Source: an uncultured bacterium (GTDB lineage Bacteria; Abyssobacteria; SURF-5). Taken from it: a stretch of DNA of 64,000 bases. Numbering within the stretch: position 1 is the first letter of the stretch; each line of letters starts with the position of its first letter. The translations under genes and the position numbers were made by a program. Below the pieces are notes generated by a model, which had not been told where the DNA came from, did no database searches, and saw only the letters and a list, made by a program, of their open reading frames with translations. Shown piece after piece: positions 1 to 64,000 of the stretch. The DNA is taken from the NCBI GenBank assembly GCA_964607485.1, contig CAZSKP010000021.1, positions 13,500 to 77,499 on the forward strand. The letters are read 5' to 3'.

Positions 1-51
1 GTGCCAACGCTCGTGACTCTGCACACTTTTCTCGAAGAAGAAATTTTTTTG

Positions 52-79
52 TTGACAAAACATTTTTAGCTGGTATGAT
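52..79 (+). promoter_or_regulatory. sigma70-type promoter for the response regulator
   Basis: TTGACA(52-57)-16 bp-TATGAT(74-79), with an extended TG at 71-72. Confidence 0.6.
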
Positions 80-129
80 AGCACTGTTTTTGTTCATTCG
101 AGGTTTGTTTCAGCTGCGCGGGAATCTCT

Positions 130-555
130 ATGAAGGCACGCCCCAAGAAGTGTCGTCGCTCCTCCGAGAAACAATCCGCACCCAAGAAAAAGATTCTCAT
201 CATCGATGCCGACCTCGTGATGACCGAGCTGTTGCGGAGTTATCTCGGACAAGAGAAGGGGTTCGAAGTATTGACGGCGGAGACGGGCGCCGATGGCATA
301 AGGACGGCAATAGAACACCAGCCCGATCTCATCCTGCTTGACTTTCGGCTCAGCGACATGAGAGGACTGGAGGTGCATGAAAGGCTGCGACAAAACTCGA
401 CCGCAAGGGAAACACCCGTAATCTACGTCTCCTATTTCCTCACCCTTCGCGCGATTGAAGAAGCGACAGGCAAAGGCGCCCGGGGATTCATCAGCAAACC
501 CTTCAACCTGTCGCAAATGTACACGAAAGTGGCAAACGTCCTCAGCTCCTCGTAG
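130..555 (+). CDS. single-domain response regulator (CheY-like receiver)
   Basis: KILIIDAD, DLILLD phosphoacceptor, PVIYVS and FISKPF receiver motifs. Confidence 0.9.
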   Translation: MKARPKKCRRSSEKQSAPKKKILIIDADLVMTELLRSYLGQEKGFEVLTAETGADGIRTAIEHQPDLILLDFRLSDMRGLEVHERLRQNSTARETPVIYVSYFLTLRAIEEATGKGARGFISKPFNLSQMYTKVANVLSSS

Positions 556-562
556 CCGCCCC

Positions 563-1225
563 CTAGATTTCGTTTTCGCCGAGCAGAGTTCCGACCGCGT
601 CCCTCCGTATCGCTATACCCTTCACGCATCTGCACTGCGAACAATCCGCACAACGCTCGACGCCAAGCGACATCGCCTGCGAGCGTCTGTCCTCTTTGTC
701 GCGTGAGTCGAGATGCAGTTGCGCGAGTCTCACGAAAACGTACGGCCCGCCGAAGCCGTCATCGTTCCAATCGAAATGGGGACAACTGGACATGCAGCCG
801 TAACATTCCAGGCACCCAATCAATCGCTTGTAGACTTCCGCGACGGGCATGGCGGCCAGAGGCTGCTCCACGCCGGGCGAGACATAGAGACGCAGCGTCG
901 AGATTCTCCGGTCGATGACCGACCTGTCCACGACAAGGTCTCTGATGGGCGGCAGGTTCTTCAGGGGAGAAATCCGCATTCCCTCCGTCGCCCGGGTGAG
1001 ACAGGCAAGGCGCGGGCTGCCATTTACATCGACCGCACACTCCCCGCACTTCGCCGAGCGGCACCCGTACCTGAACGCCAGCGTCGAATCGTAGTTCTCG
1101 AAGATGTGCAGGAGAGCCTGCAGCACGGTCGCGCCCTCTTCCAGCAGAACGGAGTAACTATGCCCGATGCATTTCGCTTGCTCCGGGTCATAACGCTCGA
1201 CGAACACGTTTCCGTCCTGCATCAC
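563..1225 (-). CDS. succinate dehydrogenase/fumarate reductase family iron-sulfur subunit (SdhB/FrdB-like)
   Basis: FRYGCRSAKCGEC...LAC 2Fe-2S motif, PIRDLVVD, CLECYGCMSSCP and CADCSQCRC; start placed at GTG 1225/ATG 1222 overlapping the upstream TGA, so the 372 aa ORF is over-extended. Confidence 0.85.
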   Translation of the reverse strand: MMQDGNVFVERYDPEQAKCIGHSYSVLLEEGATVLQALLHIFENYDSTLAFRYGCRSAKCGECAVDVNGSPRLACLTRATEGMRISPLKNLPPIRDLVVDRSVIDRRISTLRLYVSPGVEQPLAAMPVAEVYKRLIGCLECYGCMSSCPHFDWNDDGFGGPYVFVRLAQLHLDSRDKEDRRSQAMSLGVERCADCSQCRCVKGIAIRRDAVGTLLGENEI

Positions 1226-3045
1226 GCATCTTCTCCGAGATTCAAACGAGAGTCGAGAATTTTCGCCTGCGTTTTTCGTGGGAGCCGGCTGAGGATGAAG
1301 AATTGGAGTCTCTCGCGATTGGGGTTCGGTCCCCCTTTGGTGCCGAGACCGAATTTCGACAACGCGACAGGTTCGGCCCTGACAGACAGCGCGTCGCCGT
1401 CCATTCGCACTATGACGTTTTGCAGCCATCTCTTGTCGTCGCGTTTGGGATGGTCGAGCCTGACGTGCCCGCCCCGCGATTCCTCGCGCGCCTTCGCGCT
1501 GCGCGCGACGACCTCGGCGACGATGAGCATCTTCTCGAGTTCCAGCGCGTCGCTCCATTCGGGATTGCAGTCTCGCCGGCTCGACACGCTCACGTCGTCG
1601 CGCTGCGTCACTATCTCCGAAATCTCTTCGAGCGCACGGTCGAGCCGCGCTGCATCCCGGATGGGCCCGACGTTTTTCCACATCGCTCTCTGGAGTCTTC
1701 GCACGAGTTCGATCGGCCTGTGCGCGCCCGACCTTCCCAGCAGGCCTTCCGCGTGCGAGCGCGACTGCTCAGCCGTATCGAAATCTGCCGCCGGCTGCTT
1801 GCGGTTCGCCGCCGCCTCGGCCGCGGCCTTGCCCGCGAGGCTTCCGAAGATAAACAGTTCTGCCAGAGACGTGGAGCCGATGCGGTTCGCTCCGTAGAGT
1901 CCGCCCTGCGCCTCGCCGACGGCGAAGAGGTTGTCAACGCCCTGCACTCGGCAATCGGTATCGACTCTCACTCCGCCCAATTGGTAGTGGCCCGTCGGAA
2001 AGACGTCCCAGGGAACCTGCCCGCGAGCGGCCTCCTCGCCGTACGCACGCCTGACGACCTCTGTCATCGACGGAAGCGTCCGCTTGAGGAATTCAAACAT
2101 CTTAGCCCCGATGATTCCCCGAAAATTCGGCGACAGGTCGAGCAGCATGCCCCCGTGTTCGGTGGCGCGGCCGCGTTCTTTTGCGAGCGACATCGCCGCC
2201 GCGACCCTCGCGCGGGTCATCGTCCGAATGCGGGGCAGTACTTCCTTGCCTTTCGCGTCCAGAAGTTTGCCGTAGGGTCCGGCGATGGCGGGCTCGCCGC
2301 AGACGATGCCGATCATCGAGGCGGGGTGGGTGAGTGCGAAGGGGATGAATTGCTGGTGCTCCATGTCGGTGAGCTCGGCGCCGGCCTCGAGCGCGAGCGC
2401 GTAGCCGTCGCCCGTGAGCGCGCGCGAGTTGCTCGTGTGCGGATAGAAAATCCAGCCAAGCCCGCCCGCGGCGAGAATCGTCTGCTTCGCCGCGATGGCC
2501 ACCATCTCGCCTGTGAGCCACCTGAGACAGAGCGCCCCTTCGACGGCTCGCCCGTTTCGGAGCAACTTCACGGCGAGCGTCTCGTCGAGCACATCAACTC
2601 CTGCGCGGGCGGCGGCCGCCCTGAGGGCAGTGCCGATAGGAATCGCCTCGGAGTAACCCGGCTGGGTGCGCGGCAGGCTGTGTCCGCCCAGCGGGGCGGG
2701 CAGGGGAGCCAATTCGCCGGAAGGTTTTCGGGCGAAGATAATGCCGAACCGTTCCATCAGCTCGGTGGCAAGGTGGGCGCGCTCGCAGTATTTCTCGACG
2801 AGCGTTTGATCGTTCAGGAATCCGCCTCCGACGATGATGTCGCGCATGAGGGCATCGGGGGAGTCCTTCGGCGAGATGTTCGGCCGCAGCACCAGTCCGG
2901 CGGCGATGCGGGTGTTGCCGCAGCCGTAGGGTCCCTTTGAGATAATCAGGGCGTTCGCACCCGCCTCGGCGGCCGCGACGGCGGCCACGATTCCGGCCCC
3001 GCCGGCGCCGATGCAGAGGACGTCGCATTCGATACGCCTGACCAT
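1222..3045 (-). CDS. SdhA/FrdA/TfrA-family FAD-binding flavoprotein subunit, substrate uncertain
   Basis: GAGGAG dinucleotide fold, LAAGG, TGDG, PTGHYQLGG, GANRIG, REESRGGH. Confidence 0.9.
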   Translation of the reverse strand: MVRRIECDVLCIGAGGAGIVAAVAAAEAGANALIISKGPYGCGNTRIAAGLVLRPNISPKDSPDALMRDIIVGGGFLNDQTLVEKYCERAHLATELMERFGIIFARKPSGELAPLPAPLGGHSLPRTQPGYSEAIPIGTALRAAAARAGVDVLDETLAVKLLRNGRAVEGALCLRWLTGEMVAIAAKQTILAAGGLGWIFYPHTSNSRALTGDGYALALEAGAELTDMEHQQFIPFALTHPASMIGIVCGEPAIAGPYGKLLDAKGKEVLPRIRTMTRARVAAAMSLAKERGRATEHGGMLLDLSPNFRGIIGAKMFEFLKRTLPSMTEVVRRAYGEEAARGQVPWDVFPTGHYQLGGVRVDTDCRVQGVDNLFAVGEAQGGLYGANRIGSTSLAELFIFGSLAGKAAAEAAANRKQPAADFDTAEQSRSHAEGLLGRSGAHRPIELVRRLQRAMWKNVGPIRDAARLDRALEEISEIVTQRDDVSVSSRRDCNPEWSDALELEKMLIVAEVVARSAKAREESRGGHVRLDHPKRDDKRWLQNVIVRMDGDALSVRAEPVALSKFGLGTKGGPNPNRERLQFFILSRLPRKTQAKILDSRLNLGEDA

Positions 3046-3052
3046 TGACGCG

Positions 3053-3394
3053 CTATTCTATCTCTATTTCCTTGACGGCGAGCTCCATCCCTTCAATCAC
3101 ATCCACGTCTTTCGATTCACATTCGGGACAGAGGAACTCGTAGTTCTGCACCATGAAAACGTGTTCGCAGGCTTTGCATCCCGCCTTGATGGGCACGCGC
3201 TCGACTTCAAGCGCCGCCCCCTCGGCGGGAGTGTCCTTCGTGACGAAGCCGAAGAAGAACGAAAGCTGGTCGGGCACTATGCCTCGAAGCTCGCCCGCGC
3301 GTATGCGGACCGTCCGGATTTTTGTCGCGCCGTTTCGCTGGGCCTCGGCGAGCACGATTCTCAGAATGCTTTGCGCTACCGACATCTCATGCAT
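3053..3394 (-). CDS. hypA: nickel metallochaperone HypA
   Basis: N-terminal MHE Ni site, CKAC and CPEC Zn finger, GMELAVKEIEIE end. Confidence 0.95.
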   Translation of the reverse strand: MHEMSVAQSILRIVLAEAQRNGATKIRTVRIRAGELRGIVPDQLSFFFGFVTKDTPAEGAALEVERVPIKAGCKACEHVFMVQNYEFLCPECESKDVDVIEGMELAVKEIEIE

Positions 3395-3413
3395 GAAACA
3401 CTCGCCCTCGGCG

Positions 3414-4481
3414 CTACATCTTTCCCTTTTCCTGCATTATCGAACTCATCAGGTCGCGGAAGTTGCGTTTCGGCTCGGCGAGCTCTTCCCTTCTTCTCAT
3501 CGATAGAGACTCCGTCGGGCACACCATGTTGCACAGCCCGCAGCCGAGACATTTCTCCGGATCGACTTCGGCGACCTCGTTGACCGTGAGCGCGCCGAAA
3601 TGGCACCTCTCGACGCACGCTTCGCACGCGGAGCACGTGTCGTAATCTATCTCGACGACGAAATGCGACGTGGCGACCGCGTGGGGCTTGTGCAGCCGTG
3701 TTATTCCACCCAGGATGCCGCAGCAACATCCGCAGCAGTTGCAGATGAAGTTGACGTGCTTCTGGGTGTTGTCGGAAAGATGCACGAGGCCTTCCTTTTC
3801 TGCCGTGTCGAGGACCCTGTAGGCCTCTTCCTTCGTAATCCTGCGGCCGAAGCCTCGTTCGACGACGTACCTTGCGAACGGGCCGAACTGGAGGCAGACG
3901 TCCTTCGGCCTGCCGCACGACTTGCCCAGCAGCTCCATCTCATGCCGGCAGTAGCACACCGAGAGCGCAAGCTCGTCCGCGTCCTGGATGAATTCCGAGA
4001 CGCGCTCGTACGGAAACACCTCGACGCCGCTGGGTATCTCTTTCTCCATGACGACGACGCGCGCCATCTGCGTTCTTGACGCAAAGAGGTCTTCGGCCCA
4101 GCCGGAGTGCCACATCGCATCGAAGAGGCCCGCCAGCTTCTTCGTTCTGTCGTTCACCTCGCCCTTCATAAACTGAAGCTCGAAGATGCCGGGCACGAGC
4201 GGGAACAGACTGTAGTAGTCCACCCCATCCTGCTTCCGGTGATAGGCAAGGCCCTTGTTGGCCATCGACTCGAGGATGGGCTTGAGCTCCGCCTCGTCGC
4301 GTCCGAGCGTCTCGCAGATGGAAGCGAGCGGGGAGGGGAGTATGGGCATGTCGGCCCCCACCTTTGCCTCGTCATCTGTGAAGAGTGTCTTCAGCAGCTT
4401 GACAAATTCCTCCGTCTTCGGTGCGCCGGCGGGGAATTGGTTAAGCTTGTCGATGAGTTGTTCATACACGTTTGCAGCCAC
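3414..4481 (-). CDS. Cys-rich 4Fe-4S dicluster protein with N-terminal wHTH-like region
   Basis: CYCR..C..C, GLVH, CNCCGCCC, then two ferredoxin motifs CSACEACVERC and CLGCGLCNMVCP. Confidence 0.85.
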   Translation of the reverse strand: MAANVYEQLIDKLNQFPAGAPKTEEFVKLLKTLFTDDEAKVGADMPILPSPLASICETLGRDEAELKPILESMANKGLAYHRKQDGVDYYSLFPLVPGIFELQFMKGEVNDRTKKLAGLFDAMWHSGWAEDLFASRTQMARVVVMEKEIPSGVEVFPYERVSEFIQDADELALSVCYCRHEMELLGKSCGRPKDVCLQFGPFARYVVERGFGRRITKEEAYRVLDTAEKEGLVHLSDNTQKHVNFICNCCGCCCGILGGITRLHKPHAVATSHFVVEIDYDTCSACEACVERCHFGALTVNEVAEVDPEKCLGCGLCNMVCPTESLSMRRREELAEPKRNFRDLMSSIMQEKGKM

Positions 4482-4524
4482 TGTTACCTCCTCTGAAGCT
4501 CCTCGCTGTTGCGTTTTCTCTTTG

Positions 4525-5211
4525 TTACTTCTTTCGGCCTTTCTTTGTTTGTTTCCCGCGCTTTGCTGCCAATTCTTTTGTCAACCATTCGAGCCACGCA
4601 TCGAGTCCTTCGCACGTGGTGCAGGACATCGGGAATATCGCCAGCTTCGGATTAATCTTCGAGGCATTCGTTCTGGCCTCGTCCATCTTGAAGTTCGTGT
4701 AGGGAAGAAGGTCCACCTTGTTGATGAGCATCGCGGAAGATTCGCGGAACATGAGCGGATATTTCAAGGGCTTCTCGTCGCCTTCGGTCACACTGAGCAT
4801 CATCACCTTGTGGTCCTCGCCGACCTTGAATTCGGCAGGGCAGACGAGATTGCCGACGTTTTCTATGATGAGGATGTCGATAGTCGAGCAATCGAGGTTT
4901 CCGAGCGCGCCTCTTACCATGTTGGCGTCGAGATGGCACGCGCTGCCGGTATTTATCTGGACGATGGGGACGTCGAATCCCTGAAGGCGGTCGGCGTCGC
5001 GGGTCGTTTCGATGTCACCCTCCACGATGCCCACGCGCACGCCTTGCGGCTTGAGTTTTTCGATGGTGCGTTCGAGCAGCGTCGTCTTGCCGGCTCCAGG
5101 CGAACTCATCAGGTTTATGGCAAGCACCTTGTTCGCGTCCAGCGTAGCCCGGATTTCCTCGGCGATTACATCGTTTGCTTTCAGAATGTTGTCGAGAACG
5201 GTTATCTTCAT
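4525..5211 (-). CDS. hypB: nickel incorporation GTPase HypB
   Basis: SSPGAGKTT P-loop, GSACH, ENVGNLVCPA, KPLKYP, NKVD. Confidence 0.95.
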   Translation of the reverse strand: MKITVLDNILKANDVIAEEIRATLDANKVLAINLMSSPGAGKTTLLERTIEKLKPQGVRVGIVEGDIETTRDADRLQGFDVPIVQINTGSACHLDANMVRGALGNLDCSTIDILIIENVGNLVCPAEFKVGEDHKVMMLSVTEGDEKPLKYPLMFRESSAMLINKVDLLPYTNFKMDEARTNASKINPKLAIFPMSCTTCEGLDAWLEWLTKELAAKRGKQTKKGRKK

Positions 5212-5233
5212 TTTCGTAAACTCCGCGTTGTTA

Positions 5234-6388
5234 TCATGTGAAGGCGCCTATGCCCGTGGCGAACCTGCCGATTACCAGCTTCAATATCTGGCTGGTTCCC
5301 TCGTACAGGCTGGCGACGCGCGCGTCGCGCATGTATCGCTCGACCGGATACTCGTTGGAGTAGCCGTAGCCGCCAAAGACCTGGATGGCTCGGTTGCCAC
5401 ACCTGAGCGCCGCCTCGGATGCGTAGAGCTTTGCGATGGAGGTCTCGCGCGTGTTTCCCTCGCCCTTGTTCTTCAGGTGTCCGGCCTGGAAAACAAGCAA
5501 CCGAGCGGCCTCGGTGTCGACGACCATGTCGGCGATCAGCTCCTGCACGAGCTGGAAGCCCGCGATGGGCCGTCCGAACGCCGTCCGTTCCTGCGAATAT
5601 TTCACGCTCGCGTCGATGCAGGCCTGGCAGATGCCCACGCAGCCCGCGGCGACGCTGTACCGCCCGTTGTCGAGCGCGCTCATGGCGACCTTGAAACCTT
5701 CGCCGACTTTGCCCAGCAGCGAGTCGTCGCTCACCTTCACGTCCTCAAGCGTGAGCGAGGAAGTGTCGGACGACTTGAGCCCCAGCTTGCCGTGTATCGG
5801 CTGCGACGAGAAGCCATCCGTGTCCGTATCGACCAGAAACGCGGCGATGCCCTTGTGCTTCAGTTTCTTGTCGGTCTGGGCGAAGATGATGGCGAGCTTT
5901 GCGACGCCGCCGTTGGATATCCACATCTTGTTTCCGTTCAGCACCCACTCGGCGCCTTTCTTCTTCGCCGAGGTGGAAAGGTTGGCGGCATCGCTTCCGG
6001 CGTCGGGCTCCGTGAGCCCGAAGCATCCGATAATCTCGCCGGAGGAGAGCTTCGGCAGGTATTTCTTCTTCTGCTCTTCGGTTCCCCATTTGAGTATGGT
6101 GAGCGCGACAAGCGAGGAGGTGACCGAGAGAACGGTGCGCACGGACGAGCAGGCGCGGCCGATTTCCTCGGTCACGAGGGCGTATGAAATGAAGTCCATG
6201 CCCGCACCGCCGTATTTTTCGGGTATCGCCGCGCCGAGGAATCCGAGGTCGCCCATCTTCTTGACGATCTCGGCGGGAAATCTTTCCTGCTCATCGTTCT
6301 CGCGCGCGACGGGCACTATTTCCTTTTCTGCGAAATCCCTCGCGGTTTGTCGCGCCGCCCTTTGTTCATCCGTCAACTCGATGTGCAT
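5234..6388 (-). CDS. acyl-CoA dehydrogenase
   Basis: FGLTEPDAGSD, LNGNKMWISNG, FGGYGY, LYEGTSQI; ATG 6388 has an AAGGA RBS. Confidence 0.95.
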   Translation of the reverse strand: MHIELTDEQRAARQTARDFAEKEIVPVARENDEQERFPAEIVKKMGDLGFLGAAIPEKYGGAGMDFISYALVTEEIGRACSSVRTVLSVTSSLVALTILKWGTEEQKKKYLPKLSSGEIIGCFGLTEPDAGSDAANLSTSAKKKGAEWVLNGNKMWISNGGVAKLAIIFAQTDKKLKHKGIAAFLVDTDTDGFSSQPIHGKLGLKSSDTSSLTLEDVKVSDDSLLGKVGEGFKVAMSALDNGRYSVAAGCVGICQACIDASVKYSQERTAFGRPIAGFQLVQELIADMVVDTEAARLLVFQAGHLKNKGEGNTRETSIAKLYASEAALRCGNRAIQVFGGYGYSNEYPVERYMRDARVASLYEGTSQILKLVIGRFATGIGAFT

Positions 6389-6435
6389 AGACAATTCCTT
6401 TCGTTGAGCGAATCGGGTCCTGCTCTGAGAGCTCG

Positions 6436-7842
6436 CTACCTGACGAGGAGTTTATCCACTATTCGCGTGAGCTGCCGGGCGTTGCGGCATTCATGAACTT
6501 CGTCACAATATGGCATGTACTCATACATAACGCTATCGCCCAGCCGCCAGGCCGGACGCGCCTCGGGGTTCAGCCATATGACGCGTTTCGCCTTCTCGGT
6601 CATGTCCTTGAACGCCCACACGCGGGGGTCGTTGCGATTGTTGCGCGCATCGCCCATTATAATCAACGTCGTCCTGGACGTGACGGACTCGAGAAACTCG
6701 TTGCGGAACCGGTGAAACGCGTAGCCGAAATTGCTGTGGCCGTTGTAATCGACGAGCCGCGAATGAAGCGCGAGCTCCAGCGCGGCGTTTATCTCATGTT
6801 CGGAGAACAACCGAGTGACCTCTCCGATTTCCGTCACGAACACGAACGTGCGGACCTTCGAGAAAAGCTCCTGAAGCGTGTACAGGAATTGGAGCATGAA
6901 GCGTGCGGCGTAGCTTACGGAATCCGAGATGTCGCAGAGCGCGAAAATCTGCGGCTTTTCCCGCCGCCGGTTCTTGTAGCAGAGCTCCATCGGGACTCCG
7001 CCGTACTGCATATTTTGCCGGATGACGCGCTTCACGTCTATCCGGCCGCGGGGCCTGCGCTTGTTGCGGAGCACGAGCCGGTCCTTCATTTTCCTGGCAA
7101 GCCGGGCGACGATATCCCGCATCAGTTCCATCTCACGCCTGGAGAGCTGATAGAAATTCTTGTTGAGGAGCTCCTCCTCCCTCAATCGCTCCATGTTGCT
7201 GAGCATATTCTTTTCGAGCTCGCGGCGCACGAATTCCCTGATGGCCTCAAACACACGCTGTATGCGTTGCTCGATAAATTGAATGAGCCTATCCACCTCC
7301 TCGGGCGAATAGCCCTGTCCGAGGAGTTCCTGCCTGAGTTTTTCGATCTCCTCGGCAAACAAATTCCAGCCGAGGCTGTCACGGATTTTCCTTGAAAAGA
7401 AGCCGACCTGCAGGGGATTGCTTATCTCGCTCAGGCCGGCAGCCATTCCCTGCTCCATCATTGTCATCTGAAAATCGCCTCCGAGCTGCCACTGGAACAG
7501 ATTGGCGAGATTCTCGAAGAGTTCGCGGTTTTCTTCGAGGAACGAATCGAGGAACTCCTGCATCGTGACCGAGCCGAACGGAAACAAGCCCAGGTCGGTT
7601 TCGTCGTCCTCGCCGGCGGGCGGTTTCGAAAGTGAGGTGAAGTAGAGTTCGAAAAGCTTTTCGAATATGGGAATGTCGGCGGATTTCTTCACGAGCGTGG
7701 AGCGCAGCGCGGCCTTGAACGTCGGCTTGTGCTCCAGCCCAAGTATTTCCAAGGCGCGGAAGCAGTCGATGTTCTCTGAGAGCGCCACTCTCACGCCTGA
7801 ACTGCGGAGAGCGTCGATGAATTCCAGAATTTTTTCGTCCAT
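6436..7842 (-). CDS. VWA domain protein, CoxE-like
   Basis: MIDAS motif CDISDS, GDARNN, WLNPE, ECRNARQL. Confidence 0.9.
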   Translation of the reverse strand: MDEKILEFIDALRSSGVRVALSENIDCFRALEILGLEHKPTFKAALRSTLVKKSADIPIFEKLFELYFTSLSKPPAGEDDETDLGLFPFGSVTMQEFLDSFLEENRELFENLANLFQWQLGGDFQMTMMEQGMAAGLSEISNPLQVGFFSRKIRDSLGWNLFAEEIEKLRQELLGQGYSPEEVDRLIQFIEQRIQRVFEAIREFVRRELEKNMLSNMERLREEELLNKNFYQLSRREMELMRDIVARLARKMKDRLVLRNKRRPRGRIDVKRVIRQNMQYGGVPMELCYKNRRREKPQIFALCDISDSVSYAARFMLQFLYTLQELFSKVRTFVFVTEIGEVTRLFSEHEINAALELALHSRLVDYNGHSNFGYAFHRFRNEFLESVTSRTTLIIMGDARNNRNDPRVWAFKDMTEKAKRVIWLNPEARPAWRLGDSVMYEYMPYCDEVHECRNARQLTRIVDKLLVR

Positions 7843-7855
7843 AGAGCGGGTCGCG

Positions 7856-8782
7856 TCAGTTGAGTTTTTCGTCCGCGGCTGAGAGCAAGCTCTGCAGATT
7901 GGACCTGACCTTTTTTATGTCTCCCTCGTACTTCAGAAACAGGTTGAGCGTGGACTTCACCGTTTCCTCGTCGAGCGTGTCGATGTTCAGGATGGTAAGC
8001 GCGCGAGCCCAGTCGAGCGTTTCGCTGATGCTCGGAAGCTTCTTCAGGTCCACCTTGCGCACTTTCTGTATCACGTCGATCACCCGGGTTGCGAGCGTCT
8101 GGCTTATGCCGGGAACCTTGAGCCTCACAATCTCGGTCTCCTGCTCGGCCGACGGAAAATCGATGAACAGGTGCAGGCAGCGTCTCTTGAGTGCGTCGGT
8201 CATCTCACGAGTGTTGTTGCTCGTGAGAACGACGTGGGGGATGTGTTTCGCCTTGAGGGTGCCCAGCTCCGGTACGCTGACCTGAAAGTCGCTGAGCACC
8301 TCGAGGAGGAACGCCTCGAACTCCGGGTCGGCCTTGTCAACCTCGTCGATGAGAAGGACCGCCCTTTCTTCGGAGAGGATGGCTCGAAGCAGGGGGCGGG
8401 GGAGTATGAACTCTTCCGAGAAGAAGACGTCCTCCTGTTTATCTATCTTATCGACGGCCTCGCTCAGGCTCTTGCAGTCGCTCAGCACCTCATTGATTTT
8501 TTCCTTGAGTATCTGCGTGTAGAGAAGCTGTTTGGCATATTCCCACTCGTACAGCGCCTTGCTCTCATCCAGCCCCTCGTAACACTGCATCCGAATCAGC
8601 CTCATGCCCGTCGCCTGAGCCCACACGCCGGCAAGGCTCGTTTTCCCCACGCCGGCGGGACCTTCGACGAGGATCGGCTTTTGCATCCGCTCCGCGAGGT
8701 AGACGACGGTCGAGATTTCCTTGCTGCAGATGTAGTCCTGCTTCTTGAATTCTCGGGCGATTTCCTCTATCGAACCGAACAT
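7856..8782 (-). CDS. MoxR-family AAA+ ATPase, CoxD-like
   Basis: EGPAGVGKT, QCYEGLDE, LLIDEVDK, DALKRRC, PSISETLDW. Confidence 0.93.
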   Translation of the reverse strand: MFGSIEEIAREFKKQDYICSKEISTVVYLAERMQKPILVEGPAGVGKTSLAGVWAQATGMRLIRMQCYEGLDESKALYEWEYAKQLLYTQILKEKINEVLSDCKSLSEAVDKIDKQEDVFFSEEFILPRPLLRAILSEERAVLLIDEVDKADPEFEAFLLEVLSDFQVSVPELGTLKAKHIPHVVLTSNNTREMTDALKRRCLHLFIDFPSAEQETEIVRLKVPGISQTLATRVIDVIQKVRKVDLKKLPSISETLDWARALTILNIDTLDEETVKSTLNLFLKYEGDIKKVRSNLQSLLSAADEKLN

Positions 8783-8786
8783 GCCA

Positions 8787-9380
8787 TCAGCCCTTCTTTC
8801 TGGTTGTTTTGCTCCTGGTCGAATTCTTCTTGAGCTCGCTTGCGAGCAGATCGTTTGCCCATTCGATTCTGAGTCTTTGTGTTGCGATACCGAAGTCCAC
8901 GATCTTTAGCTTATACGAGTTCAGCCCGCGTTCGCGCATTTCCTCGCGCAACTGTTCGTACTCCGTTACCTTCTGCTCTGCTCCCTCTATCTGACGCCTG
9001 AGCTTGGCCAATCGTTCGCGTTTCGGGAGATGCTCGAAGAAATTGCACTTCATGAGGAAGCTGTACTGCATGAAGAAGTCGCACTTGACCGGGTCGATTT
9101 CGTCCTCGGAGCCTTTGAGCCAATGAAAAAACTCCTCGCGGCCGCGGTCGGTGATATGGTAGAGGTTCTTGTTCGGGGATTTCTGCTGGCGGACGGTTTC
9201 CTTGCGGACGAGCTTCTCCTTCTCAAGCTGGGTCAGCACGGGATAAAGCTGTCCGTCGTTGAGACCGTTCCTGGCGACGAAGGGCGCAAATATCTTCTTT
9301 ATCCGATACCCGTGCGCCGGGCACTGCATCAACACCCCGAGGATGGCGTGCTTCGTGCTCATTTTCGGTCGGAATTTCAT
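8787..9380 (-). CDS. PadR-family transcriptional regulator
   Basis: HAILGVL..HGYRI..GQLYPVLTQLEKE..YHITDRG; alternative start at 9362. Confidence 0.9.
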   Translation of the reverse strand: MKFRPKMSTKHAILGVLMQCPAHGYRIKKIFAPFVARNGLNDGQLYPVLTQLEKEKLVRKETVRQQKSPNKNLYHITDRGREEFFHWLKGSEDEIDPVKCDFFMQYSFLMKCNFFEHLPKRERLAKLRRQIEGAEQKVTEYEQLREEMRERGLNSYKLKIVDFGIATQRLRIEWANDLLASELKKNSTRSKTTRKKG

Positions 9381-9391
9381 GAAAGGCGCTC

Positions 9392-9455
9392 GTACCTATC
9401 GTTAAGGTATCTTACAGTTAGGTACTATCCTATCAGATTGCCCAACGGAAGTCAA
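9392..9455 (-). promoter_or_regulatory. sigma70 promoter with tandem palindromic operator, probable PadR autoregulation site
   Basis: minus strand TTGACT(9455-9450)-17 bp-TAGGAT(9432-9427); two overlapping TAYCT-N7-AGGTA boxes at 9393-9409 and 9408-9424. Confidence 0.6.
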
Positions 9456-9504
9456 CTGGGACGCGGACACGCCGGCCGGACACCCGAGAGCCGCCTCGCG
9501 GTTG

Positions 9505-9542
9505 ATAAAAAGATGGCATCCGACGAATTCGTCGGATGCCAT
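9505..9542 (-). terminator. palindromic hairpin/terminator after rpsI
   Basis: perfect 30-bp palindrome ATGGCATCCGACGAATTCGTCGGATGCCAT (9513-9542) followed by CTTTTTAT on the minus strand. Confidence 0.7.
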
Positions 9543-9570
9543 GGTAAACAGCAGGGCTGACAGCCCCGGT

Positions 9571-9966
9571 CTATCTCTTCGAGAACTGGAACCTCGCTCG
9601 CGCGCCCTTCTGACCATACTTCTTGCGCTCCTTCATCCGAGGGTCGCGCGTGAGGAAGCCGCCCTTCCGGAGGGCGCTTCTGAAATCCGGGTCGTAGGTG
9701 AGGAGCGCCCGGGCGATTCCGTGCCGCAGAGCGCCCGCCTGTCCGGAAACGCCTCCGCCGCTCACGTTCGCCTGAACGTCGAACTGGCCCAGAGTCTCCG
9801 TTGCTTCGAGCGGCTGCTTTATCAGCATCGACAGGGTCTCGCGACCGAAGTATTCTTCGAGCGTCTTTCCGTTCACGGAGAACGTACCGTTCCCCTTTGT
9901 GAGACGAACGCGCGCCAGAGAGCGTTTGCGTCTGCCCGTTCCGATGAATATACCCTTTTGATTCAC
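9571..9966 (-). CDS. rpsI: 30S ribosomal protein S9
   Basis: [44 protein letters not shown]. Confidence 0.99.
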
Positions 9967-10012
9967 TTCAGGCTGCCTCCCATATCAGCATTGACGAACG
10001 TGTGTTCGCGCT

Positions 10013-10441
10013 TCAGATGCTTATCTGTTCGGGTTTCTGCGCCTCGTGTGGATGGCTTGGGCCGGCGTACACTCGGAGCTTCCTGGTCATCGCCCTCCCG
10101 AGACGGTTGCGCGGAAGCATTCCCTTCACGGCTTTATAGACGATGCGCTCGGGGAACTTCTCCTGCACTTCCCGGTAGGTGGCGGTCTTCAGTCCGCCCG
10201 GCCATCCGGTGTGGCGGCGATACAACTTCTGCAACGGCTTCTTGCCGGTCACCCTGACCTTTTCCGCATTGATTACGATGACGTGGTCGCCGAGGTTCAC
10301 GTGGGGGGAATACTCCGGCTTATGCTTTCCCCGCAACAGCTTTGCGGCTTCGCTGGCCAGTCGTCCGAGCACCTTCCCTTCGGCGTCGATCAGGTACCAC
10401 TTGCTATCTATGTCGCCCGGCTTGGGCGAATACGTACGCAT
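10013..10441 (-). CDS. rplM: 50S ribosomal protein L13
   Basis: [36 protein letters not shown]. Confidence 0.99.
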
Positions 10442-10497
10442 CTGCTTTCAAACCTCCAGACATGAGTTCTTCGTTTTGACGCATGGAAATTCAAGAT

Positions 10498-10526
10498 AAT
10501 GTAGCAGAAAACAGCGAAACTGTCAA
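10498..10526 (-). promoter_or_regulatory. sigma70 promoter of rplM-rpsI
   Basis: minus strand TTGACA-17 bp-TACATT with extended TG. Confidence 0.7.
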
Positions 10527-10649
10527 GTCAGGCAGGCGTCTTGCGTGGGAAGAGGGGAAAGCGGTGACATAGAGACCGCCCGCTTTTGGCGACGGAGTCA
10601 CCCTATACGTCACAGCGGTACCCCTCCGTCGGAACGTCGATGGGGACTC

Positions 10650-10850
10650 TTATCCGGTTTCCTTGCGAGACCTTGGTCTTGCTCGGTTCCTTCCTTTCTT
10701 GTCCGCCGATTTCGTTTCGAGCGAACCGGCCGTCGGCCCGGAGGCCAATAGCGCTTCCAGTTCCCGGTTCGTTACACCGTCGTTCTGAGCGAAGCGCTTC
10801 GGCGGGACGATCCCCAGCCTGAGCTTCGTGCGTGTGAGTTTGTCGCCCAT
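10650..10850 (-). CDS. small basic hypothetical protein (66 aa)
   Basis: ATG begins 1 bp after the stop of the ExeA-like gene, suggesting translational coupling; no recognised domain. Confidence 0.5.
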   Translation of the reverse strand: MGDKLTRTKLRLGIVPPKRFAQNDGVTNRELEALLASGPTAGSLETKSADKKGRNRARPRSRKETG

Positions 10851-10851
10851 G

Positions 10852-11697
10852 CTAGATGCTGTTCTCTATGCAGCGCTCAACGACCTCTCGCGTCACCCTC
10901 GATTCGCCCCGCATGGACGCCTCGAGGAGCGAGTTGTCGGCAAGCTTGCTTACCTCCCGGCAGATTCCTGCTGAATGCGCGTGTATGACGTCGAAGGTTT
11001 CTTGGTCGAACAACTCTTCGGTAGAGCCGGCGACCATCAGCCTGAACTTGATGTACTGCTCGGTTTCCGGGCGCGACATGGGCATCAGATATGAGGCCAT
11101 CGCGATTCTGCCCCGAAGGGAGCTGTACCTCTTGTGGCGAAGGCGTCGCAGAAAAGTTTCCTCGGCGAGCATGATGACGGTGCACAGCTTTTCCTGAGGG
11201 GTTTCCATGTTCGTGAGCGCGCGTATCATGTGAAGCTGGTCCGACAACAGGAAGTGCGACTCGTCAACGATCAACACCACGCGCTGTCCCTTGCCGTACG
11301 CCGACATCAGGAAGGAATGGATGCTTTCGAGCAACGTCTGCGTGTTTTCTCTCCCGGAGGGACGGGGAACCTCCAGCTCGTCGAGTATGCATCCGAGAAG
11401 CCCCATCTTGCTCATTCCCGGATTAGCCAGAACAACCGCCGGAATGAATTCGCTCTCGCTCAATGCGCTGAGCAGCATCTGGGCGAGGAGGGTTTTCCCC
11501 GTGCCGCTGCGTCCCCACACCAGCCCGAGCGCCTTATGATGCCGTGCACACATCATCATCCGCACGAACGCCGTCTCGTGAGCCTCGGTCCTGTAGAAGA
11601 ACTCGGGATTCACGCTGTCGCTGAACGGGACTCGCGTCAAGCCGAAGTGTTCGCAATAGTCAAGCGCCATATCCAACCGCCTTGCTGCTACTTCCAT
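10852..11697 (-). CDS. ExeA/GspA-like AAA ATPase without a membrane or peptidoglycan-binding tail
   Basis: YCEHFGL..PF, GRSGTGKT Walker A, LIVDESH Walker B, GICREV..DNSL; AGGAG RBS. Confidence 0.88.
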   Translation of the reverse strand: MEVAARRLDMALDYCEHFGLTRVPFSDSVNPEFFYRTEAHETAFVRMMMCARHHKALGLVWGRSGTGKTLLAQMLLSALSESEFIPAVVLANPGMSKMGLLGCILDELEVPRPSGRENTQTLLESIHSFLMSAYGKGQRVVLIVDESHFLLSDQLHMIRALTNMETPQEKLCTVIMLAEETFLRRLRHKRYSSLRGRIAMASYLMPMSRPETEQYIKFRLMVAGSTEELFDQETFDVIHAHSAGICREVSKLADNSLLEASMRGESRVTREVVERCIENSI

Positions 11698-11739
11698 ACA
11701 TAAATCTCCTGTTTGTTTGAGAAACCCCGACCCAATTAC

Positions 11740-12849
11740 CTATTCGGCTGTTGCCGCTGCCAATACGGAGCAGCGCTCAACAAACACGCCAAAACCCGTC
11801 CCCTCCATTCGAGGGCGGGGTGATGCCGTTCCCTTCTCCAACAGCGTGCGCGCGAGTCTTCTCACCGCCGCAGAGGCCCTCGACTGAGGGTATCCGACCG
11901 AAAACGGTACGCGCTCGTCCACCGCGCGCCGCACATGCGAGTCCTCCCAGATATGCCCCAGTTCAAGCAACGAGCGGGCAAGAAAGCGTCGCGTGCAATC
12001 GGAGATGCGCCCGAGGGTCGCCGCTCCCTCGCGCGCGCTTCTTACGCGGTTCGCCACCACGCCTATACGGCAATATGGGCTGCGCTGAAATGTGAGTTTG
12101 ATCAGGGCATAGGCGTCTGCGATCGCGGTCGTTTCGGGTGTCGTGACGACAAGCACGAAGTCGGAGGAAACCAAGAAGTCGAGCACGCTGCCGCCGACGC
12201 CCGCCGCTGTGTCGATGAGGATCACGTCGTACCGCGATTCAAGTTTCCTCAACCCGGCCAGCAGCGTCTGACGCCTGTGCGCCGGCAGGTTCGCCATCTC
12301 GAATATCCCCGACGAGCCGGGCACGATGTCGGGCCCACCGGGCATCCTTGCTATTATCTCGTCGATCGCGCATTCTCCCGAGATGACATGCGTGAGCGTG
12401 CGGTCGGTCGTCAGCCCGGCCAGCAGATGGAGGTTCGCCACCCCGAGGTCGGCATCCATCACCGCCGTCCGCAGGCCCTCTCTTGCCAGCTCCACGGAGA
12501 GGTTCAACGCGACGTTGCTCTTTCCGACGCCTCCCTTGCCGCTGGTTATCGCAATCAACTTGCCGGCGTTCAGGCCGTTCCGGCCTACGCCGTTCGAGCC
12601 CCCGGTCCATCCCGATGGGTCGGCGAGCATCTTGGACAGGTGGGTCCTGAGCGCAGTGGGTGCAAGGCCGTCCTTCAGCAGGCGATTCGCCGCGGCCAAT
12701 ATCTTCAGGTCGCTCGTGGAATACGTGCGGGGAATCTCCAGGCGCGAGAGCGAGAGAAAATCCTGACAGTGCATCTCCAAGAATCTGAATCGGGCAGGCT
12801 CAATGCCCAGCAGCTTGGCTGCCTCGTGTGTCTTCAAGCGATTGTTCAC
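11740..12849 (-). CDS. MinD/FlhG-family ATPase with N-terminal MerR-like HTH
   Basis: LKTHEAAKLLGI..RTYSTSDL HTH; ITSGKGGVGKSN, DADLGVAN, IDTAAG, TTPETTAIADAYALIK. Confidence 0.88.
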   Translation of the reverse strand: MNNRLKTHEAAKLLGIEPARFRFLEMHCQDFLSLSRLEIPRTYSTSDLKILAAANRLLKDGLAPTALRTHLSKMLADPSGWTGGSNGVGRNGLNAGKLIAITSGKGGVGKSNVALNLSVELAREGLRTAVMDADLGVANLHLLAGLTTDRTLTHVISGECAIDEIIARMPGGPDIVPGSSGIFEMANLPAHRRQTLLAGLRKLESRYDVILIDTAAGVGGSVLDFLVSSDFVLVVTTPETTAIADAYALIKLTFQRSPYCRIGVVANRVRSAREGAATLGRISDCTRRFLARSLLELGHIWEDSHVRRAVDERVPFSVGYPQSRASAAVRRLARTLLEKGTASPRPRMEGTGFGVFVERCSVLAAATAE

Positions 12850-12905
12850 GCCGCCTCTGCGGGGATTGGTGCGGGAATGAATTCAAGATATTGTATTTCC
12901 ATAGA

Positions 12906-12938
12906 ATTGTAATACATCATATGGTATTTGTCAATACC
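12906..12938 (-). promoter_or_regulatory. sigma70 promoter with overlapping inverted repeats
   Basis: minus strand TTGACA-17 bp-TACAAT; AATAC-N8-GTATT in the spacer and GGTATT-N4-AATACC over the -35. Confidence 0.65.
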
Positions 12939-12993
12939 TTTTTCGGCAAAAGTTTCCCCTTTTTTCCCCGGAAGTTTTTCATTCCGAAGGGAT

Positions 12994-13067
12994 GTCGTGC
13001 TGAGCGTAGAGAAGCATCTCGTTTTGCACCAACGCGATAGGGGATTCTTCGCTACGCTCGGAATGAC
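12994..13067. repeat. REP/MITE-like imperfect palindromic element
   Basis: GTCGTGCTGAGCGTAGAGAAGCATCTC ... GGGATTCTTCGCTACGCTCGGAATGAC inverted arms. Confidence 0.7.
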
Positions 13068-13224
13068 GGTCAACGAGCAACCCCCCGGGCGACCCGAAAC
13101 GGGCGCCGTCTTTAATTCCGGAATGGCGCCGCTTGCCGAATGCTCTCCACCTTTGACAATATTATGTTGAGAATATAGTATTGTGTCGTCGAGACAGGCA
13201 ACTTAACGAAAGGGGAGAGGAAAA

Positions 13225-13494
13225 TTGTCTTTCAAACTCGTGTGCACAACGCTGTTGGTGGTATTCCTGACGGCGTTGGGATGCGCTTCGATCGAGGAGG
13301 GCTACTCCACCCATTATGGTCTGACCAATCCGGACGTCCCGCCCGTTAATCCCGACCTGACGGACGAGAGTTACAGGGGAGGCGTTGTGGGCCAGCAAGA
13401 AATCGAGGAATACGATAAGAAATATCACGACCAGGAGACTTTCACGCCGCCCCCGTCGGAATCGTCGGAGGAACAGGAGCAGCCGGCCGAATGA
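13225..13494 (+). CDS. small acidic putative lipoprotein
   Basis: hydrophobic signal ending TALGC (lipobox-like), GAGG RBS, acidic Pro-rich body. Confidence 0.7.
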   Translation: MSFKLVCTTLLVVFLTALGCASIEEGYSTHYGLTNPDVPPVNPDLTDESYRGGVVGQQEIEEYDKKYHDQETFTPPPSESSEEQEQPAE

Positions 13495-13669
13495 CCGAAG
13501 CGCATTCGAATCCTCGTCCGCTGGGCCCGTGAGCCCTTGTCCCCGCTTGGCGCTTTTCGTGAGTATTGCCCTGCCTGCAGGCAACACATTTTCAGGTCGA
13601 TTCGGTCGATGACGGAGTTGTCGACAATCCGCGCGGCTGCTCCCCATGCTTTTGTGAAGTGAGGATGGG

Positions 13670-14260
13670 TTGACAACGATGGAGATAGAAGCTAAGGTCA
13701 GGTTGAAGAATCCCGTCGCACTCCGGGCCGCCCTGACCTCGGCGGGCGCCACTTTCGAGGGAAGGGTGCTCGAAAGGAACTGGCTATATGACCATCCCGA
13801 GCGGAGCCTTGCGGCCGCGGACAAATTGCTCAGGCTCAGAGAGAGCAGGCGAGTGTCGCTCACGTTCAAGGGACCGAGACACGAATCGGAATACAAGAAG
13901 AGAGAGGAATTGGAAATCGAGTTTCCCGACGCCTCGTCCGCAGCATCGCTGCTGAAAGCGGTCGGGTTCGTCATGTGGTTTTACTACGAAAAGATGCGTG
14001 AAACATGGAAGCTCGGTGCCGCCGAAGTCGTGCTGGACGAGCTGCCGCACCTGGGCCTGTTCGTAGAAATCGAGGCGCCGACCGAAGCGGAAATCGAGGA
14101 AGTTGTCAGGAAGCTGAAGCTCCCACACGACTATATCACCTCGACCTACGTCGAGATGCTCGATGAGCTGGCGCCGCAACCGGGCAAGCGTGTGCGCGAG
14201 TTCAAGTTCCCGAGCGGCCACGAGTCCGCCCTCGCGACGGGAGAGGACGGGGCGGCATAG
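13670..14260 (+). CDS. CYTH-family protein (class IV adenylate cyclase-like)
   Basis: EIEAK ExExK motif, LRLR, LTFKGP, YEKMRE, FVEIE. Confidence 0.9.
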   Translation: MTTMEIEAKVRLKNPVALRAALTSAGATFEGRVLERNWLYDHPERSLAAADKLLRLRESRRVSLTFKGPRHESEYKKREELEIEFPDASSAASLLKAVGFVMWFYYEKMRETWKLGAAEVVLDELPHLGLFVEIEAPTEAEIEEVVRKLKLPHDYITSTYVEMLDELAPQPGKRVREFKFPSGHESALATGEDGAA

Positions 14261-14317
14261 CTCACGGGGAAGATCCGAGACACATCTCGACACATATTTG
14301 ACCTGCGAGGAGGAAAG

Positions 14318-15220
14318 ATGGCAGAGCGCAAGAAGAGGAAAGCGGCCGGCTCCACCCGGCGGAGAGCTCGCCCGAAGAAACAGAAGACCGCAATTATCTT
14401 TCAAGGGGGCGCTTCGCGCGGAGCGCTCCAGGTCGGCGCGATGAAGTACCTCGACGAAATGGGCGTCGTGCCCGACATCATCATCGGGAGCTCGATCGGA
14501 GTCATAAACGCCTGTCTCTACGCCACGGGCGGCATCGGCAGGATGGAGGAGTTCTGGACGTCGTTCCGGTCACGCCCGATCGTGAGCGGCGTAAGCGCAC
14601 ACGAAAACATTTTTCTCGGCAACTCGCTCCTTTCGATGCGGAAGACCTTCGAGGATATCGAGAGCTATTTTGATTTTCCAGAAATCCTTCACAGCCCAAT
14701 CGAGGTCTCCTTCATTCTCACCAACCTCTCCGAGGGCACGGGCGAGTTGAGGTCGAACCGGACCGAGAAGACATGGGAAGACCTTCGGACAATCGCCCGG
14801 ATCGGTTACACGATACCCGGCCTCTTTCCCCTCATAAAGTTCCGGGACGACTACTGGTGCGACGGAGGTTTCGTGTGGAACGTCCCTCTCGAATACGCTC
14901 TCCAAAAAGGAGCCACCCGCATCTTCATGCTGCTGTGCATCGGACGCAGCCTTCCGAGGCAGGACAGATTCAAGAATATCTATGAGGTGCTCACTCGTTT
15001 CTACGACGTCATGTGGGTCCACGTCGGCAGCGGAGGAATACTCCAGCGCGACTTCACGCATGCGATGTACAAGGGCGCGGAGGTACATATCGTGGAGCCG
15101 AGCACATACCTCGAAGGCTTCGGCATGATGAGTTTGCTCACGTTTCACCCGTCGAAGGCGAGGAAGTTCATCGAACTGGGATATGAAGATGCGCGTGAGC
15201 AGCTCGGAGAGCTAAGGTAG
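14318..15220 (+). CDS. patatin-like phospholipase
   Basis: GGASRG, GSSIG nucleophile elbow, DGG. Confidence 0.9.
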   Translation: MAERKKRKAAGSTRRRARPKKQKTAIIFQGGASRGALQVGAMKYLDEMGVVPDIIIGSSIGVINACLYATGGIGRMEEFWTSFRSRPIVSGVSAHENIFLGNSLLSMRKTFEDIESYFDFPEILHSPIEVSFILTNLSEGTGELRSNRTEKTWEDLRTIARIGYTIPGLFPLIKFRDDYWCDGGFVWNVPLEYALQKGATRIFMLLCIGRSLPRQDRFKNIYEVLTRFYDVMWVHVGSGGILQRDFTHAMYKGAEVHIVEPSTYLEGFGMMSLLTFHPSKARKFIELGYEDAREQLGELR

Positions 15221-15240
15221 GAGGGAGACCCTAATAAGAA

Positions 15241-15275
15241 ACGGCCTGCCCGAAGGGACAGGCCGTGCTGTTTTT
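15241..15275. terminator. bidirectional intrinsic terminator
   Basis: ACGGCCTG-CCCGAAGGG-ACAGGCCGT hairpin between convergent genes, with T-rich flanks. Confidence 0.7.
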
Positions 15276-15285
15276 GTGACCGAGC

Positions 15286-15483
15286 TTACGATTCTTCTAC
15301 CTGGATGGCCTCCACGGGGCACTCCTCGGCAGCCTGCTTTATCAGCTCCTCGTTTGCGTTGAAATCCGCGTCGTCCTTCACGGTCGCTTGTTCGTCGCCG
15401 AGCTCGAACACGTCGGGACAGGTGGTCTCGCAGAGGCCGCAGCCGGTGCAGTCTTCAGTGATCCAGACCCTCTCAATTGCCAT
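15286..15483 (-). CDS. monocluster ferredoxin
   Basis: CTGCGLCETTCPDVF ... EECPVEAI; AGGAGG RBS. Confidence 0.93.
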   Translation of the reverse strand: MAIERVWITEDCTGCGLCETTCPDVFELGDEQATVKDDADFNANEELIKQAAEECPVEAIQVEES

Positions 15484-15723
15484 CTTCCAACCTCCTTCTC
15501 TTTTTGGTATTTTGACGAATAATCGTCAGCGGGTCGCGGACGCGTATTATACAGTTTTTCCCCTCGAAGGGCAAGTATTTTTTTCGCGCGCCTGTGATGA
15601 TGCCCGCTCTCATACCATGACAAAAAATAAACAGGCGCGCATGCGTGAGCCTGAAAAACAATGTACGTTCTGAACGGGTTCGTGCAAGGGCTAAAGGGGC
15701 AGGGGAGAGGCCCGCGCCGCCCT

Positions 15724-15954
15724 CTATATTTGTCCGGCCACGAGCGTCTCGGTCGCCTGGACGCCCTGGATGCCACGTATCTGGCGCACCACGAGCCGGG
15801 AAAGCTCGTCCAGCGTGCTGGCCTCTATGATGAGGAGGGTGTCCCAGTGTCCAAAAACGGGGTTGACCTCCACGACACCCGAAATAGTGCTGATTTGAGA
15901 AAGCGTTTTTTCTTCTAATCCGGGAACCAGGCTCAGCAGGACGTATGCTTTCAT
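15724..15954 (-). CDS. stand-alone Lrp/AsnC ligand-binding (RAM) domain protein
   Basis: KAYVLL..GVVEVNPVFGHWD..IRGIQGVQATETL. Confidence 0.85.
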   Translation of the reverse strand: MKAYVLLSLVPGLEEKTLSQISTISGVVEVNPVFGHWDTLLIIEASTLDELSRLVVRQIRGIQGVQATETLVAGQI

Positions 15955-15970
15955 CGTTCACCTTCCTCTT

Positions 15971-18568
15971 TCACTTTTCAACCTTCTTCCTGAGTTCGAC
16001 AAGTTTAGACAGAGCGTCAAGCGGGGTGAGCCTATTGATGTCGAGCTTCCTCAATTCGTCCTCCACGGCCGACACGGGGCCGGGCGCGAAGAGCTGAAGC
16101 TGATTCGACTCCGAACTGCGCCTGAGCTTTCGCCCAGGGTGGCCGCCCTCGAGGTCTGAAAGAACCTGCCGGGCGCGCACGACGACGTCGCCGGGCAGGC
16201 CCGCCAGTTTCGCCACGTGTATCCCATAGCTGTGGTCGGAGCTTCCCTCGATGAGCTTGTAAAGGAATACGACCTGGTTGTTCCATTCCCTGACCGCGAC
16301 GTTCAGGTTTCTCACACGGCCCAATTCCTGGGCGAGATCGGTCAGTTCGTGGTAATGGGTCGCGAACAGCGTCTTCGCCTCCACGTTGTTGTGAATGTAC
16401 TCCGCCACGGCCCAGGCGATGCTCATGCCGTCGTATGTGCTCGTGCCGCGTCCTATCTCGTCGAGAACGATCAGGCTTCGGCGCGTCGCATTGTTGAGTA
16501 TGTTCGCCGTCTCGTTCATCTCCACCATGAACGTGCTCTCTCCGCCCACGAGATTGTCCGACGCTCCCACGCGCGTGAATATCCTGTCCACCACTCCCAT
16601 CCGCGTGCGCCTCGCGGGAACGAAGCTTCCCATCTGCGCCATCAACACAATGAGCGCCACCTGGCGGAGGTAGGTCGATTTGCCGGCCATGTTCGGCCCG
16701 GTTATTATCAGCAGCGAGCCAGCCTCGTCCATGTGAGTGTCGTTCGGGACGAACGGCTGTCCGAGGTTCAACTGCTCGAGAACCGGATGCCTTCCTTCCT
16801 CCACATGTATGCCGAACGAGGTCGTCACCTCCGGCCGGCAATAGTCGTTGGCCGCCGCGATGTGCGCCAGCGATTGAAGCGCGTCGGCCTCGGCGACCAG
16901 CTCTGCGTCCATCTGGATGCGGTCGGCCTGAGCGCACACCTGCTCCCTCAGTGCCTGGAACAGCTCGCTCTCCAGGCCGGCCATCTTCTCCTCCGCCCCG
17001 AGGATGGCGCTTTCGCGCTCTTTCAGTTCGGGCGTGATGAATCGCTCGGCATTGACGAGCGTCTGCTTGCGGATGTAATCGGGCGGAACGAGCGAGAGGT
17101 TGGGCTTGGTGACCTCGATGTAGTAGCCGAAGACCTTGTTGTAGCCGACCTTCAAGGAATTTATGCCCGTGCGCCGTATCTCCTTCTTTTGCAGCCGGGC
17201 GATCCAATCCTTTCCCTCCCTGACGGAATTGCGCAGGGTGTCGAGCTCCGGGCTGTAGCCGTCCCTTATGATGTTGCCCTCGGTCGTGCTCGCCGGAGGA
17301 GCGTCAACGAGCGCCCTGGCTATCAGCGAGCTCACGTCCTCCAGCGGGTCGAGCGAACTGCTTATCGATTCAAGCAGACCCGAGGATGTTCCCGCGAGCG
17401 CCTGCTTGAGCGGAGGCATTCTCGTGAGAGAATCCTTGAGCGCCACCATGTCGCGCGCGTTGGCCGTCGGGCCCGACAGCCTGCCCAGCAGCCGCTCGAT
17501 GTCATGAACACCTTTGAGCGTGTCGCGGACTTTCAGCCTCAGGCTGTTCGACTCGACAAGCTGCGCGACGGCGTCCTGCCTGGCCGTTATGCGCTCGACG
17601 CCCATCAGCGGGTGCGTTATCCACGTCCTCAGCTTGCGGCCTCCCATCGACGTGATGGTTGAATCGAGGATGCCCAGCAGCGAGCCCCTCTTGCTCTTGT
17701 CACGGAGCGTCCAGAGCAGTTCCAAATTTCGTTGGGTGTTGGCGTCGAGCATCATGTATTCCGACCGCACAAATGGGGCGGGCCGCTTGAGATGCTGGAG
17801 GGAGGCGCGGTAGGTCTCTCCGATGTAATGAATGATCGCTCCGGCGGCCGACGTAGCCATCGGCATATCGTCGAGTCCCAGCCCGGTCAGGGAATGGAGT
17901 CCGTAATGTGAGGTGATGAGGGAAACCGCCTGCGCCATCGAGAATATCCAGTCCTCGACGGGCCTCAGCGCGATGCCGGGGCAGTTCCTGTCGAGGCATG
18001 CCTTCAGCGTCGAGTCCATCTGCGAGGTAGCGAAGAGAAGCTCCGACGGCCCGATCCTCAGCAGCTCCTCGACGATGAGTTCATGGATATTCGCGCCGTC
18101 TCGCTGCGTCGCCAGAAATTCGCCCGTCGAGACATCGGCGAACGCGACACCGATGCCGTCCTCGGATATGCAGGCGGCGGCCAGATAATTATTGACGTTC
18201 TCGTCGAGCAGTTCCGGCTCAAGCACCGTGCCGGGCGTGATGACCCTGACGACCTCGCGCCTGACGATTCCCTTCGCCTGCTTGGGGTCCTCCACCTGTT
18301 CGCACACGGCGACCGTCTTGCCGGCGCGGAGCAGCTTCGCGATGTAGCTCCTGGCGGCGTGATAGGGGACGCCGCACATGGGAACCCTGTCCTCTTTGCG
18401 CGTGGAGTCGCGGGAAGTGAGCGCGATGTCAAGGATTTCCGACGCGATTTTCGCGTCTTCAAAAAACATCTCGTAAAAGTCGCCCATGCGAAAGAACAGG
18501 ATCGAGTCCTTGTGCATGGCCTTGATACGAGTGTATTGTTTGAACATCGGGGTCAGTTCTTCACTCAC
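15971..18568 (-). CDS. mutS: DNA mismatch repair protein MutS
   Basis: FFRMGDFYEMF, TGPNMAGKSTYLRQ, STFMVEM, DEIGRGTST, FATHYHEL. Confidence 0.99.
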   Translation of the reverse strand: MSEELTPMFKQYTRIKAMHKDSILFFRMGDFYEMFFEDAKIASEILDIALTSRDSTRKEDRVPMCGVPYHAARSYIAKLLRAGKTVAVCEQVEDPKQAKGIVRREVVRVITPGTVLEPELLDENVNNYLAAACISEDGIGVAFADVSTGEFLATQRDGANIHELIVEELLRIGPSELLFATSQMDSTLKACLDRNCPGIALRPVEDWIFSMAQAVSLITSHYGLHSLTGLGLDDMPMATSAAGAIIHYIGETYRASLQHLKRPAPFVRSEYMMLDANTQRNLELLWTLRDKSKRGSLLGILDSTITSMGGRKLRTWITHPLMGVERITARQDAVAQLVESNSLRLKVRDTLKGVHDIERLLGRLSGPTANARDMVALKDSLTRMPPLKQALAGTSSGLLESISSSLDPLEDVSSLIARALVDAPPASTTEGNIIRDGYSPELDTLRNSVREGKDWIARLQKKEIRRTGINSLKVGYNKVFGYYIEVTKPNLSLVPPDYIRKQTLVNAERFITPELKERESAILGAEEKMAGLESELFQALREQVCAQADRIQMDAELVAEADALQSLAHIAAANDYCRPEVTTSFGIHVEEGRHPVLEQLNLGQPFVPNDTHMDEAGSLLIITGPNMAGKSTYLRQVALIVLMAQMGSFVPARRTRMGVVDRIFTRVGASDNLVGGESTFMVEMNETANILNNATRRSLIVLDEIGRGTSTYDGMSIAWAVAEYIHNNVEAKTLFATHYHELTDLAQELGRVRNLNVAVREWNNQVVFLYKLIEGSSDHSYGIHVAKLAGLPGDVVVRARQVLSDLEGGHPGRKLRRSSESNQLQLFAPGPVSAVEDELRKLDINRLTPLDALSKLVELRKKVEK

Positions 18569-18584
18569 CCGAACGTTCTCCTTT

Positions 18585-19691
18585 TCAGAACAGTCCGCCC
18601 TGGGGCAGAAGGGTGACTTTGAGTCCCGCTTCCTTGTTCAACCGGTCCGCCACGGCGAGCGCGGAGTCCCTCGATTCATAGGGTCCCAGCCTCACCGACA
18701 ACACCTCGCCGCGGTCTCCTTTTCTGGTGACCACATAGGCCTTGTAGCCGAGCTTTCTCAGGCGGGCTATGAGGCCCATGGCCTCGGGTTCCGCCTTAAA
18801 GGTCCCCGCCTCGATTATGTGCGCCCGGTTGCTGACGGAGAGGTCGACCTTCAGCCGCGATGCCAGCCCGGCCAGCTTCTGCCCGACGCTCTGCCGCTGA
18901 ATGGCGTCGGGGAAAACGGAGAGAAACCGGCGATACGCCTGGAAAGCGGCGTCATAGTCTCCGCTCTGTTCGTAGATCTCGGCGATTCTGATGTAGCATC
19001 GAGGCGACGCCTGCTCGGGCGACGCGACATCGGATATGACTCCCCGATATTCGTTCTGCGCCTCAAGGAATTTGCCCTCCTGGTACAGCGCGTCGGCATG
19101 AAGCTCTCTGGCGCGGGTCCGCCACGGCTCATCTCGGTATATGGCGAGATAGACTCCCAGATGCCTCTTTGCGGACTCAGTGTCGCCGTCGAGCAGCATG
19201 CATTTCGCCATTCGCAGCCCGGCCTCGGCTTTGAGTCCATCCGCCTCGGGGCTCACGTACACCTGGGAGTAGTGCTTCAACGCCCTCGCCCGGTCTCCCT
19301 TGAGTTCGTAAATTTCTGCAAGGCTGAAATGGGCCTGGACGGAGTAGGGACCGGTTGGAAACTCGATGAGAAAGCGGCGAAACTTCACCATCGCGTCGTC
19401 CACGTTTGTTTCCATCATGGCGTCGAGGAACTGCAGGTGCTCGACCCATCGGCTGTGCGGGTATTCGGAAAAGAACTCCTGGATGCATTCGCGCGCTTCG
19501 GCCCGCTGTTTCGCTTCATAAAGCTCGACACATTTTCGGTAATGCCTCTGGGCGCGCCCGAAGAGGAACCATTGTCCGTATGCTTCTCCGAACGGCAACA
19601 GCAGCATCGCCAGTGAGACCAACATAAGCGCGAGGGCGCGACGATGAGTTTTCATGGTCTCGGGCGCGGATTTTGGCAGGAACCGTTTCAT
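18585..19691 (-). CDS. exported TPR protein with C-terminal SPOR domain
   Basis: signal peptide, BamD/CpoB-like TPR repeats, C-terminal EAGTF..VRLGPYESRDSA; alternative start at 19655. Confidence 0.8.
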   Translation of the reverse strand: MKRFLPKSAPETMKTHRRALALMLVSLAMLLLPFGEAYGQWFLFGRAQRHYRKCVELYEAKQRAEARECIQEFFSEYPHSRWVEHLQFLDAMMETNVDDAMVKFRRFLIEFPTGPYSVQAHFSLAEIYELKGDRARALKHYSQVYVSPEADGLKAEAGLRMAKCMLLDGDTESAKRHLGVYLAIYRDEPWRTRARELHADALYQEGKFLEAQNEYRGVISDVASPEQASPRCYIRIAEIYEQSGDYDAAFQAYRRFLSVFPDAIQRQSVGQKLAGLASRLKVDLSVSNRAHIIEAGTFKAEPEAMGLIARLRKLGYKAYVVTRKGDRGEVLSVRLGPYESRDSALAVADRLNKEAGLKVTLLPQGGLF

Positions 19692-19694
19692 CGT

Positions 19695-21098
19695 TTACTC
19701 TTCAGAATCCTTGCGGCGGCGTTCCGCGTCGAGCGTCGCGCCGACCAGTGTCCAGCCGTCGAGGCGAGAGATGCGGACATCGATTTCCCTCCCGATGAAC
19801 TCGCGGCCGGCTCGAACGCTCGCCGTCCGGTGTCCCCGCGTGCGGCCGAGCAGATGCCCGGCGCGCTTGTCGTCGGGATGCTCCGGAAGGAGCGATTGGG
19901 TCGTGTTCACAAGTTGTCCAAGCCGCTTCAAGCTAATTTTTTTCTGAAAGTCGAGCAGCGACCTGTGCCGCCTGATTATCGTCTGCTTATCCACCTCGTC
20001 GTCGAGCTGGGCCGCCGCGGTGCCGGGTCTGGAAGAATACTTGAAAGTGTAGGCGCCGTCAAATTGTGCCCGCTCGACAAGCCGGCGGGTCTGCTCGAAA
20101 TCCTCGTCCGTCTCCCCGGGGAATCCGACGATTATGTCCGTCGTGAGGCTGATGTCTGGGACGAGCTCGCGGAGCATCCCAACCTTCTCGAGGTATTGCT
20201 CCGACGAATACCGCCGGTTCATGAGCGTGAGAATGCGGGAGGAGCCCGATTGCAGAGGGAGATGCACGTGCTCGCACACTTTTGGCAGGTCACGGACGGC
20301 GCGCATCAGGTCGGTGGAGATGTCCTTCGGATGTGACGTGGTAAAGCGTATTCTGAGGATGCCGGGAATGTTGTCGAGCATCTCAAGCAGACGGGCGAAG
20401 GTGACGTCTGTCTGAAGGTCCTGCCCATACGAGTTCACATTCTGTCCGAGCAGAGTCACCTCCACCACGCCGCTTCCTGCCAGAGCGGTTACCTCTTCCA
20501 CAACCTCGTCCGGTTGTCTGCTTCTCTGAGGTCCACGGACGTACGGAACCACGCAGTAGGAGCAGTAATTGTCGCACCCGCGCATGACCGACACCCACGC
20601 GTGGATGCGCTGCCGGCCAGAACGCATGGCCTGCAGGCGCTTGGGTTCGGGGCCGTCCTCAGGCGCGGCGACGACCGGGCGTTCACCGTCCTCGACCCGT
20701 TTGAGGAGGGTCACTATCTCTGCCACCGCGTTCGGCCCGAAGACGACGTCCACGTGGGGAAACCGCTCGGCCAGCGCCGCCTTCTCCTTCTGCGCGACGC
20801 ATCCGCCGATGCCGACGATGAGCCCGGGCCTCTTCGCCTTGAGCCGCTTGAGCTGCGACACCCTGCTGTAGAGCCGCTGCTCGGCGTGAGCCCTGACGCA
20901 GCACGTGTTGAAGAGTATCACGTTGGCGGTATCGGCATCCTCAGTCATCGCATATCCGGCTTCTTCCAGAAGCCCCGCCGCCATCTCGGAATCATGCTGG
21001 TTCATCTGGCAGCCGAAGGTGATGATATGGACAGATTTCCCCCCGTTTCCCCCGCGTGGGAGTCGGACTGGGCTCTCGGGATTTCTCTTTTCTTCCAT
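19695..21098 (-). CDS. miaB: tRNA-i6A37 methylthiotransferase MiaB
   Basis: TFGCQMN, NTCCVR, GCVAQ, CDNYCSYC radical SAM, RFTTSHP, TRAM domain; start approximate. Confidence 0.95.
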   Translation of the reverse strand: MEEKRNPESPVRLPRGGNGGKSVHIITFGCQMNQHDSEMAAGLLEEAGYAMTEDADTANVILFNTCCVRAHAEQRLYSRVSQLKRLKAKRPGLIVGIGGCVAQKEKAALAERFPHVDVVFGPNAVAEIVTLLKRVEDGERPVVAAPEDGPEPKRLQAMRSGRQRIHAWVSVMRGCDNYCSYCVVPYVRGPQRSRQPDEVVEEVTALAGSGVVEVTLLGQNVNSYGQDLQTDVTFARLLEMLDNIPGILRIRFTTSHPKDISTDLMRAVRDLPKVCEHVHLPLQSGSSRILTLMNRRYSSEQYLEKVGMLRELVPDISLTTDIIVGFPGETDEDFEQTRRLVERAQFDGAYTFKYSSRPGTAAAQLDDEVDKQTIIRRHRSLLDFQKKISLKRLGQLVNTTQSLLPEHPDDKRAGHLLGRTRGHRTASVRAGREFIGREIDVRISRLDGWTLVGATLDAERRRKDSEE

Positions 21099-21400
21099 CG
21101 TCAAGAGATTTGTATGCTGGAGCTTACGCGGTAATGGTTCACTCGGAGAGCTGCAAACAAACTCGGAATGGGCGTGCATCCGGCCTGCGTGGAGTGTAGC
21201 ACAGAGGTCTCTCCCATTGCAAGCGCGTTACCGCCGTCCGGAAGGCATTTCGGGGAACCGGTTGCGTCCGCCGCCCCCTCCATCGGCCCGCTCACTTTGA
21301 CTATTGAGCTGTTTCATGGTAAAATACTTCTGAGTAAAGCACTTAGGATGAGCTATTCCAATATGAAGGGAGCGCACAACACCCACCATGGAGGGAGAAG

Positions 21401-22426
21401 ATGAAGTGCCCCGTTCACAGCGATAGGGATGTAGTCGGATACTGTACCGATTGCGGCGCGTTCGGCTGTGACCGCTGTCTGTCGTCGAAAGGCTCGGGCG
21501 ACACGCTTTGCAAGAAATGTGAAAAGGCCAGGGCCGCCAAGAGCGAGAAGAAGGGGCTCGTCTCGAAACTGCTGGGCGACAAGAAGTCGCCCCCACCCGC
21601 TTCCAGACGCACGCCGCACGGCCGCGCAAGCGTTGCTCGCAAGGCCGCGACAAGCCGGAAGCTCGTCCTCCACTTCAGGAACAAGAAAATCATCAAAGGA
21701 ACGACCTACAAGCTCGATACGCATTCGCTCGGGTTTCACCTCGTGCCCGTCGAACCCGCGGGAAACGACGAGCGGATGTACGTTCATTTTTCCGACCTGA
21801 AAGCCATATACTTCGTGAGAGACTTCGAGGGCAAGTTCGACCCCTCGGAGGCGGTCCATGATTATCCGGCGGAAGGACAGGAGGCCAGGGTCATGTTCGA
21901 CGACGGCGAGATCATCGAGGGCCGGACTCTTCACCATTTCGACCCGTCCTGCCTGCGCTTCTTCATAGCGCCGAAGGAGAACAGGGGAAACAACATCAGC
22001 GTCCTCGTCGAAAGGTCCTGTCTCAAGGGCCTCGAGATAGGCGATTACAAAGAGGGGTCGTTCGCCGAGGAGGAAGAAGTGCTCAACGTTTCCGCTGCCG
22101 GGCCCGCCACCGGGAAAAAGGGCAGAGCTCCGCTCAGCCAGAACGAGTCGATGGGCGACCTCTATTTTTCGATGAAGAACTACGACGCGGCGTTGACTGA
22201 ATACGAGAAGGTCAGGCAGGAATACGCCCACGACAAGCGTCTGGGCTTGAAGATATCCGTCTGCAACTTTAACCGAGGCGTCAACTTCATTAAATCGCGA
22301 AAGTATCTCGAAGCCAAGGCCGAGTTTGAGAAGATAGGCGAAGACGACCCCATATTCGAAAAAGCCAAGAAGAAGATTCGGAAGATAGAGAAGATACTCA
22401 GGGAGGTGGAAAGCATGGGCACGTAG
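21401..22426 (+). CDS. hypothetical protein: B-box-like Zn finger, two tandem beta domains (DUF6982-like), C-terminal TPR
   Basis: CPVH..CTDC..CDRC..CKKC; repeated KLVLHFRNKKIIKG and ARVMFDDGEIIEG units; GDLYFSMKNYDAAL TPR. Confidence 0.75.
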   Translation: MKCPVHSDRDVVGYCTDCGAFGCDRCLSSKGSGDTLCKKCEKARAAKSEKKGLVSKLLGDKKSPPPASRRTPHGRASVARKAATSRKLVLHFRNKKIIKGTTYKLDTHSLGFHLVPVEPAGNDERMYVHFSDLKAIYFVRDFEGKFDPSEAVHDYPAEGQEARVMFDDGEIIEGRTLHHFDPSCLRFFIAPKENRGNNISVLVERSCLKGLEIGDYKEGSFAEEEEVLNVSAAGPATGKKGRAPLSQNESMGDLYFSMKNYDAALTEYEKVRQEYAHDKRLGLKISVCNFNRGVNFIKSRKYLEAKAEFEKIGEDDPIFEKAKKKIRKIEKILREVESMGT

Positions 22427-22774
22427 CCGGCAGCGGCTTGCAGCGCTTTTCCGGGCGCCGGAGCTTGAAGGAGGAGAAACGCTTGTCTTTATTTCCGAAT
22501 ATTATGCCTTCGCTCTCATATTTGCCCTCCCGGCTCGGCGACGGTTGAGTCAAGTTGTTTCACCATTTCCCCGGTTTCCGCAGCGGCGGGATTGGAGTGT
22601 GCGAAGGGCGAATTGCAGAGCAGATTGTGCTTGAATTTGGCGGATTTTGTGCTATAATGAGTCTTCTTGTGAAATTGACTTCATCGAATAAATTCAATTC
22701 ATCTGCCCGTGTGAATCGAAACGCTTTCATCATTTATACTGCTCTCTTGATGAGGGGGAGTGTGGGGAGCACAA

Positions 22775-23506
22775 ATGCGGTATGCAGTCATATGCGATGT
22801 TCACTCCAACCTTGAAGCGTTAGAGGTTGTTCTGGCCGAAATAAAGCGTCAAAGGGCGGATTGCATCGTACATCTCGGAGATATCGTCGGCTACAATGCG
22901 AACCCTAATGAATGTATCGATATATTCATGAAGGAAAACATCACTTCGATCATGGGAAACCACGATGCGGCCGCAAGCGGGTTGGACGACCCCTTGTGGT
23001 TCAACTCCGCCGCCAAGCAGGCCATCATCTGGACGCGGGGGAAGCTCGACCCCAAGAACAGAAAATATCTGCGCAATTTGCCGGAGCAGTTGATATTCGA
23101 GGAGACGATCCTGCTGTCCCACGGTTCTCCCGAAAACCGGGACAACTACATACTCGACTGGATGGACGCAATGCGTCAATTCGCAGTAATGGAAAAGATG
23201 TCGGTTAACGTCTGCTTCTTCGGGCACAGCCATCTTCCCGCGCTGTTTGCCTTTCGGGGTTTCAACCACGACCTGGCTCAACACGGCAAACACAATCTCG
23301 ACAAGAACAACCGCTACCTCGTCAATTTCGGAGGACTGGGCCAGCCTCGTGACGGCGACGCACGAACCTGTTTCGGCATCTTCGACTCCGAAGAGATGAC
23401 CGTCGAATTCTTCAGGCTGAGGTATGATGTGATCAAGTCCGCCAAGAAGGTCGAAAACTCCGGCCTCGACATCTATCTGGCCGAGCGGCTGATGGCGGGT
23501 GTCTGA
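22775..23506 (+). CDS. metallophosphoesterase (calcineurin-like)
   Basis: DVHSN, GDIVGY, GNHD, HGSP, GHSH, GQPRDGD. Confidence 0.93.
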   Translation: MRYAVICDVHSNLEALEVVLAEIKRQRADCIVHLGDIVGYNANPNECIDIFMKENITSIMGNHDAAASGLDDPLWFNSAAKQAIIWTRGKLDPKNRKYLRNLPEQLIFEETILLSHGSPENRDNYILDWMDAMRQFAVMEKMSVNVCFFGHSHLPALFAFRGFNHDLAQHGKHNLDKNNRYLVNFGGLGQPRDGDARTCFGIFDSEEMTVEFFRLRYDVIKSAKKVENSGLDIYLAERLMAGV

Positions 23507-23545
23507 AAGCCGACACATTATCCACCGACGTCTTGGGAGAATCCA

Positions 23546-24133
23546 GTGCGCACGGCAACCATCAAGAGAAAAACAACAGAGACCGACATCGAGGTCAACC
23601 TCGTCATCGACGGCAAGGGCGACTACAAGGTCGAAACCGGCGTAGCCTTTCTCGATCACATGCTTTCCCTGATGGCCAGGCACGGCCTGTTCGATGTCTC
23701 CATCAAGGCCAAGGGCGACCTGAACGTTGACAGTCATCACACGGTCGAGGATGTGGGCCTGTGCCTGGGCACCGCCTTTTCGAATGCGCTCGGGAACAAG
23801 GAAAAGATCGCGCGATACGGCTCCGCCCGCGTTCCGATGAATGAGGCGCTCGCACAGGTTGACGTCGATATTTCCTCCCGGCCTTTCATGGTGCTCAACG
23901 CCGACCTTCCCAGGACGAAGGTGGGGACACAGTTCGACGCGGAGCTCACCCGCGAGTTCCTGCACGCGTTTGCCAATGCGGCTCAATTGACGCTCCACGT
24001 CAACCTCGTGTACGGCGACAATGTGCACCACTGCATAGAGGCAATATTCAAAGCCCTCGGGCGCGCGCTCTCGCAGGCCGCCCGACTGGACGACCGCATA
24101 GAGGGCGTGATGTCCACGAAGGGGGAGTTGTAG
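23546..24133 (+). CDS. hisB: imidazoleglycerol-phosphate dehydratase
   Basis: RKTTETDI, FLDHML, DSHHTVEDVG, NVHHCIEAIFKA, STKG. Confidence 0.98.
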   Translation: MRTATIKRKTTETDIEVNLVIDGKGDYKVETGVAFLDHMLSLMARHGLFDVSIKAKGDLNVDSHHTVEDVGLCLGTAFSNALGNKEKIARYGSARVPMNEALAQVDVDISSRPFMVLNADLPRTKVGTQFDAELTREFLHAFANAAQLTLHVNLVYGDNVHHCIEAIFKALGRALSQAARLDDRIEGVMSTKGEL

Positions 24134-24137
24134 TCAG

Positions 24138-24812
24138 GTGATTGCCATAATCGACTATCAGATGGGCAATCTGAGGAGCGTGCAGAAGGCGTTCGAGCAC
24201 ACGGGATACGAAGCCGTCATCACCGACGACGCGGGAGCGATCGCGGCCGCCGACGGAGTGGTGCTCCCGGGTGTCGGCGCGTTCGGCGATTGCTATCGGG
24301 AGCTCGAATCGCGCCGCCTCGTCGGGCCGCTGCTCGAGTGGATCGATTCGGGGCGTCCCTTCCTCGGAATATGTCTGGGGCTGCAGATTCTGTTCGGCTC
24401 CAGCGAGGAGAGCAAGAGCACGCCCGGCCTCAACGTGGTGCCCGGTCAGGTCCGACGATTCGCCAACGGAAGTCTCAAAGTTCCCCACATGGGATGGAAC
24501 CGGGTGAGCTACTCCGCTCCCCGCGCCGGGTCGGAGGAAGGCCGGAGATGCCCGCTCTTCGAGGGGATCCCCGACGGGACATATTTCTATTTCGTTCACT
24601 CATACTACGTCGTGCCCGACGATTCCACTGTCGTGGCGGGGATGACGGATTACGGCATTTCATTCGCCTCAGCCGTCTGGCGAGACAACGTTTTCGCCAC
24701 GCAGTTTCACCCCGAGAAGAGCCAGGAGGCGGGGCTTAGGCTGATAGAAAATTTCGGCAGGCTGGTCGAAGACGCCCGCGAACGGACACGCACAAAGACA
24801 GGCACGAAATGA
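24138..24812 (+). CDS. hisH: imidazole glycerol phosphate synthase glutaminase subunit
   Basis: IIDYQMGNL, LPGVGAF, GICLG, VPHMGWN, YFVHSY, QFHPEKS. Confidence 0.98.
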   Translation: MIAIIDYQMGNLRSVQKAFEHTGYEAVITDDAGAIAAADGVVLPGVGAFGDCYRELESRRLVGPLLEWIDSGRPFLGICLGLQILFGSSEESKSTPGLNVVPGQVRRFANGSLKVPHMGWNRVSYSAPRAGSEEGRRCPLFEGIPDGTYFYFVHSYYVVPDDSTVVAGMTDYGISFASAVWRDNVFATQFHPEKSQEAGLRLIENFGRLVEDARERTRTKTGTK

Positions 24813-26854
24813 ATGACCGACAAGCGCCACTCAAGAAGGGACCCAGAATAAGCCTTCGCGTAAAGACGTTCGTCGCGCTCCTGTTCGTCGGTGTGCCGAC
24901 GCTTGTCGTCACGTTGGTGGCGGCGTATTTCGCGGGCACCGGCATCAGTCGCTACAGCATCGGAACGAGGTTTCAGACCGTCGCCGAATGGATGTCCGAC
25001 GAGATCGAATCGAGCCTCTCCTCCGAGATAACTGAAGCCCGAAGCCTTGCCTTGACGCCGACGCTTCTCACGGCGGTCGCAGACGCAAACAAGTCATATG
25101 AGGGCAAGGACGAGGACACGATCCGCGAAGAGATAATGCGTGTGGACGAACAATGGCGGGCAGAGCCGGCTATCAGCGACACGATCCGCGAATACCTGAG
25201 CAACCCGGTTTCGCGTTATCTTCACAGCATTCTCATGTTACGCGCAAACAAGTATGCGGAGATATTCGTCACGGACGAACAGGGAGCGATCGTCGGCGCT
25301 ACGGGCAAGACATCCGACTTCTACCAGGCCGATGAGAACTGGTGGGTGAGGACGTATAACCGGGGCAACGGCCGCAACATCGTCGAAGGCGTCGAGTTCG
25401 ACGACAGCACGCAGCTTCGGTCGATGACGATCGCGGTGCCCGTTCGCGACCCGACCAGCAACACCGTGATCGGCGTCCTGAAGGTCGTGATGAAGGCAGA
25501 ATACCTTTTCGATGCCGTCAGCTCTCTGCGCATAGGGGAAAGCGGATATACGGGCCTGGCAACCAAAGATGGAGAACTGCTCGCCACCTCGGCGCCGTCC
25601 CGGCCCGCTCGAGTGACGGACACCTTCTGGCGCGCCATCGTGGGAGAAGCCAACGGGTGGACGACGGCCGACGACGCAATGGGCGAGGAGAATGTGCTCA
25701 GTTTCGCCGTAGTAGGCACAAGAAAGATAGACGGCGAGGTCACCCTCACGGGCGGCAAGTGGCACGTGTTCTTCTATCAGAACGTCCGTGAGGCGTATGC
25801 GCGCATCTCGGCGGCCGTCTATAAACTCTTTTCCCTCGGCCTCGGCCTCATTCTGGTCGTGAGCGTACTCGGATTCTATGCGACCAACTGGATTGTGATG
25901 CCAATCCGTCTTCTTCGCGAAGAGGCCCAGTACATCGCGCAGGGCGACCTCGGCCGCCGTGTGGAGGTGCACACGAACGACGAGATCGAGCTGCTGGCCG
26001 AAGAAATCAACATCATGTCGCAGAAGCTCAAGGAAACTCACTCCAACCTCGAGCAGAGAATCGAAGAGCGCACGGCGGAGCTTTCCGAGGCCAACAAGAA
26101 GCTCGAGGCGCAGAGAGAGGTGCTCCTGAAAGTTAACAAACAGCTCATGAAAGCCAGCACGCTCAAATCGCAGTTCCTGGCTGATATCTGCGACGGGCTG
26201 AACAACCCCGTCCTGAACATCGTCCGACTGGCGGAGGTGGTGACACAACAGGACGCCGAAGGGCTGAACGAGGTGCAGAGGAATTATCTCAGCGACATAC
26301 TCGCCAACGCAAAACACCTCCACCAATTGCTGAACGAGGTGTTCACGCTCGCCAAGGCGACGTCGGGAAAGATGGAGATGACCCTCTCGGAGTTTTCCGT
26401 GGAGAACATCCTTCGGGAAGTGCAAGACACCGTCAGGGCGCTTGCCTCCGAGAAGAATATCAAGTTTGAATTCGACATCGCCGACGACATGGGCGTCATC
26501 ACGGGAGACGTCAACCTGTTCAAGCACATCATTTTCAACCTGTACACCAACGCCATCAAGTACAATAAGATAAACGGAAAGGTGCTCGTTGCCGCCAGTC
26601 GCGTCGGCGGCTTTGCGGAGATATCCGTGTCAGATTCGGGAGTGGGCATACGGCGGGAGGACCAGGAACGAATCTTCCGCGAATTTGAACGGGTGGAGGA
26701 TGCGCAGGAGCCGTACTACGAAGGCGCCGGAATGGGCCTGACCCTCGCGCAGCGGTTTGTCGAGATGCACGGAGGCGAGATCCGGGTCGAGAGCGAGTAC
26801 GGCAAAGGAAGCAAATTCATATTCACAATCCCCCTGACGCAGCGGCAGGGCTGA
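24809..26854 (+). CDS. membrane sensor histidine kinase-like protein (Cache-HAMP-HisKA-HATPase) lacking the phosphoacceptor His
   Basis: two TM helices, HAMP, H-box FLADICDGLNNP, NLYTNAIKY, DSGVGI, GAGMGL. Confidence 0.88.
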   Translation: MNDRQAPLKKGPRISLRVKTFVALLFVGVPTLVVTLVAAYFAGTGISRYSIGTRFQTVAEWMSDEIESSLSSEITEARSLALTPTLLTAVADANKSYEGKDEDTIREEIMRVDEQWRAEPAISDTIREYLSNPVSRYLHSILMLRANKYAEIFVTDEQGAIVGATGKTSDFYQADENWWVRTYNRGNGRNIVEGVEFDDSTQLRSMTIAVPVRDPTSNTVIGVLKVVMKAEYLFDAVSSLRIGESGYTGLATKDGELLATSAPSRPARVTDTFWRAIVGEANGWTTADDAMGEENVLSFAVVGTRKIDGEVTLTGGKWHVFFYQNVREAYARISAAVYKLFSLGLGLILVVSVLGFYATNWIVMPIRLLREEAQYIAQGDLGRRVEVHTNDEIELLAEEINIMSQKLKETHSNLEQRIEERTAELSEANKKLEAQREVLLKVNKQLMKASTLKSQFLADICDGLNNPVLNIVRLAEVVTQQDAEGLNEVQRNYLSDILANAKHLHQLLNEVFTLAKATSGKMEMTLSEFSVENILREVQDTVRALASEKNIKFEFDIADDMGVITGDVNLFKHIIFNLYTNAIKYNKINGKVLVAASRVGGFAEISVSDSGVGIRREDQERIFREFERVEDAQEPYYEGAGMGLTLAQRFVEMHGGEIRVESEYGKGSKFIFTIPLTQRQG

Positions 26855-26899
26855 GCGCAACTTCCGTCCCAAATCCGGCCAAACCGAGAACCCATCCAG

Positions 26900-28360
26900 A
26901 TGCAGAGCTCCGGGCGTTGCGTCGCCGCGAATCGTTTCTTTTCCTCGCCCATCGTTCGCAGATACCTGCTCGCGCTCCTTTGCGCCGTCCTCGCCGCCAG
27001 AGCCATCCTTTTCTTCAGCCGGGCCGCCCGCGTAATCCTCTACCCCTACGAGTGGTCCACGATGGACGGGTATTTTGTGTACCACGGCTTGCGGCTGCTC
27101 TCGGGCCGGCCGATCTATTTCGGGTACGAGTCGATCTTGACGCCGTTTGAGTATGTGCCCCTCTATCCGGCCGTCATAGGGCTTCTGGCGAAAGTGTTCG
27201 GCGTCGGAGTCTGGTACGAGCGCGCCTTCGGCGTGGCGTGCGCGACGGCCATGGCCGTCATCATCTACCTTGTGGTCATGAAATCACGCCCGAACACGAC
27301 CGCCGCCCTCTGCGCCGCGCTGATGCTTTTCGCGCCCGCCGCGCTTTCGGTCTGGTTCCTCGTGAGGGCGATAGACATCCTTGCGGCCCTCCTGGCGCTC
27401 GCCGCCGTGGCGGTGGCGGCGAACGAGGGCAAGCTGGGAACACACCGCTTAATCTGGGCCGCGATACTGTTCGTCCTCGCCTTCTACGCGAAGCAGACGA
27501 CGCTGCTCCCGGCGGCGGGCGTCGTCGTTTATGTGATGAGCCGGGACCTCAAGCGGGGGGTGGCGATGGGGCTGGGCTTCGGGCTGGCGATCGCCGGACT
27601 CCTTCTGCTGTTCCAATACATGAGCGGGGGATGGTTTTTCGAAAACGCCTTCGTGACCACTTCGATGAATCCCTACTATCCCCGGCAGCTCGTCCACTTC
27701 TATCGAGATTTTTCGCTCATCCTCTTCGTCGCGCTTCCGGTGGCTCTCGCGCGGGCATGGCGGGGAGTCGGCCGCAGGCCCAACATCTGGACCCTATATT
27801 TTCTGTTCACCCTGCTTTCGACCCTTCTCGCGGCAAAGGTCGGGGCGGCGCTGAGCTACTTCGTCCCGCTGCTCTCCGCGGTCTGCATCCTTGTCGGACT
27901 TTGGCTGAGCGACGACGGTTTGTTCGAGCGCCGGCCGGGCGTCTATGGGTGCGTCGTGCTCCTGCTTCTGGTTCAGTCCTTCTGTTTCTTTGCCGACCGC
28001 ATCCCGGTTCCCACTCGGGAGGATTACCTCCAGGCCGAGAAGCTCGACGCCCAAATAAGGGCTCATCCCGGCCCCTTGCTCATCGAGCGCATCGACAGTT
28101 TCGCGACGCGAAACGGGAGAGAGTTGAACGTGGAGGCGGTACAACTGCCCGTGCTCATCATGCGGAGAACATTCGACCCCTTGCCCCTCCTCAACGCCGT
28201 GGACGACGAGGAGTTCTCGCTGATCGTTTACAGCGGAGTCTATTTCGGCGGCATACCGGCCCTGAAGCAGTCGATATTCGAACACTATCGGGTGATCGAC
28301 CAGGTTCGGATCGGGCTCTTCGTCGGCGGGATGACGTTCTTGGTGCTAGCTCCCTCATAA
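26900..28360 (+). CDS. polytopic membrane protein, GT-C/ArnT-PMT-like glycosyltransferase
   Basis: many TM helices, YVPLYP, LAFYAKQT motif, soluble C-terminal domain; start uncertain. Confidence 0.7.
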   Translation: MQSSGRCVAANRFFSSPIVRRYLLALLCAVLAARAILFFSRAARVILYPYEWSTMDGYFVYHGLRLLSGRPIYFGYESILTPFEYVPLYPAVIGLLAKVFGVGVWYERAFGVACATAMAVIIYLVVMKSRPNTTAALCAALMLFAPAALSVWFLVRAIDILAALLALAAVAVAANEGKLGTHRLIWAAILFVLAFYAKQTTLLPAAGVVVYVMSRDLKRGVAMGLGFGLAIAGLLLLFQYMSGGWFFENAFVTTSMNPYYPRQLVHFYRDFSLILFVALPVALARAWRGVGRRPNIWTLYFLFTLLSTLLAAKVGAALSYFVPLLSAVCILVGLWLSDDGLFERRPGVYGCVVLLLLVQSFCFFADRIPVPTREDYLQAEKLDAQIRAHPGPLLIERIDSFATRNGRELNVEAVQLPVLIMRRTFDPLPLLNAVDDEEFSLIVYSGVYFGGIPALKQSIFEHYRVIDQVRIGLFVGGMTFLVLAPS

Positions 28361-28431
28361 ACTTCCCCGCAAAGAAAAAACTTGATTCTGGTTTGCGTCG
28401 GTGGTAACATTATTCAAAATTCCGACCGGCA

Positions 28432-31400
28432 TTGGCACGTGATGAGATTATGGACGACCACAACAAGGAACGGAAAACCCGAAAGATTGAGTTTCTCGGG
28501 ACGAAGAAGCACATGAGGCGCGGACTCCTCTTTTTCAAGAAGGGAGAATATCAGCTTGCGATCGAGCAATTCGAGCTGATACTGCTGCACGACAAGAGCT
28601 ATGTCAGGGCGTACAATAATCTCGGCTATGTCTATCGGATGATTGGAGACTATGATAAGGCGCTGGAAGTATGGGAAAGGGGACTGGGGGTCAACGCGTC
28701 GTACAGGAGACTCCAGAAGAACATCTCCAGCCTGCAACGGTTTCTGAAAACGAACAACAAAAAGGCCGGGCCGCCGCCGGTCGGGATAGAAGACTTCGAG
28801 GTCGGCGTGGAATGGCTGTCGGAAAACGCCGAGCTGGCAGAGATACGCGAAGGCAGCCTTTTTGACACCTATGTGATCGAAGACGGCGGAGCCTGGTTTG
28901 CGCTCAAAACGCCCAGGAAAATCCTCTCTGCGAACCCGGAAATGTCCCGAGCGTTCGAGCAGGCCTGTTCGGCTTGGCTCCGCCTCGGCCGGAACGAGTG
29001 CGTGGCTCACGCGCGTTCGCTCGAGCGGGTCTCGGGCCAATCGTTCCTCGCGCTGGAGTACATGCGCGAGGGGTCGCTCCGCGGCCTTCTTGAGCGGGAA
29101 AAGACGCCGCGCCGCGCGGGCCTTTCCCTCGGTCATGCGCTTGAGCTGGCGTTGCAGCTCTGCATCGGCGGGCACTTCATCCACACGCAACTGGGCGCCC
29201 CTCACGGCGACATCAGGCCGGAGAACATCATGCTTTCGATGCCCACTGAGGGGAGGGGAGGGCAGGCGATTGCAGACAGGCCGGACCGCTATTTCCTGAA
29301 AATCTCGGACGTTGGACAGTGGGCGGTCTTTGAAACGGCGGAGCTGTTCTGCAATTCGGAAGGCGAGGTTCTTTCGGAGTTCGCACGTGAAGGACTCGTT
29401 CGAACGGCATCCGGATTCCTGACACCCTCGCTGCACTCGTGTGCGCCCGAGTTGCTCAACTCGCTCCGCGCCCCAAACGTAAGCACCGACGTGTACGCGT
29501 TCGGAGTCGTGCTCTACGAGATGCTCACCGGAACGCTTCCTTTTTCCGGTTTGGGCAAGGCCGAGCTGGCGAAGCGAATTTCCGAAAGCCGCCCCGAGCA
29601 CCCATCGGTCGTAAACCCCAGAGTTCCGCCGCCGGTGGGCAGCATCTGCATGCGTTGCATGGAACGCAGCCCGGAGGCCCGGTTCAGCGGTTTTCCCGAG
29701 ATAGCCGATGCGCTCATCAACTACCTGGACGCCGCCGGGTCGGCCCTCTCGGAGTTGCGCGAATTGTGCAGGCGATATAAGAAGATATCGAGGTTGCAGT
29801 TCCACGACGATGAGAGGAATTCCTCGGTGATGATCGTCGGCGGAACCGAGTTTTCCTCCGAGGTGGGTCAGCTCTGGGAAATACTCAACCGCCGCGCCGA
29901 AGAGGAGCGCGACCTCGGGCTTCGGAAGCAGCTTGCGCGCATAGAGGACGCCCTGCTCGTGCCCGGATTGTCAATCGGCACACTGTACCCCACGACTGCA
30001 AGCCTGGCGGACGGACTAACGCTCATCCCTCTCGAAACCTATCGGAACGAACTGAACGCCCTGCGACATGCAGACAGCGCCCCCGGCACGGCCGACAGGG
30101 CCATGAGCGAGGCCTCGACGCCGGACGTCTCCGTCGAACCGCCCGCCGACCGGGTTCGCAGCGTTCCGGATTCGGTGAGCGAAGTGTTCGGCCCCGGCGT
30201 GGCGGAAGAGTATTCTTCCCTTTTGAAGGCGGGCGACCCGGGCCGGGCCGCGCGTCTTCTGTCGGATGGACTGAAGTTCCGTGCCGGGACGGTCCTGCTG
30301 CAATCGAACAATGGCCCCGACCTGTTGAGCGCATTTGAGTCCGTCGCACGGTCGGAATCGTTCCACCAGTGGCTCGACGCTGTTTTTGAGCAGCTCGCCT
30401 TCCTCTCCGCCTGTCCCCGCCCCGAAGAATTTCTAAAAGAGGGGATGGAAGTCCCTAACGAAATAATCGCCGCGATCTCCGGATTTCTGCTGATGCAGGC
30501 CGGCGAGCACGCCGCCGCTCTCGAGGCGTTCAACATGATTCCGGATGAACGGTGGCTGCCGGCGCTCGACATCTACCTGTGGACCATGGCGAAATTTCAA
30601 TCGCCGAAGATGGAAGAGATTCGGCTCAACAGCTTGAAAAACGCAGGCCGCCTCCTCAGGGAAATCATCATCGCCAACAAGAAGTCAAACAAACGGAGCA
30701 CGATCGTTCTATCCACGCATCCCAACGGCGCACTCGCAGACGCCTTCTTCCTTCGAGCGCTCGTGCTGGAGCAGTTGGGCGAGCACAGCCACTCCATCGC
30801 ACATTTTCGCGCATGGAAAAAACTCCTGTCCGCGGAGCCTGCGCTTCCTCAGAAGAACATCCCATGGGCGGACATGATGCAAGGCAAGTGCATGCGCGAC
30901 TTGGGCATGCCGAGCGAAGGCTTCATGCGGTGGCAGCGAATGCTCACGCAGGAACTCGACGCGCCTTTTTTCCCCTTCCTCGAGCTCGGCGCCCAAAAGC
31001 CGCGAGCGCTTCTGGCCGGGTACCTTCTCCCGTGTTGCAGCGACGCCATTTCACGATACGCCGACAACGCAATGCTGTGGTGTGTGAAGGGCAAGCTTCT
31101 CAACTGCACCGGCCAACCCACCGACGCGGTGGATTGCTCGCACCGTGCGACCGCGATTGCGGAGGATTTTTACCCCGCATATTTCGTGAGAATGGAAGCG
31201 ATGCTGTCGATGGAACAACACGAGGAGGCGCTCGACGCTCTCAGGGCATGCACGATTCGCGAGCCGTATGAGCCGCTGTTTATGCTCCGCGAGGCGGAAC
31301 TCTTGTGCTGTCTCTCCGAGCCCGAAAAGGCTTTCACCGAGTTGAAGAAGGCCATCGCTCACGGACTCGATCTCTCACAGCTCAAGACGAGCATCCGGAA

Positions 31401-31470
31401 GAAGCGGCTGACCCCCCTTGGGGGATTTGATGATTTCAGATCCATATGCGCACACCTGGGCGAAGCATGA
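28432..31470 (+). CDS. TPR-containing Hanks-type Ser/Thr protein kinase-like protein
   Basis: N-terminal TPR (AYNNLGYVY), FALK, LEYMREGSL, HGDIRPEN, SDVG, APE, DVYAFGVVLYEMLTG, C-terminal TPRs; alternative start ATG 28450. Confidence 0.88.
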   Translation: MARDEIMDDHNKERKTRKIEFLGTKKHMRRGLLFFKKGEYQLAIEQFELILLHDKSYVRAYNNLGYVYRMIGDYDKALEVWERGLGVNASYRRLQKNISSLQRFLKTNNKKAGPPPVGIEDFEVGVEWLSENAELAEIREGSLFDTYVIEDGGAWFALKTPRKILSANPEMSRAFEQACSAWLRLGRNECVAHARSLERVSGQSFLALEYMREGSLRGLLEREKTPRRAGLSLGHALELALQLCIGGHFIHTQLGAPHGDIRPENIMLSMPTEGRGGQAIADRPDRYFLKISDVGQWAVFETAELFCNSEGEVLSEFAREGLVRTASGFLTPSLHSCAPELLNSLRAPNVSTDVYAFGVVLYEMLTGTLPFSGLGKAELAKRISESRPEHPSVVNPRVPPPVGSICMRCMERSPEARFSGFPEIADALINYLDAAGSALSELRELCRRYKKISRLQFHDDERNSSVMIVGGTEFSSEVGQLWEILNRRAEEERDLGLRKQLARIEDALLVPGLSIGTLYPTTASLADGLTLIPLETYRNELNALRHADSAPGTADRAMSEASTPDVSVEPPADRVRSVPDSVSEVFGPGVAEEYSSLLKAGDPGRAARLLSDGLKFRAGTVLLQSNNGPDLLSAFESVARSESFHQWLDAVFEQLAFLSACPRPEEFLKEGMEVPNEIIAAISGFLLMQAGEHAAALEAFNMIPDERWLPALDIYLWTMAKFQSPKMEEIRLNSLKNAGRLLREIIIANKKSNKRSTIVLSTHPNGALADAFFLRALVLEQLGEHSHSIAHFRAWKKLLSAEPALPQKNIPWADMMQGKCMRDLGMPSEGFMRWQRMLTQELDAPFFPFLELGAQKPRALLAGYLLPCCSDAISRYADNAMLWCVKGKLLNCTGQPTDAVDCSHRATAIAEDFYPAYFVRMEAMLSMEQHEEALDALRACTIREPYEPLFMLREAELLCCLSEPEKAFTELKKAIAHGLDLSQLKTSIRKKRLTPLGGFDDFRSICAHLGEA

Positions 31471-31550
31471 TTGCTTTCGTTCTTTCGCGTTTCAACCTTT
31501 GCCGGCCGGTTGCCCAAATTGCTCCTCACCGGACAACATTCCCCTGACCG

Positions 31551-31649
31551 GTCATTGCGAGGAGCCATGCAACGAAGCAATCCCGATGGCAACGGGGGAG
31601 CGCCTTTAAGATTGCTTCAGTCGAGTCTGTGACTCTCTCTCGCAATGAC
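31551..31649. repeat. RPE/REP-like palindromic element
   Basis: GTCATTGCGAG..GAAGCAATC ... GATTGCTTC..CTCGCAATGAC inverted arms. Confidence 0.7.
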
Positions 31650-31753
31650 TTCGAAATTATTTCGACAACATGCCGGTGAAAATACTCTCGAAGGCCTGTG
31701 ACCGCTTTCGTACGAGGGAGAAAAAAACTGCCGCTGATGGAGAGCGATTTGAC

Positions 31754-31782
31754 TTGCAAATTTACTCAATCTATGGTATAAA
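31754..31782 (+). promoter_or_regulatory. sigma70-type promoter for 6S RNA
   Basis: TTGCAA-17 bp-TATAAA with extended TG. Confidence 0.55.
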
Positions 31783-31806
31783 TTAAGGAGATGGCTGGAA
31801 CAAAAG

Positions 31807-31988
31807 AAATCCCTGCCATGCTCGTGAAGACACGACAATTTTGAGCCAACACACCAAAGAACGGGAGCCCTAAATTTTCGGGTAGATTGCACGCCGCCTC
31901 GGCGCGGAAGCACGAAGCTTGGATGCGGGCGCCCACGTGAACCGCAAGGTTCAACACGTCTCGTCTCACGGCATAACGGCGGGGATTT
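31807..31988 (+). ncRNA. ssrS: 6S RNA
   Basis: about 180 nt rod: AAATCCCTGCC pairs with GGCGGGGATTT, CGTGA with TCACG, TTGAGCC with GGTTCAA; GGGAGCC/GGCGCCC stem flanking a central bubble; own promoter; ORF-free gap. Confidence 0.85.
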
Positions 31989-32058
31989 TTATTTCAAGGG
32001 CAATCGGAAAACCGGCGGCGGAGACGCCGCACTCGCCTTTATCAATCGGCCGGCTGAA

Positions 32059-33225
32059 TCACGGGCCGTACCTCATGAGCACGCCCATGGCCTGCGGATC
32101 TCCGTCGGGCGTGGCGAAAACATTTCCCTTTCGTCGTCGCTCGTGTCTCACGTCGTAGCTGAAGACGGGCTTACCGTCGGCATTGTCGAGTACTCCGGGC
32201 GTTCCCGACGGTTCGAGGTCGCTTTCGTTCATACCGCTCAGTGACACCGTCCACCCGGTCTCTCGCATCGTGACCGATGCCGACAGCGCGTCATCGATTC
32301 CGTTGCTCTCCTCGGGGTTACCGTCGTTATCCGCATCACTCATCTCGAACAGGATGCGGTCACCGTCCTGGTCGGCGGGATCGCTCGCATATCCGTCCTT
32401 TCCAAGGTCCTCGCCATTCTGCATAGTCAGGTAGTAATTGTGCAGGCCGTGGTCTTTTTCGTCGGGACCCACGCTGTAAATGACCCAGCGGTTGTAATAC
32501 GACGGCGAGTCTGCCTTATACTCACCCAGCGCGTCGGTACCCGCGTCGGCGCCGTCGGTCCAAGAGGGGAAAATGGGCGTTCCATATTCCCCCTTTCCGG
32601 TCACACAACCCGCATAATAGTGGAAGTAGGTATTGTTGGCGTAAGGGTCGATGAGCGCCTGTATATCGAGGTCGGTGAACATGCCCAGACGGTCGTAATA
32701 CGTGCCGTCAAGCCGACCGTTTCCTTCTTTCGGACTTGGGTCGTTAACGTCCGAGTCGCCGTCCTGGTCAAACGGGTCGTTGGGCTCTAAATCCAGGCCG
32801 ATATCCTCGCCTTGATCGAGCCGGTAGTTTCCTTCGGTGCCGTTAGCATCGGGACCCGGATACGTCGGCCTTCCGCCCTGGCCGTCGTTCGGCATCCATT
32901 CTTGCGCAGCGTTATCCCAACTGAACGGACCTATCCCGTCCGTCCCGATATCCTCGCTCGGGTAGAAAACTCCGCCGACCCAATCGTTGCCCATAGGGGG
33001 ATAGGTATCGTTTTCAGCGTAGTAGTCTTCGAGGGCGGGCTCAATTTCCGCGAGCTGTGCCTTGGCGGCGCCGAGCCGCGCACGCGCGTGCATCCTCGAA
33101 ATCGCCGGAAGCGCAATTGCTGCGAGCAGGCCGATGATGCTGATCACGGCAAGCAGTTCCACGAGCGTGAATCCATAGTCAGGCTTGGTTGGACGGTGGC
33201 GCTGCGATTCCCCCTTGCGTTTCAT
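32059..33225 (-). CDS. type IV pilin/GspG-like prepilin with long acidic C-terminal domain
   Basis: G|FTLVELLAVISIIGLLAAIALP class III signal, LEDYYAENDTYP, IYSVGPD; AGGAGG RBS before ATG 33225. Confidence 0.88.
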   Translation of the reverse strand: MKRKGESQRHRPTKPDYGFTLVELLAVISIIGLLAAIALPAISRMHARARLGAAKAQLAEIEPALEDYYAENDTYPPMGNDWVGGVFYPSEDIGTDGIGPFSWDNAAQEWMPNDGQGGRPTYPGPDANGTEGNYRLDQGEDIGLDLEPNDPFDQDGDSDVNDPSPKEGNGRLDGTYYDRLGMFTDLDIQALIDPYANNTYFHYYAGCVTGKGEYGTPIFPSWTDGADAGTDALGEYKADSPSYYNRWVIYSVGPDEKDHGLHNYYLTMQNGEDLGKDGYASDPADQDGDRILFEMSDADNDGNPEESNGIDDALSASVTMRETGWTVSLSGMNESDLEPSGTPGVLDNADGKPVFSYDVRHERRRKGNVFATPDGDPQAMGVLMRYGP

Positions 33226-33480
33226 TCGGCAACCTCCTTCGAATGTGATGGGCTGTGAGTCATCGTAATGACTGTTCCCGGACAAACAAAAAATCTTACC
33301 CGCTTCCCCGGATAAGATCACACTTGTAAACATATTATTTCCACTACAATTCTACACCATACACGGCCTTGTGTCAAGCCATTTTTTCATTGATTTGACG
33401 CCGTTCCATCGGCTATACTATGTTTTTGATGAGAAGCATATCGCTCCTATTTGGGGGTACAGCCGAAAATATACCACAAC

Positions 33481-35637
33481 ATGCGGAATCTTCTGGAAGA
33501 CCTCAACGAACCACAGCGACGGGCGGTTACCGCCACGGAGGGCCCCGTCGTCGTCATTGCGGGCGCCGGCAGCGGGAAGACAAGGGTGATAACGTACCGT
33601 GTGGCGTACCTCATAGGGGCGAAACATGTTGCGCCACGCAACATACTCGCCGTCACCTTCACGAACAAGGCGGCCGAGGAAATGCGCGGCCGCATCTTCA
33701 GGCTCCTCGGCACGACCAAGCTGGAGTCGTGGATCGGTACCTTCCACGCCACGTGCGCGAATCTCCTGAGACGCGAGGCCGACCGGCTGGGCTACAAACG
33801 CAACTTCGCCATTTACGACGAATCCGACCAACTGTTGCTGATCAAACGCTGCATGAAGAAGCTCTCACTGCCGGAACGCGACTACAATCCGCATGCGATT
33901 CTGTCGCGCATCAGCCTGGCGAAGAACGACATGACCGCTCCGAAGGCATTTGAAAGCGCGGCGACCGACCACTTTGAGGAACAGGTCGGCCGCGTGTATC
34001 GGTCCTATCAAGAGGCGCTCCGCGAAAACAATGCGATGGATTTCGACGACCTGTTGAACAATGCGCTCGCAGTGCTGCTCGACTATCCCGACTGCGCGCA
34101 GAAGTATCGCAAATATTTCAGGTATATCCTTGTTGACGAATTTCAAGACACCAACCGCGTGCAGTACGGGCTCGTGCGCGAGCTGGCCAGAGAACATCGC
34201 AACCTGTGCGTGGTCGGCGACGACGACCAGAGCATCTATAGTTGGCGCGGGGCGAACATCGACAACCTGCTCGATTTTCAGAAGGATTTTGCCGAGGCGT
34301 CAACCGTGTTCCTGGAGGAAAACTATCGCTCCACCCAATTGATCCTCGATGCCGCCAACGCGGTCATTGAAAACAACGAGAGAAGGAAACCGAAGAAACT
34401 CTGGACACAAAACGAACGGGGCGAGCAGATAGTGTGGTACGCCGTTTCCAACGAACGCGCCGAGGCGCGGCACGTGGTCGAAGAGATGTTCCGGCTTAAG
34501 AACGATTTGCCGGAACTGAGGAACGGCGACTTCGCCGTATTCTACCGTACCAACGCTCAGTCTCGCGTGCTCGAGGACGAGTTGCGCGGCGAGGGCGTCC
34601 CCTACATCATCGTGGGCGGCCTCAGATTCTATGATCGCAAGGAGATAAAGGACGCCCTGGCATATCTCAGGGTGATATCGAACGCGAACGACAGCGTGAG
34701 TCTGAGGAGAATAATCAACACGCCCCCCCGAGGGATAGGGAAGGCAACACTCGAGAAGGCCGACCAGTTTGCGTCGAAGCAGAGAGTTCAGCTGTTTGAA
34801 GCGATAGGCCGGGCGTCGGAAATCCCTGAGCTGCGCGCCAACGCCCGCGAGAGCCTTCTTGCGTTTCACAAGTATATTTCCCATCTGATGGAGAGGAAGG
34901 ATAAGCTGTCGGCGGCCGAACTGATCAAGGAAGTTCTCGAAACGAGCGGTTACGCCCGGGTGCTCCGGCAGGACCCCACGTTTGAGGCGCAGGCGCGCAT
35001 TGAAAACCTCGACGAGCTCGTGTCCGCGGCCACAGAGCTCGCGGAAGAAACGGGCGACGCCTCTCTTGAAACATTCCTTGAAAACGTATCGCTGCAGACC
35101 GATATCGACGAATGGGACGATACGAGCGACATGGTTACGCTCATGACCCTCCACATGGCCAAGGGACTGGAGTTCCCGGTCGTCTTCATAGCGGGCATGG
35201 AGGAAGGCCTGCTTCCTCACGCCAACTCGCTCACCTCCGACAAAGGGCTCGAGGAAGAGCGGCGGCTGTGCTACGTCGGGATTACGCGCGCGAAGAAGCG
35301 CGTTGTCCTCACCTCGGCCGATACCCGGCACATGAGAGGCATGACCACCGTGCAGGTTCCTTCGAGATTCCTGGACGAGATCCCCGAGGAACTTGTCCAT
35401 TGCGTCGAGCCGTCCAACGGAGGCTATCAACACACCGACGAGTACTGCCAGGTGGTGCCCGACTACGAGGGCGGTGAGTTCGAGGTCGGCGACGTGGTGG
35501 AGCATTCAGCCTTCGGAACGGGCAGAATCGACGCCGTCAGCGGAAGCGGGGACAAGCTGAAGGTAGCCGTCCGTTTCTTTCGCGACAACAAGCAGAGAGA
35601 CCTGTTAATCAAATATGCGTGCCTCAGAAAGAGATGA
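33481..35637 (+). CDS. pcrA: ATP-dependent DNA helicase PcrA/UvrD
   Basis: AGAGSGKT, VDEFQDTN, GDDDQSIYSWRGA, TLHMAKGLEF, EEERRLCYVGITRA, C-terminal Tudor-like domain. Confidence 0.96.
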   Translation: MRNLLEDLNEPQRRAVTATEGPVVVIAGAGSGKTRVITYRVAYLIGAKHVAPRNILAVTFTNKAAEEMRGRIFRLLGTTKLESWIGTFHATCANLLRREADRLGYKRNFAIYDESDQLLLIKRCMKKLSLPERDYNPHAILSRISLAKNDMTAPKAFESAATDHFEEQVGRVYRSYQEALRENNAMDFDDLLNNALAVLLDYPDCAQKYRKYFRYILVDEFQDTNRVQYGLVRELAREHRNLCVVGDDDQSIYSWRGANIDNLLDFQKDFAEASTVFLEENYRSTQLILDAANAVIENNERRKPKKLWTQNERGEQIVWYAVSNERAEARHVVEEMFRLKNDLPELRNGDFAVFYRTNAQSRVLEDELRGEGVPYIIVGGLRFYDRKEIKDALAYLRVISNANDSVSLRRIINTPPRGIGKATLEKADQFASKQRVQLFEAIGRASEIPELRANARESLLAFHKYISHLMERKDKLSAAELIKEVLETSGYARVLRQDPTFEAQARIENLDELVSAATELAEETGDASLETFLENVSLQTDIDEWDDTSDMVTLMTLHMAKGLEFPVVFIAGMEEGLLPHANSLTSDKGLEEERRLCYVGITRAKKRVVLTSADTRHMRGMTTVQVPSRFLDEIPEELVHCVEPSNGGYQHTDEYCQVVPDYEGGEFEVGDVVEHSAFGTGRIDAVSGSGDKLKVAVRFFRDNKQRDLLIKYACLRKR

Positions 35638-35654
35638 AAGGGGAATGCCCTGCC

Positions 35655-36716
35655 ATGTCGCTCGAGGAAATTCGCAAGAAAATCGACGAAATCGATAACG
35701 AGATCATCCGGCTCCTGAACGAGCGCGCCAGGGCCGCCATAGAAATCGGAAAAATCAAGGAGCAGGCGAACGCGCACGTGTATGCGCCCGCTCGCGAGAA
35801 GCAGGTCATCGAACAACTCTGCGCGAAGAACACCGGCCCCCTGACCGCCGACGCGCTGAAGTCGATCTACAAGGAAATCATCTCTGCAAGCCGCAGCATG
35901 GAGAAGCCGCTCACGGTGACCTACCTCGGCCCCCGGGCCACGTTCGCTCACCTGGCGGCGCTGCAGAAGTTCGGCAGCTCGACGAACTACGTTTCCGCGC
36001 GGACCATATCCGACGTGTTCATCGATGTGAAGAAAGGGCACGCCGATTACGGGGTGGTGCCCATCGAAAACTCGACCGAAGGAATCGTCAGCTACACGCT
36101 CGACATGTTCATGGAATCCGACCTGAAAATTTTCTCCGAGGTAATGCTCGAGGTCTCTCAGAATCTCATGTCGAAAGGCCAGTTGACGGACATCAAAAAG
36201 GTGTACTCGCATCCGCAGGCGCTCGGCCAGTGCCGCCGATGGCTCGAGGCGAACATGTCTCACGCCGAGCTCATTGCTACGTCGAGCACGGCGCAGGCGG
36301 CGGAGCTCGCCGAAAAGGACCCCGCGGCGGCGGCCATAGCGAACGAGCTGGCCGCCGAAATATACCACCTGAACCTGCTCGTACGGAGAATCGAGGACAG
36401 CCCGAACAACTACACGCGCTTCCTGATCGTCGGGCACTCGACGGCACAAAGGAGCGGACACGACAAGACATCCATCATGTTTTCCATCCGGCACAAGGTG
36501 GGCGCTCTCTCGGAGATTCTCAAAACATTCGCCTCTCACAATATCAACCTCACGCGAATCGAGTCCCGACCTTCCAGACAGAGGGCATGGGAGTACGTTT
36601 TCTTCGTCGATCTGGAGGGGCACACGAACGACGCGCACGTCGCTCAGGCTCTCGAAGAGGCGGGCGCGAATTGCATCTTCCTGAAAACCCTCGGTTCCTA
36701 CCCGAGCGGAGAATGA
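35655..36716 (+). CDS. pheA: chorismate mutase/prephenate dehydratase (P-protein)
   Basis: LEEIRKKIDEID CM domain, PIENSTEG, SHPQALGQC, NYTRF, IESRP ACT domain. Confidence 0.96.
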   Translation: MSLEEIRKKIDEIDNEIIRLLNERARAAIEIGKIKEQANAHVYAPAREKQVIEQLCAKNTGPLTADALKSIYKEIISASRSMEKPLTVTYLGPRATFAHLAALQKFGSSTNYVSARTISDVFIDVKKGHADYGVVPIENSTEGIVSYTLDMFMESDLKIFSEVMLEVSQNLMSKGQLTDIKKVYSHPQALGQCRRWLEANMSHAELIATSSTAQAAELAEKDPAAAAIANELAAEIYHLNLLVRRIEDSPNNYTRFLIVGHSTAQRSGHDKTSIMFSIRHKVGALSEILKTFASHNINLTRIESRPSRQRAWEYVFFVDLEGHTNDAHVAQALEEAGANCIFLKTLGSYPSGE

Positions 36717-36732
36717 GGCCCGGCGATTTGTC

Positions 36733-37161
36733 ATGGCGGCGGACGAAAAAATCTACAGGATACTGGACGCAAACGCGAACCGTGCCCGGGAAGGGCTGCG
36801 TGTCGTCGAAGAATTCCTCCGAATGGTCCGCGACGACGCCGAATTTACGCTCCGCCTGAAGAACCTTCGGCACAGCGTCACCGACGCCGTCGGCTCCATG
36901 AACGTGGACGAGAAGCTCATCGAGGCGCGGCAGAGCGACGCCGACGTGGGCGCCACCGAGCCCGCGGGGTCCGAGGGAAACCGGGACGATTTCGGCCACA
37001 TCGTCACGGCGAACCTCCGACGCTCGCAGGAGGCATTGCGGGTGTTGGAAGAATACTCCAAACTAATATCGGAAAAGGCGTCGGCCGAATTTAAGCGCCT
37101 ACGCTTCGAAACGTACACGCTCGAAAAGGACATCAGGCTCGACGCGAACACGGAGAAATGA
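36733..37161 (+). CDS. ThiD2-like protein (N-terminal domain of long ThiE), stand-alone
   Basis: RILDANANRAREGLRVVEE, LKNLRH, ANLRRSQEALRVLEEY. Confidence 0.85.
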   Translation: MAADEKIYRILDANANRAREGLRVVEEFLRMVRDDAEFTLRLKNLRHSVTDAVGSMNVDEKLIEARQSDADVGATEPAGSEGNRDDFGHIVTANLRRSQEALRVLEEYSKLISEKASAEFKRLRFETYTLEKDIRLDANTEK

Positions 37162-37188
37162 GAAAGGGCGAAGTCCCTCAGACCTGCT

Positions 37189-37986
37189 ATGGCGAACCGT
37201 CACACGAATCCAATCATAGAAACGAGGAATCTGACCAAGGTGTTCGGCACCACGAGGGCGGTCGATAACCTCACTCTGGAAGTGGAAAAAGGAGAGTTCT
37301 TCTGCTTCCTCGGCCCGAACGGAGCCGGAAAGACCACGACGATAAAGATACTCACCGGGCTGCTCCGGCCCACGTCGGGCTCGGCGCTCATTTCCGGATA
37401 CGATATCACCACGAACCCGGTGGAGGCCAAGCGCCTCATCGGCTATATCCCCGACCATCCCTACCTTTACGAAAAGCTCTCCGGACGCGAGTTCATGAGG
37501 TTCATGGCGGGCATGTACCAGCTCGACGGGAGCGTGCTCGACCGAAGGATAGATGAACTGCTCGAACTCTTCGGAATCCTCGAATATGCAGACCAGCTCA
37601 CCGAAGACTATTCCCACGGGATGCGTCAGAAGCTCATCTTCAGCGCCACGTTCCTTCACTCTCCCAAGGTCGTGATTGTGGACGAACCGTGGGTTGGCCT
37701 CGACCCGAAGAGCATCCGCTTCGTCAAAGACTATCTGACCTCCAGGACCCGCGAGGGGGTCAGCATATTCATGTCAACTCACACGCTCAGCATCGCCGAG
37801 GAAATCGCCGACAGAATAGGCATAATCCACAAGGGAAAGCTCATAGCGCTCGGGACGGTGGAGGAAATAAGGGCGAGCGATGTCCGCAACCTCGAAGATG
37901 TGTTCCTCGAGCTCACGGCGGAGGAGCCGGAGATTTCCCCGCTCAAACTCGAGGAAGGAGAGCCCGGCCGCGGAACGAGCGGCTGA
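37189..37986 (+). CDS. ABC-2 type transporter ATP-binding protein
   Basis: GPNGAGKTT, YSHGMRQK, VDEPWVGLDP, STH. Confidence 0.95.
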   Translation: MANRHTNPIIETRNLTKVFGTTRAVDNLTLEVEKGEFFCFLGPNGAGKTTTIKILTGLLRPTSGSALISGYDITTNPVEAKRLIGYIPDHPYLYEKLSGREFMRFMAGMYQLDGSVLDRRIDELLELFGILEYADQLTEDYSHGMRQKLIFSATFLHSPKVVIVDEPWVGLDPKSIRFVKDYLTSRTREGVSIFMSTHTLSIAEEIADRIGIIHKGKLIALGTVEEIRASDVRNLEDVFLELTAEEPEISPLKLEEGEPGRGTSG

Positions 37987-38029
37987 TTTTGACAAAGCAC
38001 GTTCTCGGTGTGATATAATTTGGCGAGCG

Positions 38030-38539
38030 ATGACCGTCTCCGTGCTGAAAACGACTGCATTGGCCGCTGTTTTGGCGCTTCTGAGCGCTTCCGTCGGTCT
38101 TGCCCAGGACCAAGATATCGACATACTGAAACGGGCGCTCACGAACTCGCTCGGCGAGAAGACGAACTCCGGCGCCCTCCGCGTCGCGTCGGTGAAGAAA
38201 GAGGTGAGGCGGGGCGGCGAGACCTTGCTCATAGTGCTCAACGCAAACAACGGTCCCACTCCGGCGGCCGTGCGCTACGGCATTTTCACGGACGCGGTGA
38301 AGGTTTTCAAGATTCTGAAAAGCTGGGAGTGGCCCGACCGGGTCGAGCGTGTGGTGCTCGGCGAGCAGTGCCTCACCGGCGACGGAAGCAGCCGCAAGAC
38401 ATCGGAGCTTGTGTTTATGGGGCAAATCTCTTCCGACAAGGTCCGCGAGACGGATTGGGAATCGTTCAACCCGGGGAAAATCCCGGACATCATGGATTCC
38501 GTCCAGTTTCGCGGCGCTGCGGAAAAGAGTCAACCATGA
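38030..38539 (+). CDS. exported hypothetical protein
   Basis: signal peptide (AVLALLSASVGLA); TTGACA (37989) and TGnTATAAT (38011-38019) just upstream. Confidence 0.7.
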   Translation: MTVSVLKTTALAAVLALLSASVGLAQDQDIDILKRALTNSLGEKTNSGALRVASVKKEVRRGGETLLIVLNANNGPTPAAVRYGIFTDAVKVFKILKSWEWPDRVERVVLGEQCLTGDGSSRKTSELVFMGQISSDKVRETDWESFNPGKIPDIMDSVQFRGAAEKSQP

Positions 38540-38565
38540 GGACTCATTAGGAAAGGAAGGAAAAT

Positions 38566-38916
38566 ATGAAATCCGGGAAAATGACGAACGTGCTTCTGGC
38601 GGTGATCGCTCTCCTCCTGCTGGGAAACCTGCTGCTCCCTATGCTTAAGACAGCAGAGGCGGCCGCCGCCGGCGACGATGCGGTCTCGCCGGCTGTTGTT
38701 GCGGAGAAGGCGCAGGTTCTGGCGCTCAATGAAGCCGCCGACCAGATAGGCGGGGGGCTCAGAGAGATTGCCCAATCCAATCGGATGATCGCCAACGCCA
38801 TCGGCGACTCCATCAGGGAACTTGCGCGCTCGAACGAACGCATTGCGTATTCTCTCGACAATCTCACCGTCGAGCTGAAGCCCGAACAACAAGTCCAAGA
38901 AGAAGAAGAGCAATAA
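38566..38916 (+). CDS. membrane-anchored/exported helical hypothetical protein
   Basis: AAGGA RBS, N-terminal hydrophobic helix, internal repeat LREIAQSNRMIA / IRELARSNERIA. Confidence 0.75.
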   Translation: MKSGKMTNVLLAVIALLLLGNLLLPMLKTAEAAAAGDDAVSPAVVAEKAQVLALNEAADQIGGGLREIAQSNRMIANAIGDSIRELARSNERIAYSLDNLTVELKPEQQVQEEEEQ

Positions 38917-39039
38917 GAAAAGCCTTGAGTCGAGCGACCGCCGGGAGCACGGCGAGCCGTTCTTTGTTCCGACAGTAGAAGGCCGCCCTTTTTCTTTTTA
39001 CTTGCGGCACGGCGACACAATCTGTAATATGAACTACTA

Positions 39040-40071
39040 ATGGAGTCATCTCTGATGAAAAAGCTTCGGGTGGCAATTGCGGTGGCTGGCATGGTCGTCC
39101 TGTCGGGTTGCGGTTCTCTCTCGAACCTGAAGGCGCCGAAGATCTCCGACGTCAATCTGCTGAAATCATCCAAAAACCAGCGTACCTACCAGGCCGATTA
39201 CGACACGACCTTCAGGGCCGCGGTGGATGCCCTCAGACAGACCGACAACGGCAGCGCCAAGCTGGTCAAATATGATGAAGGGCTCATCATTTTCAACAAG
39301 CCCAACGACACCGGTTCAACAACCGCTAACGTCACAAAGATCGACGAGGGAACCACCCGCGTCGAACTCCTCGCAAAAGTCAAGCGCAGGTTCTGGTTGG
39401 ACAGTACCGACGAAGCGGCGCGAGACGCCTTCTTCGCCGAAATGGACCGACGACTCGGCTCGACTTCGGCGACAGAGTCCGCCGCCGAGGCGGGTCAACC
39501 GGAGCAGCCCGCCCCGGCCGAAACGCAGGCTGCGACTCAGAACGAGGTTCAACAGGACAGGAGCCTGCTTCTCGCCGACCTCAGGCAGCAGTTGCGGCTC
39601 GGTGAAGATAACGCCTTCCTCGACAAGCTTTCGTACGACGACCTCGTGATACTCGACCGGAAGCTCGAAACGCTCCACTCCGTCGCCGCAGAAAAGAAGG
39701 AACTCGCCGGGACGTGCGCCGCATGCTACATAGACCTCGCCCGCGTTTACCACGATGCCGGCGAGTACGCCCGCTCGGCGGAGGCGCTCAAGACAGCCAT
39801 CGGCGTCGAGCCCGACAACGCGGTGGCGCACTGCAATCTGGGCGAAATCTACAAACATATGGGCGTGTTCGACGACGCGATCCGCGAACTCGACGAGGCG
39901 AAAAGGCTCAATCCCGACCTTCCCGACACATACATCAATCTCGGCATAATCTACGACGATTACGTCGTGGACGATCAGAAAGCGCTGGGATACTACAAGA
40001 AATACCTGGAATTGGGCGGCTCCGACGAACAAGTGAAGGATTGGATCGCCGCAATAGAGAAAGGTTCCTGA
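39040..40071 (+). CDS. TPR-containing lipoprotein
   Basis: LSGC lipobox; C-terminal TPRs (AHCNLGEIY, TYINLGIIY); alternative start at 39055. Confidence 0.85.
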   Translation: MESSLMKKLRVAIAVAGMVVLSGCGSLSNLKAPKISDVNLLKSSKNQRTYQADYDTTFRAAVDALRQTDNGSAKLVKYDEGLIIFNKPNDTGSTTANVTKIDEGTTRVELLAKVKRRFWLDSTDEAARDAFFAEMDRRLGSTSATESAAEAGQPEQPAPAETQAATQNEVQQDRSLLLADLRQQLRLGEDNAFLDKLSYDDLVILDRKLETLHSVAAEKKELAGTCAACYIDLARVYHDAGEYARSAEALKTAIGVEPDNAVAHCNLGEIYKHMGVFDDAIRELDEAKRLNPDLPDTYINLGIIYDDYVVDDQKALGYYKKYLELGGSDEQVKDWIAAIEKGS

Positions 40072-40236
40072 CAACGGTCTTTCTGTCCGACCCGCTTTCG
40101 GGTCCCCCGTCAATAAGCGATAGTCTCACGGCCACAACACGTTCTCTGGGCAGAGCACTGTTTCACGTCGCGTGAATCCGTGACATAGTTGGCGCACTAG
40201 ACAGGGCAGGGGAGTGGAAAAAACGGAGGTGAACAC

Positions 40237-40440
40237 ATGGCAGTAGCGAGAGTGACACAAATCGTTGCATCATCACAGAAAGGTTTCGAGGATGCTATCA
40301 AAGAGGGGCTGAAGCGCGCGAACAAGACTCTCCGCGGACTCACGGGCCTCGAGGTCACCAAGATGAACGCGAAGATCGAGAAGGGCAAAATCATGGAATA
40401 CCGCGCGCACATGAACATAACCTTTATCCTGGAAGAATAA
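40237..40440 (+). CDS. dodecin family flavin-binding protein
   Basis: VARVTQIVASSQKGFEDAI..RANKTLRGL..EYR..ITF; GGAGG RBS. Confidence 0.9.
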   Translation: MAVARVTQIVASSQKGFEDAIKEGLKRANKTLRGLTGLEVTKMNAKIEKGKIMEYRAHMNITFILEE

Positions 40441-40539
40441 TCGGCGGAAATGGCGAAGGGCGGCGAGTCACCGAGAAACCACTCCCCTGTGATTCCCGCC
40501 GCCCCTCTCGAGTAGGGAGAAGAGTTCTTTCGCCGTCGC

Positions 40540-40833
40540 TCAGGCCGATTGAATGAACTCGTAAACCAGAAGCAGCAACAGAAAAATCGAGACACCGGCG
40601 AAGGCTGCCGCGTAAACGAGCGGAATCATGAGGACGTTGTATTCCGCAAACACATAGTAATTCGCGAAACACAACGCCGCCCCGAAGGCCAGCATCAGCG
40701 CGGCCCGAAACTTTCGATGGGTTAATAGGTAGAGCATCAGGCCGGCGACAAGAACCAATTCGGGGTGGGTGACGCCATACTCGCACGCCACCGAAAGATA
40801 CTCTGAACCCTGAAATAATTCTGTCCAACCCAT
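40540..40833 (-). CDS. small membrane protein (about 3 TM)
   Basis: GGAGG RBS, three hydrophobic segments. Confidence 0.75.
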   Translation of the reverse strand: MGWTELFQGSEYLSVACEYGVTHPELVLVAGLMLYLLTHRKFRAALMLAFGAALCFANYYVFAEYNVLMIPLVYAAAFAGVSIFLLLLLVYEFIQSA

Positions 40834-40884
40834 AGGAAACCTCCGTGTTAAGATTCAACCGGGGTACTAACCATGGGGTGTCAT

Positions 40885-40901
40885 AGCATTACTCGTGCCA
40901 G
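40885..40901 (-). promoter_or_regulatory. sigma54 (-24/-12) promoter
   Basis: minus strand CTGGCACGAGTAATGCT, GG-N10-GC, about 50 bp upstream of ATG 40833. Confidence 0.7.
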
Positions 40902-41106
40902 AAAAACGGAATTTTAATACAAACACAACCTCCGACGTCCAAAGCACTTACACCGAAGGGGCGTTCCGCCCGCGATTTCAGAATCGTTAAACCGCTCTCC
41001 CCGAATTACAGCATCGTTATCGACTGTTTAGAACGGGCCGATTTCAAAATCCCGTCCAGTGAATGGTCACAATCGTATTCGGGGGTATATGACTCAATAA
41101 TCACGA

Positions 41107-41130
41107 AGGGGCGCACGACCGTGCGCCCCT
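41107..41130. repeat. REP-like hairpin downstream of the flavodoxin gene
   Basis: AGGGGCGCACG-AC-CGTGCGCCCCT. Confidence 0.55.
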
Positions 41131-41171
41131 GCAAGAGTGGACAAGAAAAAGGGTGAAAAGCCGCTAGGCTC

Positions 41172-41648
41172 TCAACCAAAAAGCTTTTTCGCAAGCGAAG
41201 CCGTGCGCCTTCCCAGGGCTTCGCATTGAGTCTTCACGCGGTCATCGGGCGCGTCCACCGAGACCGGTCCATAGTGGTCACCCTCGGCGGTCCCCTGCAC
41301 AATCATCCCATGAATCAACATGGCATGCAGGATGGTGAGAACCGTCGTCTCGTTCCCTCCGCCGATATTCGCCGACGATGAGAATGCCCCGCCCACCTTG
41401 CCCGACAGCTTGCCATGATGGGAGACGCTGAAATCGAAGAAGTCCTTCATCTTTCCCGCCATGCCTCCGTAATACGTCGGAGAACCAGCCACAATGGCGT
41501 CGAAATCGAGCATTTCGTCGGGCTTTGCGTCCTCGACATCTTTCAATACCACCTCCGCGCCTTCCTTTTCGGCTGCATCGGCGACAATCTCCGCCATCGC
41601 CTTCGTGTTGCCGGTGCGGGTGAAATAGAGAACAAGCACTCTCGCCAT
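41172..41648 (-). CDS. WrbA-like flavodoxin / NAD(P)H-dependent oxidoreductase
   Basis: TRTGNTKAMA, GSPTYYG, GKVGGAFSS..GGNETT, HYG. Confidence 0.9.
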   Translation of the reverse strand: MARVLVLYFTRTGNTKAMAEIVADAAEKEGAEVVLKDVEDAKPDEMLDFDAIVAGSPTYYGGMAGKMKDFFDFSVSHHGKLSGKVGGAFSSSANIGGGNETTVLTILHAMLIHGMIVQGTAEGDHYGPVSVDAPDDRVKTQCEALGRRTASLAKKLFG

Positions 41649-41791
41649 ATGTCGCCTCCTCTTCTGCTCGGTTCATGAATAAGAATGCGGCCTTCCTCGA
41701 TGGAATTCTAACACACACCGACGGCCGCGGTCATCAGAAAACCCCTCGCACAATGCGGACATGATTCTGAACGGGCAATTCTCTAGAACCA

Positions 41792-43111
41792 TCAGAAAAC
41801 CGTGATATCGGAAGCTATGTCGCGATAAACATCCAGCGTTTTTCGAAAGGCGCCTTCCGACATGTGAAGAACGTTCAAAGCCTCCAGGACGTTGTCATCG
41901 AAAGCGGTTGCCTTCTCGAATTCGGATGCGCTCAATTTGCAGAAAGTGTTCGCCAGGGACACTCCGCTTGCAGGCCCTCGGGGCTCGGGCTCCAATTCGG
42001 GCAGGTGGTGATACCGAATCGCGTTGGCCAAAGCGGTGGGCAGCAACCAGTGGTCGGCGAGGAGATAGCCGACCTCGGCATGAGTTATCCCCAGCACCGT
42101 CTCCTCCGCCTCCAGGGCCGTCGTGCCGGTGGTCGAGCGGAGCGACGTCGCCCTGGCCTGCTTGCCGTGCATGCTCATCGCGAGCACGACTTTGCCCACG
42201 TCATGAAGCAGGCCGGCGACGAAGGCCGAATCCGTCATCCGCGCCTCATGGCCGAAAGAAATCAACCTCGCCATCGTGGCACAGGTAAACGAATGATTCC
42301 AGTATGCCTTGAAGTCGAGGTCGGTCTTGTCGATCAAATAGTTGAAGACCGAGACCGACATGGCAAGCGCCTGAGTCTCTTTGAAGCCGAGAAGGGCGAC
42401 GGCATGCTTGATGTCCGTAACCTTCCTCGAGAAACCGAAGGCGGGCGAGTTTGCGAGCTTGAGTATTTTCGCCGAGAGAGCGCCGTCTGTCGCTATTATC
42501 TTTGCCACATCCGCCGAGGACGAATTGGGATCGTTGGCGGCCAGCGAAATCGCGTTCACGATGTCGGGAAGGGTGGGAAGTTCCTCGATTTCTTCGACGA
42601 GCTTCGCCACTCTGCGAAGCTTCAACGGCCCCTCCAAGACCGAAGTGTCGGCCTCCTCTACGGGCGGTTTCTCGACCTCCTTCGTCCTTCCATAGTACCT
42701 GTCAAGCGCTTTATACACGGCCCCGCGCGAGCAGAGCACGGGCTTCACCGTCAATCCTGTGACCTCCTCCAATTCGTTTCGGCCGGCTTCGTCCAACGGG
42801 CAGACCATCGCGACAGTCAGGAGGTTGCGCATCCTCCCGATGGGAACCAATTCGAGCCTCACTCCCAACTCGCTTGGAACAAGGTCGAGAACCTCCCGGT
42901 CGATTTCGCAGTGCGATAATTCGACGCTGGCCGTGCCCGGGAACTCGCTCAGAAACTTCAGAAAACTCTCCTCGCTCAGATAACCGAGGTCCATCAAGAT
43001 GTTGCATATCCGCTCCCGCTTCGTCTTCTGAATTTCGAGCGCCTGCTCCACCTGTACCGGAGTGACGTAACCCCTCTCCACCAGGAGCTCGCCTATCCTC
43101 TTCTTCGACAT
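41792..43111 (-). CDS. MshEN (GspE N-terminal) domain fused to HDOD domain
   Basis: RIGELLVERGYV..QALEIQ; LPTLP..ILKLANSPAFG..YWNHS..AGLLHDVGK..THAEVG..W.LP..IRYHH. Confidence 0.88.
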   Translation of the reverse strand: MSKKRIGELLVERGYVTPVQVEQALEIQKTKRERICNILMDLGYLSEESFLKFLSEFPGTASVELSHCEIDREVLDLVPSELGVRLELVPIGRMRNLLTVAMVCPLDEAGRNELEEVTGLTVKPVLCSRGAVYKALDRYYGRTKEVEKPPVEEADTSVLEGPLKLRRVAKLVEEIEELPTLPDIVNAISLAANDPNSSSADVAKIIATDGALSAKILKLANSPAFGFSRKVTDIKHAVALLGFKETQALAMSVSVFNYLIDKTDLDFKAYWNHSFTCATMARLISFGHEARMTDSAFVAGLLHDVGKVVLAMSMHGKQARATSLRSTTGTTALEAEETVLGITHAEVGYLLADHWLLPTALANAIRYHHLPELEPEPRGPASGVSLANTFCKLSASEFEKATAFDDNVLEALNVLHMSEGAFRKTLDVYRDIASDITVF

Positions 43112-43257
43112 TTGCGCTTCTCTCAATCTGTTGTCTTCTTGGGAAAGTCCGCTACCGGCTAGGCTAGCACATACAACCTGCATTGTCAAACAGCTATACG
43201 CCGACATTCTCGGGGGTGCGACCGGCGCGCGGGCCTCGCTTGCCCCGCCTCACGCAG

Positions 43258-43286
43258 TTGACAATACTCGCATGTTTTGATAACAT
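43258..43286 (+). promoter_or_regulatory. sigma70 promoter for tRNA-Gln-glmU
   Basis: TTGACA-17 bp-TAACAT. Confidence 0.65.
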
Positions 43287-43359
43287 AATTTGATTAACGT
43301 AGAGTCGGGTTGCGGGCTAAAACCCTATCAGCCTGCGGCTTAGCGGCTTAATCACGTTG

Positions 43360-43431
43360 TGGGGAGTCGCCAAGCGGTAAGGCATCGGCCTTTGGAGCCG
43401 ACATGCGCAGGTTCGAATCCTGCCTCCCCAG
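43360..43431 (+). tRNA. tRNA-Gln (anticodon TTG)
   Basis: TGGGGAG/CTCCCCA acceptor stem, TCGGC-CT-TTG-GA-GCCGA anticodon arm, GGTTCGAATCC T arm; CCA not fully encoded. Confidence 0.96.
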
Positions 43432-43517
43432 CCGATTCTCGGCACAGCCAAGAATCGGCTGAGCAATCGAAAATCGAGAACAGACAAGAACAGATTGAAA
43501 ATGGTGAGCGTGCCCTG

Positions 43518-44897
43518 ATGGCGAAAAAAGAAGAGAGGCCTTTTGTCTGCGTCATACTCGCGGCCGGACAAGGCACCCGCATGAAATCGGAAACGCCGAA
43601 GGTGCTGCACAAGCTTTGCGGCAGGCCGATGGTGGACTATATCGTGCGGACGGTTCGCAAGCTGGAACCCGAGCAGATATATCTCGTCGTCGGATTCGAG
43701 GAGAAACTCGTGCGCCAATTTTTCGGCGACGGCGTTCGCTACGTCACTCAGAGCGAACAGCTCGGGACAGGACACGCGGTGCTGCAGGCCCACCGGGAGC
43801 TCTCCGGCTACGAGGGCGACGTGCTCGTCCTGTACGGCGACGTGCCGCTCGTTAAGGAGGAAACCCTGCGCGCGCTGCTCGAAAAGCACAGGAAAGCCCG
43901 TGCCTCCGCCACCCTTGTGACGACGCGGGTCTCCGACCCGACCGGCTTCGGCCGCATTGTGCGCAACCGTTCGGGCAAGATCGCCAAGATCGTCGAGGAA
44001 AAAGACGTCACGCCGGCTCAGAGGCGCATACGAAAAATCAATCCAGGCATCTACTGCTTCAGGGCTTCATCGCTGTTGGAAGCCCTCGCGAAGGTCGGCA
44101 GAGCGAACAAGCAGCAGGAGTATTACCTGACCGACGTGATAGAGATACTGGCCAAGCGGCGGAGGAAGGTCGAGACGATTACGACCGACGACGAGATCGA
44201 AATCATGCAGATCAACACCCGCAGGCAGCTCGCGCGACTGAACAGGATCATGCACCAGCGGGTGCTGGATCGGTTGATGGACGAGGGAGTCACGATAATC
44301 GACCCGCAGACCACCTTCGTGTCCGAGACAGTGAGGGTCGGGCGCGATGTGATTATCTATCCCTTCACCTACATCGAGGGATACACTCGTATAGGCGAGG
44401 GCAGCGTCATCGGCCCGCAGACGTACATCACCGACAGCGAGATCGGCCCGGGCGTCGTCATCGTCATGTCCTATCTGTCCTCGTGCGTCGTCCGCGACAA
44501 CAGCCGCATCGGCCCGTACTCGCACCTGAGACCCGAGGCGCTCATCGGCGAGAACGTCCACATAGGCAACTTCGTCGAGGTGAAAAAATCGCTCATCGAC
44601 GACGACTCGAAGGCGAACCATCTGACCTACATCGGCGACGCAAAGATCGGCAGGGGCGTAAACATCGGCGCCGGCACCATAACCGCCAACTACGACGGCG
44701 TGAGGAAAAGCGAAACCGTCATAGAGGACGGCGCCTCAATCGGAAGCGGCACCGTGCTGATTGCTCCCGTTCGCGTCGGAAAACGAGCGGTGACGGGCGC
44801 GGGCGCCATCGTTCCGAAGCGGCACGACATCCCGGCATACGCCGTGTTCGTGGGTATGCCGGCGCGTGAAATAAAAAAGGAAGAGGGGAAGGCCTAG
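43518..44897 (+). CDS. glmU: bifunctional GlcNAc-1-P uridyltransferase/GlcN-1-P acetyltransferase
   Basis: LAAGQGTRMKS..PKVLH, QLGTGHAV, EYYLTD, GNFVEVK, HLTYIGD, NYDG. Confidence 0.98.
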   Translation: MAKKEERPFVCVILAAGQGTRMKSETPKVLHKLCGRPMVDYIVRTVRKLEPEQIYLVVGFEEKLVRQFFGDGVRYVTQSEQLGTGHAVLQAHRELSGYEGDVLVLYGDVPLVKEETLRALLEKHRKARASATLVTTRVSDPTGFGRIVRNRSGKIAKIVEEKDVTPAQRRIRKINPGIYCFRASSLLEALAKVGRANKQQEYYLTDVIEILAKRRRKVETITTDDEIEIMQINTRRQLARLNRIMHQRVLDRLMDEGVTIIDPQTTFVSETVRVGRDVIIYPFTYIEGYTRIGEGSVIGPQTYITDSEIGPGVVIVMSYLSSCVVRDNSRIGPYSHLRPEALIGENVHIGNFVEVKKSLIDDDSKANHLTYIGDAKIGRGVNIGAGTITANYDGVRKSETVIEDGASIGSGTVLIAPVRVGKRAVTGAGAIVPKRHDIPAYAVFVGMPAREIKKEEGKA

Positions 44898-44926
44898 AGC
44901 CTTCGCCCGCAAAAGGAGAAGACCAA

Positions 44927-45658
44927 ATGGAAATGGTTGAACTGAAGGCGAACGTTCGACCTCAAACGGGCAAGAAGGGCGCGAGAGAATGCAGAAAGAA
45001 GGGCCTGCTGCCCGGGATACTCTACGGTAAGAGCGACCCGACGACCCCCGTGACGGTGAACCCGAAGGAGCTCGACCGCGTCCTCCACACACACGCGGGC
45101 GGCAACGTCATCATAAAGCTGTCCGTCGAGGAGCGGGGCGGCGAGCCTGTGACCGTCGTGGTCAAGGAACTGCAGGTGGACCAAATCCGCGGAACGATGA
45201 GCCACGTCGATTTCTGTCATATATCGCTCGACGAGATGATACGCACCGAGGTGCCGTTCAGGGTCGTCGGAGAAGCGCCCGGAGTCAAGATGGGAGGCAT
45301 CCTGGAGCACATCCTCTGGGAGCTCGAAATCGAGAGCCTGCCGCTGGATATTCCCGACTACATCGAGGTGGACGTGAGCGAACTGAATATCGGCGATTCC
45401 ATCGCTGTCTCCGCCCTCAAGGTGCCCGAAAGCGTCACCGTATTGACCGACTGGGATACGACAGTCGTCGCGGTCGCCGCGCCACGGGTCGAGGAAGTGG
45501 TCGAAGCCGCTCCGGAGGCCGAGGAGGTTGAAGGCGCCGAACCGGAGGTCGTGGGCGCTAAGGCCGAAAAGGAGGCCGAGGGCGCCGAGGGGAAAGAAAA
45601 AGCTGAGTCAGCCGAAGAGAAGAAAAAGCCGGCGGAGAAACGGAAATCTAAAGAGTGA
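44927..45658 (+). CDS. rplY: 50S ribosomal protein L25/Ctc
   Basis: PGILYG, HVDF, GEAPGVKMGG, acidic tail. Confidence 0.95.
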   Translation: MEMVELKANVRPQTGKKGARECRKKGLLPGILYGKSDPTTPVTVNPKELDRVLHTHAGGNVIIKLSVEERGGEPVTVVVKELQVDQIRGTMSHVDFCHISLDEMIRTEVPFRVVGEAPGVKMGGILEHILWELEIESLPLDIPDYIEVDVSELNIGDSIAVSALKVPESVTVLTDWDTTVVAVAAPRVEEVVEAAPEAEEVEGAEPEVVGAKAEKEAEGAEGKEKAESAEEKKKPAEKRKSKE

Positions 45659-46212
45659 AGGTCGTCGTCGGACTTGGGAATCCGGGACGAGAGTACGCGC
45701 TCACGCGCCACAACCTCGGCTTTATGGTGGTGGACAGATTCGCTGCGGCCCACCGTCTCTCATTCTCACGGCAGAAGTTCAAGTCGAAAATAGCCACCGG
45801 CACGGTCGAAGGCGAAGACGTCGTTCTGGTGAAGCCTCGGACGTTCATGAACCTAAGCGGCGATGCAGTCGGGCCGCTTGTTCGTTTTTACAAACGGCCT
45901 CTGTCGGAGCTGCTGGTGGTATATGACGACATCGACATCCCTTTCGGGAACGTCCGGCTCAGGCCATCGGGAAGCTCGGGCGGTCACAAGGGGATGAAGT
46001 CGATAATAACGAATCTCGGCAGCGACGAGTTTCCCCGGCTGCGGGTCGGCATTCGCGGAGATGTTCCGGCGGGCGACCTGAGCGACTATGTGCTCGACCG
46101 ATTTACGGCCGAGGAGAAGGCTGAGCTCGAGGGAATCATTCAGAGGGCCTGCGACGCCGTCGAGGCGGTGATAAGCGGCCCCTTTGAAAAAGCAATGAGT
46201 CGGTTCAACTGA
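45655..46212 (+). CDS. pth: peptidyl-tRNA hydrolase
   Basis: VGLGNPG..TRHNLGF, TFMNLSG, GGHKG, RLRVGI. Confidence 0.97.
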
Positions 46213-46222
46213 GGTGGAAAAA

Positions 46223-47914
46223 ATGAAAAAAGCCGCGAGAAGGAAAGGTAACGAGAGAAGTCGGGAGATGGTGGAAGGAGTGGCGAAAGGACCCCACCGG
46301 TCTCTGTTCAAGGCCATGGGCCTCACCGACAAGGAACTGTCTGCGCCACTCGTGGGTATCGCGTGCTCATACAACGAGATAATACCCGGACACATCCACC
46401 TCGACAAGATAGCGCAGGCGGTCAAAGACGGCGTGCGCATGGCGGGGGCCACGCCCATCATGTTCGGAACGATAGGAGTGTGCGACGGCATCGCCATGAA
46501 CCACGAGGGCATGAAATACTCTCTCGGAAGCCGCGAGCTGGTGGCCGACTCGGTCGAGATAATGGCGCGCGCCCATCCGTTCGACGGGCTGGTGCTCGTG
46601 CCCAACTGCGACAAGATAGTCCCCGGCATGGTGATGGCCGCAGCCAGGCTGAACATCCCCGCCGTTATCTGCAGCGGCGGCCCGATGCTGGCCGGCAGGC
46701 TCGACGGAAATGCGATCGACGTCAACACGATGTTCGCAGGCATCCCGAAAGCCTCGAGCGGCGAAATAAGCGAGATGGTCTGGAAGGAGATGGAAGACTG
46801 CGCCTGTCCGGGCGCGGGCTCTTGCGCGGGCATGTTCACGGCCAACACAATGAACTGCCTGTGCGAGGGGCTCGGCATCGCGCTGCCGGGCAACGGGACG
46901 ATACCGGCCGTGTTCGCCGAACGCTACCGGCTGGCGAAGGAAGCCGGCATGGCGGTCGTGAACCTCATAAAAAGGGGCATTCGTCCGCGCGACATCATGT
47001 CGAAGAAGGCCGTAGGAAACGCGATCGCGCTCGACATGGCCTTCGGAGGTTCGTCGAACTCGGCGCTCCACCTGCCGGCAATCGCGCATGAGCTCGGCAT
47101 CGTCCTGCCGCTTCGAGAATTCAACAGGGTATCCGAGCGGACGCCTCACATATGCAACATGGCTCCCGGCGGGCCGCATCACCTCGAAGACTTGTACTAC
47201 GCCGGCGGAGTGCAGGCGATACTCAAGACACTGCTCGGCGGACGGCTGGTAGATGGCAGCGCGGTGACGGTCACCGCCAAGAGCCTCGCAGCGTCCGTGC
47301 GAACGGCGGGCGTCAAGGACGCCAATGTCATCAGGCCGCTGAGCGACCCCTATCACAAGACGGGCGGGCTGGCGGTACTTTTCGGAAACCTCGCGCCCGA
47401 GGGAGCAATCGTGAAGCAGTCGGCGGTCGCGCCTGAGATGCTCAAGCACAGCGGGCCGGCTCGCATATTCGAGAGCGAACACGACGCGGCGGAAGCCATT
47501 ATCGCCAGAAAGATTCGGGCGGGCGAGGTGCTCGTGATACGCTACGAGGGCCCGAAGGGAGGCCCCGGCATGCAGGAAATGCTCACGCCGACCGCCGCAA
47601 TAAAAGGAATAGGAATGGATAAGGACGTCGCCCTGATAACGGACGGCCGCTTCTCTGGCGCGACGACCGGAGCTTCGATCGGACACGTCTCGCCCGAGGC
47701 CATGGCGGGCGGACCCATCGCCGCGCTTCGCAACGGTGATACCATTCAGATAGACATTCCGGCAAAGAAGCTTAACGTCCGGCTCACGAAAGCCGAGATA
47801 AAGAAGCGTTTGAAGGCTTGGCGACCGCCGAAGCCGAAGATATCCACCGGATACCTGGGCCGCTATGCAAGGCTGGTGACGTCGGGCGGCACGGGTGCGG
47901 TTTTCGAGGACTGA
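46223..47914 (+). CDS. ilvD: dihydroxy-acid dehydratase
   Basis: [51 protein letters not shown]. Confidence 0.97.
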
Positions 47915-47941
47915 TAGAGGAAAGGTACGGGTTTGGTTCGT

Positions 47942-49618
47942 ATGTCAACTATGTCGGGTGCGCAGATATTCGTTGAATCGCTCTTGAAGGAAAAGGTCGA
48001 TGTCATTTTCGGGATACCCGGAGGAGTGGTGATTCCCGTGTTCGACGCGCTGTTCGACGCGCCGATAAGAATGATTCTCACGCGTCATGAGCAGGGCGCC
48101 GCGCACGCGGCCGACGGCTACGCGCGCGCGACGGGCAGGGTAGGGGTGTGCCTCGTCACATCCGGGCCGGGCGCATGCAACACCGTCACGGGCCTGGCCA
48201 CGGCCAACATGGACTCCGTCCCGATAGTTGTCATCACCGGCCAGGTGCCTACTCCCATGATCGGCAACGACGCGTTCCAGGAGGCCGACATCGTCGGAAT
48301 CACCCGGCCCGTCACGAAGCACAACTTCCTGTTGCGAGACACGAAAGACATCGCGAGAGTGATGAAGGAGGCGTTCCACATCGCGTCCACGGGCAGACCC
48401 GGCCCCGTGCTCATAGACCTGCCGAAGGATGTCGCAACCGGCGAGGCCGAGTTTCACTATCCTTCGAACGCCGCCATCAGAGGATACAGGCCGGTCGTCG
48501 AGGGCAACATGAAGCAGATAAAGCGCGCCGCCGAGTTGATAAATTCGTCCCGCAGGGCCGTCATCTATGCGGGCGGCGGCGTGATATTGTCGAATGCGGC
48601 GGCGGAACTCGCGCAGCTCGCTCATAAGACGAAGATACCCGTGACCACAAGCATGCTCGGGTTGGGCGGCTTTCCCGCCGACGACGAGCTGTTTCTCGGC
48701 ATGCCCGGGATGCACGGCACGCGTTACGCCAACTACGCGCTTTCCGAGTGCGACCTCATCGTCGCCGTCGGAACGCGTTTTGACGACCGAGTCACGGGGA
48801 ATATCAAGGAGTTTGCGGTTCACGCGCAGGTGATCCACATCGACATCGACCCGACGGCCATAAGCAAGAGCGTGCGGGTGCATGTGCCCATCGTCGGGGA
48901 CGCCGGCAGAGTTCTTGCCAAGCTGGTTCCTCTGGTCAAGCGGGTGAACAACAAGGAGTGGCTGAAACAGATCGACGAGTGGAAGAAGAAATATCCGCTC
49001 GTGTATAAAGACACCGGCTCGGAAATCAAGCCCCAGTATGTCGTCCAGCAGATTTGCGAGGCCACCCGGGGCAAGGCGATCATAACTACCGAGGTCGGCC
49101 AGAATCAGATGTGGGCGGCGCAATATTATAAGTTCAACTCGCCCCGCACGTTTCTCTCGTCGGGAGGGCTGGGCACGATGGGGTACGGCCTGCCCGCCGC
49201 CATCGGAGCGCAGATAGGTTGTCCCGACAAGGTCGTGTTCGACATAGCGGGCGACGGCAGCATACAGATGAACATCCAGGAGCTGGCGACGGCGGTCCAC
49301 AACAAGCTGCCCATCAACGTCGCCATACTCAACAACCATTTCCTGGGCATGGTCAGGCAGTGGCAGGAGTTGTTCCACAACCGGCGATATTCCTCCACAT
49401 GCCTCATCGACAATCCCGATTTTGTGAAACTCGCCGAGGCGTACGGAGCGAAGGGCGTTAGGGTCACCAAGAAGAAAGACGTGCGGCCGGCCATCGAGGA
49501 AGCGGTGAAGACGCCCGGGCCGGTCATCCTCGACTTTGAAGTGACGCGCGAAGAGAACGTGTATCCGATGGTTCCAGTCGGCGCGGGCATTCATGAGATG
49601 ATCGGGGGGCTTGCATGA
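47942..49618 (+). CDS. ilvB: acetolactate synthase large subunit
   Basis: RHEQGAAHAADGYAR, TSGPG, DAFQE, RFDDRVTG, GDGSIQMN, LGMVRQWQ. Confidence 0.97.
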   Translation: MSTMSGAQIFVESLLKEKVDVIFGIPGGVVIPVFDALFDAPIRMILTRHEQGAAHAADGYARATGRVGVCLVTSGPGACNTVTGLATANMDSVPIVVITGQVPTPMIGNDAFQEADIVGITRPVTKHNFLLRDTKDIARVMKEAFHIASTGRPGPVLIDLPKDVATGEAEFHYPSNAAIRGYRPVVEGNMKQIKRAAELINSSRRAVIYAGGGVILSNAAAELAQLAHKTKIPVTTSMLGLGGFPADDELFLGMPGMHGTRYANYALSECDLIVAVGTRFDDRVTGNIKEFAVHAQVIHIDIDPTAISKSVRVHVPIVGDAGRVLAKLVPLVKRVNNKEWLKQIDEWKKKYPLVYKDTGSEIKPQYVVQQICEATRGKAIITTEVGQNQMWAAQYYKFNSPRTFLSSGGLGTMGYGLPAAIGAQIGCPDKVVFDIAGDGSIQMNIQELATAVHNKLPINVAILNNHFLGMVRQWQELFHNRRYSSTCLIDNPDFVKLAEAYGAKGVRVTKKKDVRPAIEEAVKTPGPVILDFEVTREENVYPMVPVGAGIHEMIGGLA

Positions 49619-50121
49619 AACACACAATCTCGGTTCTGGTGGAAAACCAGTTCGGCGTGCTGGCACGCATCTCGGGCCTGTTCAGCGGACGCGGCTTCAA
49701 TATCGACAGCCTGTCGGTCGGCGAGACCGAAGACCCGACGGTCTCCCGCATCACGCTCGTCGTCAAGGGCGACGACGTGATAATCGAGCAAATCATGAAA
49801 CAGCTCAACAAGCTTGTGGACGTGATAAAGGTCAACGACCTGACCGAAGACGAATTCATCGACAGGGAGCTCGCGCTCATCAAGGTCCGTTCCGACGGCA
49901 AGACTCGGTCCGAGATCATGCAGGTCGTCGATATATTCAGGGGCAAGATAGTGGACGTGGCGCCTCAGTCGCTCACCGTCGAGGTGACCGGCACGGAGGA
50001 TAAGGTTCAGGGAATGATGGACCTGCTGCGCGAGTTCGGCATAAGGGAAGTCGTGCGGAGCGGCAAGATAGCCATCTCTCGCGACAAGAAGACAATACCG
50101 CGCGGACGAAAACAGGGCTGA
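49615..50121 (+). CDS. ilvN: acetolactate synthase small subunit
   Basis: VENQFGVLARISGLF..NIDSLSV, QLNKLVDV, RELALIK. Confidence 0.97.
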   Translation: MKHTISVLVENQFGVLARISGLFSGRGFNIDSLSVGETEDPTVSRITLVVKGDDVIIEQIMKQLNKLVDVIKVNDLTEDEFIDRELALIKVRSDGKTRSEIMQVVDIFRGKIVDVAPQSLTVEVTGTEDKVQGMMDLLREFGIREVVRSGKIAISRDKKTIPRGRKQG

Positions 50122-50249
50122 AAGAAGCCGGATTCGTGGCCTGTCCGCCGACCCGGTTGGCAAACCGGCCAAACAAATGATAGAATAGCTTGAACAGGGG
50201 AAGCTGACCTGGCGGATACAACGATGCCTTATCATATAAAAGAAAGTCT

Positions 50250-51533
50250 ATGCCTTCGACAATTGCCGAGAAAATACTGGCGAAGCATGCCGGTGTGGAG
50301 GAAGTTTCACCCGGCGAACTGATCAACGCCGCAGTTGATTTCGCGCTGGGAAACGACATTACTGCTCCGATTGCAATTGAAGCGTTCGAACAAATAAACG
50401 CCCCCAAGGTCTTCGACCCCTCCCGAATCGCCCTCATCGCCGACCACTTCGTTCCCAACAAAGACATCCAGACGGCCGAGCAAGTGAAACGAATGCGCAC
50501 GTTCGCGCGCAAGTACGGCATCGAGCATTTCTACGAAGTCGGCAAGATGGGCGTCGAGCACGCGCTTCTGCCCGAGATGGGCCTCGTGCTGCCGGGCGAC
50601 CTCGTGATAGGCGCCGACTCGCACACGTGCACGTACGGCGCGCTGGGCGCGTTCTCGACCGGCGTGGGCAGCACCGACCTCGCCGCCGCGATGGCCACGG
50701 GCGAGGCATGGCTGAAAGTTCCCGAGACCATCAAGTTCGTCTATTATGGGCAGCCGTCCGCGTGGGTTTCGGGCAAAGACATCATCCTCTACACCATCGG
50801 CCGCATCGGAGTCGATGGCGCGCTCTATTGTGTGATGGAATTCTGTGGCGATACGCTGTCGTTTCTCTCGATGGCCGACAGACTCGCCATGTGCAACATG
50901 GCGGTCGAGGCTGGCGCGAAAGCCGGAATCATGGAGCCTGACAAAGTAACGCTCGACTATGTCAGGCCGCGGGCGAGGAGAAAGTTTGAGGTCTTCCAGA
51001 GCGACCCGGGCGCGCAGTACCGCGAGGTCGTCGAATTCGACGTCGGCACAATAGGCCTCCAGGTGGCATTCCCGTCGCTTCCGTCCAATACGAGGCCGGT
51101 CGAGGAAGCGAACGGCGTCGAAATCGACCAGGTGGTGATAGGCTCATGCACCAACGGCCGGATAGAGGACATGCGCGTCGCGGCCGAGATTCTCAGCGGA
51201 CAGAAGGTGCATCCCAACGTCAGGTGCCTCATCATACCGGCGACCCCAACCGTGTTCAGACTTTGCAGCGTGGAAGGTCTGACTGACATCTTCCTGGAGG
51301 CCGGCGCGGCCGTGTGTACCCCAACGTGCGGGCCCTGCCTGGGAGGCCACATGGGAATACTGGCCGAAGGCGAGCGAGCGCTCGCGACAACGAACCGCAA
51401 TTTCGTCGGTCGAATGGGACACCCGAAAAGCGAGGTCTATCTCGCAGGTCCGGCGGTGGCGGCCGCAACCGCCATCGCGGGAAAGATAAGCAGTCCCGAA
51501 CAGGTTTTGCCCAAACGTTCTGATCGAAAGTGA
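50250..51533 (+). CDS. leuC: 3-isopropylmalate dehydratase large subunit (LeuC/HacA type)
   Basis: DHFVP, GADSHTCT, IGSCTNGR, CGPCLG, TNRNFVGRMG. Confidence 0.9.
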   Translation: MPSTIAEKILAKHAGVEEVSPGELINAAVDFALGNDITAPIAIEAFEQINAPKVFDPSRIALIADHFVPNKDIQTAEQVKRMRTFARKYGIEHFYEVGKMGVEHALLPEMGLVLPGDLVIGADSHTCTYGALGAFSTGVGSTDLAAAMATGEAWLKVPETIKFVYYGQPSAWVSGKDIILYTIGRIGVDGALYCVMEFCGDTLSFLSMADRLAMCNMAVEAGAKAGIMEPDKVTLDYVRPRARRKFEVFQSDPGAQYREVVEFDVGTIGLQVAFPSLPSNTRPVEEANGVEIDQVVIGSCTNGRIEDMRVAAEILSGQKVHPNVRCLIIPATPTVFRLCSVEGLTDIFLEAGAAVCTPTCGPCLGGHMGILAEGERALATTNRNFVGRMGHPKSEVYLAGPAVAAATAIAGKISSPEQVLPKRSDRK

Positions 51534-52252
51534 TGGATGAGAAAATGCCAATTCAGAAGCTGCTGGATGTTCAGAAGGTCGATTTGATGATAAGGGATTT
51601 GGAGACAGAGGCCGCCGCCATCCCACGACAGATTGAAGAATGGGATAGCGCCCTCAACGCCGAAAGGGAAGAGCTCACGGAGCTGGAGGCGGAAATCGGG
51701 GAAATCAGGAAGGAGCAGCGTCACCTCGAACGCCAGCTTGACCAGAAACAGCAGAGCCTCGCGAAATATAACGCACAATTGCCCTCGATAAAAACCAACC
51801 GGGAATACAAGGCGATCCTCGTAGAAATCGACATGGTCGAGAAGGAAATCTCGAACATCGAAGAAAAAGTGCTAATGAAAATGGATGAGATCGAGAGAAT
51901 AGGCGCAAGAACAAAGAGTAAGGAAGCCGAGATAAAAAGGGCAAAGGAAGAAATAGAGAGAGAAAAAGAAAAGCTCAGGCAAAGGCAAAAGGCGTTGGAG
52001 GATTCGCTCAAGGGAACTCGGTCTCAACGAGAAGACTTTGTTGCCTCGGTGGACAACTCCCTCCTCAGCCAATACGACAGGATTCGAGTGCGCAAGGGGG
52101 GAGTGGCGGTTGCGCGCATTCTGGACGAATCCTGCGGCGCATGCCACATGGCCCTTCCGCCACAGGTTGTGAATGAAGTGATAGGCGGCAAAATAAAATC
52201 GTGCCCGAGTTGCTCGCGCCTGCTCTACTGGGACGAAGAAGACGAAGACTAG
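51530..52252 (+). CDS. coiled-coil protein with C4-type zinc ribbon (DUF164 type)
   Basis: long coiled coil, NREYKA, CGACH..CPSCSRLLY. Confidence 0.9.
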   Translation: MMDEKMPIQKLLDVQKVDLMIRDLETEAAAIPRQIEEWDSALNAEREELTELEAEIGEIRKEQRHLERQLDQKQQSLAKYNAQLPSIKTNREYKAILVEIDMVEKEISNIEEKVLMKMDEIERIGARTKSKEAEIKRAKEEIEREKEKLRQRQKALEDSLKGTRSQREDFVASVDNSLLSQYDRIRVRKGGVAVARILDESCGACHMALPPQVVNEVIGGKIKSCPSCSRLLYWDEEDED

Positions 52253-52364
52253 GTCACGCTCAACCGACGTGTTGTCATATCCGATGCTTTCAACGATTCT
52301 CGCAATTGCCGCCACCGGAGCGAAGACGCTTTGCCCCCCGGCCGGAAATTGAAACGACACCCCG

Positions 52365-53681
52365 ATGAATTCCCTTGATTATCTTCTTTCCTTTCAGCGA
52401 TTCGGCATCAAGCTGGGACTGGACAACATAACCTACCTGCTCCAGCGGATAGGAAACCCGCATCACCGTTTTCCCGCGATACATGTCGGGGGCACGAACG
52501 GAAAGGGGTCCGTCGTCGCCTTCGTCCATTCCGTCCTCGTGGGAATGGGATACAAAGTGGGCCGATACATCTCGCCCCATCTCGTGGACTTTTCCGAGCG
52601 GATTCTCATAAACGACGTTCCCATAAGCGCGCCGGAGATAGACGCGCTGGTCGATGAGCTTCGCCCCATCGTGGACGAGATGCAGGGAAATTCCGCGCTG
52701 GGCCATCCGACGTTCTTCGAGGCCGTCACGGCGATGGCGTTCCAGCACTTTGCCCGCCACGAGGTGGACTTCGCGGTGGTCGAGGTGGGAATGGGGGGCC
52801 GATACGATTCGACAAACGTGGTGCGGCCCTGCCTGTCGGTCATCACCAACGTGCACATGGAACATCGCGATTACCTCGGTGACACAATAGAAAAGATCGC
52901 GGTCGAGAAGGCCGGGATAATCAAGCCGGGCATCGACGTTGTCTCCGCCGCCGAGCGGCCGGAGGTCAAGAAGATAATAGATTCCAAGGCCGAAGAGTGC
53001 GGCGCCAACGTGTATTATCTGTCCCGGGATTTTCAGGCAACGACTCGCACCGGCGCCTATCCCCGGCAATGGGTCGATTTCACGAGCCCGTGGAAGAAAC
53101 TGACAGAGGTGGAAATAAACCTTGCGGGCGATTTTCAGGCGCAGAATGCGGCCCTCGCGTTGATGGGCCTCAGCATTCTTGAGCGAAAGGGCATTATCCC
53201 TTCGGATGAAAGCGCGCTTCGCAAAGGAATGGCGGAGACCAACTGGCCCGCGCGGCTCGAGAAGCTGGCCGATTCGCCGCTGATTCTTCTGGACGCGGCC
53301 CATAATCCGTCCGCGATGCGGCGCCTGGTGGACGCAATGCAGGAACTCTTCCCCGGCCGCAGGATAGTGTTGGTCGTGGGGATGCTGGGGGACAAAGACG
53401 TCGTGCAGTGTCTCGAAACGCTGAGGGAATTGGCGAACGCCGTCATTGCGACACAGCCGACGTACGAGCGGGCAATGGCCGCCGAACGACTCGCCCAACT
53501 GGCAGGCGGGGTGTTTGAGACCGTGACGTGCGTCCAATCCATCGCGGCCGCCATGAGGCAGGCCCTCGCGCTTGCCGGCCCGAAAGACATCGTGCTCGTC
53601 GCGGGTTCGCTTTTCAACGTCGCGGAGGTCAAGGCGTTCGTTTCGGGCATGCCGGCCGAAAAGGCGCGCCCGCGCGTATGA
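52365..53681 (+). CDS. folC: folylpolyglutamate synthase/dihydrofolate synthase
   Basis: GTNGKGS, SPHL, TFFE, EVGMGG, EKAGIIK, LDAAHN, AGSLF. Confidence 0.96.
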   Translation: MNSLDYLLSFQRFGIKLGLDNITYLLQRIGNPHHRFPAIHVGGTNGKGSVVAFVHSVLVGMGYKVGRYISPHLVDFSERILINDVPISAPEIDALVDELRPIVDEMQGNSALGHPTFFEAVTAMAFQHFARHEVDFAVVEVGMGGRYDSTNVVRPCLSVITNVHMEHRDYLGDTIEKIAVEKAGIIKPGIDVVSAAERPEVKKIIDSKAEECGANVYYLSRDFQATTRTGAYPRQWVDFTSPWKKLTEVEINLAGDFQAQNAALALMGLSILERKGIIPSDESALRKGMAETNWPARLEKLADSPLILLDAAHNPSAMRRLVDAMQELFPGRRIVLVVGMLGDKDVVQCLETLRELANAVIATQPTYERAMAAERLAQLAGGVFETVTCVQSIAAAMRQALALAGPKDIVLVAGSLFNVAEVKAFVSGMPAEKARPRV

Positions 53682-53697
53682 TAGAATAGGGCAGGGG

Positions 53698-54678
53698 ATG
53701 GGAAGAGTGAAACCTCTCTATTACATAGGGATCGACATAGGGGCCACATGGATTAAGGCGGGAATCGTGACGAGCGGCGGAAAGCTCGTCTCAAAGGAGG
53801 AGTTCGAGACAAAGCATCTCACCGGACCGGCCCACTTCGTGAGCGTATCGAAAGACACAATGGGGCGGCTGCTCGACACGAACGGGATTGAAAAAGCGGC
53901 CGTCGGAGGCATAGGCGTCGGAGCGCCGGGATGGGTGAACTACTCGAAGGGACTCGTGCGCGAATTGACCAACATGCCCGGCTGGCATGATGTCCCCCTC
54001 GTCGAACTCCTCGAGGAGGCGACCGGCTTGAAATCGGTCGTCGATAACGACGCGAACGTGATGGCCATAGGCGAGCTGGCCTACGGGGCGGGACGCGGCC
54101 ACAAGAATTTCGTCTGCCTCACGCTCGGCACCGGCGTCGGCGGGGCAGTCGTCATAGACGGTGAGGTCTATAGGGGAACCGACGGACTCGCGGGTGAGAT
54201 CGGCCACATGGTCCTCGACCTGAACGGCCGCCCATGCGCGTGCGGAGCCAAAGGCTGCCTGGAGAGATATGTCGGCAACCGCTTCATCGTTGCCAATGCA
54301 TTGGAACGACTTGAAAGACACACCCAAGCCCACGGCGAGAGTGCGCTCCTGAACCTGGCGGGGGGACAGACCGAAAACATCACGCCGAAGCTGCTCGCCG
54401 AAGCGGCGGCGCAGGGGGACGAGCTTGCGCTCGACGTGTGGCGCGAAACAGGTCACTACCTGGGCGTCGCGCTGGCGGTTCTGGTGAACCTCTTGAATCC
54501 CGAGTGCTTCATAGTCGGCGGGGGAGTGGCCGAGGCGGGGCCGGTTCTGTTCGACCCGATGCGCGAAACGATGGAGTCGCTGGCAATGAACAGATTGGGA
54601 AAGGCTACGCCCATATTCGAAGCACAGATGAGAGAGGATGCGGGGCTCGTCGGCGCGGCCACGTTTGCCATGGGGTGA
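53698..54678 (+). CDS. ROK family sugar kinase (glucokinase-like)
   Basis: GIDIGAT, DNDAN, TLGTGVGG, GEIGH, CACGAKGCLE. Confidence 0.93.
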   Translation: MGRVKPLYYIGIDIGATWIKAGIVTSGGKLVSKEEFETKHLTGPAHFVSVSKDTMGRLLDTNGIEKAAVGGIGVGAPGWVNYSKGLVRELTNMPGWHDVPLVELLEEATGLKSVVDNDANVMAIGELAYGAGRGHKNFVCLTLGTGVGGAVVIDGEVYRGTDGLAGEIGHMVLDLNGRPCACGAKGCLERYVGNRFIVANALERLERHTQAHGESALLNLAGGQTENITPKLLAEAAAQGDELALDVWRETGHYLGVALAVLVNLLNPECFIVGGGVAEAGPVLFDPMRETMESLAMNRLGKATPIFEAQMREDAGLVGAATFAMG

Positions 54679-54714
54679 GCAACACGAAGGAAGCTATACG
54701 ATTGCGACCATCCA

Positions 54715-55674
54715 CTAGCGGTCCAGCCGATAATTCAGCTTGTCTTCGTGGTACACAATCTCATACTTCTGCTTCAGCCTATTCACAAGATCTACATACA
54801 ATTTCCAGTAAATCCGCTGCTTAACGCTATCAAACGGCGCCCTGTCAATGCGTCCGATGCACACGGCCACGCCGTATTGCTCGGAATCTTCCGTGTGAAT
54901 GCGAAACGGCTCTGATAGCTGGCCTTTCTCCAGCTTCTCCACTTTTTCCCTCATCTCCGGGAGAATGTTCGACAAGGGTGTCGGCGGCGTCAATCCCAGG
55001 AAAATAGCCTGAGGAGGGTTCTCCAGGCTCTCGAAGGCGCCAGTCAGGGTCGTGCCTCCCTGCGCTACCTTCTTGTGAATGGCATCGATGACTTTGCTGT
55101 GCGGGGCGTCAACCACCAACAGCTCGTATCTCACAATAGGAGACGCAAGCTTGAACTCCTGAGCGTGTTCATCATAGAATTTGCGCAAGGACGCCTCGGA
55201 GAGTTCCAGCATCAGCATTTTATTAATCATGAGCCGATCGTGCATCTGCTTGATTTCATCGCGTGAATGCCCCTCACCTTCGTGTGCGTGCTCGTGGTCG
55301 GCTCCACCGCCCTTCATTCCTTCCACAAGGCCCGCCACGCCCTCGTCGTGCTGTTCCTTGCGTTCAAAGGCGAGATCCACCTCCTCGTCGGAGACATCTA
55401 TGCCGAGCGCTTTCGCCTCATCTGCGAGAAGCCTTTCGACGACCATTGCCTCCAAAACAGCGCGACGCGCTTTCAGGCGGACCGTCATGTCGTCGTCATT
55501 CGTCTTCGCACGCTGCTCGAAGGGCATGTTCCTGATTTCCCTCAGTAAGTCGTTGAGCCGTATCGGCTCTTTATCGACCTCCGCGACAACGTCGCGTCCT
55601 TCCTCCACCAGCAGCCCGCACGCCGCGCACAAGAGGACCGCCCCTGCGCAGAATAGCACTCTGAATCTTTTCAT
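54715..55674 (-). CDS. SurA/PrsA-like exported chaperone lipoprotein
   Basis: CAAC lipobox-like, VVAEVDKEPI, LLADEAKALGIDVSDEEV, degenerate parvulin (KGQLSEPF). Confidence 0.75.
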   Translation of the reverse strand: MKRFRVLFCAGAVLLCAACGLLVEEGRDVVAEVDKEPIRLNDLLREIRNMPFEQRAKTNDDDMTVRLKARRAVLEAMVVERLLADEAKALGIDVSDEEVDLAFERKEQHDEGVAGLVEGMKGGGADHEHAHEGEGHSRDEIKQMHDRLMINKMLMLELSEASLRKFYDEHAQEFKLASPIVRYELLVVDAPHSKVIDAIHKKVAQGGTTLTGAFESLENPPQAIFLGLTPPTPLSNILPEMREKVEKLEKGQLSEPFRIHTEDSEQYGVAVCIGRIDRAPFDSVKQRIYWKLYVDLVNRLKQKYEIVYHEDKLNYRLDR

Positions 55675-55961
55675 GAGACCTTCCTTTCTCGATAAGTGCT
55701 GTCATTATATCATGGTATTGTGAGTTTCACAAACCACTCACCCTCACTGCCCGATTCTGCGCCGCATCCATGAGATCTTTGGCTGCAATGCCGGCCGCCT
55801 CCGGGTTGCATTCTGCTACCCGATGTGGTACCATCGGTCGGTCAATATTGCGGCTGTATTCTTCGTTCCGTCGAAGAAAATCCTTCAGAAACGGCTCATC
55901 GGCCCGCTCAAAGGCGTTGAGCAATCGCCGGGTCGGGGCAGAGGAGAGGTGAGAGAGCAGC

Positions 55962-56867
55962 ATGGCGGTTCTGGTTGTCGGCTCGGTTGCGCTGGACACG
56001 GTGATAACCCCGTTCGGCAAGAATGAGGAGGCGCTCGGAGGCTCCGCAACGTATTTTGCGTTCGCGGCAAGCTATTTCGACCGCACCCGCATAGTGGCCG
56101 TCGTCGGCGACGATTTCCCGAAAGAGCACACACAGACCTTGCGCAGTCGGAGCATCGACCTGGAGGGTCTGGAGGTGAAGCCGGGAAAGACGTTCAGGTG
56201 GGCGGGTGAGTATGGATACGACCTCAATGAGCGCGAGACCCTGTCAACCCACTTGAATGTGTTCGAACAGTTTCATCCGAAGCTGCCCGAGAGCTATAAG
56301 GCCTCCGAGTTCGTGTTCCTCGGGAATATCCATCCCAGCCTTCAGCTTGAGGTCGTTGACCAGATCGTGTCGGCCAGGTTTGTCGCCTGTGACACCATGA
56401 ATCTCTGGATAGAGAACGAACGGGAAACCCTTTCCGAAGTCATCAAACGAGTGGATGCGATCGTGCTGAACGACTCCGAGGCACGCGAGTTGGCGCACGA
56501 GCCCAATCTCGCGAAAGCCGCCCGCCGAATTCAAGACATGGGCTGCTTGATGGTTATCATAAAGAAGGGCGAGCACGGCTGCCTGTTCTTCACCCCACGC
56601 AGCCATTTTGCGGCCCCCGCGTATCCGCTCGAATCGGTCCACGACCCGACGGGTGCCGGCGACGCTTTTGCAGGCGGATTCATGGGATTCCTCTCGCAAA
56701 ACGGGAAATTGGACGACCTAAGTATCCGGCGCGCAATAATATATGGAAGTGTGCTCGCGTCGTTCACCGTTGAGAAGTTCGGGGTGGAAAGCCTTCTCGG
56801 CCTCTCAAAAGAGCAGGTCTCGGCGCGCTACAAGGAATTCCTGGAGATAACCCGCTTCGACGGCTAG
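55962..56867 (+). CDS. PfkB family carbohydrate/nucleoside kinase
   Basis: VGSVALD..GGSA, DPTGAGDAFAGG. Confidence 0.93.
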   Translation: MAVLVVGSVALDTVITPFGKNEEALGGSATYFAFAASYFDRTRIVAVVGDDFPKEHTQTLRSRSIDLEGLEVKPGKTFRWAGEYGYDLNERETLSTHLNVFEQFHPKLPESYKASEFVFLGNIHPSLQLEVVDQIVSARFVACDTMNLWIENERETLSEVIKRVDAIVLNDSEARELAHEPNLAKAARRIQDMGCLMVIIKKGEHGCLFFTPRSHFAAPAYPLESVHDPTGAGDAFAGGFMGFLSQNGKLDDLSIRRAIIYGSVLASFTVEKFGVESLLGLSKEQVSARYKEFLEITRFDG

Positions 56868-56903
56868 CCGCGCATCCGTGCGCCTTCCCAGCGAAGATTT
56901 GTC

Positions 56904-56932
56904 TTGCAATTTCCGCCTCTCCGCGTTATAAT
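56904..56932 (+). promoter_or_regulatory. sigma70 promoter for tRNA-Gly
   Basis: TTGCAA-17 bp-TATAAT. Confidence 0.7.
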
Positions 56933-56945
56933 TTCGAAGGAATAG

Positions 56946-57018
56946 GCGGGATTAACTCAGCTGGTAGAGTGTCAGCTTCCCAAGCTGAAAGTCGCGGGTT
57001 CGAATCCCGTATCCCGCT
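56946..57018 (+). tRNA. tRNA-Gly (anticodon CCC)
   Basis: GCGGGAT/ATCCCGC acceptor stem, TCAGC-TT-CCC-AA-GCTGA anticodon arm, GGTTCGAATCC T arm. Confidence 0.96.
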
Positions 57019-57057
57019 CCGATTCCCTCGTCGGCAGGGGAGGAGGAAACATCATTC

Positions 57058-57279
57058 ATGCCCATCTACGAATTCGAATGCGAAAAATGCCACCACGCCT
57101 TTGAGGCCTTGCTGCCCACATCGACTGCCCCGTTCCCACGCTGCGAGAAATGCCGAAGCAAGCGAGTGCGAAAGTGCATCTCGCGCTTCGGATTCTCCAG
57201 CGGCGGCAAGACGGTCACCTCCACGGGCTCCTCAGGGTGCAGCTCCTGCAGCTCCTCAAGCTGCTCTACCTGCCACTGA
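57058..57279 (+). CDS. FmdB-family zinc ribbon protein
   Basis: MPIYEFECEKC..CEKC; Cys/Ser-rich tail CSSCSSSSCSTCH; AGGAGG RBS. Confidence 0.9.
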   Translation: MPIYEFECEKCHHAFEALLPTSTAPFPRCEKCRSKRVRKCISRFGFSSGGKTVTSTGSSGCSSCSSSSCSTCH

Positions 57280-57742
57280 CCTCCACCCGGGCCAAATGCC
57301 ACCATCAAGCCATCTCCACTGTGCTAAATTCTCATATTTCAGCGATATTTGGCCACCGTGCCATCGCTCTGGGCGTTATTGTCATCCGACGCGACTCATA
57401 ACCTCCAATCGAATTTAAGGTTATGGTGACCCAGCTCGCGACCTTCTTCAGGTAAAAATCGCCCTCCGGAGGTCGAACCCAACATCGCTCTGGGCCAAAT
57501 CCAGGGCGTACTGGGCCACTTGTCCGGCTCCTCGGGCTTGCCCAAGTAGACATAACGTATATTATCGGACATGCTCGGTGCCACAAATCCGGCCTCGAAG
57601 GCCTCATCTAAGGCGCCAACGGCAGCGCCTGAGCTGGGCCCTCTATGGGTCTCAACCGTCACGGGAATGACAAAGGGGCGCCTCGGAGGTCCTTCAGACG
57701 TCCGTGAGCGGGCCGATCAGACGGGCAAGGCTTCTTCCTGGC

Positions 57743-58327
57743 TCACGCTTTCTCTTTGTTGCGCTTGAACAAGATGGGTTCGGGAAGCCGCAGATGCAAT
57801 CCAGTGACCTCCCCGTATCTCTGGCGAAGGTCTTCGTGCCGAAGCCGAAGGAAGCGTGTCCACCGCCGGCTGTGGCGACTGTTGAGATAGCGTTTCGACA
57901 GAGACTCGGCGATCCTGTCGTACTCCTTCTCCGACCGGGAGTGCTGGTAGTACTTGCCCGGGAATCGCCGAATGTCGCCGTTGAAGGCGGGATTGATGTG
58001 ATAGAGCTCGTGGAAGATGATCATCATCTTCTCATCGAAGCTCAAATTCTGGAATCTTGGCAGGCAGAAGTATATTGCATAGAGAATCTCGCGGCCGTCG
58101 TGCATGGTTTTCGGCATTTTGCAATACCAGTCGCCTGCGGCCTGTATCACTCGGCGGCCGCCCTGGAACTTCAGCGGCACGAGCTTCGCCTGAAGTCCGT
58201 GTTTCTTGTTGTTCCGGGAGCGCGAGACTCCCACCAGGATCTTGCGACTGTCTATATGATTGAAGGCCTGGCACCGCCGTGAGATATCGGCAATTAGTCT
58301 CTTCATATGATAGGAATAATCGAACAT
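57743..58327 (-). CDS. putative HExxH metallopeptidase
   Basis: LPRFQNL..IFHELYHI..GDIRRF; start placed at MFDYS because a promoter lies inside the longer ORF. Confidence 0.8.
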   Translation of the reverse strand: MFDYSYHMKRLIADISRRCQAFNHIDSRKILVGVSRSRNNKKHGLQAKLVPLKFQGGRRVIQAAGDWYCKMPKTMHDGREILYAIYFCLPRFQNLSFDEKMMIIFHELYHINPAFNGDIRRFPGKYYQHSRSEKEYDRIAESLSKRYLNSRHSRRWTRFLRLRHEDLRQRYGEVTGLHLRLPEPILFKRNKEKA

Positions 58328-58471
58328 CGCTGTACCCTTTGAACAATTTAACTGCTCATCGGTGAGGTTGTCGCCAACCTTGCTTATGCTAACGACAGAG
58401 GACCCTTCACGCAAGAAGGACGACCGGGCGCCGCGACGGGCATAAACAGGCATTGCCCCGGTCTGGAAGTA

Positions 58472-58500
58472 AATATACACAAACGGCATATCCGTGTCAA
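58472..58500 (-). promoter_or_regulatory. sigma70 promoter for the metallopeptidase gene
   Basis: minus strand TTGACA-17 bp-TATATT. Confidence 0.65.
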
Positions 58501-58658
58501 TACTAAAAAAATTTAAGTTGTAAAGGGTTCAGATGAAAGGACTTAAGAGATATACAGTGAAGGGCTTCGGCACCCCGAAAAGCGGGTTTCGCCGCCTCAG
58601 CGGAAGCCTGCCCTTCGGAGGTGAAGTCTGTGGTGTGTTGTGCTCCAGGCGCTGACAG

Positions 58659-59456
58659 TTAATCGGCCAACTTACGTCTGAGTCGTTGGAACTCCCTCAT
58701 TATGTCCGGCAGCTCGCTGAGAATCGCCTGCAAGGATTCCTCGAATTCGACAGGCTTCGCCGGAGTTCCCATCACGTGCTGGCCGTCGCTCAGCTTCTTA
58801 ACTATCGCGGAAGATGGGTGTATGGTGACATGCTTCCCGATTTCTATATGGTTGATGATGCCCGCGCGCTCTCCTATGTAGGATTCGGCGCCGATGGTCG
58901 TGCTTCCGGCAATGCCCACCTGCGGCCGCACCACGGTATCTTCTCCTACGTCCACGTTATGGCCGATCTGCACGAGGTTCTCGATTCGCGCGCCGCACCG
59001 TATGCGCGTTGCGCCGACTGTTGCCCTGTCGATGGTCACATTGGAACCGATCCAGACGTCGTCTTCGATGTCAACAATGCCCACTTGAGGAATCTTGTGG
59101 TTCACTCCCGAGCCGTTCGTGAATCCGAATCCATCGCTTCCGATGACCGAGCCGCTGTTGATGGTGACGTTTCGGCCGATTCGAATCCGTTCGCGAATCG
59201 CCACGTGAGGATGAATAAACGTGCCGGCCCCGATCCGGACCATGGGGCCGATGGAGACGTGGGGACAGATCTCGACTTCCTCCTCGATTTCGGCTCCATC
59301 ATCTATCACCACAAAGGCATGAATTCTTGCGCCCTTCCCAATGCTCACATTTCGTCCGATCACTGCAGTATGGTGCACAAAACCATTTCGACTTCCGGGC
59401 TCGAATTCGTGGTGAGCAACATCTTCTGCGCGTGCCGCTACCGGGGCTCTCAACAT
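58659..59456 (-). CDS. LpxD-like left-handed beta-helix N-acyltransferase, N-terminally short
   Basis: hexapeptide repeats, [36 protein letters not shown]. Confidence 0.85.
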
Positions 59457-59761
59457 GGTGTTTCTCCTATCCGCAAGAAATTGCGCTCTCGCTCACTCAG
59501 TATACTCCTCTTGGCGAAAGAGCAATAATTATACCAGATTCGTTCGCTGGGTCCCCATCGCCCGGCTCAGTAGTGTTAAGTAATTGTCAGAGAAGAGGTT
59601 GTAAAACATACGGCACGGTGGCTAGAGACTTGGGGATAGACGGAAAAATACAGAATTGAACAATTTGGCCCGTTGAATTGCAGAAAAAAAGCGATTTTTT
59701 CGAAGCAACTTCAACAATGTCAATATGTTAGAAAAACGGGCCAAAAGGGCCGAAATCTATT

Positions 59762-61174
59762 TCAGTCATTCTCCGGCTCTTCTCGATAATCGCCGAGGCC
59801 ATATTTCTCGACTTTGTACCGCATGATTTTACGCGTAACTCCAAGCAATTCAGCAGCTTTCGTCTTGTTTCCACTCGTCTTTTCAAGCGCCTCTTTTATC
59901 AATCGCTTCTCGATTTCTTCGACTGTCTCTATCAGCGGAAGCCCATCATCGGGCAATTTTAGCCCATCAAGAAGGCTCAGCCTCGGCTCGGATTGTACGC
60001 GCAGCCGCGTTACTTGAGACGGGAAGCTCTCGATTCCCAGAACATCCGATTTGCCCAGGACCATCGCCCGCTCTATCAGGTTTTCGAGCTCGCGCACGTT
60101 TCCCGGCCAATCATATTCCGTCAGCCGCTTCAGAGCTTCATCAGAAGTAGCCTTTATGTTCTTGCCGAGCTCTCGATTCAGTTTTGAGATGCAGTGATCG
60201 ACCAGCAGCGGGATGTCTTCCCTGCGTTCCCTCAGCGGCGGCAGGTGAATCTCAACCACATTCAAACGGTAGTAGAGGTCCTCGCGAAACGCCTTCTCCT
60301 CGAGGAGGCGCTCGAAGTTCTTGTTCGTCGCGCCAATGATGCGGACATCGACCTTTATCGTGTGCGTGCCGCCGACGCGCTCGAACTCCTTCTCCTGAAG
60401 CACCCTCAGCAGTTTGCCCTGTAGCGGAATCGACATGAGCGCCAGTTCGTCGAGAAAGAGAGTGCCCTCGTCGGCCAGCTCGAACCGGCCCTGCCTGTCG
60501 CTATGCGCGCCGGTGAACGCGCCCTTGACATGGCCGAACAATTCGCTTTCGAGAAGATGTTCGGACAGAGCCGCGCAGTTGACGACGACGAAAGGCTTCA
60601 GCCGGCGCGGGCTCTTCGAATGGATCGCGCGGGCGACGAGCTCCTTGCCCGTGCCGCTTTCTCCCGTCACCAACACGGTCGTGTTCGTAGGGGCGACCTG
60701 GTCGATGAGGCGGAACACTTTCTCTATTTTCTCCGACCGGCCGACGAAGTTGCTGATATCGAATCGAGAATCAAGCTCGGCTCGGAGCTGAATGTTTTCT
60801 TTTATCAAAGAACGCTTCTCGATGGCGCGGGAAGCCAGTATGCGGAGTTCCTCCATATCGAGCGGTTTCGTCACATAGTTCTCCGCCCCCAGCGTCATCG
60901 CCTCCACGGCGGTCTTCACCTCTGCGTACGCGGTCATGATGATGACGGGCAATTCCGGCGACACGGTTTTGACATGGCGCAGCAGCTCGATCCCGTTCAT
61001 GCGCGGCATCCGCATATCACATATCACGAGGTCCGGATGCGAGGCGCTCACCTTCTCCATGGCTTCTTCGCCGTTTTCTGCCAGCGTCACCGAGTAGCTG
61101 TCTCCCTCGAAAAACAGCTGAAGCAGCCGCCTCATTTTCGCTTCATCGTCCACCACAAGTATTCTTGCGGGCAT
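59762..61174 (-). CDS. sigma54-dependent response regulator (NtrC/AtoC type)
   Basis: REC (VVDDE, ICDMRMP), GESGTGKE, ESELFGH, GAFTGA, WPGNVREL, Fis HTH. Confidence 0.96.
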   Translation of the reverse strand: MPARILVVDDEAKMRRLLQLFFEGDSYSVTLAENGEEAMEKVSASHPDLVICDMRMPRMNGIELLRHVKTVSPELPVIIMTAYAEVKTAVEAMTLGAENYVTKPLDMEELRILASRAIEKRSLIKENIQLRAELDSRFDISNFVGRSEKIEKVFRLIDQVAPTNTTVLVTGESGTGKELVARAIHSKSPRRLKPFVVVNCAALSEHLLESELFGHVKGAFTGAHSDRQGRFELADEGTLFLDELALMSIPLQGKLLRVLQEKEFERVGGTHTIKVDVRIIGATNKNFERLLEEKAFREDLYYRLNVVEIHLPPLRERREDIPLLVDHCISKLNRELGKNIKATSDEALKRLTEYDWPGNVRELENLIERAMVLGKSDVLGIESFPSQVTRLRVQSEPRLSLLDGLKLPDDGLPLIETVEEIEKRLIKEALEKTSGNKTKAAELLGVTRKIMRYKVEKYGLGDYREEPEND

Positions 61175-61179
61175 CTCCC

Positions 61180-63387
61180 CTACCCCTTCGTTCCATCCGA
61201 ATTTGTTGTCGGCAAAGAAATTATGAAGGTCGTTCCCGTGCCCTCCCTGCTGGTTACCCTGATTCGCCCGCCGTGGTTTTCAATTATCTTGTGAACCAAC
61301 GACAGCCCCAGCCCCACTCCGTCGTCTTTCGTGGAGAAGAACGGGTCGAAGATTCTCGACAGCACGTCGGGGTGTATGCCTTGTCCCGTGTCCGAGATGA
61401 CCACATCTACCATCGCCGGCGCAGTCTCCGAGGAATTCGACAGCAAGCCCGGGGAGAAATTGCCGGCGGCGGCATCCTCCCTGTCGGCGGAGACCCGCGC
61501 GGATAGCCTGGTCTGCACCCTCAGGGTACCGACCCCGTTCATCGCCTGGAAGGCATTCATGCATAAATTCAGGAACACCTGGTGACATTGCTCGGGATCT
61601 GCAAGCACCCTGGGGAGGTCGGGCGCAAGCTCTCTCTCAATCGAGATTCTTGCCGAATGCGCCTCGTTTTCGAGAAAAGTCATGGTATGCTCGACCAATC
61701 CGTTGATATCCACGAGTTCGAGGTTCGGCTCCGACGGCCTCGCAAACTGGAGAAAATTCGTGACAACCTTGTTGAGCCGGTCCACTTCCTCGACGATGTA
61801 ATTCGTCAGTTCCCGCCTCTTTGATTCATCCTGGATTCGGTCGCGAAGCATTTCGGCGGAATTCTTGATGATGCCCAGAGGGTTCCGAATTTCGTGCGCC
61901 ACGCCGGCGGAAAGCTCGCCCAGCGCCGCCAGCCTGTTGCGTCGCTGCATTTCGTGTTCCAGCTCCCTCAGTTGGTACAGCTTCTTCGTCATGATGTTGA
62001 AGGCTCGACCGAGGTCTCCTATCTCGTCCTTCGTGTCCGCCTCGAAGTGCTGGTCCAAATCGCCGTCGGCGACCGCGAGCACCTTTCTGTACAGACTCCG
62101 TATGGGCCGCGAGATGCCTCGAGATATCGTGTAGCCGATGACGACCGCCAGCAAGAATCCCAGCGTGAGTATGACGGGAAAGAAGTACCACGTGGTAACG
62201 GTGGCCTCAAACGTGTATTTTCGGGGGATGCCAACGAATACCAGTCCGAGCACCTTGCCCCCGTAACCGACCAGCGGCTGGTAAATGGCGCGGTACGGCT
62301 CGCCCTTGAGGAGAGCGTCGCGCTCGTAGTAGCGTTGTTTATCGACGAATATGCTTTGCTTCATCATCGACGTCATCGGCAGGTCTTTGATGGCGCCCAC
62401 CAGCGGGTCTTCGTGCGACTTGAATTCGAGCTCGACCCTCCGGTTCAGCGCCCTGCCTTCCTCACTCGTTTCAGGCGCAATCGCACGCGTCTCGCCGAAG
62501 CTTATCGTCTGTATCCGCGACGAATCTATTCCCTCTTCCACCAGCGCCGCCTTCACGGCCTCGGCGCGTTTGCGTCCGACCCAATAGTTGCTTCTCTCCG
62601 AGCCCGTGGAATCGGTATGACCCTCGATTATCAATGTCAGCTCGGGATGCTCGCGCATAATCGAGGCGATTTCCCTTATCTTTCCCGCCGCCGCTTCCGG
62701 AATCTCGTAACTGCTCCCCTTGAAGAAGATGCTCGACGGCCCGGCCGGAATCCTCTCATGGAATACGCGGATGTCGGCGCCCGTCATGATTTCGAGGTCT
62801 TGGGCGAAGCTCTTGCCCAGCACGTACGCTATCGCCAGCGTGCCGTACTGGCGGTCCCCTTCGGTTATCGGGACGATGGCTCCTGCAAGCAGGGTCTGAA
62901 TCTTGTTTATTTCCGCCTCCATCACCGTCTTGGTGATAGTCGGGGGAACCTGAGGCGGCGGCGAGGGCGGACCGCTGCCGGGAACCGGCTGACCGCTGGG
63001 CACCCAGAGTCCGATAGGCGCCTCGCTTCCCGATGAAATGGGTGGAGTGAAAAGATAGGGTACCTTTTCCTTCTTGAGGGTCTCGGCGAAACCGGGCTTC
63101 TCAATCACGGCGCTCAAGCTCTGCACCGCCCGGTCCTCATAGCGATCGATTGCGGAGAGCGCAGTCAAGTTTGCCTCTTGGATTCTTCGCTCGATGTCTC
63201 TTTCTGCCAACTCGGAGGTTATCCGGATGACCAGATACGTCGATACGGCAATGGATATCACCGCGGTGAACACGAACGCCAGGATGAGCTTGTTCTGGAT
63301 GCGCGGTTTGAGCAGTTTCCGCTGGGCGGTCAGCAGCAGGTTTTCCGCAACGTCGGCGACGAAGCGGCCTTCGTTACCCTCTTTCAT
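61180..63387 (-). CDS. sensor histidine kinase with periplasmic OmpA-like domain
   Basis: TM1, Cache-like region interrupted by OmpA_C (IEGHTDSTG..RAEAV..FGE..NRRVE), TM2, HAMP, AHEIRNPL, NAFQAM, DTGQGI, FDPFFSTK, GVGLGL; start approximate. Confidence 0.92.
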   Translation of the reverse strand: MKEGNEGRFVADVAENLLLTAQRKLLKPRIQNKLILAFVFTAVISIAVSTYLVIRITSELAERDIERRIQEANLTALSAIDRYEDRAVQSLSAVIEKPGFAETLKKEKVPYLFTPPISSGSEAPIGLWVPSGQPVPGSGPPSPPPQVPPTITKTVMEAEINKIQTLLAGAIVPITEGDRQYGTLAIAYVLGKSFAQDLEIMTGADIRVFHERIPAGPSSIFFKGSSYEIPEAAAGKIREIASIMREHPELTLIIEGHTDSTGSERSNYWVGRKRAEAVKAALVEEGIDSSRIQTISFGETRAIAPETSEEGRALNRRVELEFKSHEDPLVGAIKDLPMTSMMKQSIFVDKQRYYERDALLKGEPYRAIYQPLVGYGGKVLGLVFVGIPRKYTFEATVTTWYFFPVILTLGFLLAVVIGYTISRGISRPIRSLYRKVLAVADGDLDQHFEADTKDEIGDLGRAFNIMTKKLYQLRELEHEMQRRNRLAALGELSAGVAHEIRNPLGIIKNSAEMLRDRIQDESKRRELTNYIVEEVDRLNKVVTNFLQFARPSEPNLELVDINGLVEHTMTFLENEAHSARISIERELAPDLPRVLADPEQCHQVFLNLCMNAFQAMNGVGTLRVQTRLSARVSADREDAAAGNFSPGLLSNSSETAPAMVDVVISDTGQGIHPDVLSRIFDPFFSTKDDGVGLGLSLVHKIIENHGGRIRVTSREGTGTTFIISLPTTNSDGTKG

Positions 63388-63997
63388 GTGCCAGCTCAAC
63401 TCCCAGTCGAAAGCATTCGACGTCCTCGGGCCGACCATCTTCTTCGAGGGCCGCGAGCAGATGTGTCTCGGAAACCGGCAGGCGCGTCAGGCCGGATGCG
63501 ATACCCAGCGAAATGGCGTTCATCGCGCGCGAATGGCCGAACCTCTCGCGCGCCATTTCCGTCAGGTTCCACACATGGATCTTCTTCGTAATCCGTTCGA
63601 GCATTTCCACGATGGCCTGTGTCGGAGGGTATTCGGCTTCGCCGAGCTTCACCGGTATCGGCGGAAGCGGAAACGAGTTCAGAATCACCGTCGAAGCCTC
63701 GTTCAGGTATCGCGCCAGCCGCGCCGCTTCGAGCGGTTCCAGGCCTATCAGCAGGTCGGCGCCTCCCGCACAGAGCATCGGAGAGCAGACCTCGTGCCGT
63801 TCGTCCGGTTCACGGCCATTGTCCTGCCATTGGTATCGTATGATGGACGACACGTGTCCCTCGCGCTGGGCTCCGCCCCTCCGCTCGGAGCCGCTCACGT
63901 GAATGCCGGCCCTGAGCGCCGCCTTCTTCAGGAGCGTCCCAAGCGTGATTACCCCCTGCCCCCCTATGCCGGCGATGAGCGCATTATAGACGGGCAT
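63374..63997 (-). CDS. iorB: indolepyruvate:ferredoxin oxidoreductase beta subunit-like (2-oxoacid oxidoreductase gamma family)
   Basis: IAGIGGQGVI, GGAQREGHV, ADLLIGLEPLEAAR, NAISLG; TAATG overlap with an upstream gene beyond the window edge. Confidence 0.82.
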   Translation of the reverse strand: MPVYNALIAGIGGQGVITLGTLLKKAALRAGIHVSGSERRGGAQREGHVSSIIRYQWQDNGREPDERHEVCSPMLCAGGADLLIGLEPLEAARLARYLNEASTVILNSFPLPPIPVKLGEAEYPPTQAIVEMLERITKKIHVWNLTEMARERFGHSRAMNAISLGIASGLTRLPVSETHLLAALEEDGRPEDVECFRLGVELAHERG

Positions 63998-64000
63998 TAC

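Follow-up and report, generated by a model that had tools for sequence, protein, structure and literature searches.

An operon pairing HypA/HypB with a cysteine-rich Fe-S protein, a candidate nickel client, in a genome without a matched [NiFe]-hydrogenase

Results

Layout of the operon

The window (the whole stretch of 64,000 nucleotides analysed here) carries an operon of nine co-directional genes, all on the minus strand, which were delimited by ORF calls and by Pfam and NCBIfam matches (Table 1). The spacing between the genes ranges from a 4-base overlap, where the start of the sdhB-like gene overlaps the stop of the sdhA-like gene, up to 43 bases. These calls confirm the packed arrangement with short gaps that an earlier note on this DNA had described. 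A terminator with a 13-bp stem (9542-9513) follows rpsI upstream of the operon. The inverted repeat located between the promoter-like site and padR is a candidate PadR operator, as judged from its sequence.

Table 1. Genes and upstream features of the operon (window coordinates)
Feature	Position	Strand	Evidence
SdhB-like Fe-S subunit, 220 aa	563-1225	-	PF13085 91 bits; TIGR00384 150 bits (cut-off 88)
SdhA/FrdA-like FAD flavoprotein, 607 aa	1222-3045	-	PF00890 + PF02910
HypA, nickel metallochaperone, 113 aa	3053-3394	-	PF01155 120.8 bits (cut-off 28.9); TIGR00100 101.6 (cut-off 88.1)
FeS355, 355-aa Fe-S protein	3414-4481	-	Pfam match confined to residues 276-329
HypB, GTPase-type nickel chaperone, 228 aa	4525-5211	-	TIGR00073 268.6 bits (cut-off 121.2)
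Acyl-CoA dehydrogenase (ACD, short-chain type), 386 aa	5234-6394	-	Three ACD Pfam domains
CoxE-type VWA protein, 468 aa, MoxR partner	6436-7842	-	PF05762 VWA_CoxE 133.7 bits (cut-off 26.4)
MoxR-type AAA+ ATPase, 308 aa	7856-8782	-	PF07728 AAA_5
PadR-family transcriptional regulator, 197 aa	8787-9380	-	PF03551 62 bits (cut-off 27) + PF10400 C-terminal domain
Inverted repeat GTACCTA-N20-TAGGTAC, 7-bp arms	9425-9392	-	Read from sequence, between promoter-like site and padR
Promoter-like site TTGACT-17-TAGGAT	9455-9427	-	Consensus scan, 9/12 matches, TG before -10 hexamer

HypA and HypB in a genome without a matched hydrogenase

In hydrogenase makers, HypA and HypB load nickel into the large subunit. 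The window HypB retains, as read from its translation, the P-loop, NKxD and CH/ENVGNLVCP motifs, and the N-terminal, nickel-binding MHE of HypA and its CxxC...CPxC zinc cysteines are invariant in 19 FeS355-linked HypAs. The genome assembly (93 contigs, 97.5% complete) contains a single hypA and a single hypB; the window pair is the only copy, and no second hypAB was found. The absence of hydrogenase, hypCDEF, urease and CODH genes from the window, reported earlier, was borne out: none of these families was found among the 35 of 44 called ORFs scanned beyond 9.5 kb (at least 120 aa, NCBIfam at E <= 1e-15), and the whole-genome searches for hydrogenase, hyp and urease genes agree. Indeed, the 97.5% complete genome gave no match for the [NiFe]-hydrogenase large subunit (PF00374), HypC, HypD or urease alpha, and none over the cut-off for HypF. 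The CxxC motif was missing from all three Complex1_49kDa matches, which are therefore read as NuoD.

One could imagine that a [NiFe]-hydrogenase and hypCDEF lie in the unassembled 2.5% of a genome split into 93 contigs, and that HypAB are ordinary hydrogenase maturases. One of ten genomes of the same bacterial family (G003) does contain a PF00374 match, a 485-aa ORF matching at both ends. However, five separate markers are missing (large subunit, HypC, HypD, HypF over cut-off and the group-4 CxxC), and eight of the nine same-family genomes with HypA, G000 included, have no PF00374 match at all, so that we regard this scenario as extremely improbable. HypA over its cut-off without PF00374 was found in 10 of 41 genomes, belonging to three families, and all 10 carry 7-22 FeS355-family matches.

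Architecture of FeS355

Three parts can be told apart in FeS355: a winged-helix-like N-terminus, the Cys-rich core and a ferredoxin domain of the 2x[4Fe-4S] type. Nine cysteines (C176, C178, C189, C196, C247, C249, C250, C252 and C254) and two histidines (H180 and H234) of the core proved invariant when sets of 15 and 85 sequences were aligned. The AF2 model has a pLDDT of 93.8, and its Cys-rich core found no match among solved folds. Residues 5-300 align with the N-terminus of an 893-aa IsrA-type oxidoreductase (31% identity, E 1e-40, both Cys motifs aligned), and 1086 longer relatives of about 890 aa with the IsrA architecture (PF14691 + PF07992) were retrieved at E <= 0.001. These alignments show homology between the first ~300 residues of FeS355 and the Cys-rich domain with which the ~890-aa IsrA-type oxidoreductases begin.

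IsrA, from Acetobacterium wieringae ISORED-2, is a putative isoprene reductase (PMC10134865). As described in that paper, the isr operon encodes IsrA, two HypA, HypB and a 350-aa '4Fe-4S ferredoxin', the first ~270 aa of which align with IsrA. The A. wieringae genome is described there as having no [NiFe]-hydrogenase; it carries hypA/hypB in the isr operon, and HypA lies within 5 genes of 73% of 988 IsrA homologues. Nickel in IsrA is a proposal only (PMC10134865; bioRxiv 10.64898/2026.02.25.708027).

HypA travels with the FeS355 family

We then examined 80 genome loci of the FeS355 family. HypA directly adjoins the FeS355-family gene in 21 of them, with HypB present too in 14, and these 21 are all the loci that contain HypA within the flanking DNA examined. 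On the family tree, the HypA linkage requires 6 changes, of which at least 4 are forced by well-supported branches. Within the window's bacterial family, all ten genomes carry the FeS355 family (9-22 matches each) and nine carry HypA, which adjoins the FeS355 orthologue in all eight relatives having it; the SdhA-HypA-FeS355 adjacency is kept in eight of nine genomes, from 7 other genera, and the linkage is thus conserved. In the HypB tree, all 23 FeS355-linked HypBs examined, together with the HypB of G016, form a single clade (SH-aLRT 97) that includes the window HypB, and the HypBs from 9 hydrogenase-carrying genomes fall outside it. The single hypAB, the lack of a hydrogenase match and the conserved linkage make a non-hydrogenase client the best reading, as the earlier note had suggested, and they remove two of the three grounds on which that note would have been refuted. 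Because HypA adjoins the FeS355 family and the linked HypBs form their own clade, the likeliest candidate for the nickel client is FeS355 itself and neither the SdhAB-like enzyme nor the acyl-CoA dehydrogenase.

FeS355 might instead carry ordinary Fe-S clusters and do no more than transfer electrons as a ferredoxin, or sense redox state through its winged helix. HypAB would then handle another metal or client, and the adjacency would reflect co-regulation and not a chaperone with its client. Several observations fit such a role: 59 of the 80 loci have no HypA within the flanking DNA examined, the window genome has 11 FeS355-family matches versus one hypAB, and G010 and G032 (96% and 94% complete) each have a single family member and lack HypA. 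Moreover, among solved folds FeS355 is matched only by winged-helix regulators (Z 5.4-6.6, covering about residues 14-134) and by ferredoxin domains, and PMC10134865 reports that homologues of the stand-alone 350-aa ferredoxin show no HypA/HypB association. However, the nine cysteines and two histidines, invariant in 85 sequences, lie beyond the ferredoxin motifs and exceed what a plain carrier needs, and more than 1000 proteins join the same domain to an NfnB-like FAD/NAD(P)H module, as for a catalytic end-point. Adjacency to HypA is seen repeatedly, in distinct regions of the family tree, the linked HypBs stand as a clade of their own, and the winged-helix Z-scores are in the range rated common by the fold-comparison tool. 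We consider this role unlikely.

A nickel client could also be sought in the CODH/ACS cluster located on a separate contig, C60, which encodes a 660-aa CODH and a 725-aa ACS; the adjacency of HypAB to FeS355 would then be incidental. No CbiA/CooC-family gene was found on the 20 kb of C60, and at one locus (L024) the neighbour of a hypB-hypA-FeS355 triad is a 668-aa CODH gene, read from the other strand. Against this, the genome encodes three CooC-like ATPases elsewhere (two in tandem on C12 and one on C14); each has a deviant Walker A and also a CxC motif, and they are candidate chaperones for CODH/ACS. We know of no case in which HypAB act as CODH maturases. Among the 16 of 80 loci whose neighbours were scanned, CODH occurs in L024 only. 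HypA adjoins FeS355 in every one of the 21 loci in which HypA was found. The A. wieringae CODH/ACS has its own AcsF, an argument made in PMC10134865 against HypAB serving that enzyme. CODH/ACS is thus a quite improbable client.

The flavoenzyme and the acyl-CoA dehydrogenase

The SdhA-like protein stays under the cut-off of all NCBIfam equivalogs (TfrA 332 of 718, TIGR01812 321 of 567). It has NT in place of the covalent-FAD His and IPFA where HPT would stand; the capping-loop motif is also replaced, and the Arg/His/Arg positions are kept. As read from the sequence, the substrate pocket is divergent and lacks residues that define fumarate reductases. The SdhB-like subunit contains a 2Fe-2S domain and motifs for two more clusters and lacks a CCG/HdrB-like extension; its match to the 488-position TfrB model is limited to positions 5-212 (164 of a cut-off of 385). 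The acyl-CoA dehydrogenase reaches no NCBIfam equivalog cut-off (AcrC 425 of 640, Acd 391 of 470), and the solved structure that it matches best is rat SCAD (1jqi, E 2e-110).

It is conceivable that one of these two enzymes is the nickel client and FeS355 its electron carrier, given the tight spacing (7 bases from the end of hypA to sdhA, 22 from the end of acd to hypB), the gene order kept in same-family genomes and the unusual SdhA-like pocket. Outside the window's family, however, 16 loci have hypA beside FeS355 (hypB too in 10) and none has SdhA or SdhB; no ACD adjoins FeS355 in these loci, the sole ACD match being a distant one in L052. Contig C2 carries a paralogous SdhAB pair with identical substitutions that adjoins neither HypAB nor FeS355. 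To our knowledge, neither protein family has a nickel member. We therefore find such a client very unlikely. The earlier view of the Fe-S protein as an accessory is likewise reversed, hypA outside the window's family travelling with FeS355 and never with SdhAB.

The MoxR-VWA pair

The best NCBIfam match of the MoxR ATPase is MadB_ATPase (345 bits, under the 475 cut-off), and the VWA protein gives 166 bits with the MadC model, under the 600 cut-off. More than 8000 MoxR homologues were retrieved at E <= 1e-40, with 70-72% identity in other phyla. Across 80 metagenome loci the subfamily is strongly conserved (64-72% identity), the VWA homologue adjoins the MoxR homologue in 61, and none has an ACD, Hyp, FeS355 or Sdh gene nearby, the neighbours being unrelated to the window operon. 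By these comparisons, the pair is a widespread two-gene module joined to the FeS355 operon only in the window's bacterial family; its role as the enzyme's own chaperone, as proposed earlier, is conjectural.

Discussion

We propose that the operon is controlled by PadR and encodes a soluble redox enzyme, of which FeS355 would be the special part and the nickel client; in our judgement this reading stands at an even balance. HypB, as a GTPase, and HypA, through its MHE nickel site, would load nickel into an invariant Cys/His site of FeS355 (CxC ... CxCCxCxC). The [4Fe-4S] pair of FeS355 would connect this site with the SdhB-like subunit, through the three clusters there, and with the non-covalent FAD of the SdhA-like one. 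The redox reaction would interconvert C=C and C-C bonds of an organic acid or acyl-CoA, probably in the reductive direction; the acyl-CoA dehydrogenase may provide its CoA-ester partner or take it away. MoxR-VWA may aid assembly as a recruited general module. SdhAB and ACD accompany FeS355 solely in the window's bacterial family, and operon structure is therefore the sole basis of the proposed complex.

Comparison with known systems

As in the hydrogenase and urease (Helicobacter) systems, HypA and HypB exceed their family cut-offs and keep their motifs. In contrast to the hydrogenase system, the window genome has no matched large subunit, HypC, HypD or urease alpha, and the HypBs of hydrogenase-carrying genomes fall outside the clade of the FeS355-linked ones. 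The SdhAB-like enzyme shares with soluble SdhAB/FrdAB and with the thiol:fumarate reductase TfrAB the FAD domain, the C-terminal domain, the 2Fe-2S and two further cluster motifs and the lack of a membrane anchor gene in the operon, and its best NCBIfam matches are TfrA and the N-terminal half of TfrB. It scores far under the TfrAB cut-offs, lacks the HdrB-like CCG half of TfrB and has replacements at the covalent-FAD His, the HPT motif and the capping-loop motif. The MoxR-VWA pair resembles CoxD/CoxE, NorQ/NorD, CbbQ/CbbO and RavA/ViaA in the succession of an AAA+ MoxR ATPase and a VWA_CoxE-domain protein. However, no Mo-CODH genes lie near it as for CoxD/CoxE, and it differs from such metal-insertion pairs in belonging to a highly conserved subfamily with unrelated neighbours elsewhere.

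The closest parallel is the isr operon, which, as PMC10134865 describes it, already combines HypA/HypB and a Cys-rich oxidoreductase, the genome having no hydrogenase; the candidate system of the earlier note is thus not entirely undescribed. Both operons combine hypA/hypB with a protein in which a ~270-aa Cys-rich domain precedes ferredoxin motifs, and both genomes have CODH/ACS and lack a [NiFe]-hydrogenase. FeS355 resembles the isr 350-aa ferredoxin in length and layout, compared by the paper's description, and aligns with the N-terminus of other proteins of IsrA architecture. The window operon differs in lacking the ~900-aa IsrA with its NfnB-like FAD/NAD(P)H module and having the stand-alone form only, in its partners (SdhAB-like flavoenzyme, acyl-CoA dehydrogenase, MoxR-VWA and PadR), in having one HypA instead of two, and in belonging to another phylum; moreover, nothing in it hints at isoprene. 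The linkage of FeS355 to HypAB points to a large family of possible nickel enzymes. Altogether, the system is of a barely described kind already known from isr, and the stand-alone FeS355 with SdhAB-like, ACD, MoxR-VWA and PadR partners is a new variant of it.

The operon and its control region

Nine genes lie close together on the minus strand, with spacings that range from a 4-base overlap to 43 bases. Each ORF call was confirmed by Pfam and NCBIfam models, and the packed, co-directional operon that the earlier note had read from the sequence is present in the order it gave. Within it, the end of hypB is separated by 43 bases from the gene of a 355-residue Fe-S protein, hereafter FeS355, and this gene by 19 bases from the start of hypA; 13 bases lie between the moxR and VWA genes. 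A strong terminator with a 13-bp stem, located after rpsI, divides the operon from rpsI-rplM, and a consensus scan found a promoter-like site upstream of padR. A perfect 7-bp inverted repeat, GTACCTA-N20-TAGGTAC, starts two bases past the −10 hexamer and overlaps the predicted padR transcription start, which makes it a plausible PadR operator. The next gene downstream of the operon is a convergent response regulator gene, and the remainder of the window carries housekeeping genes (MutS, MiaB, PcrA, GlmU, IlvD, LeuC, FolC, two-component systems). Directly after rplM stands an XrtA/PEP-CTERM-associated-ATPase-like gene, adjoined by that of a MinD-like ATPase with an N-terminal extension of about 95 aa.

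Coordinates of the operon, its control region and related features (C, contigs of the same genome; L, loci retrieved around homologues)
Feature	Sequence	Position	Strand	Support
PadR regulator	window	8787-9380	-	Pfam/NCBIfam
MoxR-type AAA+ ATPase	window	7856-8782	-	PF07728
VWA_CoxE protein	window	6436-7842	-	PF05762, 133.7 bits
Acyl-CoA dehydrogenase (ACD)	window	5234-6394	-	PF02771, PF02770, PF00441
HypB	window	4525-5211	-	TIGR00073, 268.6 bits (cut-off 121.2)
FeS355, 355 aa	window	3414-4481	-	ferredoxin Pfam motifs, residues 276-329
HypA	window	3053-3394	-	PF01155, 120.8 bits (28.9); TIGR00100, 101.6 (88.1)
SdhA/FrdA-like flavoprotein	window	1222-3045	-	Pfam/NCBIfam
SdhB-like subunit	window	563-1225	-	TIGR00384, 150 bits (88)
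Promoter-like site	window	9455-9427		consensus scan
Inverted repeat, candidate PadR operator	window	9392-9425
Terminator after rpsI	window	9513-9542
XrtA/PEP-CTERM-associated-ATPase-like gene	window	10852-12849		145 bits, under the cut-off of 324; range includes the MinD-like ATPase gene
CODH/ACS genes	C60	3654-11088
CooC-like ATPases, two in tandem	C12	96008-97666		deviant Walker A, CxC
CooC-like ATPase	C14	86879-87655		deviant Walker A, CxC
SdhAB-like paralogous pair (L097)	C2	54694-57038		47% identical
FeS355 paralogues, tandem pair	C17	85109-87392
FeS355 paralogues, convergent pair	C20	5-2066
FeS355 paralogue	C13	8898-9950
FeS355 paralogue	C4	112436-113482
FeS355 paralogue	C6	87387-88442
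FeS355 paralogue	C31	9491-10498
hypB-hypA-FeS355 triad and CODH-family gene	L024	1717-5941
Six FeS355-family paralogues	L061	2722-16441
303-aa ORF between vwa and acd	L014	1690-2601
BFN gene after MoxR-VWA	L113, L171, L178, L185	~10400-11900

A single hypAB pair in a genome lacking hydrogenase markers

HypA and HypB are the textbook chaperones of hydrogenase and urease. A whole-genome profile search of the window's own assembly (4.70 Mb in 93 contigs, 97.5% complete, with the window on contig C21) returned a single match each for HypA and HypB, and both lie inside the operon. The same searches gave no match to the hydrogenase large subunit (PF00374), HypC (PF01455), HypD (PF01924) or urease alpha, and the two matches to HypF (TIGR00143) are far under the cut-off, the best scoring 33.8 bits against 466. 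The set expected of [NiFe]-hydrogenase maturation, that is, the large subunit together with HypC, HypD and HypF, is thus missing, and the earlier note's picture of a hypAB pair with no hydrogenase genes around it holds for the genome as a whole, in which no second pair was found. Three Complex1_49kDa matches were considered as group-4 hydrogenases and rejected because none contains, anywhere, the CxxC motif that we take to be the mark of these enzymes; from their sequences they read as NuoD. That the pair serves a hydrogenase lost from the assembly is extremely improbable, with five markers missing and with eight of the nine HypA-positive genomes of the family lacking PF00374. Among 19 FeS355-linked HypAs, M1, H2, E3, C73, C76, C89 and C92 are invariant; we take the MHE N-terminus to be the nickel site and the four cysteines to be zinc ligands.

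The genome does encode other Ni enzymes: one 20-kb contig carries MTHFR, CODH (660 aa), a 210-aa polyferredoxin, ACS (725 aa) and CdhD. No CbiA-family or CooC-type gene was found on that contig, and HypAB could be imagined to serve CODH/ACS instead. However, three CooC-like ATPases are encoded on two other contigs, and the hypAB genes adjoin FeS355 rather than CODH, so that we regard this role as distinctly improbable. In a Dehalococcoidia MAG (L024), a hypB-hypA-FeS355 triad is followed by a convergent gene for a 668-aa CODH-family protein; it is the only arrangement of this kind in the 16 loci in which neighbouring genes were scanned.

Conservation of the linkage

We compared the genome with nine relatives from seven other genera. 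The FeS355 family occurs in all ten genomes, with 9-22 matches each, and HypA in nine, the exception (G002) being 77% complete; PF00374 has a match in one of the ten (G003). In all eight HypA-carrying relatives, no more than about 120 bases separate HypA from the FeS355 orthologue; an SdhA orthologue stands directly beyond HypA in seven and at a contig start in G009. HypB adjoins FeS355 in seven relatives, and in G007 it shares a contig with VWA. Six relatives have the VWA orthologue on the same contig and G007 has it on a different one; none was found in G005 or G002. The hypB-FeS-hypA-flavoprotein linkage picked out in the earlier note is therefore kept across the family. Four retrieved loci of matching gene order (L011, L012, L014, L015) are the relatives G003, G009, G001 and G005, as their HypBs are identical, and add no evidence. 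An additional 303-aa ORF, without NCBIfam match at E ≤ 1e-15, lies between vwa and acd in L014 (G001), and a gap of the same size is seen in L012 (G009) and G004.

Beyond the family, we took the 80 genome loci that best match the FeS355 family and searched their flanks with HypA and HypB profiles. HypA was found in 21 of them and HypB in 14, and in all 21 HypA lies directly beside a FeS355-family gene. Five of these loci are from the window's clade and 13 from a group of Dehalococcoidia/Chloroflexota in which the genes are ordered hypB-hypA-FeS355; the remaining three come one each from Symbiobacterium, another Dehalococcoidia lineage and a deltaproteobacterial MAG. Outside the window's clade, none of the 80 loci has SdhA, SdhB, MoxR or VWA with FeS355, and ACD-like matches occur in L042, L052 and L056 alone, never beside FeS355. 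The idea that the nickel client is the SdhAB-like enzyme or the ACD, the redox module to which the earlier note had tied the chaperones, is consequently very improbable, since elsewhere FeS355 accompanies HypA and HypB in loci that lack SdhAB and have no ACD next to FeS355. The neighbours of FeS355 in the 16 scanned loci include genes for CoA transferases, enoyl-CoA hydratase, 3-hydroxyacyl-CoA dehydrogenases, methylmalonyl-CoA mutase and thiolase, as well as NMO- and OYE-type flavoenzymes, molybdopterin oxidoreductases, FMN reductases and one CODH.

The alternative that FeS355 is a plain electron carrier or sensor draws on the same survey, as 59 of the 80 loci have no HypA in the flank examined. 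Moreover, the window's genome holds 11 FeS355-family matches against one hypAB, and two genomes (G010 and G032) carry one family member each and no HypA. We consider this alternative unlikely. In a quick maximum-likelihood tree of 97 family members, with SH-aLRT as the only support measure, the HypA-linked label changes six times, at least four of these changes being forced by well-supported branches; shuffled labels gave a mean of about 19 changes, and none of 500 shuffles came as low as six. A HypA-adjacent paralogue in L038 was entered there as unlinked, so that linkage is undercounted by one row. The window's clade of six has an SH-aLRT of 100. Among 41 sampled genomes, HypA exceeds the cut-off in 23, of which 13 also have a PF00374 match; the other ten all carry 7-22 FeS355-family matches, and they comprise eight of the window's family, G016 and G028, that is, three lineages and not ten independent cases. 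In a quick HypB tree (34 rows, a small sample with long outgroup branches), all 23 FeS355-linked HypBs, from the window's family and Chloroflexota, fall with that of G016 into one clade (SH-aLRT 97). The FeS355-linked proteins share 59-64% identity with the window's HypB. Nine hydrogenase-carrying genomes have HypBs that fall outside this clade, and the five of these compared by tblastn share 41-49% identity with the window's HypB.

The FeS355 protein and its family

No Pfam model matches residues 1-270 of FeS355. At least 6873 homologues of similar length were found at E ≤ 0.001 among 8000 candidates scored, annotated merely as "4Fe-4S binding protein" and similar, and a search with residues 1-270 gave 2709, 1356 and 264 cluster representatives (50% identity) at E ≤ 1e-3, 1e-10 and 1e-30, respectively. 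ESM Atlas returned for this region "hypothetical" or "ferredoxin" clusters alone, without Pfam families. The family's thousands of members are spread over Chloroflexota, Thermodesulfobacteriota, Bacillota, Actinomycetota and candidate phyla; a single genome often has many of them, and they are frequently found next to genes of acyl-CoA and enoate type, a pattern consistent with a family of reductases diversified by substrate. In alignments of 15 and 85 sequences, C176, C178, R179, H180, C189, C196, H234, N238, C247, N248, C249, C250, C252 and C254 are invariant, as are two CxxCxxCxxxC motifs.

The AlphaFold2 model built on the 85-row alignment is confident (mean pLDDT 93.8, pTM 0.89), and Foldseek found no match to it in the PDB at E ≤ 0.001. 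A wide fold search reached a best Z of 6.6, with winged-helix regulators matching residues ~14-134 and ferredoxin domains residues ~255-335; these matches filled the lists and the Cys-rich core was barely probed, so that we do not claim a new fold. A FeS355-HypA complex prediction, run without controls, scored 0.00 against a mark of 0.32 and counts neither for nor against an interaction.

The other paralogues of the window's genome, two of them in tandem on C17 and two convergent on C20, are never beside hypA or hypB; among the genes next to them are those of an NMO-type flavoenzyme, of radical SAM proteins, of TetR regulators and of a GMC oxidoreductase. Elsewhere, one contig of a Syntrophales MAG (L061) carries six family paralogues in 14 kb, and L062 and L069 carry three each.

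Partner proteins

The SdhA-like protein scores under every NCBIfam cut-off (TfrA, 332 against 718; TIGR01812, 321 against 567). When aligned to E. coli FrdA and M. smegmatis Sdh, it has Thr/Asn (NT) instead of His at the covalent-FAD position and IPFA instead of the HPT motif, the capping loop reads CGEPAxAGP, and the active-site Arg, His and Arg are retained; the roles of these residues are assumed from the E. coli FrdA literature. Four orthologues keep this pattern, as does a paralogue on contig C2 that is 47% identical. It suggests a non-covalent FAD, and hence a reductase rather than a succinate oxidiser. The SdhB-like protein covers just the first 212 positions of the TfrB model and lacks its CCG half, which in TfrB accepts electrons from thiols; it therefore needs another partner. 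The paralogous SdhAB-like pair on C2 (NT, LPFA and CGEPAMAGP) adjoins genes for zinc ADH, glyoxalase, CMD and SDR; a GntR gene and one methylmalonyl-CoA mutase-like gene lie divergent to it. The ACD is of the ordinary short-chain type (rat SCAD 1jqi, E 2e-110) and reaches no substrate-specific NCBIfam equivalog cut-off.

The earlier note had also counted MoxR and VWA as the operon's own chaperones, a reading that loses ground here. This MoxR subfamily has more than 8000 homologues at E ≤ 1e-40, with 70-72% identity in Binatia and Deltaproteobacteria. In 80 metagenome loci whose MoxR is 64-72% identical, a VWA gene follows MoxR in 61, and none has ACD, HypA/B, FeS355 or SdhA/B within 8 kb. The immediate neighbours of the pair in 12 loci (DAO oxidoreductase, BFN nuclease, TPR, TANGO2) are unrelated to the operon. 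We accordingly lowered the pair as a dedicated chaperone of the operon enzyme; it looks like a general module recruited into the operon in one family. A BFN gene comes after MoxR-VWA in four of the 12 loci, followed by a TPR_21 gene in L171 and L178, and L167 has TPR_21 without BFN; upstream, a DAO-type FAD oxidoreductase is found in three and TANGO2 in two. The MadB and MadC models (NF047784, NF047783) gave 345 bits against 475 and 166 against 600, and a literature search on MadB/MadC returned nothing relevant, its sole MadB paper concerning a lanthipeptide dehydratase.

A proposed role for FeS355 and comparison with known systems

The explanation that we favour, and in which our confidence is evenly poised, is that HypB and HypA load nickel into a Cys/His site of FeS355. 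FeS355 would then be the distinctive and probably catalytic subunit within a soluble redox enzyme, in a putative complex with the SdhAB-like proteins; the path of electrons would lead through its two [4Fe-4S] clusters to the clusters of the SdhB-like protein and the FAD of the SdhA-like one. A CoA-ester step would fall to the ACD, and PadR would respond to the presumed substrate or a related compound. What the searches show is the gene content, the homology, the linkage and the lack of a hydrogenase; the nickel, the complex, the substrate and the direction of the reaction are inferred. We put forward more tentatively that FeS355 and its relatives may constitute a large unrecognised class of Ni-dependent Fe-S enzymes with a dedicated HypAB lineage. 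If this is true, HypAB would have the family as a third type of client, besides hydrogenase and urease, and in this operon its module would join an SdhAB-like flavoenzyme in C=C or C-C redox reactions that ordinary flavoenzymes cannot do. Such a class would lengthen the list of Ni enzymes and explain orphan hypAB genes in hydrogenase-less anaerobes. The operon is also a compact experimental case, in which a stand-alone module comes together with the two chaperones and with defined redox partners, for a direct test of the nickel hypothesis for isoprene reductase.

The earlier note called the system a candidate undescribed one. It is not categorically new, because the idea that HypAB serve a Cys-rich oxidoreductase where the genome lacks a hydrogenase was put forward in 2023 for Acetobacterium wieringae and its putative isoprene reductase, IsrA (Kronen et al., PMC10134865). 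According to that paper, the first ~270 aa of IsrA are unassigned and contain two CxC motifs (Cys180-182, Cys254-256); ferredoxin motifs come next, and then a FAD/NAD(P)H module that resembles NfnB. Besides IsrA, the isr operon carries genes for two HypA, one HypB and a "4Fe-4S ferredoxin" of 350 aa, which aligns with IsrA over its first ~270 aa; the A. wieringae genome has no [NiFe]-hydrogenase, and nickel insertion into IsrA by HypAB is what the authors propose (PMC10134865). In the same text, 73% of 988 IsrA homologues lie at most five genes from HypA and no HypA/B association is reported for the stand-alone ferredoxin homologues, a result not directly comparable with our 21 of 80, a count taken over the loci most similar to the FeS355 query. 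A 2026 preprint (10.64898/2026.02.25.708027) describes 373-fold induction of hypA and 585-fold of hypB in Pelotomaculum with isoprene and continues to regard nickel in IsrA as hypothetical. A literature search on isr terms returned these two works, one companion preprint and nothing else. What is new here is that the stand-alone form is the gene between hypB and hypA, that it is paired with an ACD and an SdhAB-like enzyme, that the family expands to 9-22 matches per genome, that the hypB-hypA-FeS355 triad recurs in Chloroflexota and that the FeS355-linked HypBs form a separate clade.

As in the CoxD/CoxE system, a VWA_CoxE domain gene stands beside that of a MoxR AAA+ ATPase; unlike that system, no coxLMS genes occur among the operon genes or the scanned window ORFs. 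Longer proteins matching FeS355 number 1086 at E ≤ 0.001, and among the 120 listed nearly all have 845-924 aa, with PF14691 and PF07992 behind an FeS355-like N-terminus. One 986-aa metagenome protein (P0122) has its FeS355-like region (92% of the query, 33% identity) fused to malic-enzyme domains (PF00390 and PF03949), a partner different from the IsrA type. Residues 5-300 of FeS355 align with an 893-aa Clostridium intestinale protein of IsrA architecture (31% identity, E 1e-40), CYC pairing with CAC and CNCCGC with CNCCGC. The proposed relation to IsrA rests on architecture, motif positions and this homology to same-architecture proteins. In contrast to IsrA-type proteins, whose total length is ~900 aa, FeS355 lacks the fused NfnB-like module (PF14691 and PF07992), and no gene of the operon supplies it. 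FeS355 shares with IsrA the N-terminal Cys-rich domain of ~270 aa with its two CxC motifs, and with the isr operon the presence of both hypA and hypB.

Follow-up and report, generated by a model that had tools for sequence, protein, structure and literature searches.

A histidine kinase with an OmpA-like domain inserted in its Cache/PDC sensor is a candidate direct sensor of the cell wall

Results

The locus carries genes for a sensor kinase and a response regulator, followed by genes for an LpxD paralogue and a metallopeptidase-like protein. All lie on the minus strand of the window, the 64-kb stretch of DNA that was analyzed as a whole (Table 1). The indolepyruvate:ferredoxin oxidoreductase (IOR) beta-like gene overlaps the start of the kinase gene with its end by 14 nt, and in related loci it is itself preceded by an IOR-alpha gene. 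The longest open reading frame for the kinase (61180..63438) extends 5' of the Met codon at 63387; we place the start at this Met, as the first-pass annotation correctly did, because homologues (731-737 aa) align from there.

Table 1. Features of the locus, in window positions.
Feature	Position	Strand	Basis or remark
Indolepyruvate:ferredoxin oxidoreductase beta-like gene	63374..63997	minus	POR family; directly upstream of kinase
Sensor histidine kinase CDS	61180..63387	minus	ORF, Pfam domains, homologue alignment; 735 aa from Met at 63387
TM1	63220..63288	minus	Hydropathy peak, aa 34-56 numbered from 63387
Cache/PDC sensor, N-terminal part	62758..63219	minus	Model elements H2-39 to E149-154; colinear with insert-less relatives
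Pro-rich low-confidence loop	62935..63066	minus	In N-terminal part of sensor; pLDDT <50 at model residues 77-89
OmpA-like (Pal/MotB-type) insert with its two short connectors	62410..62757	minus	Pfam, structure matches, conserved Asp/Arg
Diaminopimelate-contact Arg codon (predicted)	62566-62568	minus	RA motif, by homology
Diaminopimelate-contact Asp codon (predicted)	62611-62613	minus	GHTD motif, by homology
Cache/PDC sensor, C-terminal part	62188..62409	minus	Model elements H284-292, E297-304, E307-318, E323-332; sCache_3_3 profile 57-99/107
TM2	62122..62190	minus	Hydropathy peak, aa 400-422 numbered from 63387
HAMP	61978..62127	minus	Pfam, 55 bits; aa 438-487 numbered from 63438
HisKA (DHp), H-box HEIRNPL	61732..61923	minus	Pfam, 58.1 bits; aa 506-569 numbered from 63438
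HATPase_c catalytic domain	61204..61599	minus	Pfam, 78.1 bits; aa 614-745 numbered from 63438
NtrC/AtoC-type response regulator	59762..61174	minus	REC, sigma-54 AAA+ with GAFTGA, HTH_8
Short GC hairpin and T-run, possible terminator	59732..59753	minus	Just 3' of regulator stop; invariant columns G25-C38 in alignment A4
Conserved element CGGnCnAAAnnGnnC	59657..59672	minus	~136 nt upstream of -24 box; invariant G105, G106, C108, A111, A112, G115, C118
Sigma-54 type promoter motif TGGTATAATTATTGCT	59521..59536	minus	-24 GG / -12 GC; 65 nt before next ATG
LpxD paralogue without N-terminal LpxD domain	58659..59456	minus	Left-handed beta-helix acyltransferase; profile positions 82-320 only
HExxH metallopeptidase-like protein	57743..58489	minus	PF18894, 32.8 bits; next after LpxD paralogue

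The kinase is a class I (HisKA) transmembrane histidine kinase. From the N terminus it comprises TM1, a Cache/PDC-type periplasmic sensor with an OmpA-like domain inside it, TM2, HAMP, HisKA with the H-box His, and HATPase_c with N, G1, F and G2 boxes; a hydropathy scan found the two transmembrane segments. These Pfam and hydropathy results bear out the layout originally read from the letters, in which OmpA interrupts the Cache region between TM1 and TM2 and the HAMP, H-box and ATPase regions are intact. The AHEIRNPL H-box and the DTG.GI and G.GLGL motifs were invariant in all 20 kinases aligned, and HATPase_c has a lineage-specific additional segment between the N-box and the G1-box (alignment columns 646-690). 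The best NCBIfam matches of the kinase core, AtoS (264.8 bits, cut-off 646) and ZraS (245.4 bits, cut-off 479), were both below their equivalog cut-offs.

The regulator is an NtrC-family sigma-54 activator. Its ATG follows the kinase stop codon after 5 bp (61175-61179), and it matched Response_reg (117.7 bits), Sigma54_activat (242 bits), AAA_lid_14 and HTH_8 (54.1 bits), giving a REC domain, an AAA+ domain with GAFTGA in the translation, and a Fis-type HTH. The adjoining activator that the first-pass annotation had described at this distance is confirmed by the open reading frames and Pfam. It is an equivalog of neither AtoC (514.9 bits, cut-off 714) nor NtrC (470.8 bits, cut-off 558.6).

The domain inside the sensor matched the OmpA family over its full length. 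OmpA (PF00691) aligned to aa 238-333 (numbered from 63438; window 62440-62727) over positions 1-98 of the 98 in the profile, with 70.7 bits (cut-off 27.2) and an E value of 1.4e-19, and the insert scored 69.7 bits against the OprF C-domain (5u1h). We used an AlphaFold model of the periplasmic part of the kinase (pLDDT 79.4 overall and 76-94 across most of the OmpA-like domain). Residues 155-270 of the model resembled Pal/OmpA C-domains, with matches to 4g4v (Z 18.2, 111 of 111 residues, rmsd 2.3), 5u1h (Z 17.4), 3td5 (E 2.1e-10) and YfiB (4zhv, Z 12.9). MotB, PomB, TagL and ZorB, which are wall-anchored inner-membrane proteins, were also among the fold matches, and PADLOC ZorB models matched the insert with up to 39.8 bits.

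The residues that contact peptidoglycan in this family are conserved in the insert. The Asp of GHTD, the Arg, the Asn and NRRVE were each kept in 36 of 36 family members, so that the contact Asp and Arg pointed out in the first-pass annotation are both present and invariant. Mean pairwise identity was 0.64 for the insert versus 0.60 and 0.68 for the flanking parts of the sensor. In A. baumannii OmpA, diaminopimelate is bound by Asp271 and Arg286 (PMC12108004), whose spacing of 15 residues is the same as that of the Asp and Arg of the kinase insert. With both residues that hold the stem-peptide diaminopimelate in place, the insert most likely binds peptidoglycan material, be it the sacculus, nascent strands or free muropeptides.

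The insert is joined to the sensor by connectors of about 8 and about 10-16 residues. A Pro-rich stretch had initially been taken for a linker preceding the OmpA domain. We rejected this reading, since ~65 residues separate the stretch from the start of the domain and relatives that lack OmpA have part of it; the stretch belongs to the parent sensor, where it forms a loop.

The host of the insert is a sensor with a predicted PDC fold. In the model, the N-terminal part consists of a 38-residue stalk helix, small extra strands, beta1-beta2, a helix and the strand ADIRVF, and the C-terminal part consists of a helix and strands beta3-beta5, with the final strand stopping ~12 residues before TM2. 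The modeled sensor has the long N-terminal helix, the five-stranded sheet and the helices between beta2 and beta3 that define a PDC fold. Single-Cache sensors aligned over model residues 1-343 (8py0_B, Z 11.7, 143 of 157 residues), and other matches to the host fold were CitA (8bgb, Z 9.7; 2j80, Z 8.8) and WalK (4ywz, Z 8.1). Structure prediction, which had been suggested as a check, places an OmpA fold within a Cache fold, and the Cache strands first noticed in the sequence are the elements flanking the insert. In the kinase itself, sCache_3_3 (PF17202) matched on the C-terminal side only (aa 365-408 from 63438, profile positions 57-99 of 107) with 26.4 bits, below the cut-off of 28.8; the relatives P0122 (38.3 bits) and P0039 (32.0 bits) were above it, and a precomputed domain list gives PF17202 for 31 of 38 family members among the matches listed. 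dCache_3 (PF14827) passed in the uninserted relatives P0215 (30.7 bits) and P0140 (26.6 bits), and the model of an uninserted relative matched 8bgb (Z 10.4), 8py0_B (Z 10.3) and the double-Cache 3lid (Z 9.0). The host sensor may be a single or a reduced double Cache.

In the model, the insert enters the beta2-beta3 connection of the TM2-proximal PDC module, at a loop that leads from a short strand into a helix. This connection lines the ligand pocket in solved PDC sensors. Residues flanking the insert, for example R in ADIRVF and Y in YYE and in PYRAIYQP, show at least 90% conservation whether or not the kinase carries OmpA.

Alignments and a tree indicate that the kinase arose from a family of Cache/PDC-HAMP-HisKA kinases by a single insertion of an entire OmpA-like domain. 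Among the best 150 representatives in a set of 1.84 billion proteins, 12 were this kinase lacking OmpA (the uncharacterized metagenomic P0124, P0126-P0128, P0130, P0132-P0134, P0140, P0143, P0147 and P0215). These sister kinases share both halves of the sensor, TM2, HAMP and the kinase core with the OmpA-bearing kinase, at 33-41% overall identity, and are colinear with it on either side of an alignment gap covering the OmpA domain. In place of the 105-residue OmpA-like domain they carry a loop of ~13 residues. In the model of one of them the elements follow each other in the same order, and the 13 residues at the insertion site form a loop predicted with low confidence. When the insert columns were left out of the tree, a single change accounted for the OmpA state, and 14 of 15 rows grouped as a clade (SH-aLRT 97).

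The two-component module is genuine and conserved across its phylum, which is uncultured and little known. The OmpA+HAMP+HisKA architecture, whose distribution was a point to be checked, was found in 38 of the 120 matches listed, from assemblies of NCBI, JGI, ENA and Logan. Of 11 species genomes from the phylum, 10 carry one full-length copy, the genome without a copy being 77% complete, and there were no internal stops in the kinase gene in any of the ten carrying genomes (nine besides the source species). Contigs from three further runs, belonging to two studies, span the N-side junction of the insert, and the C-side junction is spanned only by a contig of one run, possibly the source run. 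Like the first-pass annotation, which knew of no characterized kinase with this insertion, a search confined to the literature found none.

A sigma-54 motif, newly seen here, lies 3' of the regulator gene, ahead of the truncated LpxD paralogue and the HExxH gene. The sigma-54 promoter consensus is TGGYAY-N5-TTGCW. The motif TGGTATAATTATTGCT was the single match in the window (0.09 expected), and seven loci of the same family had one match each, in the same place. Genome-wide there were 48 matches versus 16 for the control, and rpoN is present. With its -24 and -12 elements, a gene 3' of it, its conservation and the presence of rpoN, the site is a predicted sigma-54 dependent promoter. In a distant-family locus (L028) a GG-N10-GC element was 75 nt before the ATG, but as one of 7 two-mismatch matches versus 9.7 expected it has no weight by itself. 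Between the regulator gene and the motif are a possible terminator, conserved in related loci, and the element CGGnCnAAAnnGnnC, which is, with low confidence, a candidate binding site for the regulator. The output to sigma-54 genes proposed at the outset fits this conserved neighboring motif, and the regulator would act on the adjoining promoter; because the genome has 48 such motifs, this assignment rests on adjacency and conserved gene order.

The order regulator, LpxD paralogue, HExxH gene was conserved at all 8 loci compared, which represent both families of the phylum (HExxH at 7 of 8, the eighth being cut by a contig end). The genes after the regulator in the distant family had identities of 49% (LpxD-like) and 44% (HExxH). 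A MoxR ATPase and a VWA protein are also in the downstream module in most relatives, and a conserved gene for a periplasmic partner was not found in the module among the loci compared. We rejected the gene at 58659..59456 as LpxD proper: the N-terminal domain is missing, and the score against TIGR01853 (226-228 bits, profile positions 82-320 only) is under the equivalog cut-off of 242.5. A full-length LpxD is encoded elsewhere in the genome (253.3 bits, positions 1-322). The true start of the HExxH gene is probably downstream of 58489.

Discussion

We propose that the kinase and regulator form a wall- or muropeptide-sensing two-component system controlling envelope genes, a reading to which we give a probability of roughly 0.5. 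The kinase is a good candidate for a direct cell-wall sensor because it is found phylum-wide with a predicted wall-binding insert and adjoins outer-membrane lipid synthesis genes. The OmpA-like insert would bind peptidoglycan material via its kept Asp and Arg, and its occupancy or position would alter the PDC module and then, through TM2 and HAMP, the output of the kinase. We infer this allosteric coupling from the architecture: because the insert is mounted on two short connectors within the sensor fold, its state should change the PDC module. The phosphorylated regulator would activate the sigma-54 promoter directly downstream, which would drive the truncated LpxD paralogue and the HExxH protein (with the MoxR ATPase and VWA protein in most relatives), and in this way remodeling of the envelope or of lipid A would be tied to the state of the wall. 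More tentatively, the kinase could be a natural domain-insertion biosensor: with a stem-peptide receptor spliced into the pocket side of the Cache sensor, it would read diaminopimelate-containing wall material (nascent strands, turnover muropeptides or the sacculus) directly and tune lipid A and envelope genes via sigma-54. The Cache pocket may remain the main input, because the residues flanking the insert are conserved with and without OmpA.

Several known systems share parts of this arrangement. MotB/PomB, TagL/TssL and ZorB have the same fold and binding motif on an inner-membrane-anchored protein. In these proteins the OmpA-like domain stands at the end of the chain, behind a long linker, and holds a stator or machine in place; unlike the kinase described here, none is a histidine kinase and none has the domain nested in a sensor fold. 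AtoS/AtoC and ZraS/ZraR are the pairs that gave the best NCBIfam matches for kinase core and regulator, but with sub-cut-off scores and with a different sensor and different likely targets. The CitA/DcuS-type and formate-chemoreceptor single-Cache sensors and the extracytoplasmic sensor of WalK are predicted to share the host fold, but have no second domain in the beta2-beta3 connection, and in them the PDC pocket itself binds small ligands or cleavage products; WalK is reported to monitor wall hydrolysis (PMC7299342). PghK/PghR of Shewanella oneidensis is reported to respond to peptidoglycan damage, and PghK is likewise a Gram-negative two-component kinase whose periplasmic domain is unusually large and contains a module that binds a wall polymer (bioRxiv 10.1101/2023.05.05.539549). 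That module is a carbohydrate-binding CBM9, believed to read fragments of glycan, rather than a Cache-nested OmpA-like peptide-stem binder, and the system differs in regulator family, targets (blaA, relV) and lineage. In YfiBNR of Pseudomonas aeruginosa, an OmpA-like peptidoglycan-binding domain is also the envelope-state input, but YfiB is reported to be a separate outer-membrane lipoprotein that sequesters YfiR and thereby relieves an inner-membrane diguanylate cyclase (PMC4887326, PMC4655355, PMC2837407), whereas the kinase here has the domain fused within its own sensor and its output would be phosphotransfer to a sigma-54 activator.

We consider it unlikely that the Cache pocket senses an inherited small molecule while the OmpA-like domain merely positions or immobilizes the kinase or docks a partner protein. 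Putative pocket residues to either side of the insert are conserved whether or not OmpA is present, which is consistent with an inherited ligand. However, an insertion within the pocket-side connection should perturb the sensor, and it is the diaminopimelate-binding residues, beyond the fold, that are invariant in members only 40% identical. OmpA-like domains are known docking modules, and YfiB-YfiR and TolB-Pal complexes were among the fold matches, but the compared modules yielded no conserved gene for a partner to be docked.

A mechanical role, in which the OmpA-like domain would fasten the kinase to the sacculus and the kinase would sense turgor, surface contact or the distance between membrane and wall, is quite improbable. 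The invariant peptidoglycan-contact residues and the existence of wall-anchored inner-membrane proteins of the same fold would suit such a tether, and a pull on the insert would be transmitted because the domain is predicted to be rigidly mounted inside the sensor. However, the connectors are merely ~8 and ~10-16 residues in the model and the PDC module ends ~12 residues from TM2. MotB-type anchors reach the wall by long linkers and a large rearrangement, and the reach of the insert to the sacculus is doubtful because it has no long extensible linker of this type. Nothing computed favors tethering or force sensing over simple ligand sensing.

That assembly or gene calling created the junctions, the chimera against which the first-pass annotation had cautioned, or that the insert is a decaying, functionless remnant, is very hard to credit: the assembly is a draft of 93 contigs, the window ends 613 bp past the kinase start and the C-side junction has its single bridging contig, but recurrence of the architecture in 38 listed proteins from four assembly sources and in nine other species' genomes, intact reading frames and independent contigs across the N-side junction exclude a chimera, and the insert is conserved as well as the remaining sensor.

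How Gram-negative bacteria monitor their own peptidoglycan is described as still poorly understood (bioRxiv 10.1101/2023.05.05.539549). The kinase is an unusually readable candidate: the ligand and contact residues of its input domain are known from the OmpA-like family, the parent kinase without the insert is a natural control, and the likely output promoter and genes adjoin the kinase and regulator. As a clean natural case of a sensory domain housed within a second one, it is also of interest to the designers of allosteric sensors. If the proposed wall-sensing role is true, this would be the first diderm two-component kinase shown to sense the peptide part of its own wall via an OmpA-like domain, and it would provide a direct homeostasis link from the wall to the outer membrane.

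A complete OmpA-like domain interrupts the sensor of a histidine kinase

Two co-directional minus-strand genes, called as ORFs, occupy the final 4 kb of the window and encode a sensor histidine kinase and its NtrC-type regulator. We numbered the kinase from the Met at 63387 because its homologues (731-737 aa) align from that residue. Pfam matched a full-length OmpA domain in the kinase (profile positions 1-98 of 98, 70.7 bits, E 1.4e-19), together with HAMP, HisKA and HATPase_c; sCache_3_3 matched over its C-terminal half only, at 26.4 bits, slightly below the cut-off. In a hydropathy scan, the periplasmic region was ~344 residues bounded by two hydrophobic segments. By Pfam and translation, the regulator has REC, sigma-54 AAA+ (with GAFTGA) and HTH_8 domains. 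The nearest NCBIfam models for the pair were AtoS/AtoC, ZraS/ZraR and NtrB/NtrC, and every equivalog cut-off was missed.

Coordinates of features in the window
Feature	Position	Strand	Remark
Kinase ORF	61180-63438	-	ORF call; 735 aa counted from Met at 63387
OmpA-like insert with connectors	62410-62757	-
Extra ATPase-domain segment	~61370-61490		kinase aa ~633-673 from Met 63387, between N-box and G1-box (alignment)
Regulator	59762-61174	-	begins 5 bp past kinase stop
Overlap of kinase start with upstream gene	63374-63387		14 nt
Conserved element CGGnCnAAAnnGnnC	59657-59672	-	~136 nt upstream of sigma-54 motif
tRNA-Gly(CCC)	56946-57020	+
Segment in place of MoxR/VWA genes	56868-57742		includes the tRNA gene

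The predicted model of the periplasmic region (47 aligned rows; pLDDT 79.4, pTM 0.62) contained two recognizable folds. Residues 155-270 resembled OmpA-like domains (Pal 4g4v, Z 18.2; OprF 5u1h, Z 17.4), and the stem-peptide complex of Acinetobacter baumannii OmpA (3td5) matched with a Foldseek E of 2.1e-10. The rest of the model, across residues 1-343, resembled single-Cache/PDC sensors (8py0_B, Z 11.7 over 143 of 157 residues; CitA 8bgb, Z 9.7), and double-Cache sensors fitted more loosely (~190-209 residues, Z ~8). The model of P0134, a relative that lacks the insert, had the identical order of elements, with a 13-residue low-confidence loop (165-177) at the insert position; its top matches were CitA (Z 10.4), 8py0_B (10.3) and the double-Cache sensor 3lid (9.0). 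Because of these matches to both models, and because dCache_3 scored above the Pfam cut-off in two uninserted relatives, we assign the host domain, as modeled, to the Cache/PDC sensors, either single or reduced double Cache.

In the model, strand E149-154 precedes the insert and helix H284-292 follows it, which places the insert in the link from beta2 to beta3 of the PDC module; the last strand of that module stops ~12 residues short of TM2. Alignment and model gave connectors of ~8 and ~10-16 residues, the second partly derived from the parent. The first-pass annotation was right to place an OmpA domain in the sensor (full-length Pfam match, Pal/OprF-like fold) and a sigma-54 activator 5 bp downstream (ORF call; Sigma-54 AAA+ and HTH_8 by Pfam). 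Its Pro-rich OmpA linker was a misreading, because that stretch is a disordered loop ~65 residues upstream of the insert and is partly retained in relatives without OmpA.

A second segment specific to the lineage, ~30-40 low-complexity residues with a conserved 'FSP', is present in the ATPase domain of the main OmpA-bearing clade. In the alignment, P0038/P0039 and the uninserted relatives lacked this segment or had a far shorter one.

The architecture recurs across assemblies and genomes

We searched 5.8 billion proteins with a word-indexed method, using the periplasmic region as query. Among the 120 matches listed, 38 proteins combined OmpA, HAMP and HisKA, 36 of them at 62-77% identity and two at 39-41%; the other 82 were ordinary OmpA-domain proteins. 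The 38 came from NCBI, JGI, ENA and Logan assemblies. Source labels of the close relatives were Candidatus Abyssubacteria and, for a few, Hydrogenedentota, Lindowbacteria or Poribacteria. One full-length copy of the kinase without internal stops was present in 10/11 species genomes of the phylum; the single genome without it is 77% complete. With four assembly sources and 10/11 genomes, the concern that the insertion might be an assembly chimera is answered. The junction check proposed earlier, done on assembled contigs rather than reads, was positive on the N-terminal side in three further runs from two studies; the C-terminal junction was found only in the possible source run.

The insert appears to have been acquired once within a family of Cache/PDC sensor kinases. 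The query for an exhaustive phmmer search of 1.84 billion cluster representatives was residues 165-510, counted from 63438, where the ORF starts, and the best 150 were taken. Among these were three OmpA-bearing clusters of this kinase family (P0014, P0039, P0122) and twelve kinases whose sensor halves directly abut. Eleven of the twelve span 535-578 aa, and the remaining one, P0134 (371 aa), comes from a truncated record. The uninserted proteins were colinear with the kinase at 33-41% identity, and a single gap, starting past the strand 'TG..VRIF' and ending ahead of 'DLPMT', covered the OmpA domain. A tree of 28 rows and 569 columns, none of them from the insert, covered the window, 14 of the 38 OmpA homologues, 11 uninserted kinases and 2 distant kinases, a poor outgroup; on it, the OmpA state required one change. 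The OmpA clade held 14 of 15 OmpA-bearing rows (SH-aLRT 97), and P0122 was placed with a support of only 57.

No uninserted-sensor paralogue was detected in the window's genome with the query used. In a scan of the species genomes with the whole-family alignment, generic kinases dominated because the H-box served as the pattern, and 0/80 loci matched the parent sensor. A metagenome scan with P0126, an uninserted relative, gave four loci, each a partial kinase-core match, and P0126 was not among them.

We found no precedent in the full-text literature for a kinase with an OmpA-like sensor insert, in agreement with the first-pass annotation. None of the remaining 135 of the 150 representatives joined OmpA to HAMP or kinase segments in a segment search, so the only such fusions among the best 150 were the three clusters of this family; weaker independent fusions would rank lower. 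The ESM Atlas gave Cache and generic kinase clusters and no cluster joining OmpA to a kinase, which shows little because it covers clusters of at least 50 members and displays at most three families each. The survey drew on sequence and cluster searches and on the full-text literature, and independent fusions may exist elsewhere. A term search of the genomic description of Abyssubacteria returned mention of neither kinases nor OmpA. PADLOC found no defence system, only generic domain matches (ZorB-type OmpA, RtcR/PspF-type AAA+).

A conserved sigma-54 motif precedes likely envelope genes

When the stretches that separate the regulator from the gene after it were aligned across seven loci, TGGTATAATTATTGCT stood out as conserved. 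The pattern TGGYAY-N5-TTGCW had its sole match within the 64-kb window there (0.09 expected), and the window's family has one match per locus, at the same position, in 7/7 loci. Genome-wide there were 48 matches versus 16 for a reversed control, and the genome encodes RpoN. The strict consensus TGGCAC-N5-TTGCW with one mismatch gave one unrelated match, not above chance. Farther upstream, the conserved element CGGnCnAAAnnGnnC was present in 7/7 aligned loci and may be a binding site for the regulator. Inverted repeats or dyads upstream of the promoter, including in CGGnCnAAAnnGnnC, were not convincing.

The gene behind the motif encodes an LpxD paralogue in which the N-terminal domain is missing (profile 82-320; 228 bits, below the 242.5 cut-off), and a full LpxD is present elsewhere in the genome. 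Next is a gene for an HExxH protein, with no PDB relative by sequence and no NCBIfam match. The phylum's distant family, with a kinase of 41% identity, again has LpxD-like (49%) and HExxH (44%) genes downstream of the regulator. A GG-N10-GC element is 75 nt ahead of the ATG there, although relaxed matching in that locus was not above chance. Because the distant family repeats the arrangement of the seven loci, the order kinase, regulator, promoter, LpxD paralogue held in 8/8 loci examined, a count that excludes two more genomes whose loci sit on short contigs. The HExxH gene was next in 7/8; the eighth locus ends at a contig edge.

Most relatives have two more genes after the one for the HExxH protein, encoding a MoxR-type AAA_5 ATPase and a VWA protein; both are missing from the window. 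In their place are tRNA-Gly(CCC) and ~700 bp without a conserved ORF, a replacement that suggests a local deletion or rearrangement. About 5 kb downstream of the module, the distant-family genome also encodes an HDOD-domain protein and another NtrC-type regulator (L028, 746-3077).

The window ends at 64000 with its contig, 613 bp past the kinase start, so upstream context was taken from related genomes. The kinase start overlaps the 3' end of an indolepyruvate:ferredoxin oxidoreductase (IOR) beta-like gene, and an IOR-alpha gene (573 bits, below the 650.9 cut-off) lies upstream of the beta-like gene in related loci (L022-L027). From this overlap and gene order, the kinase may share a transcript with genes of amino-acid fermentation; the distant family lacks the IOR-kinase order.

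The insert may read peptidoglycan material

The residues expected to contact diaminopimelate were invariant. The Asp of GHTD, the Arg 15 residues on, an Asn and NRRVE were each present in 36/36 OmpA-bearing rows, bearing out the contact Asp and Arg noted earlier. Mean pairwise identity was 0.64 for the insert versus 0.60 and 0.68 for the sensor flanks, indicating that the insert is conserved like its flanks. In A. baumannii OmpA, diaminopimelate is bound by Asp271 and Arg286, which correspond to this Asp and Arg (PMC12108004).

Several known systems are analogous. These include WalK, PghK, in which the wall-binding module is a CBM9, and YfiB of YfiBNR. Structure matches to the insert add MotB, TagL and ZorB, which function as anchors.

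One serious competing explanation is that the Cache domain retained a small-molecule input and OmpA serves as an anchor or docking site. Pocket-side residues are conserved in kinases with and without the insert, consistent with this explanation, and we give it a real though minority chance. We doubt the tethered mechanosensor of the first-pass annotation, a special case of a wall-reading kinase: we found no specific support for it, and the short connectors and membrane-adjacent position would make a long reach to the wall unlikely.

The best-supported reading, which we put at about even odds (roughly 0.5), is that the inserted domain lets the kinase read peptidoglycan material and that the kinase acts through sigma-54 to control an envelope operon. 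The ligand of the insert may be either the sacculus itself or fragments, nascent or soluble, and the regulator would place the envelope operon under sigma-54 control.
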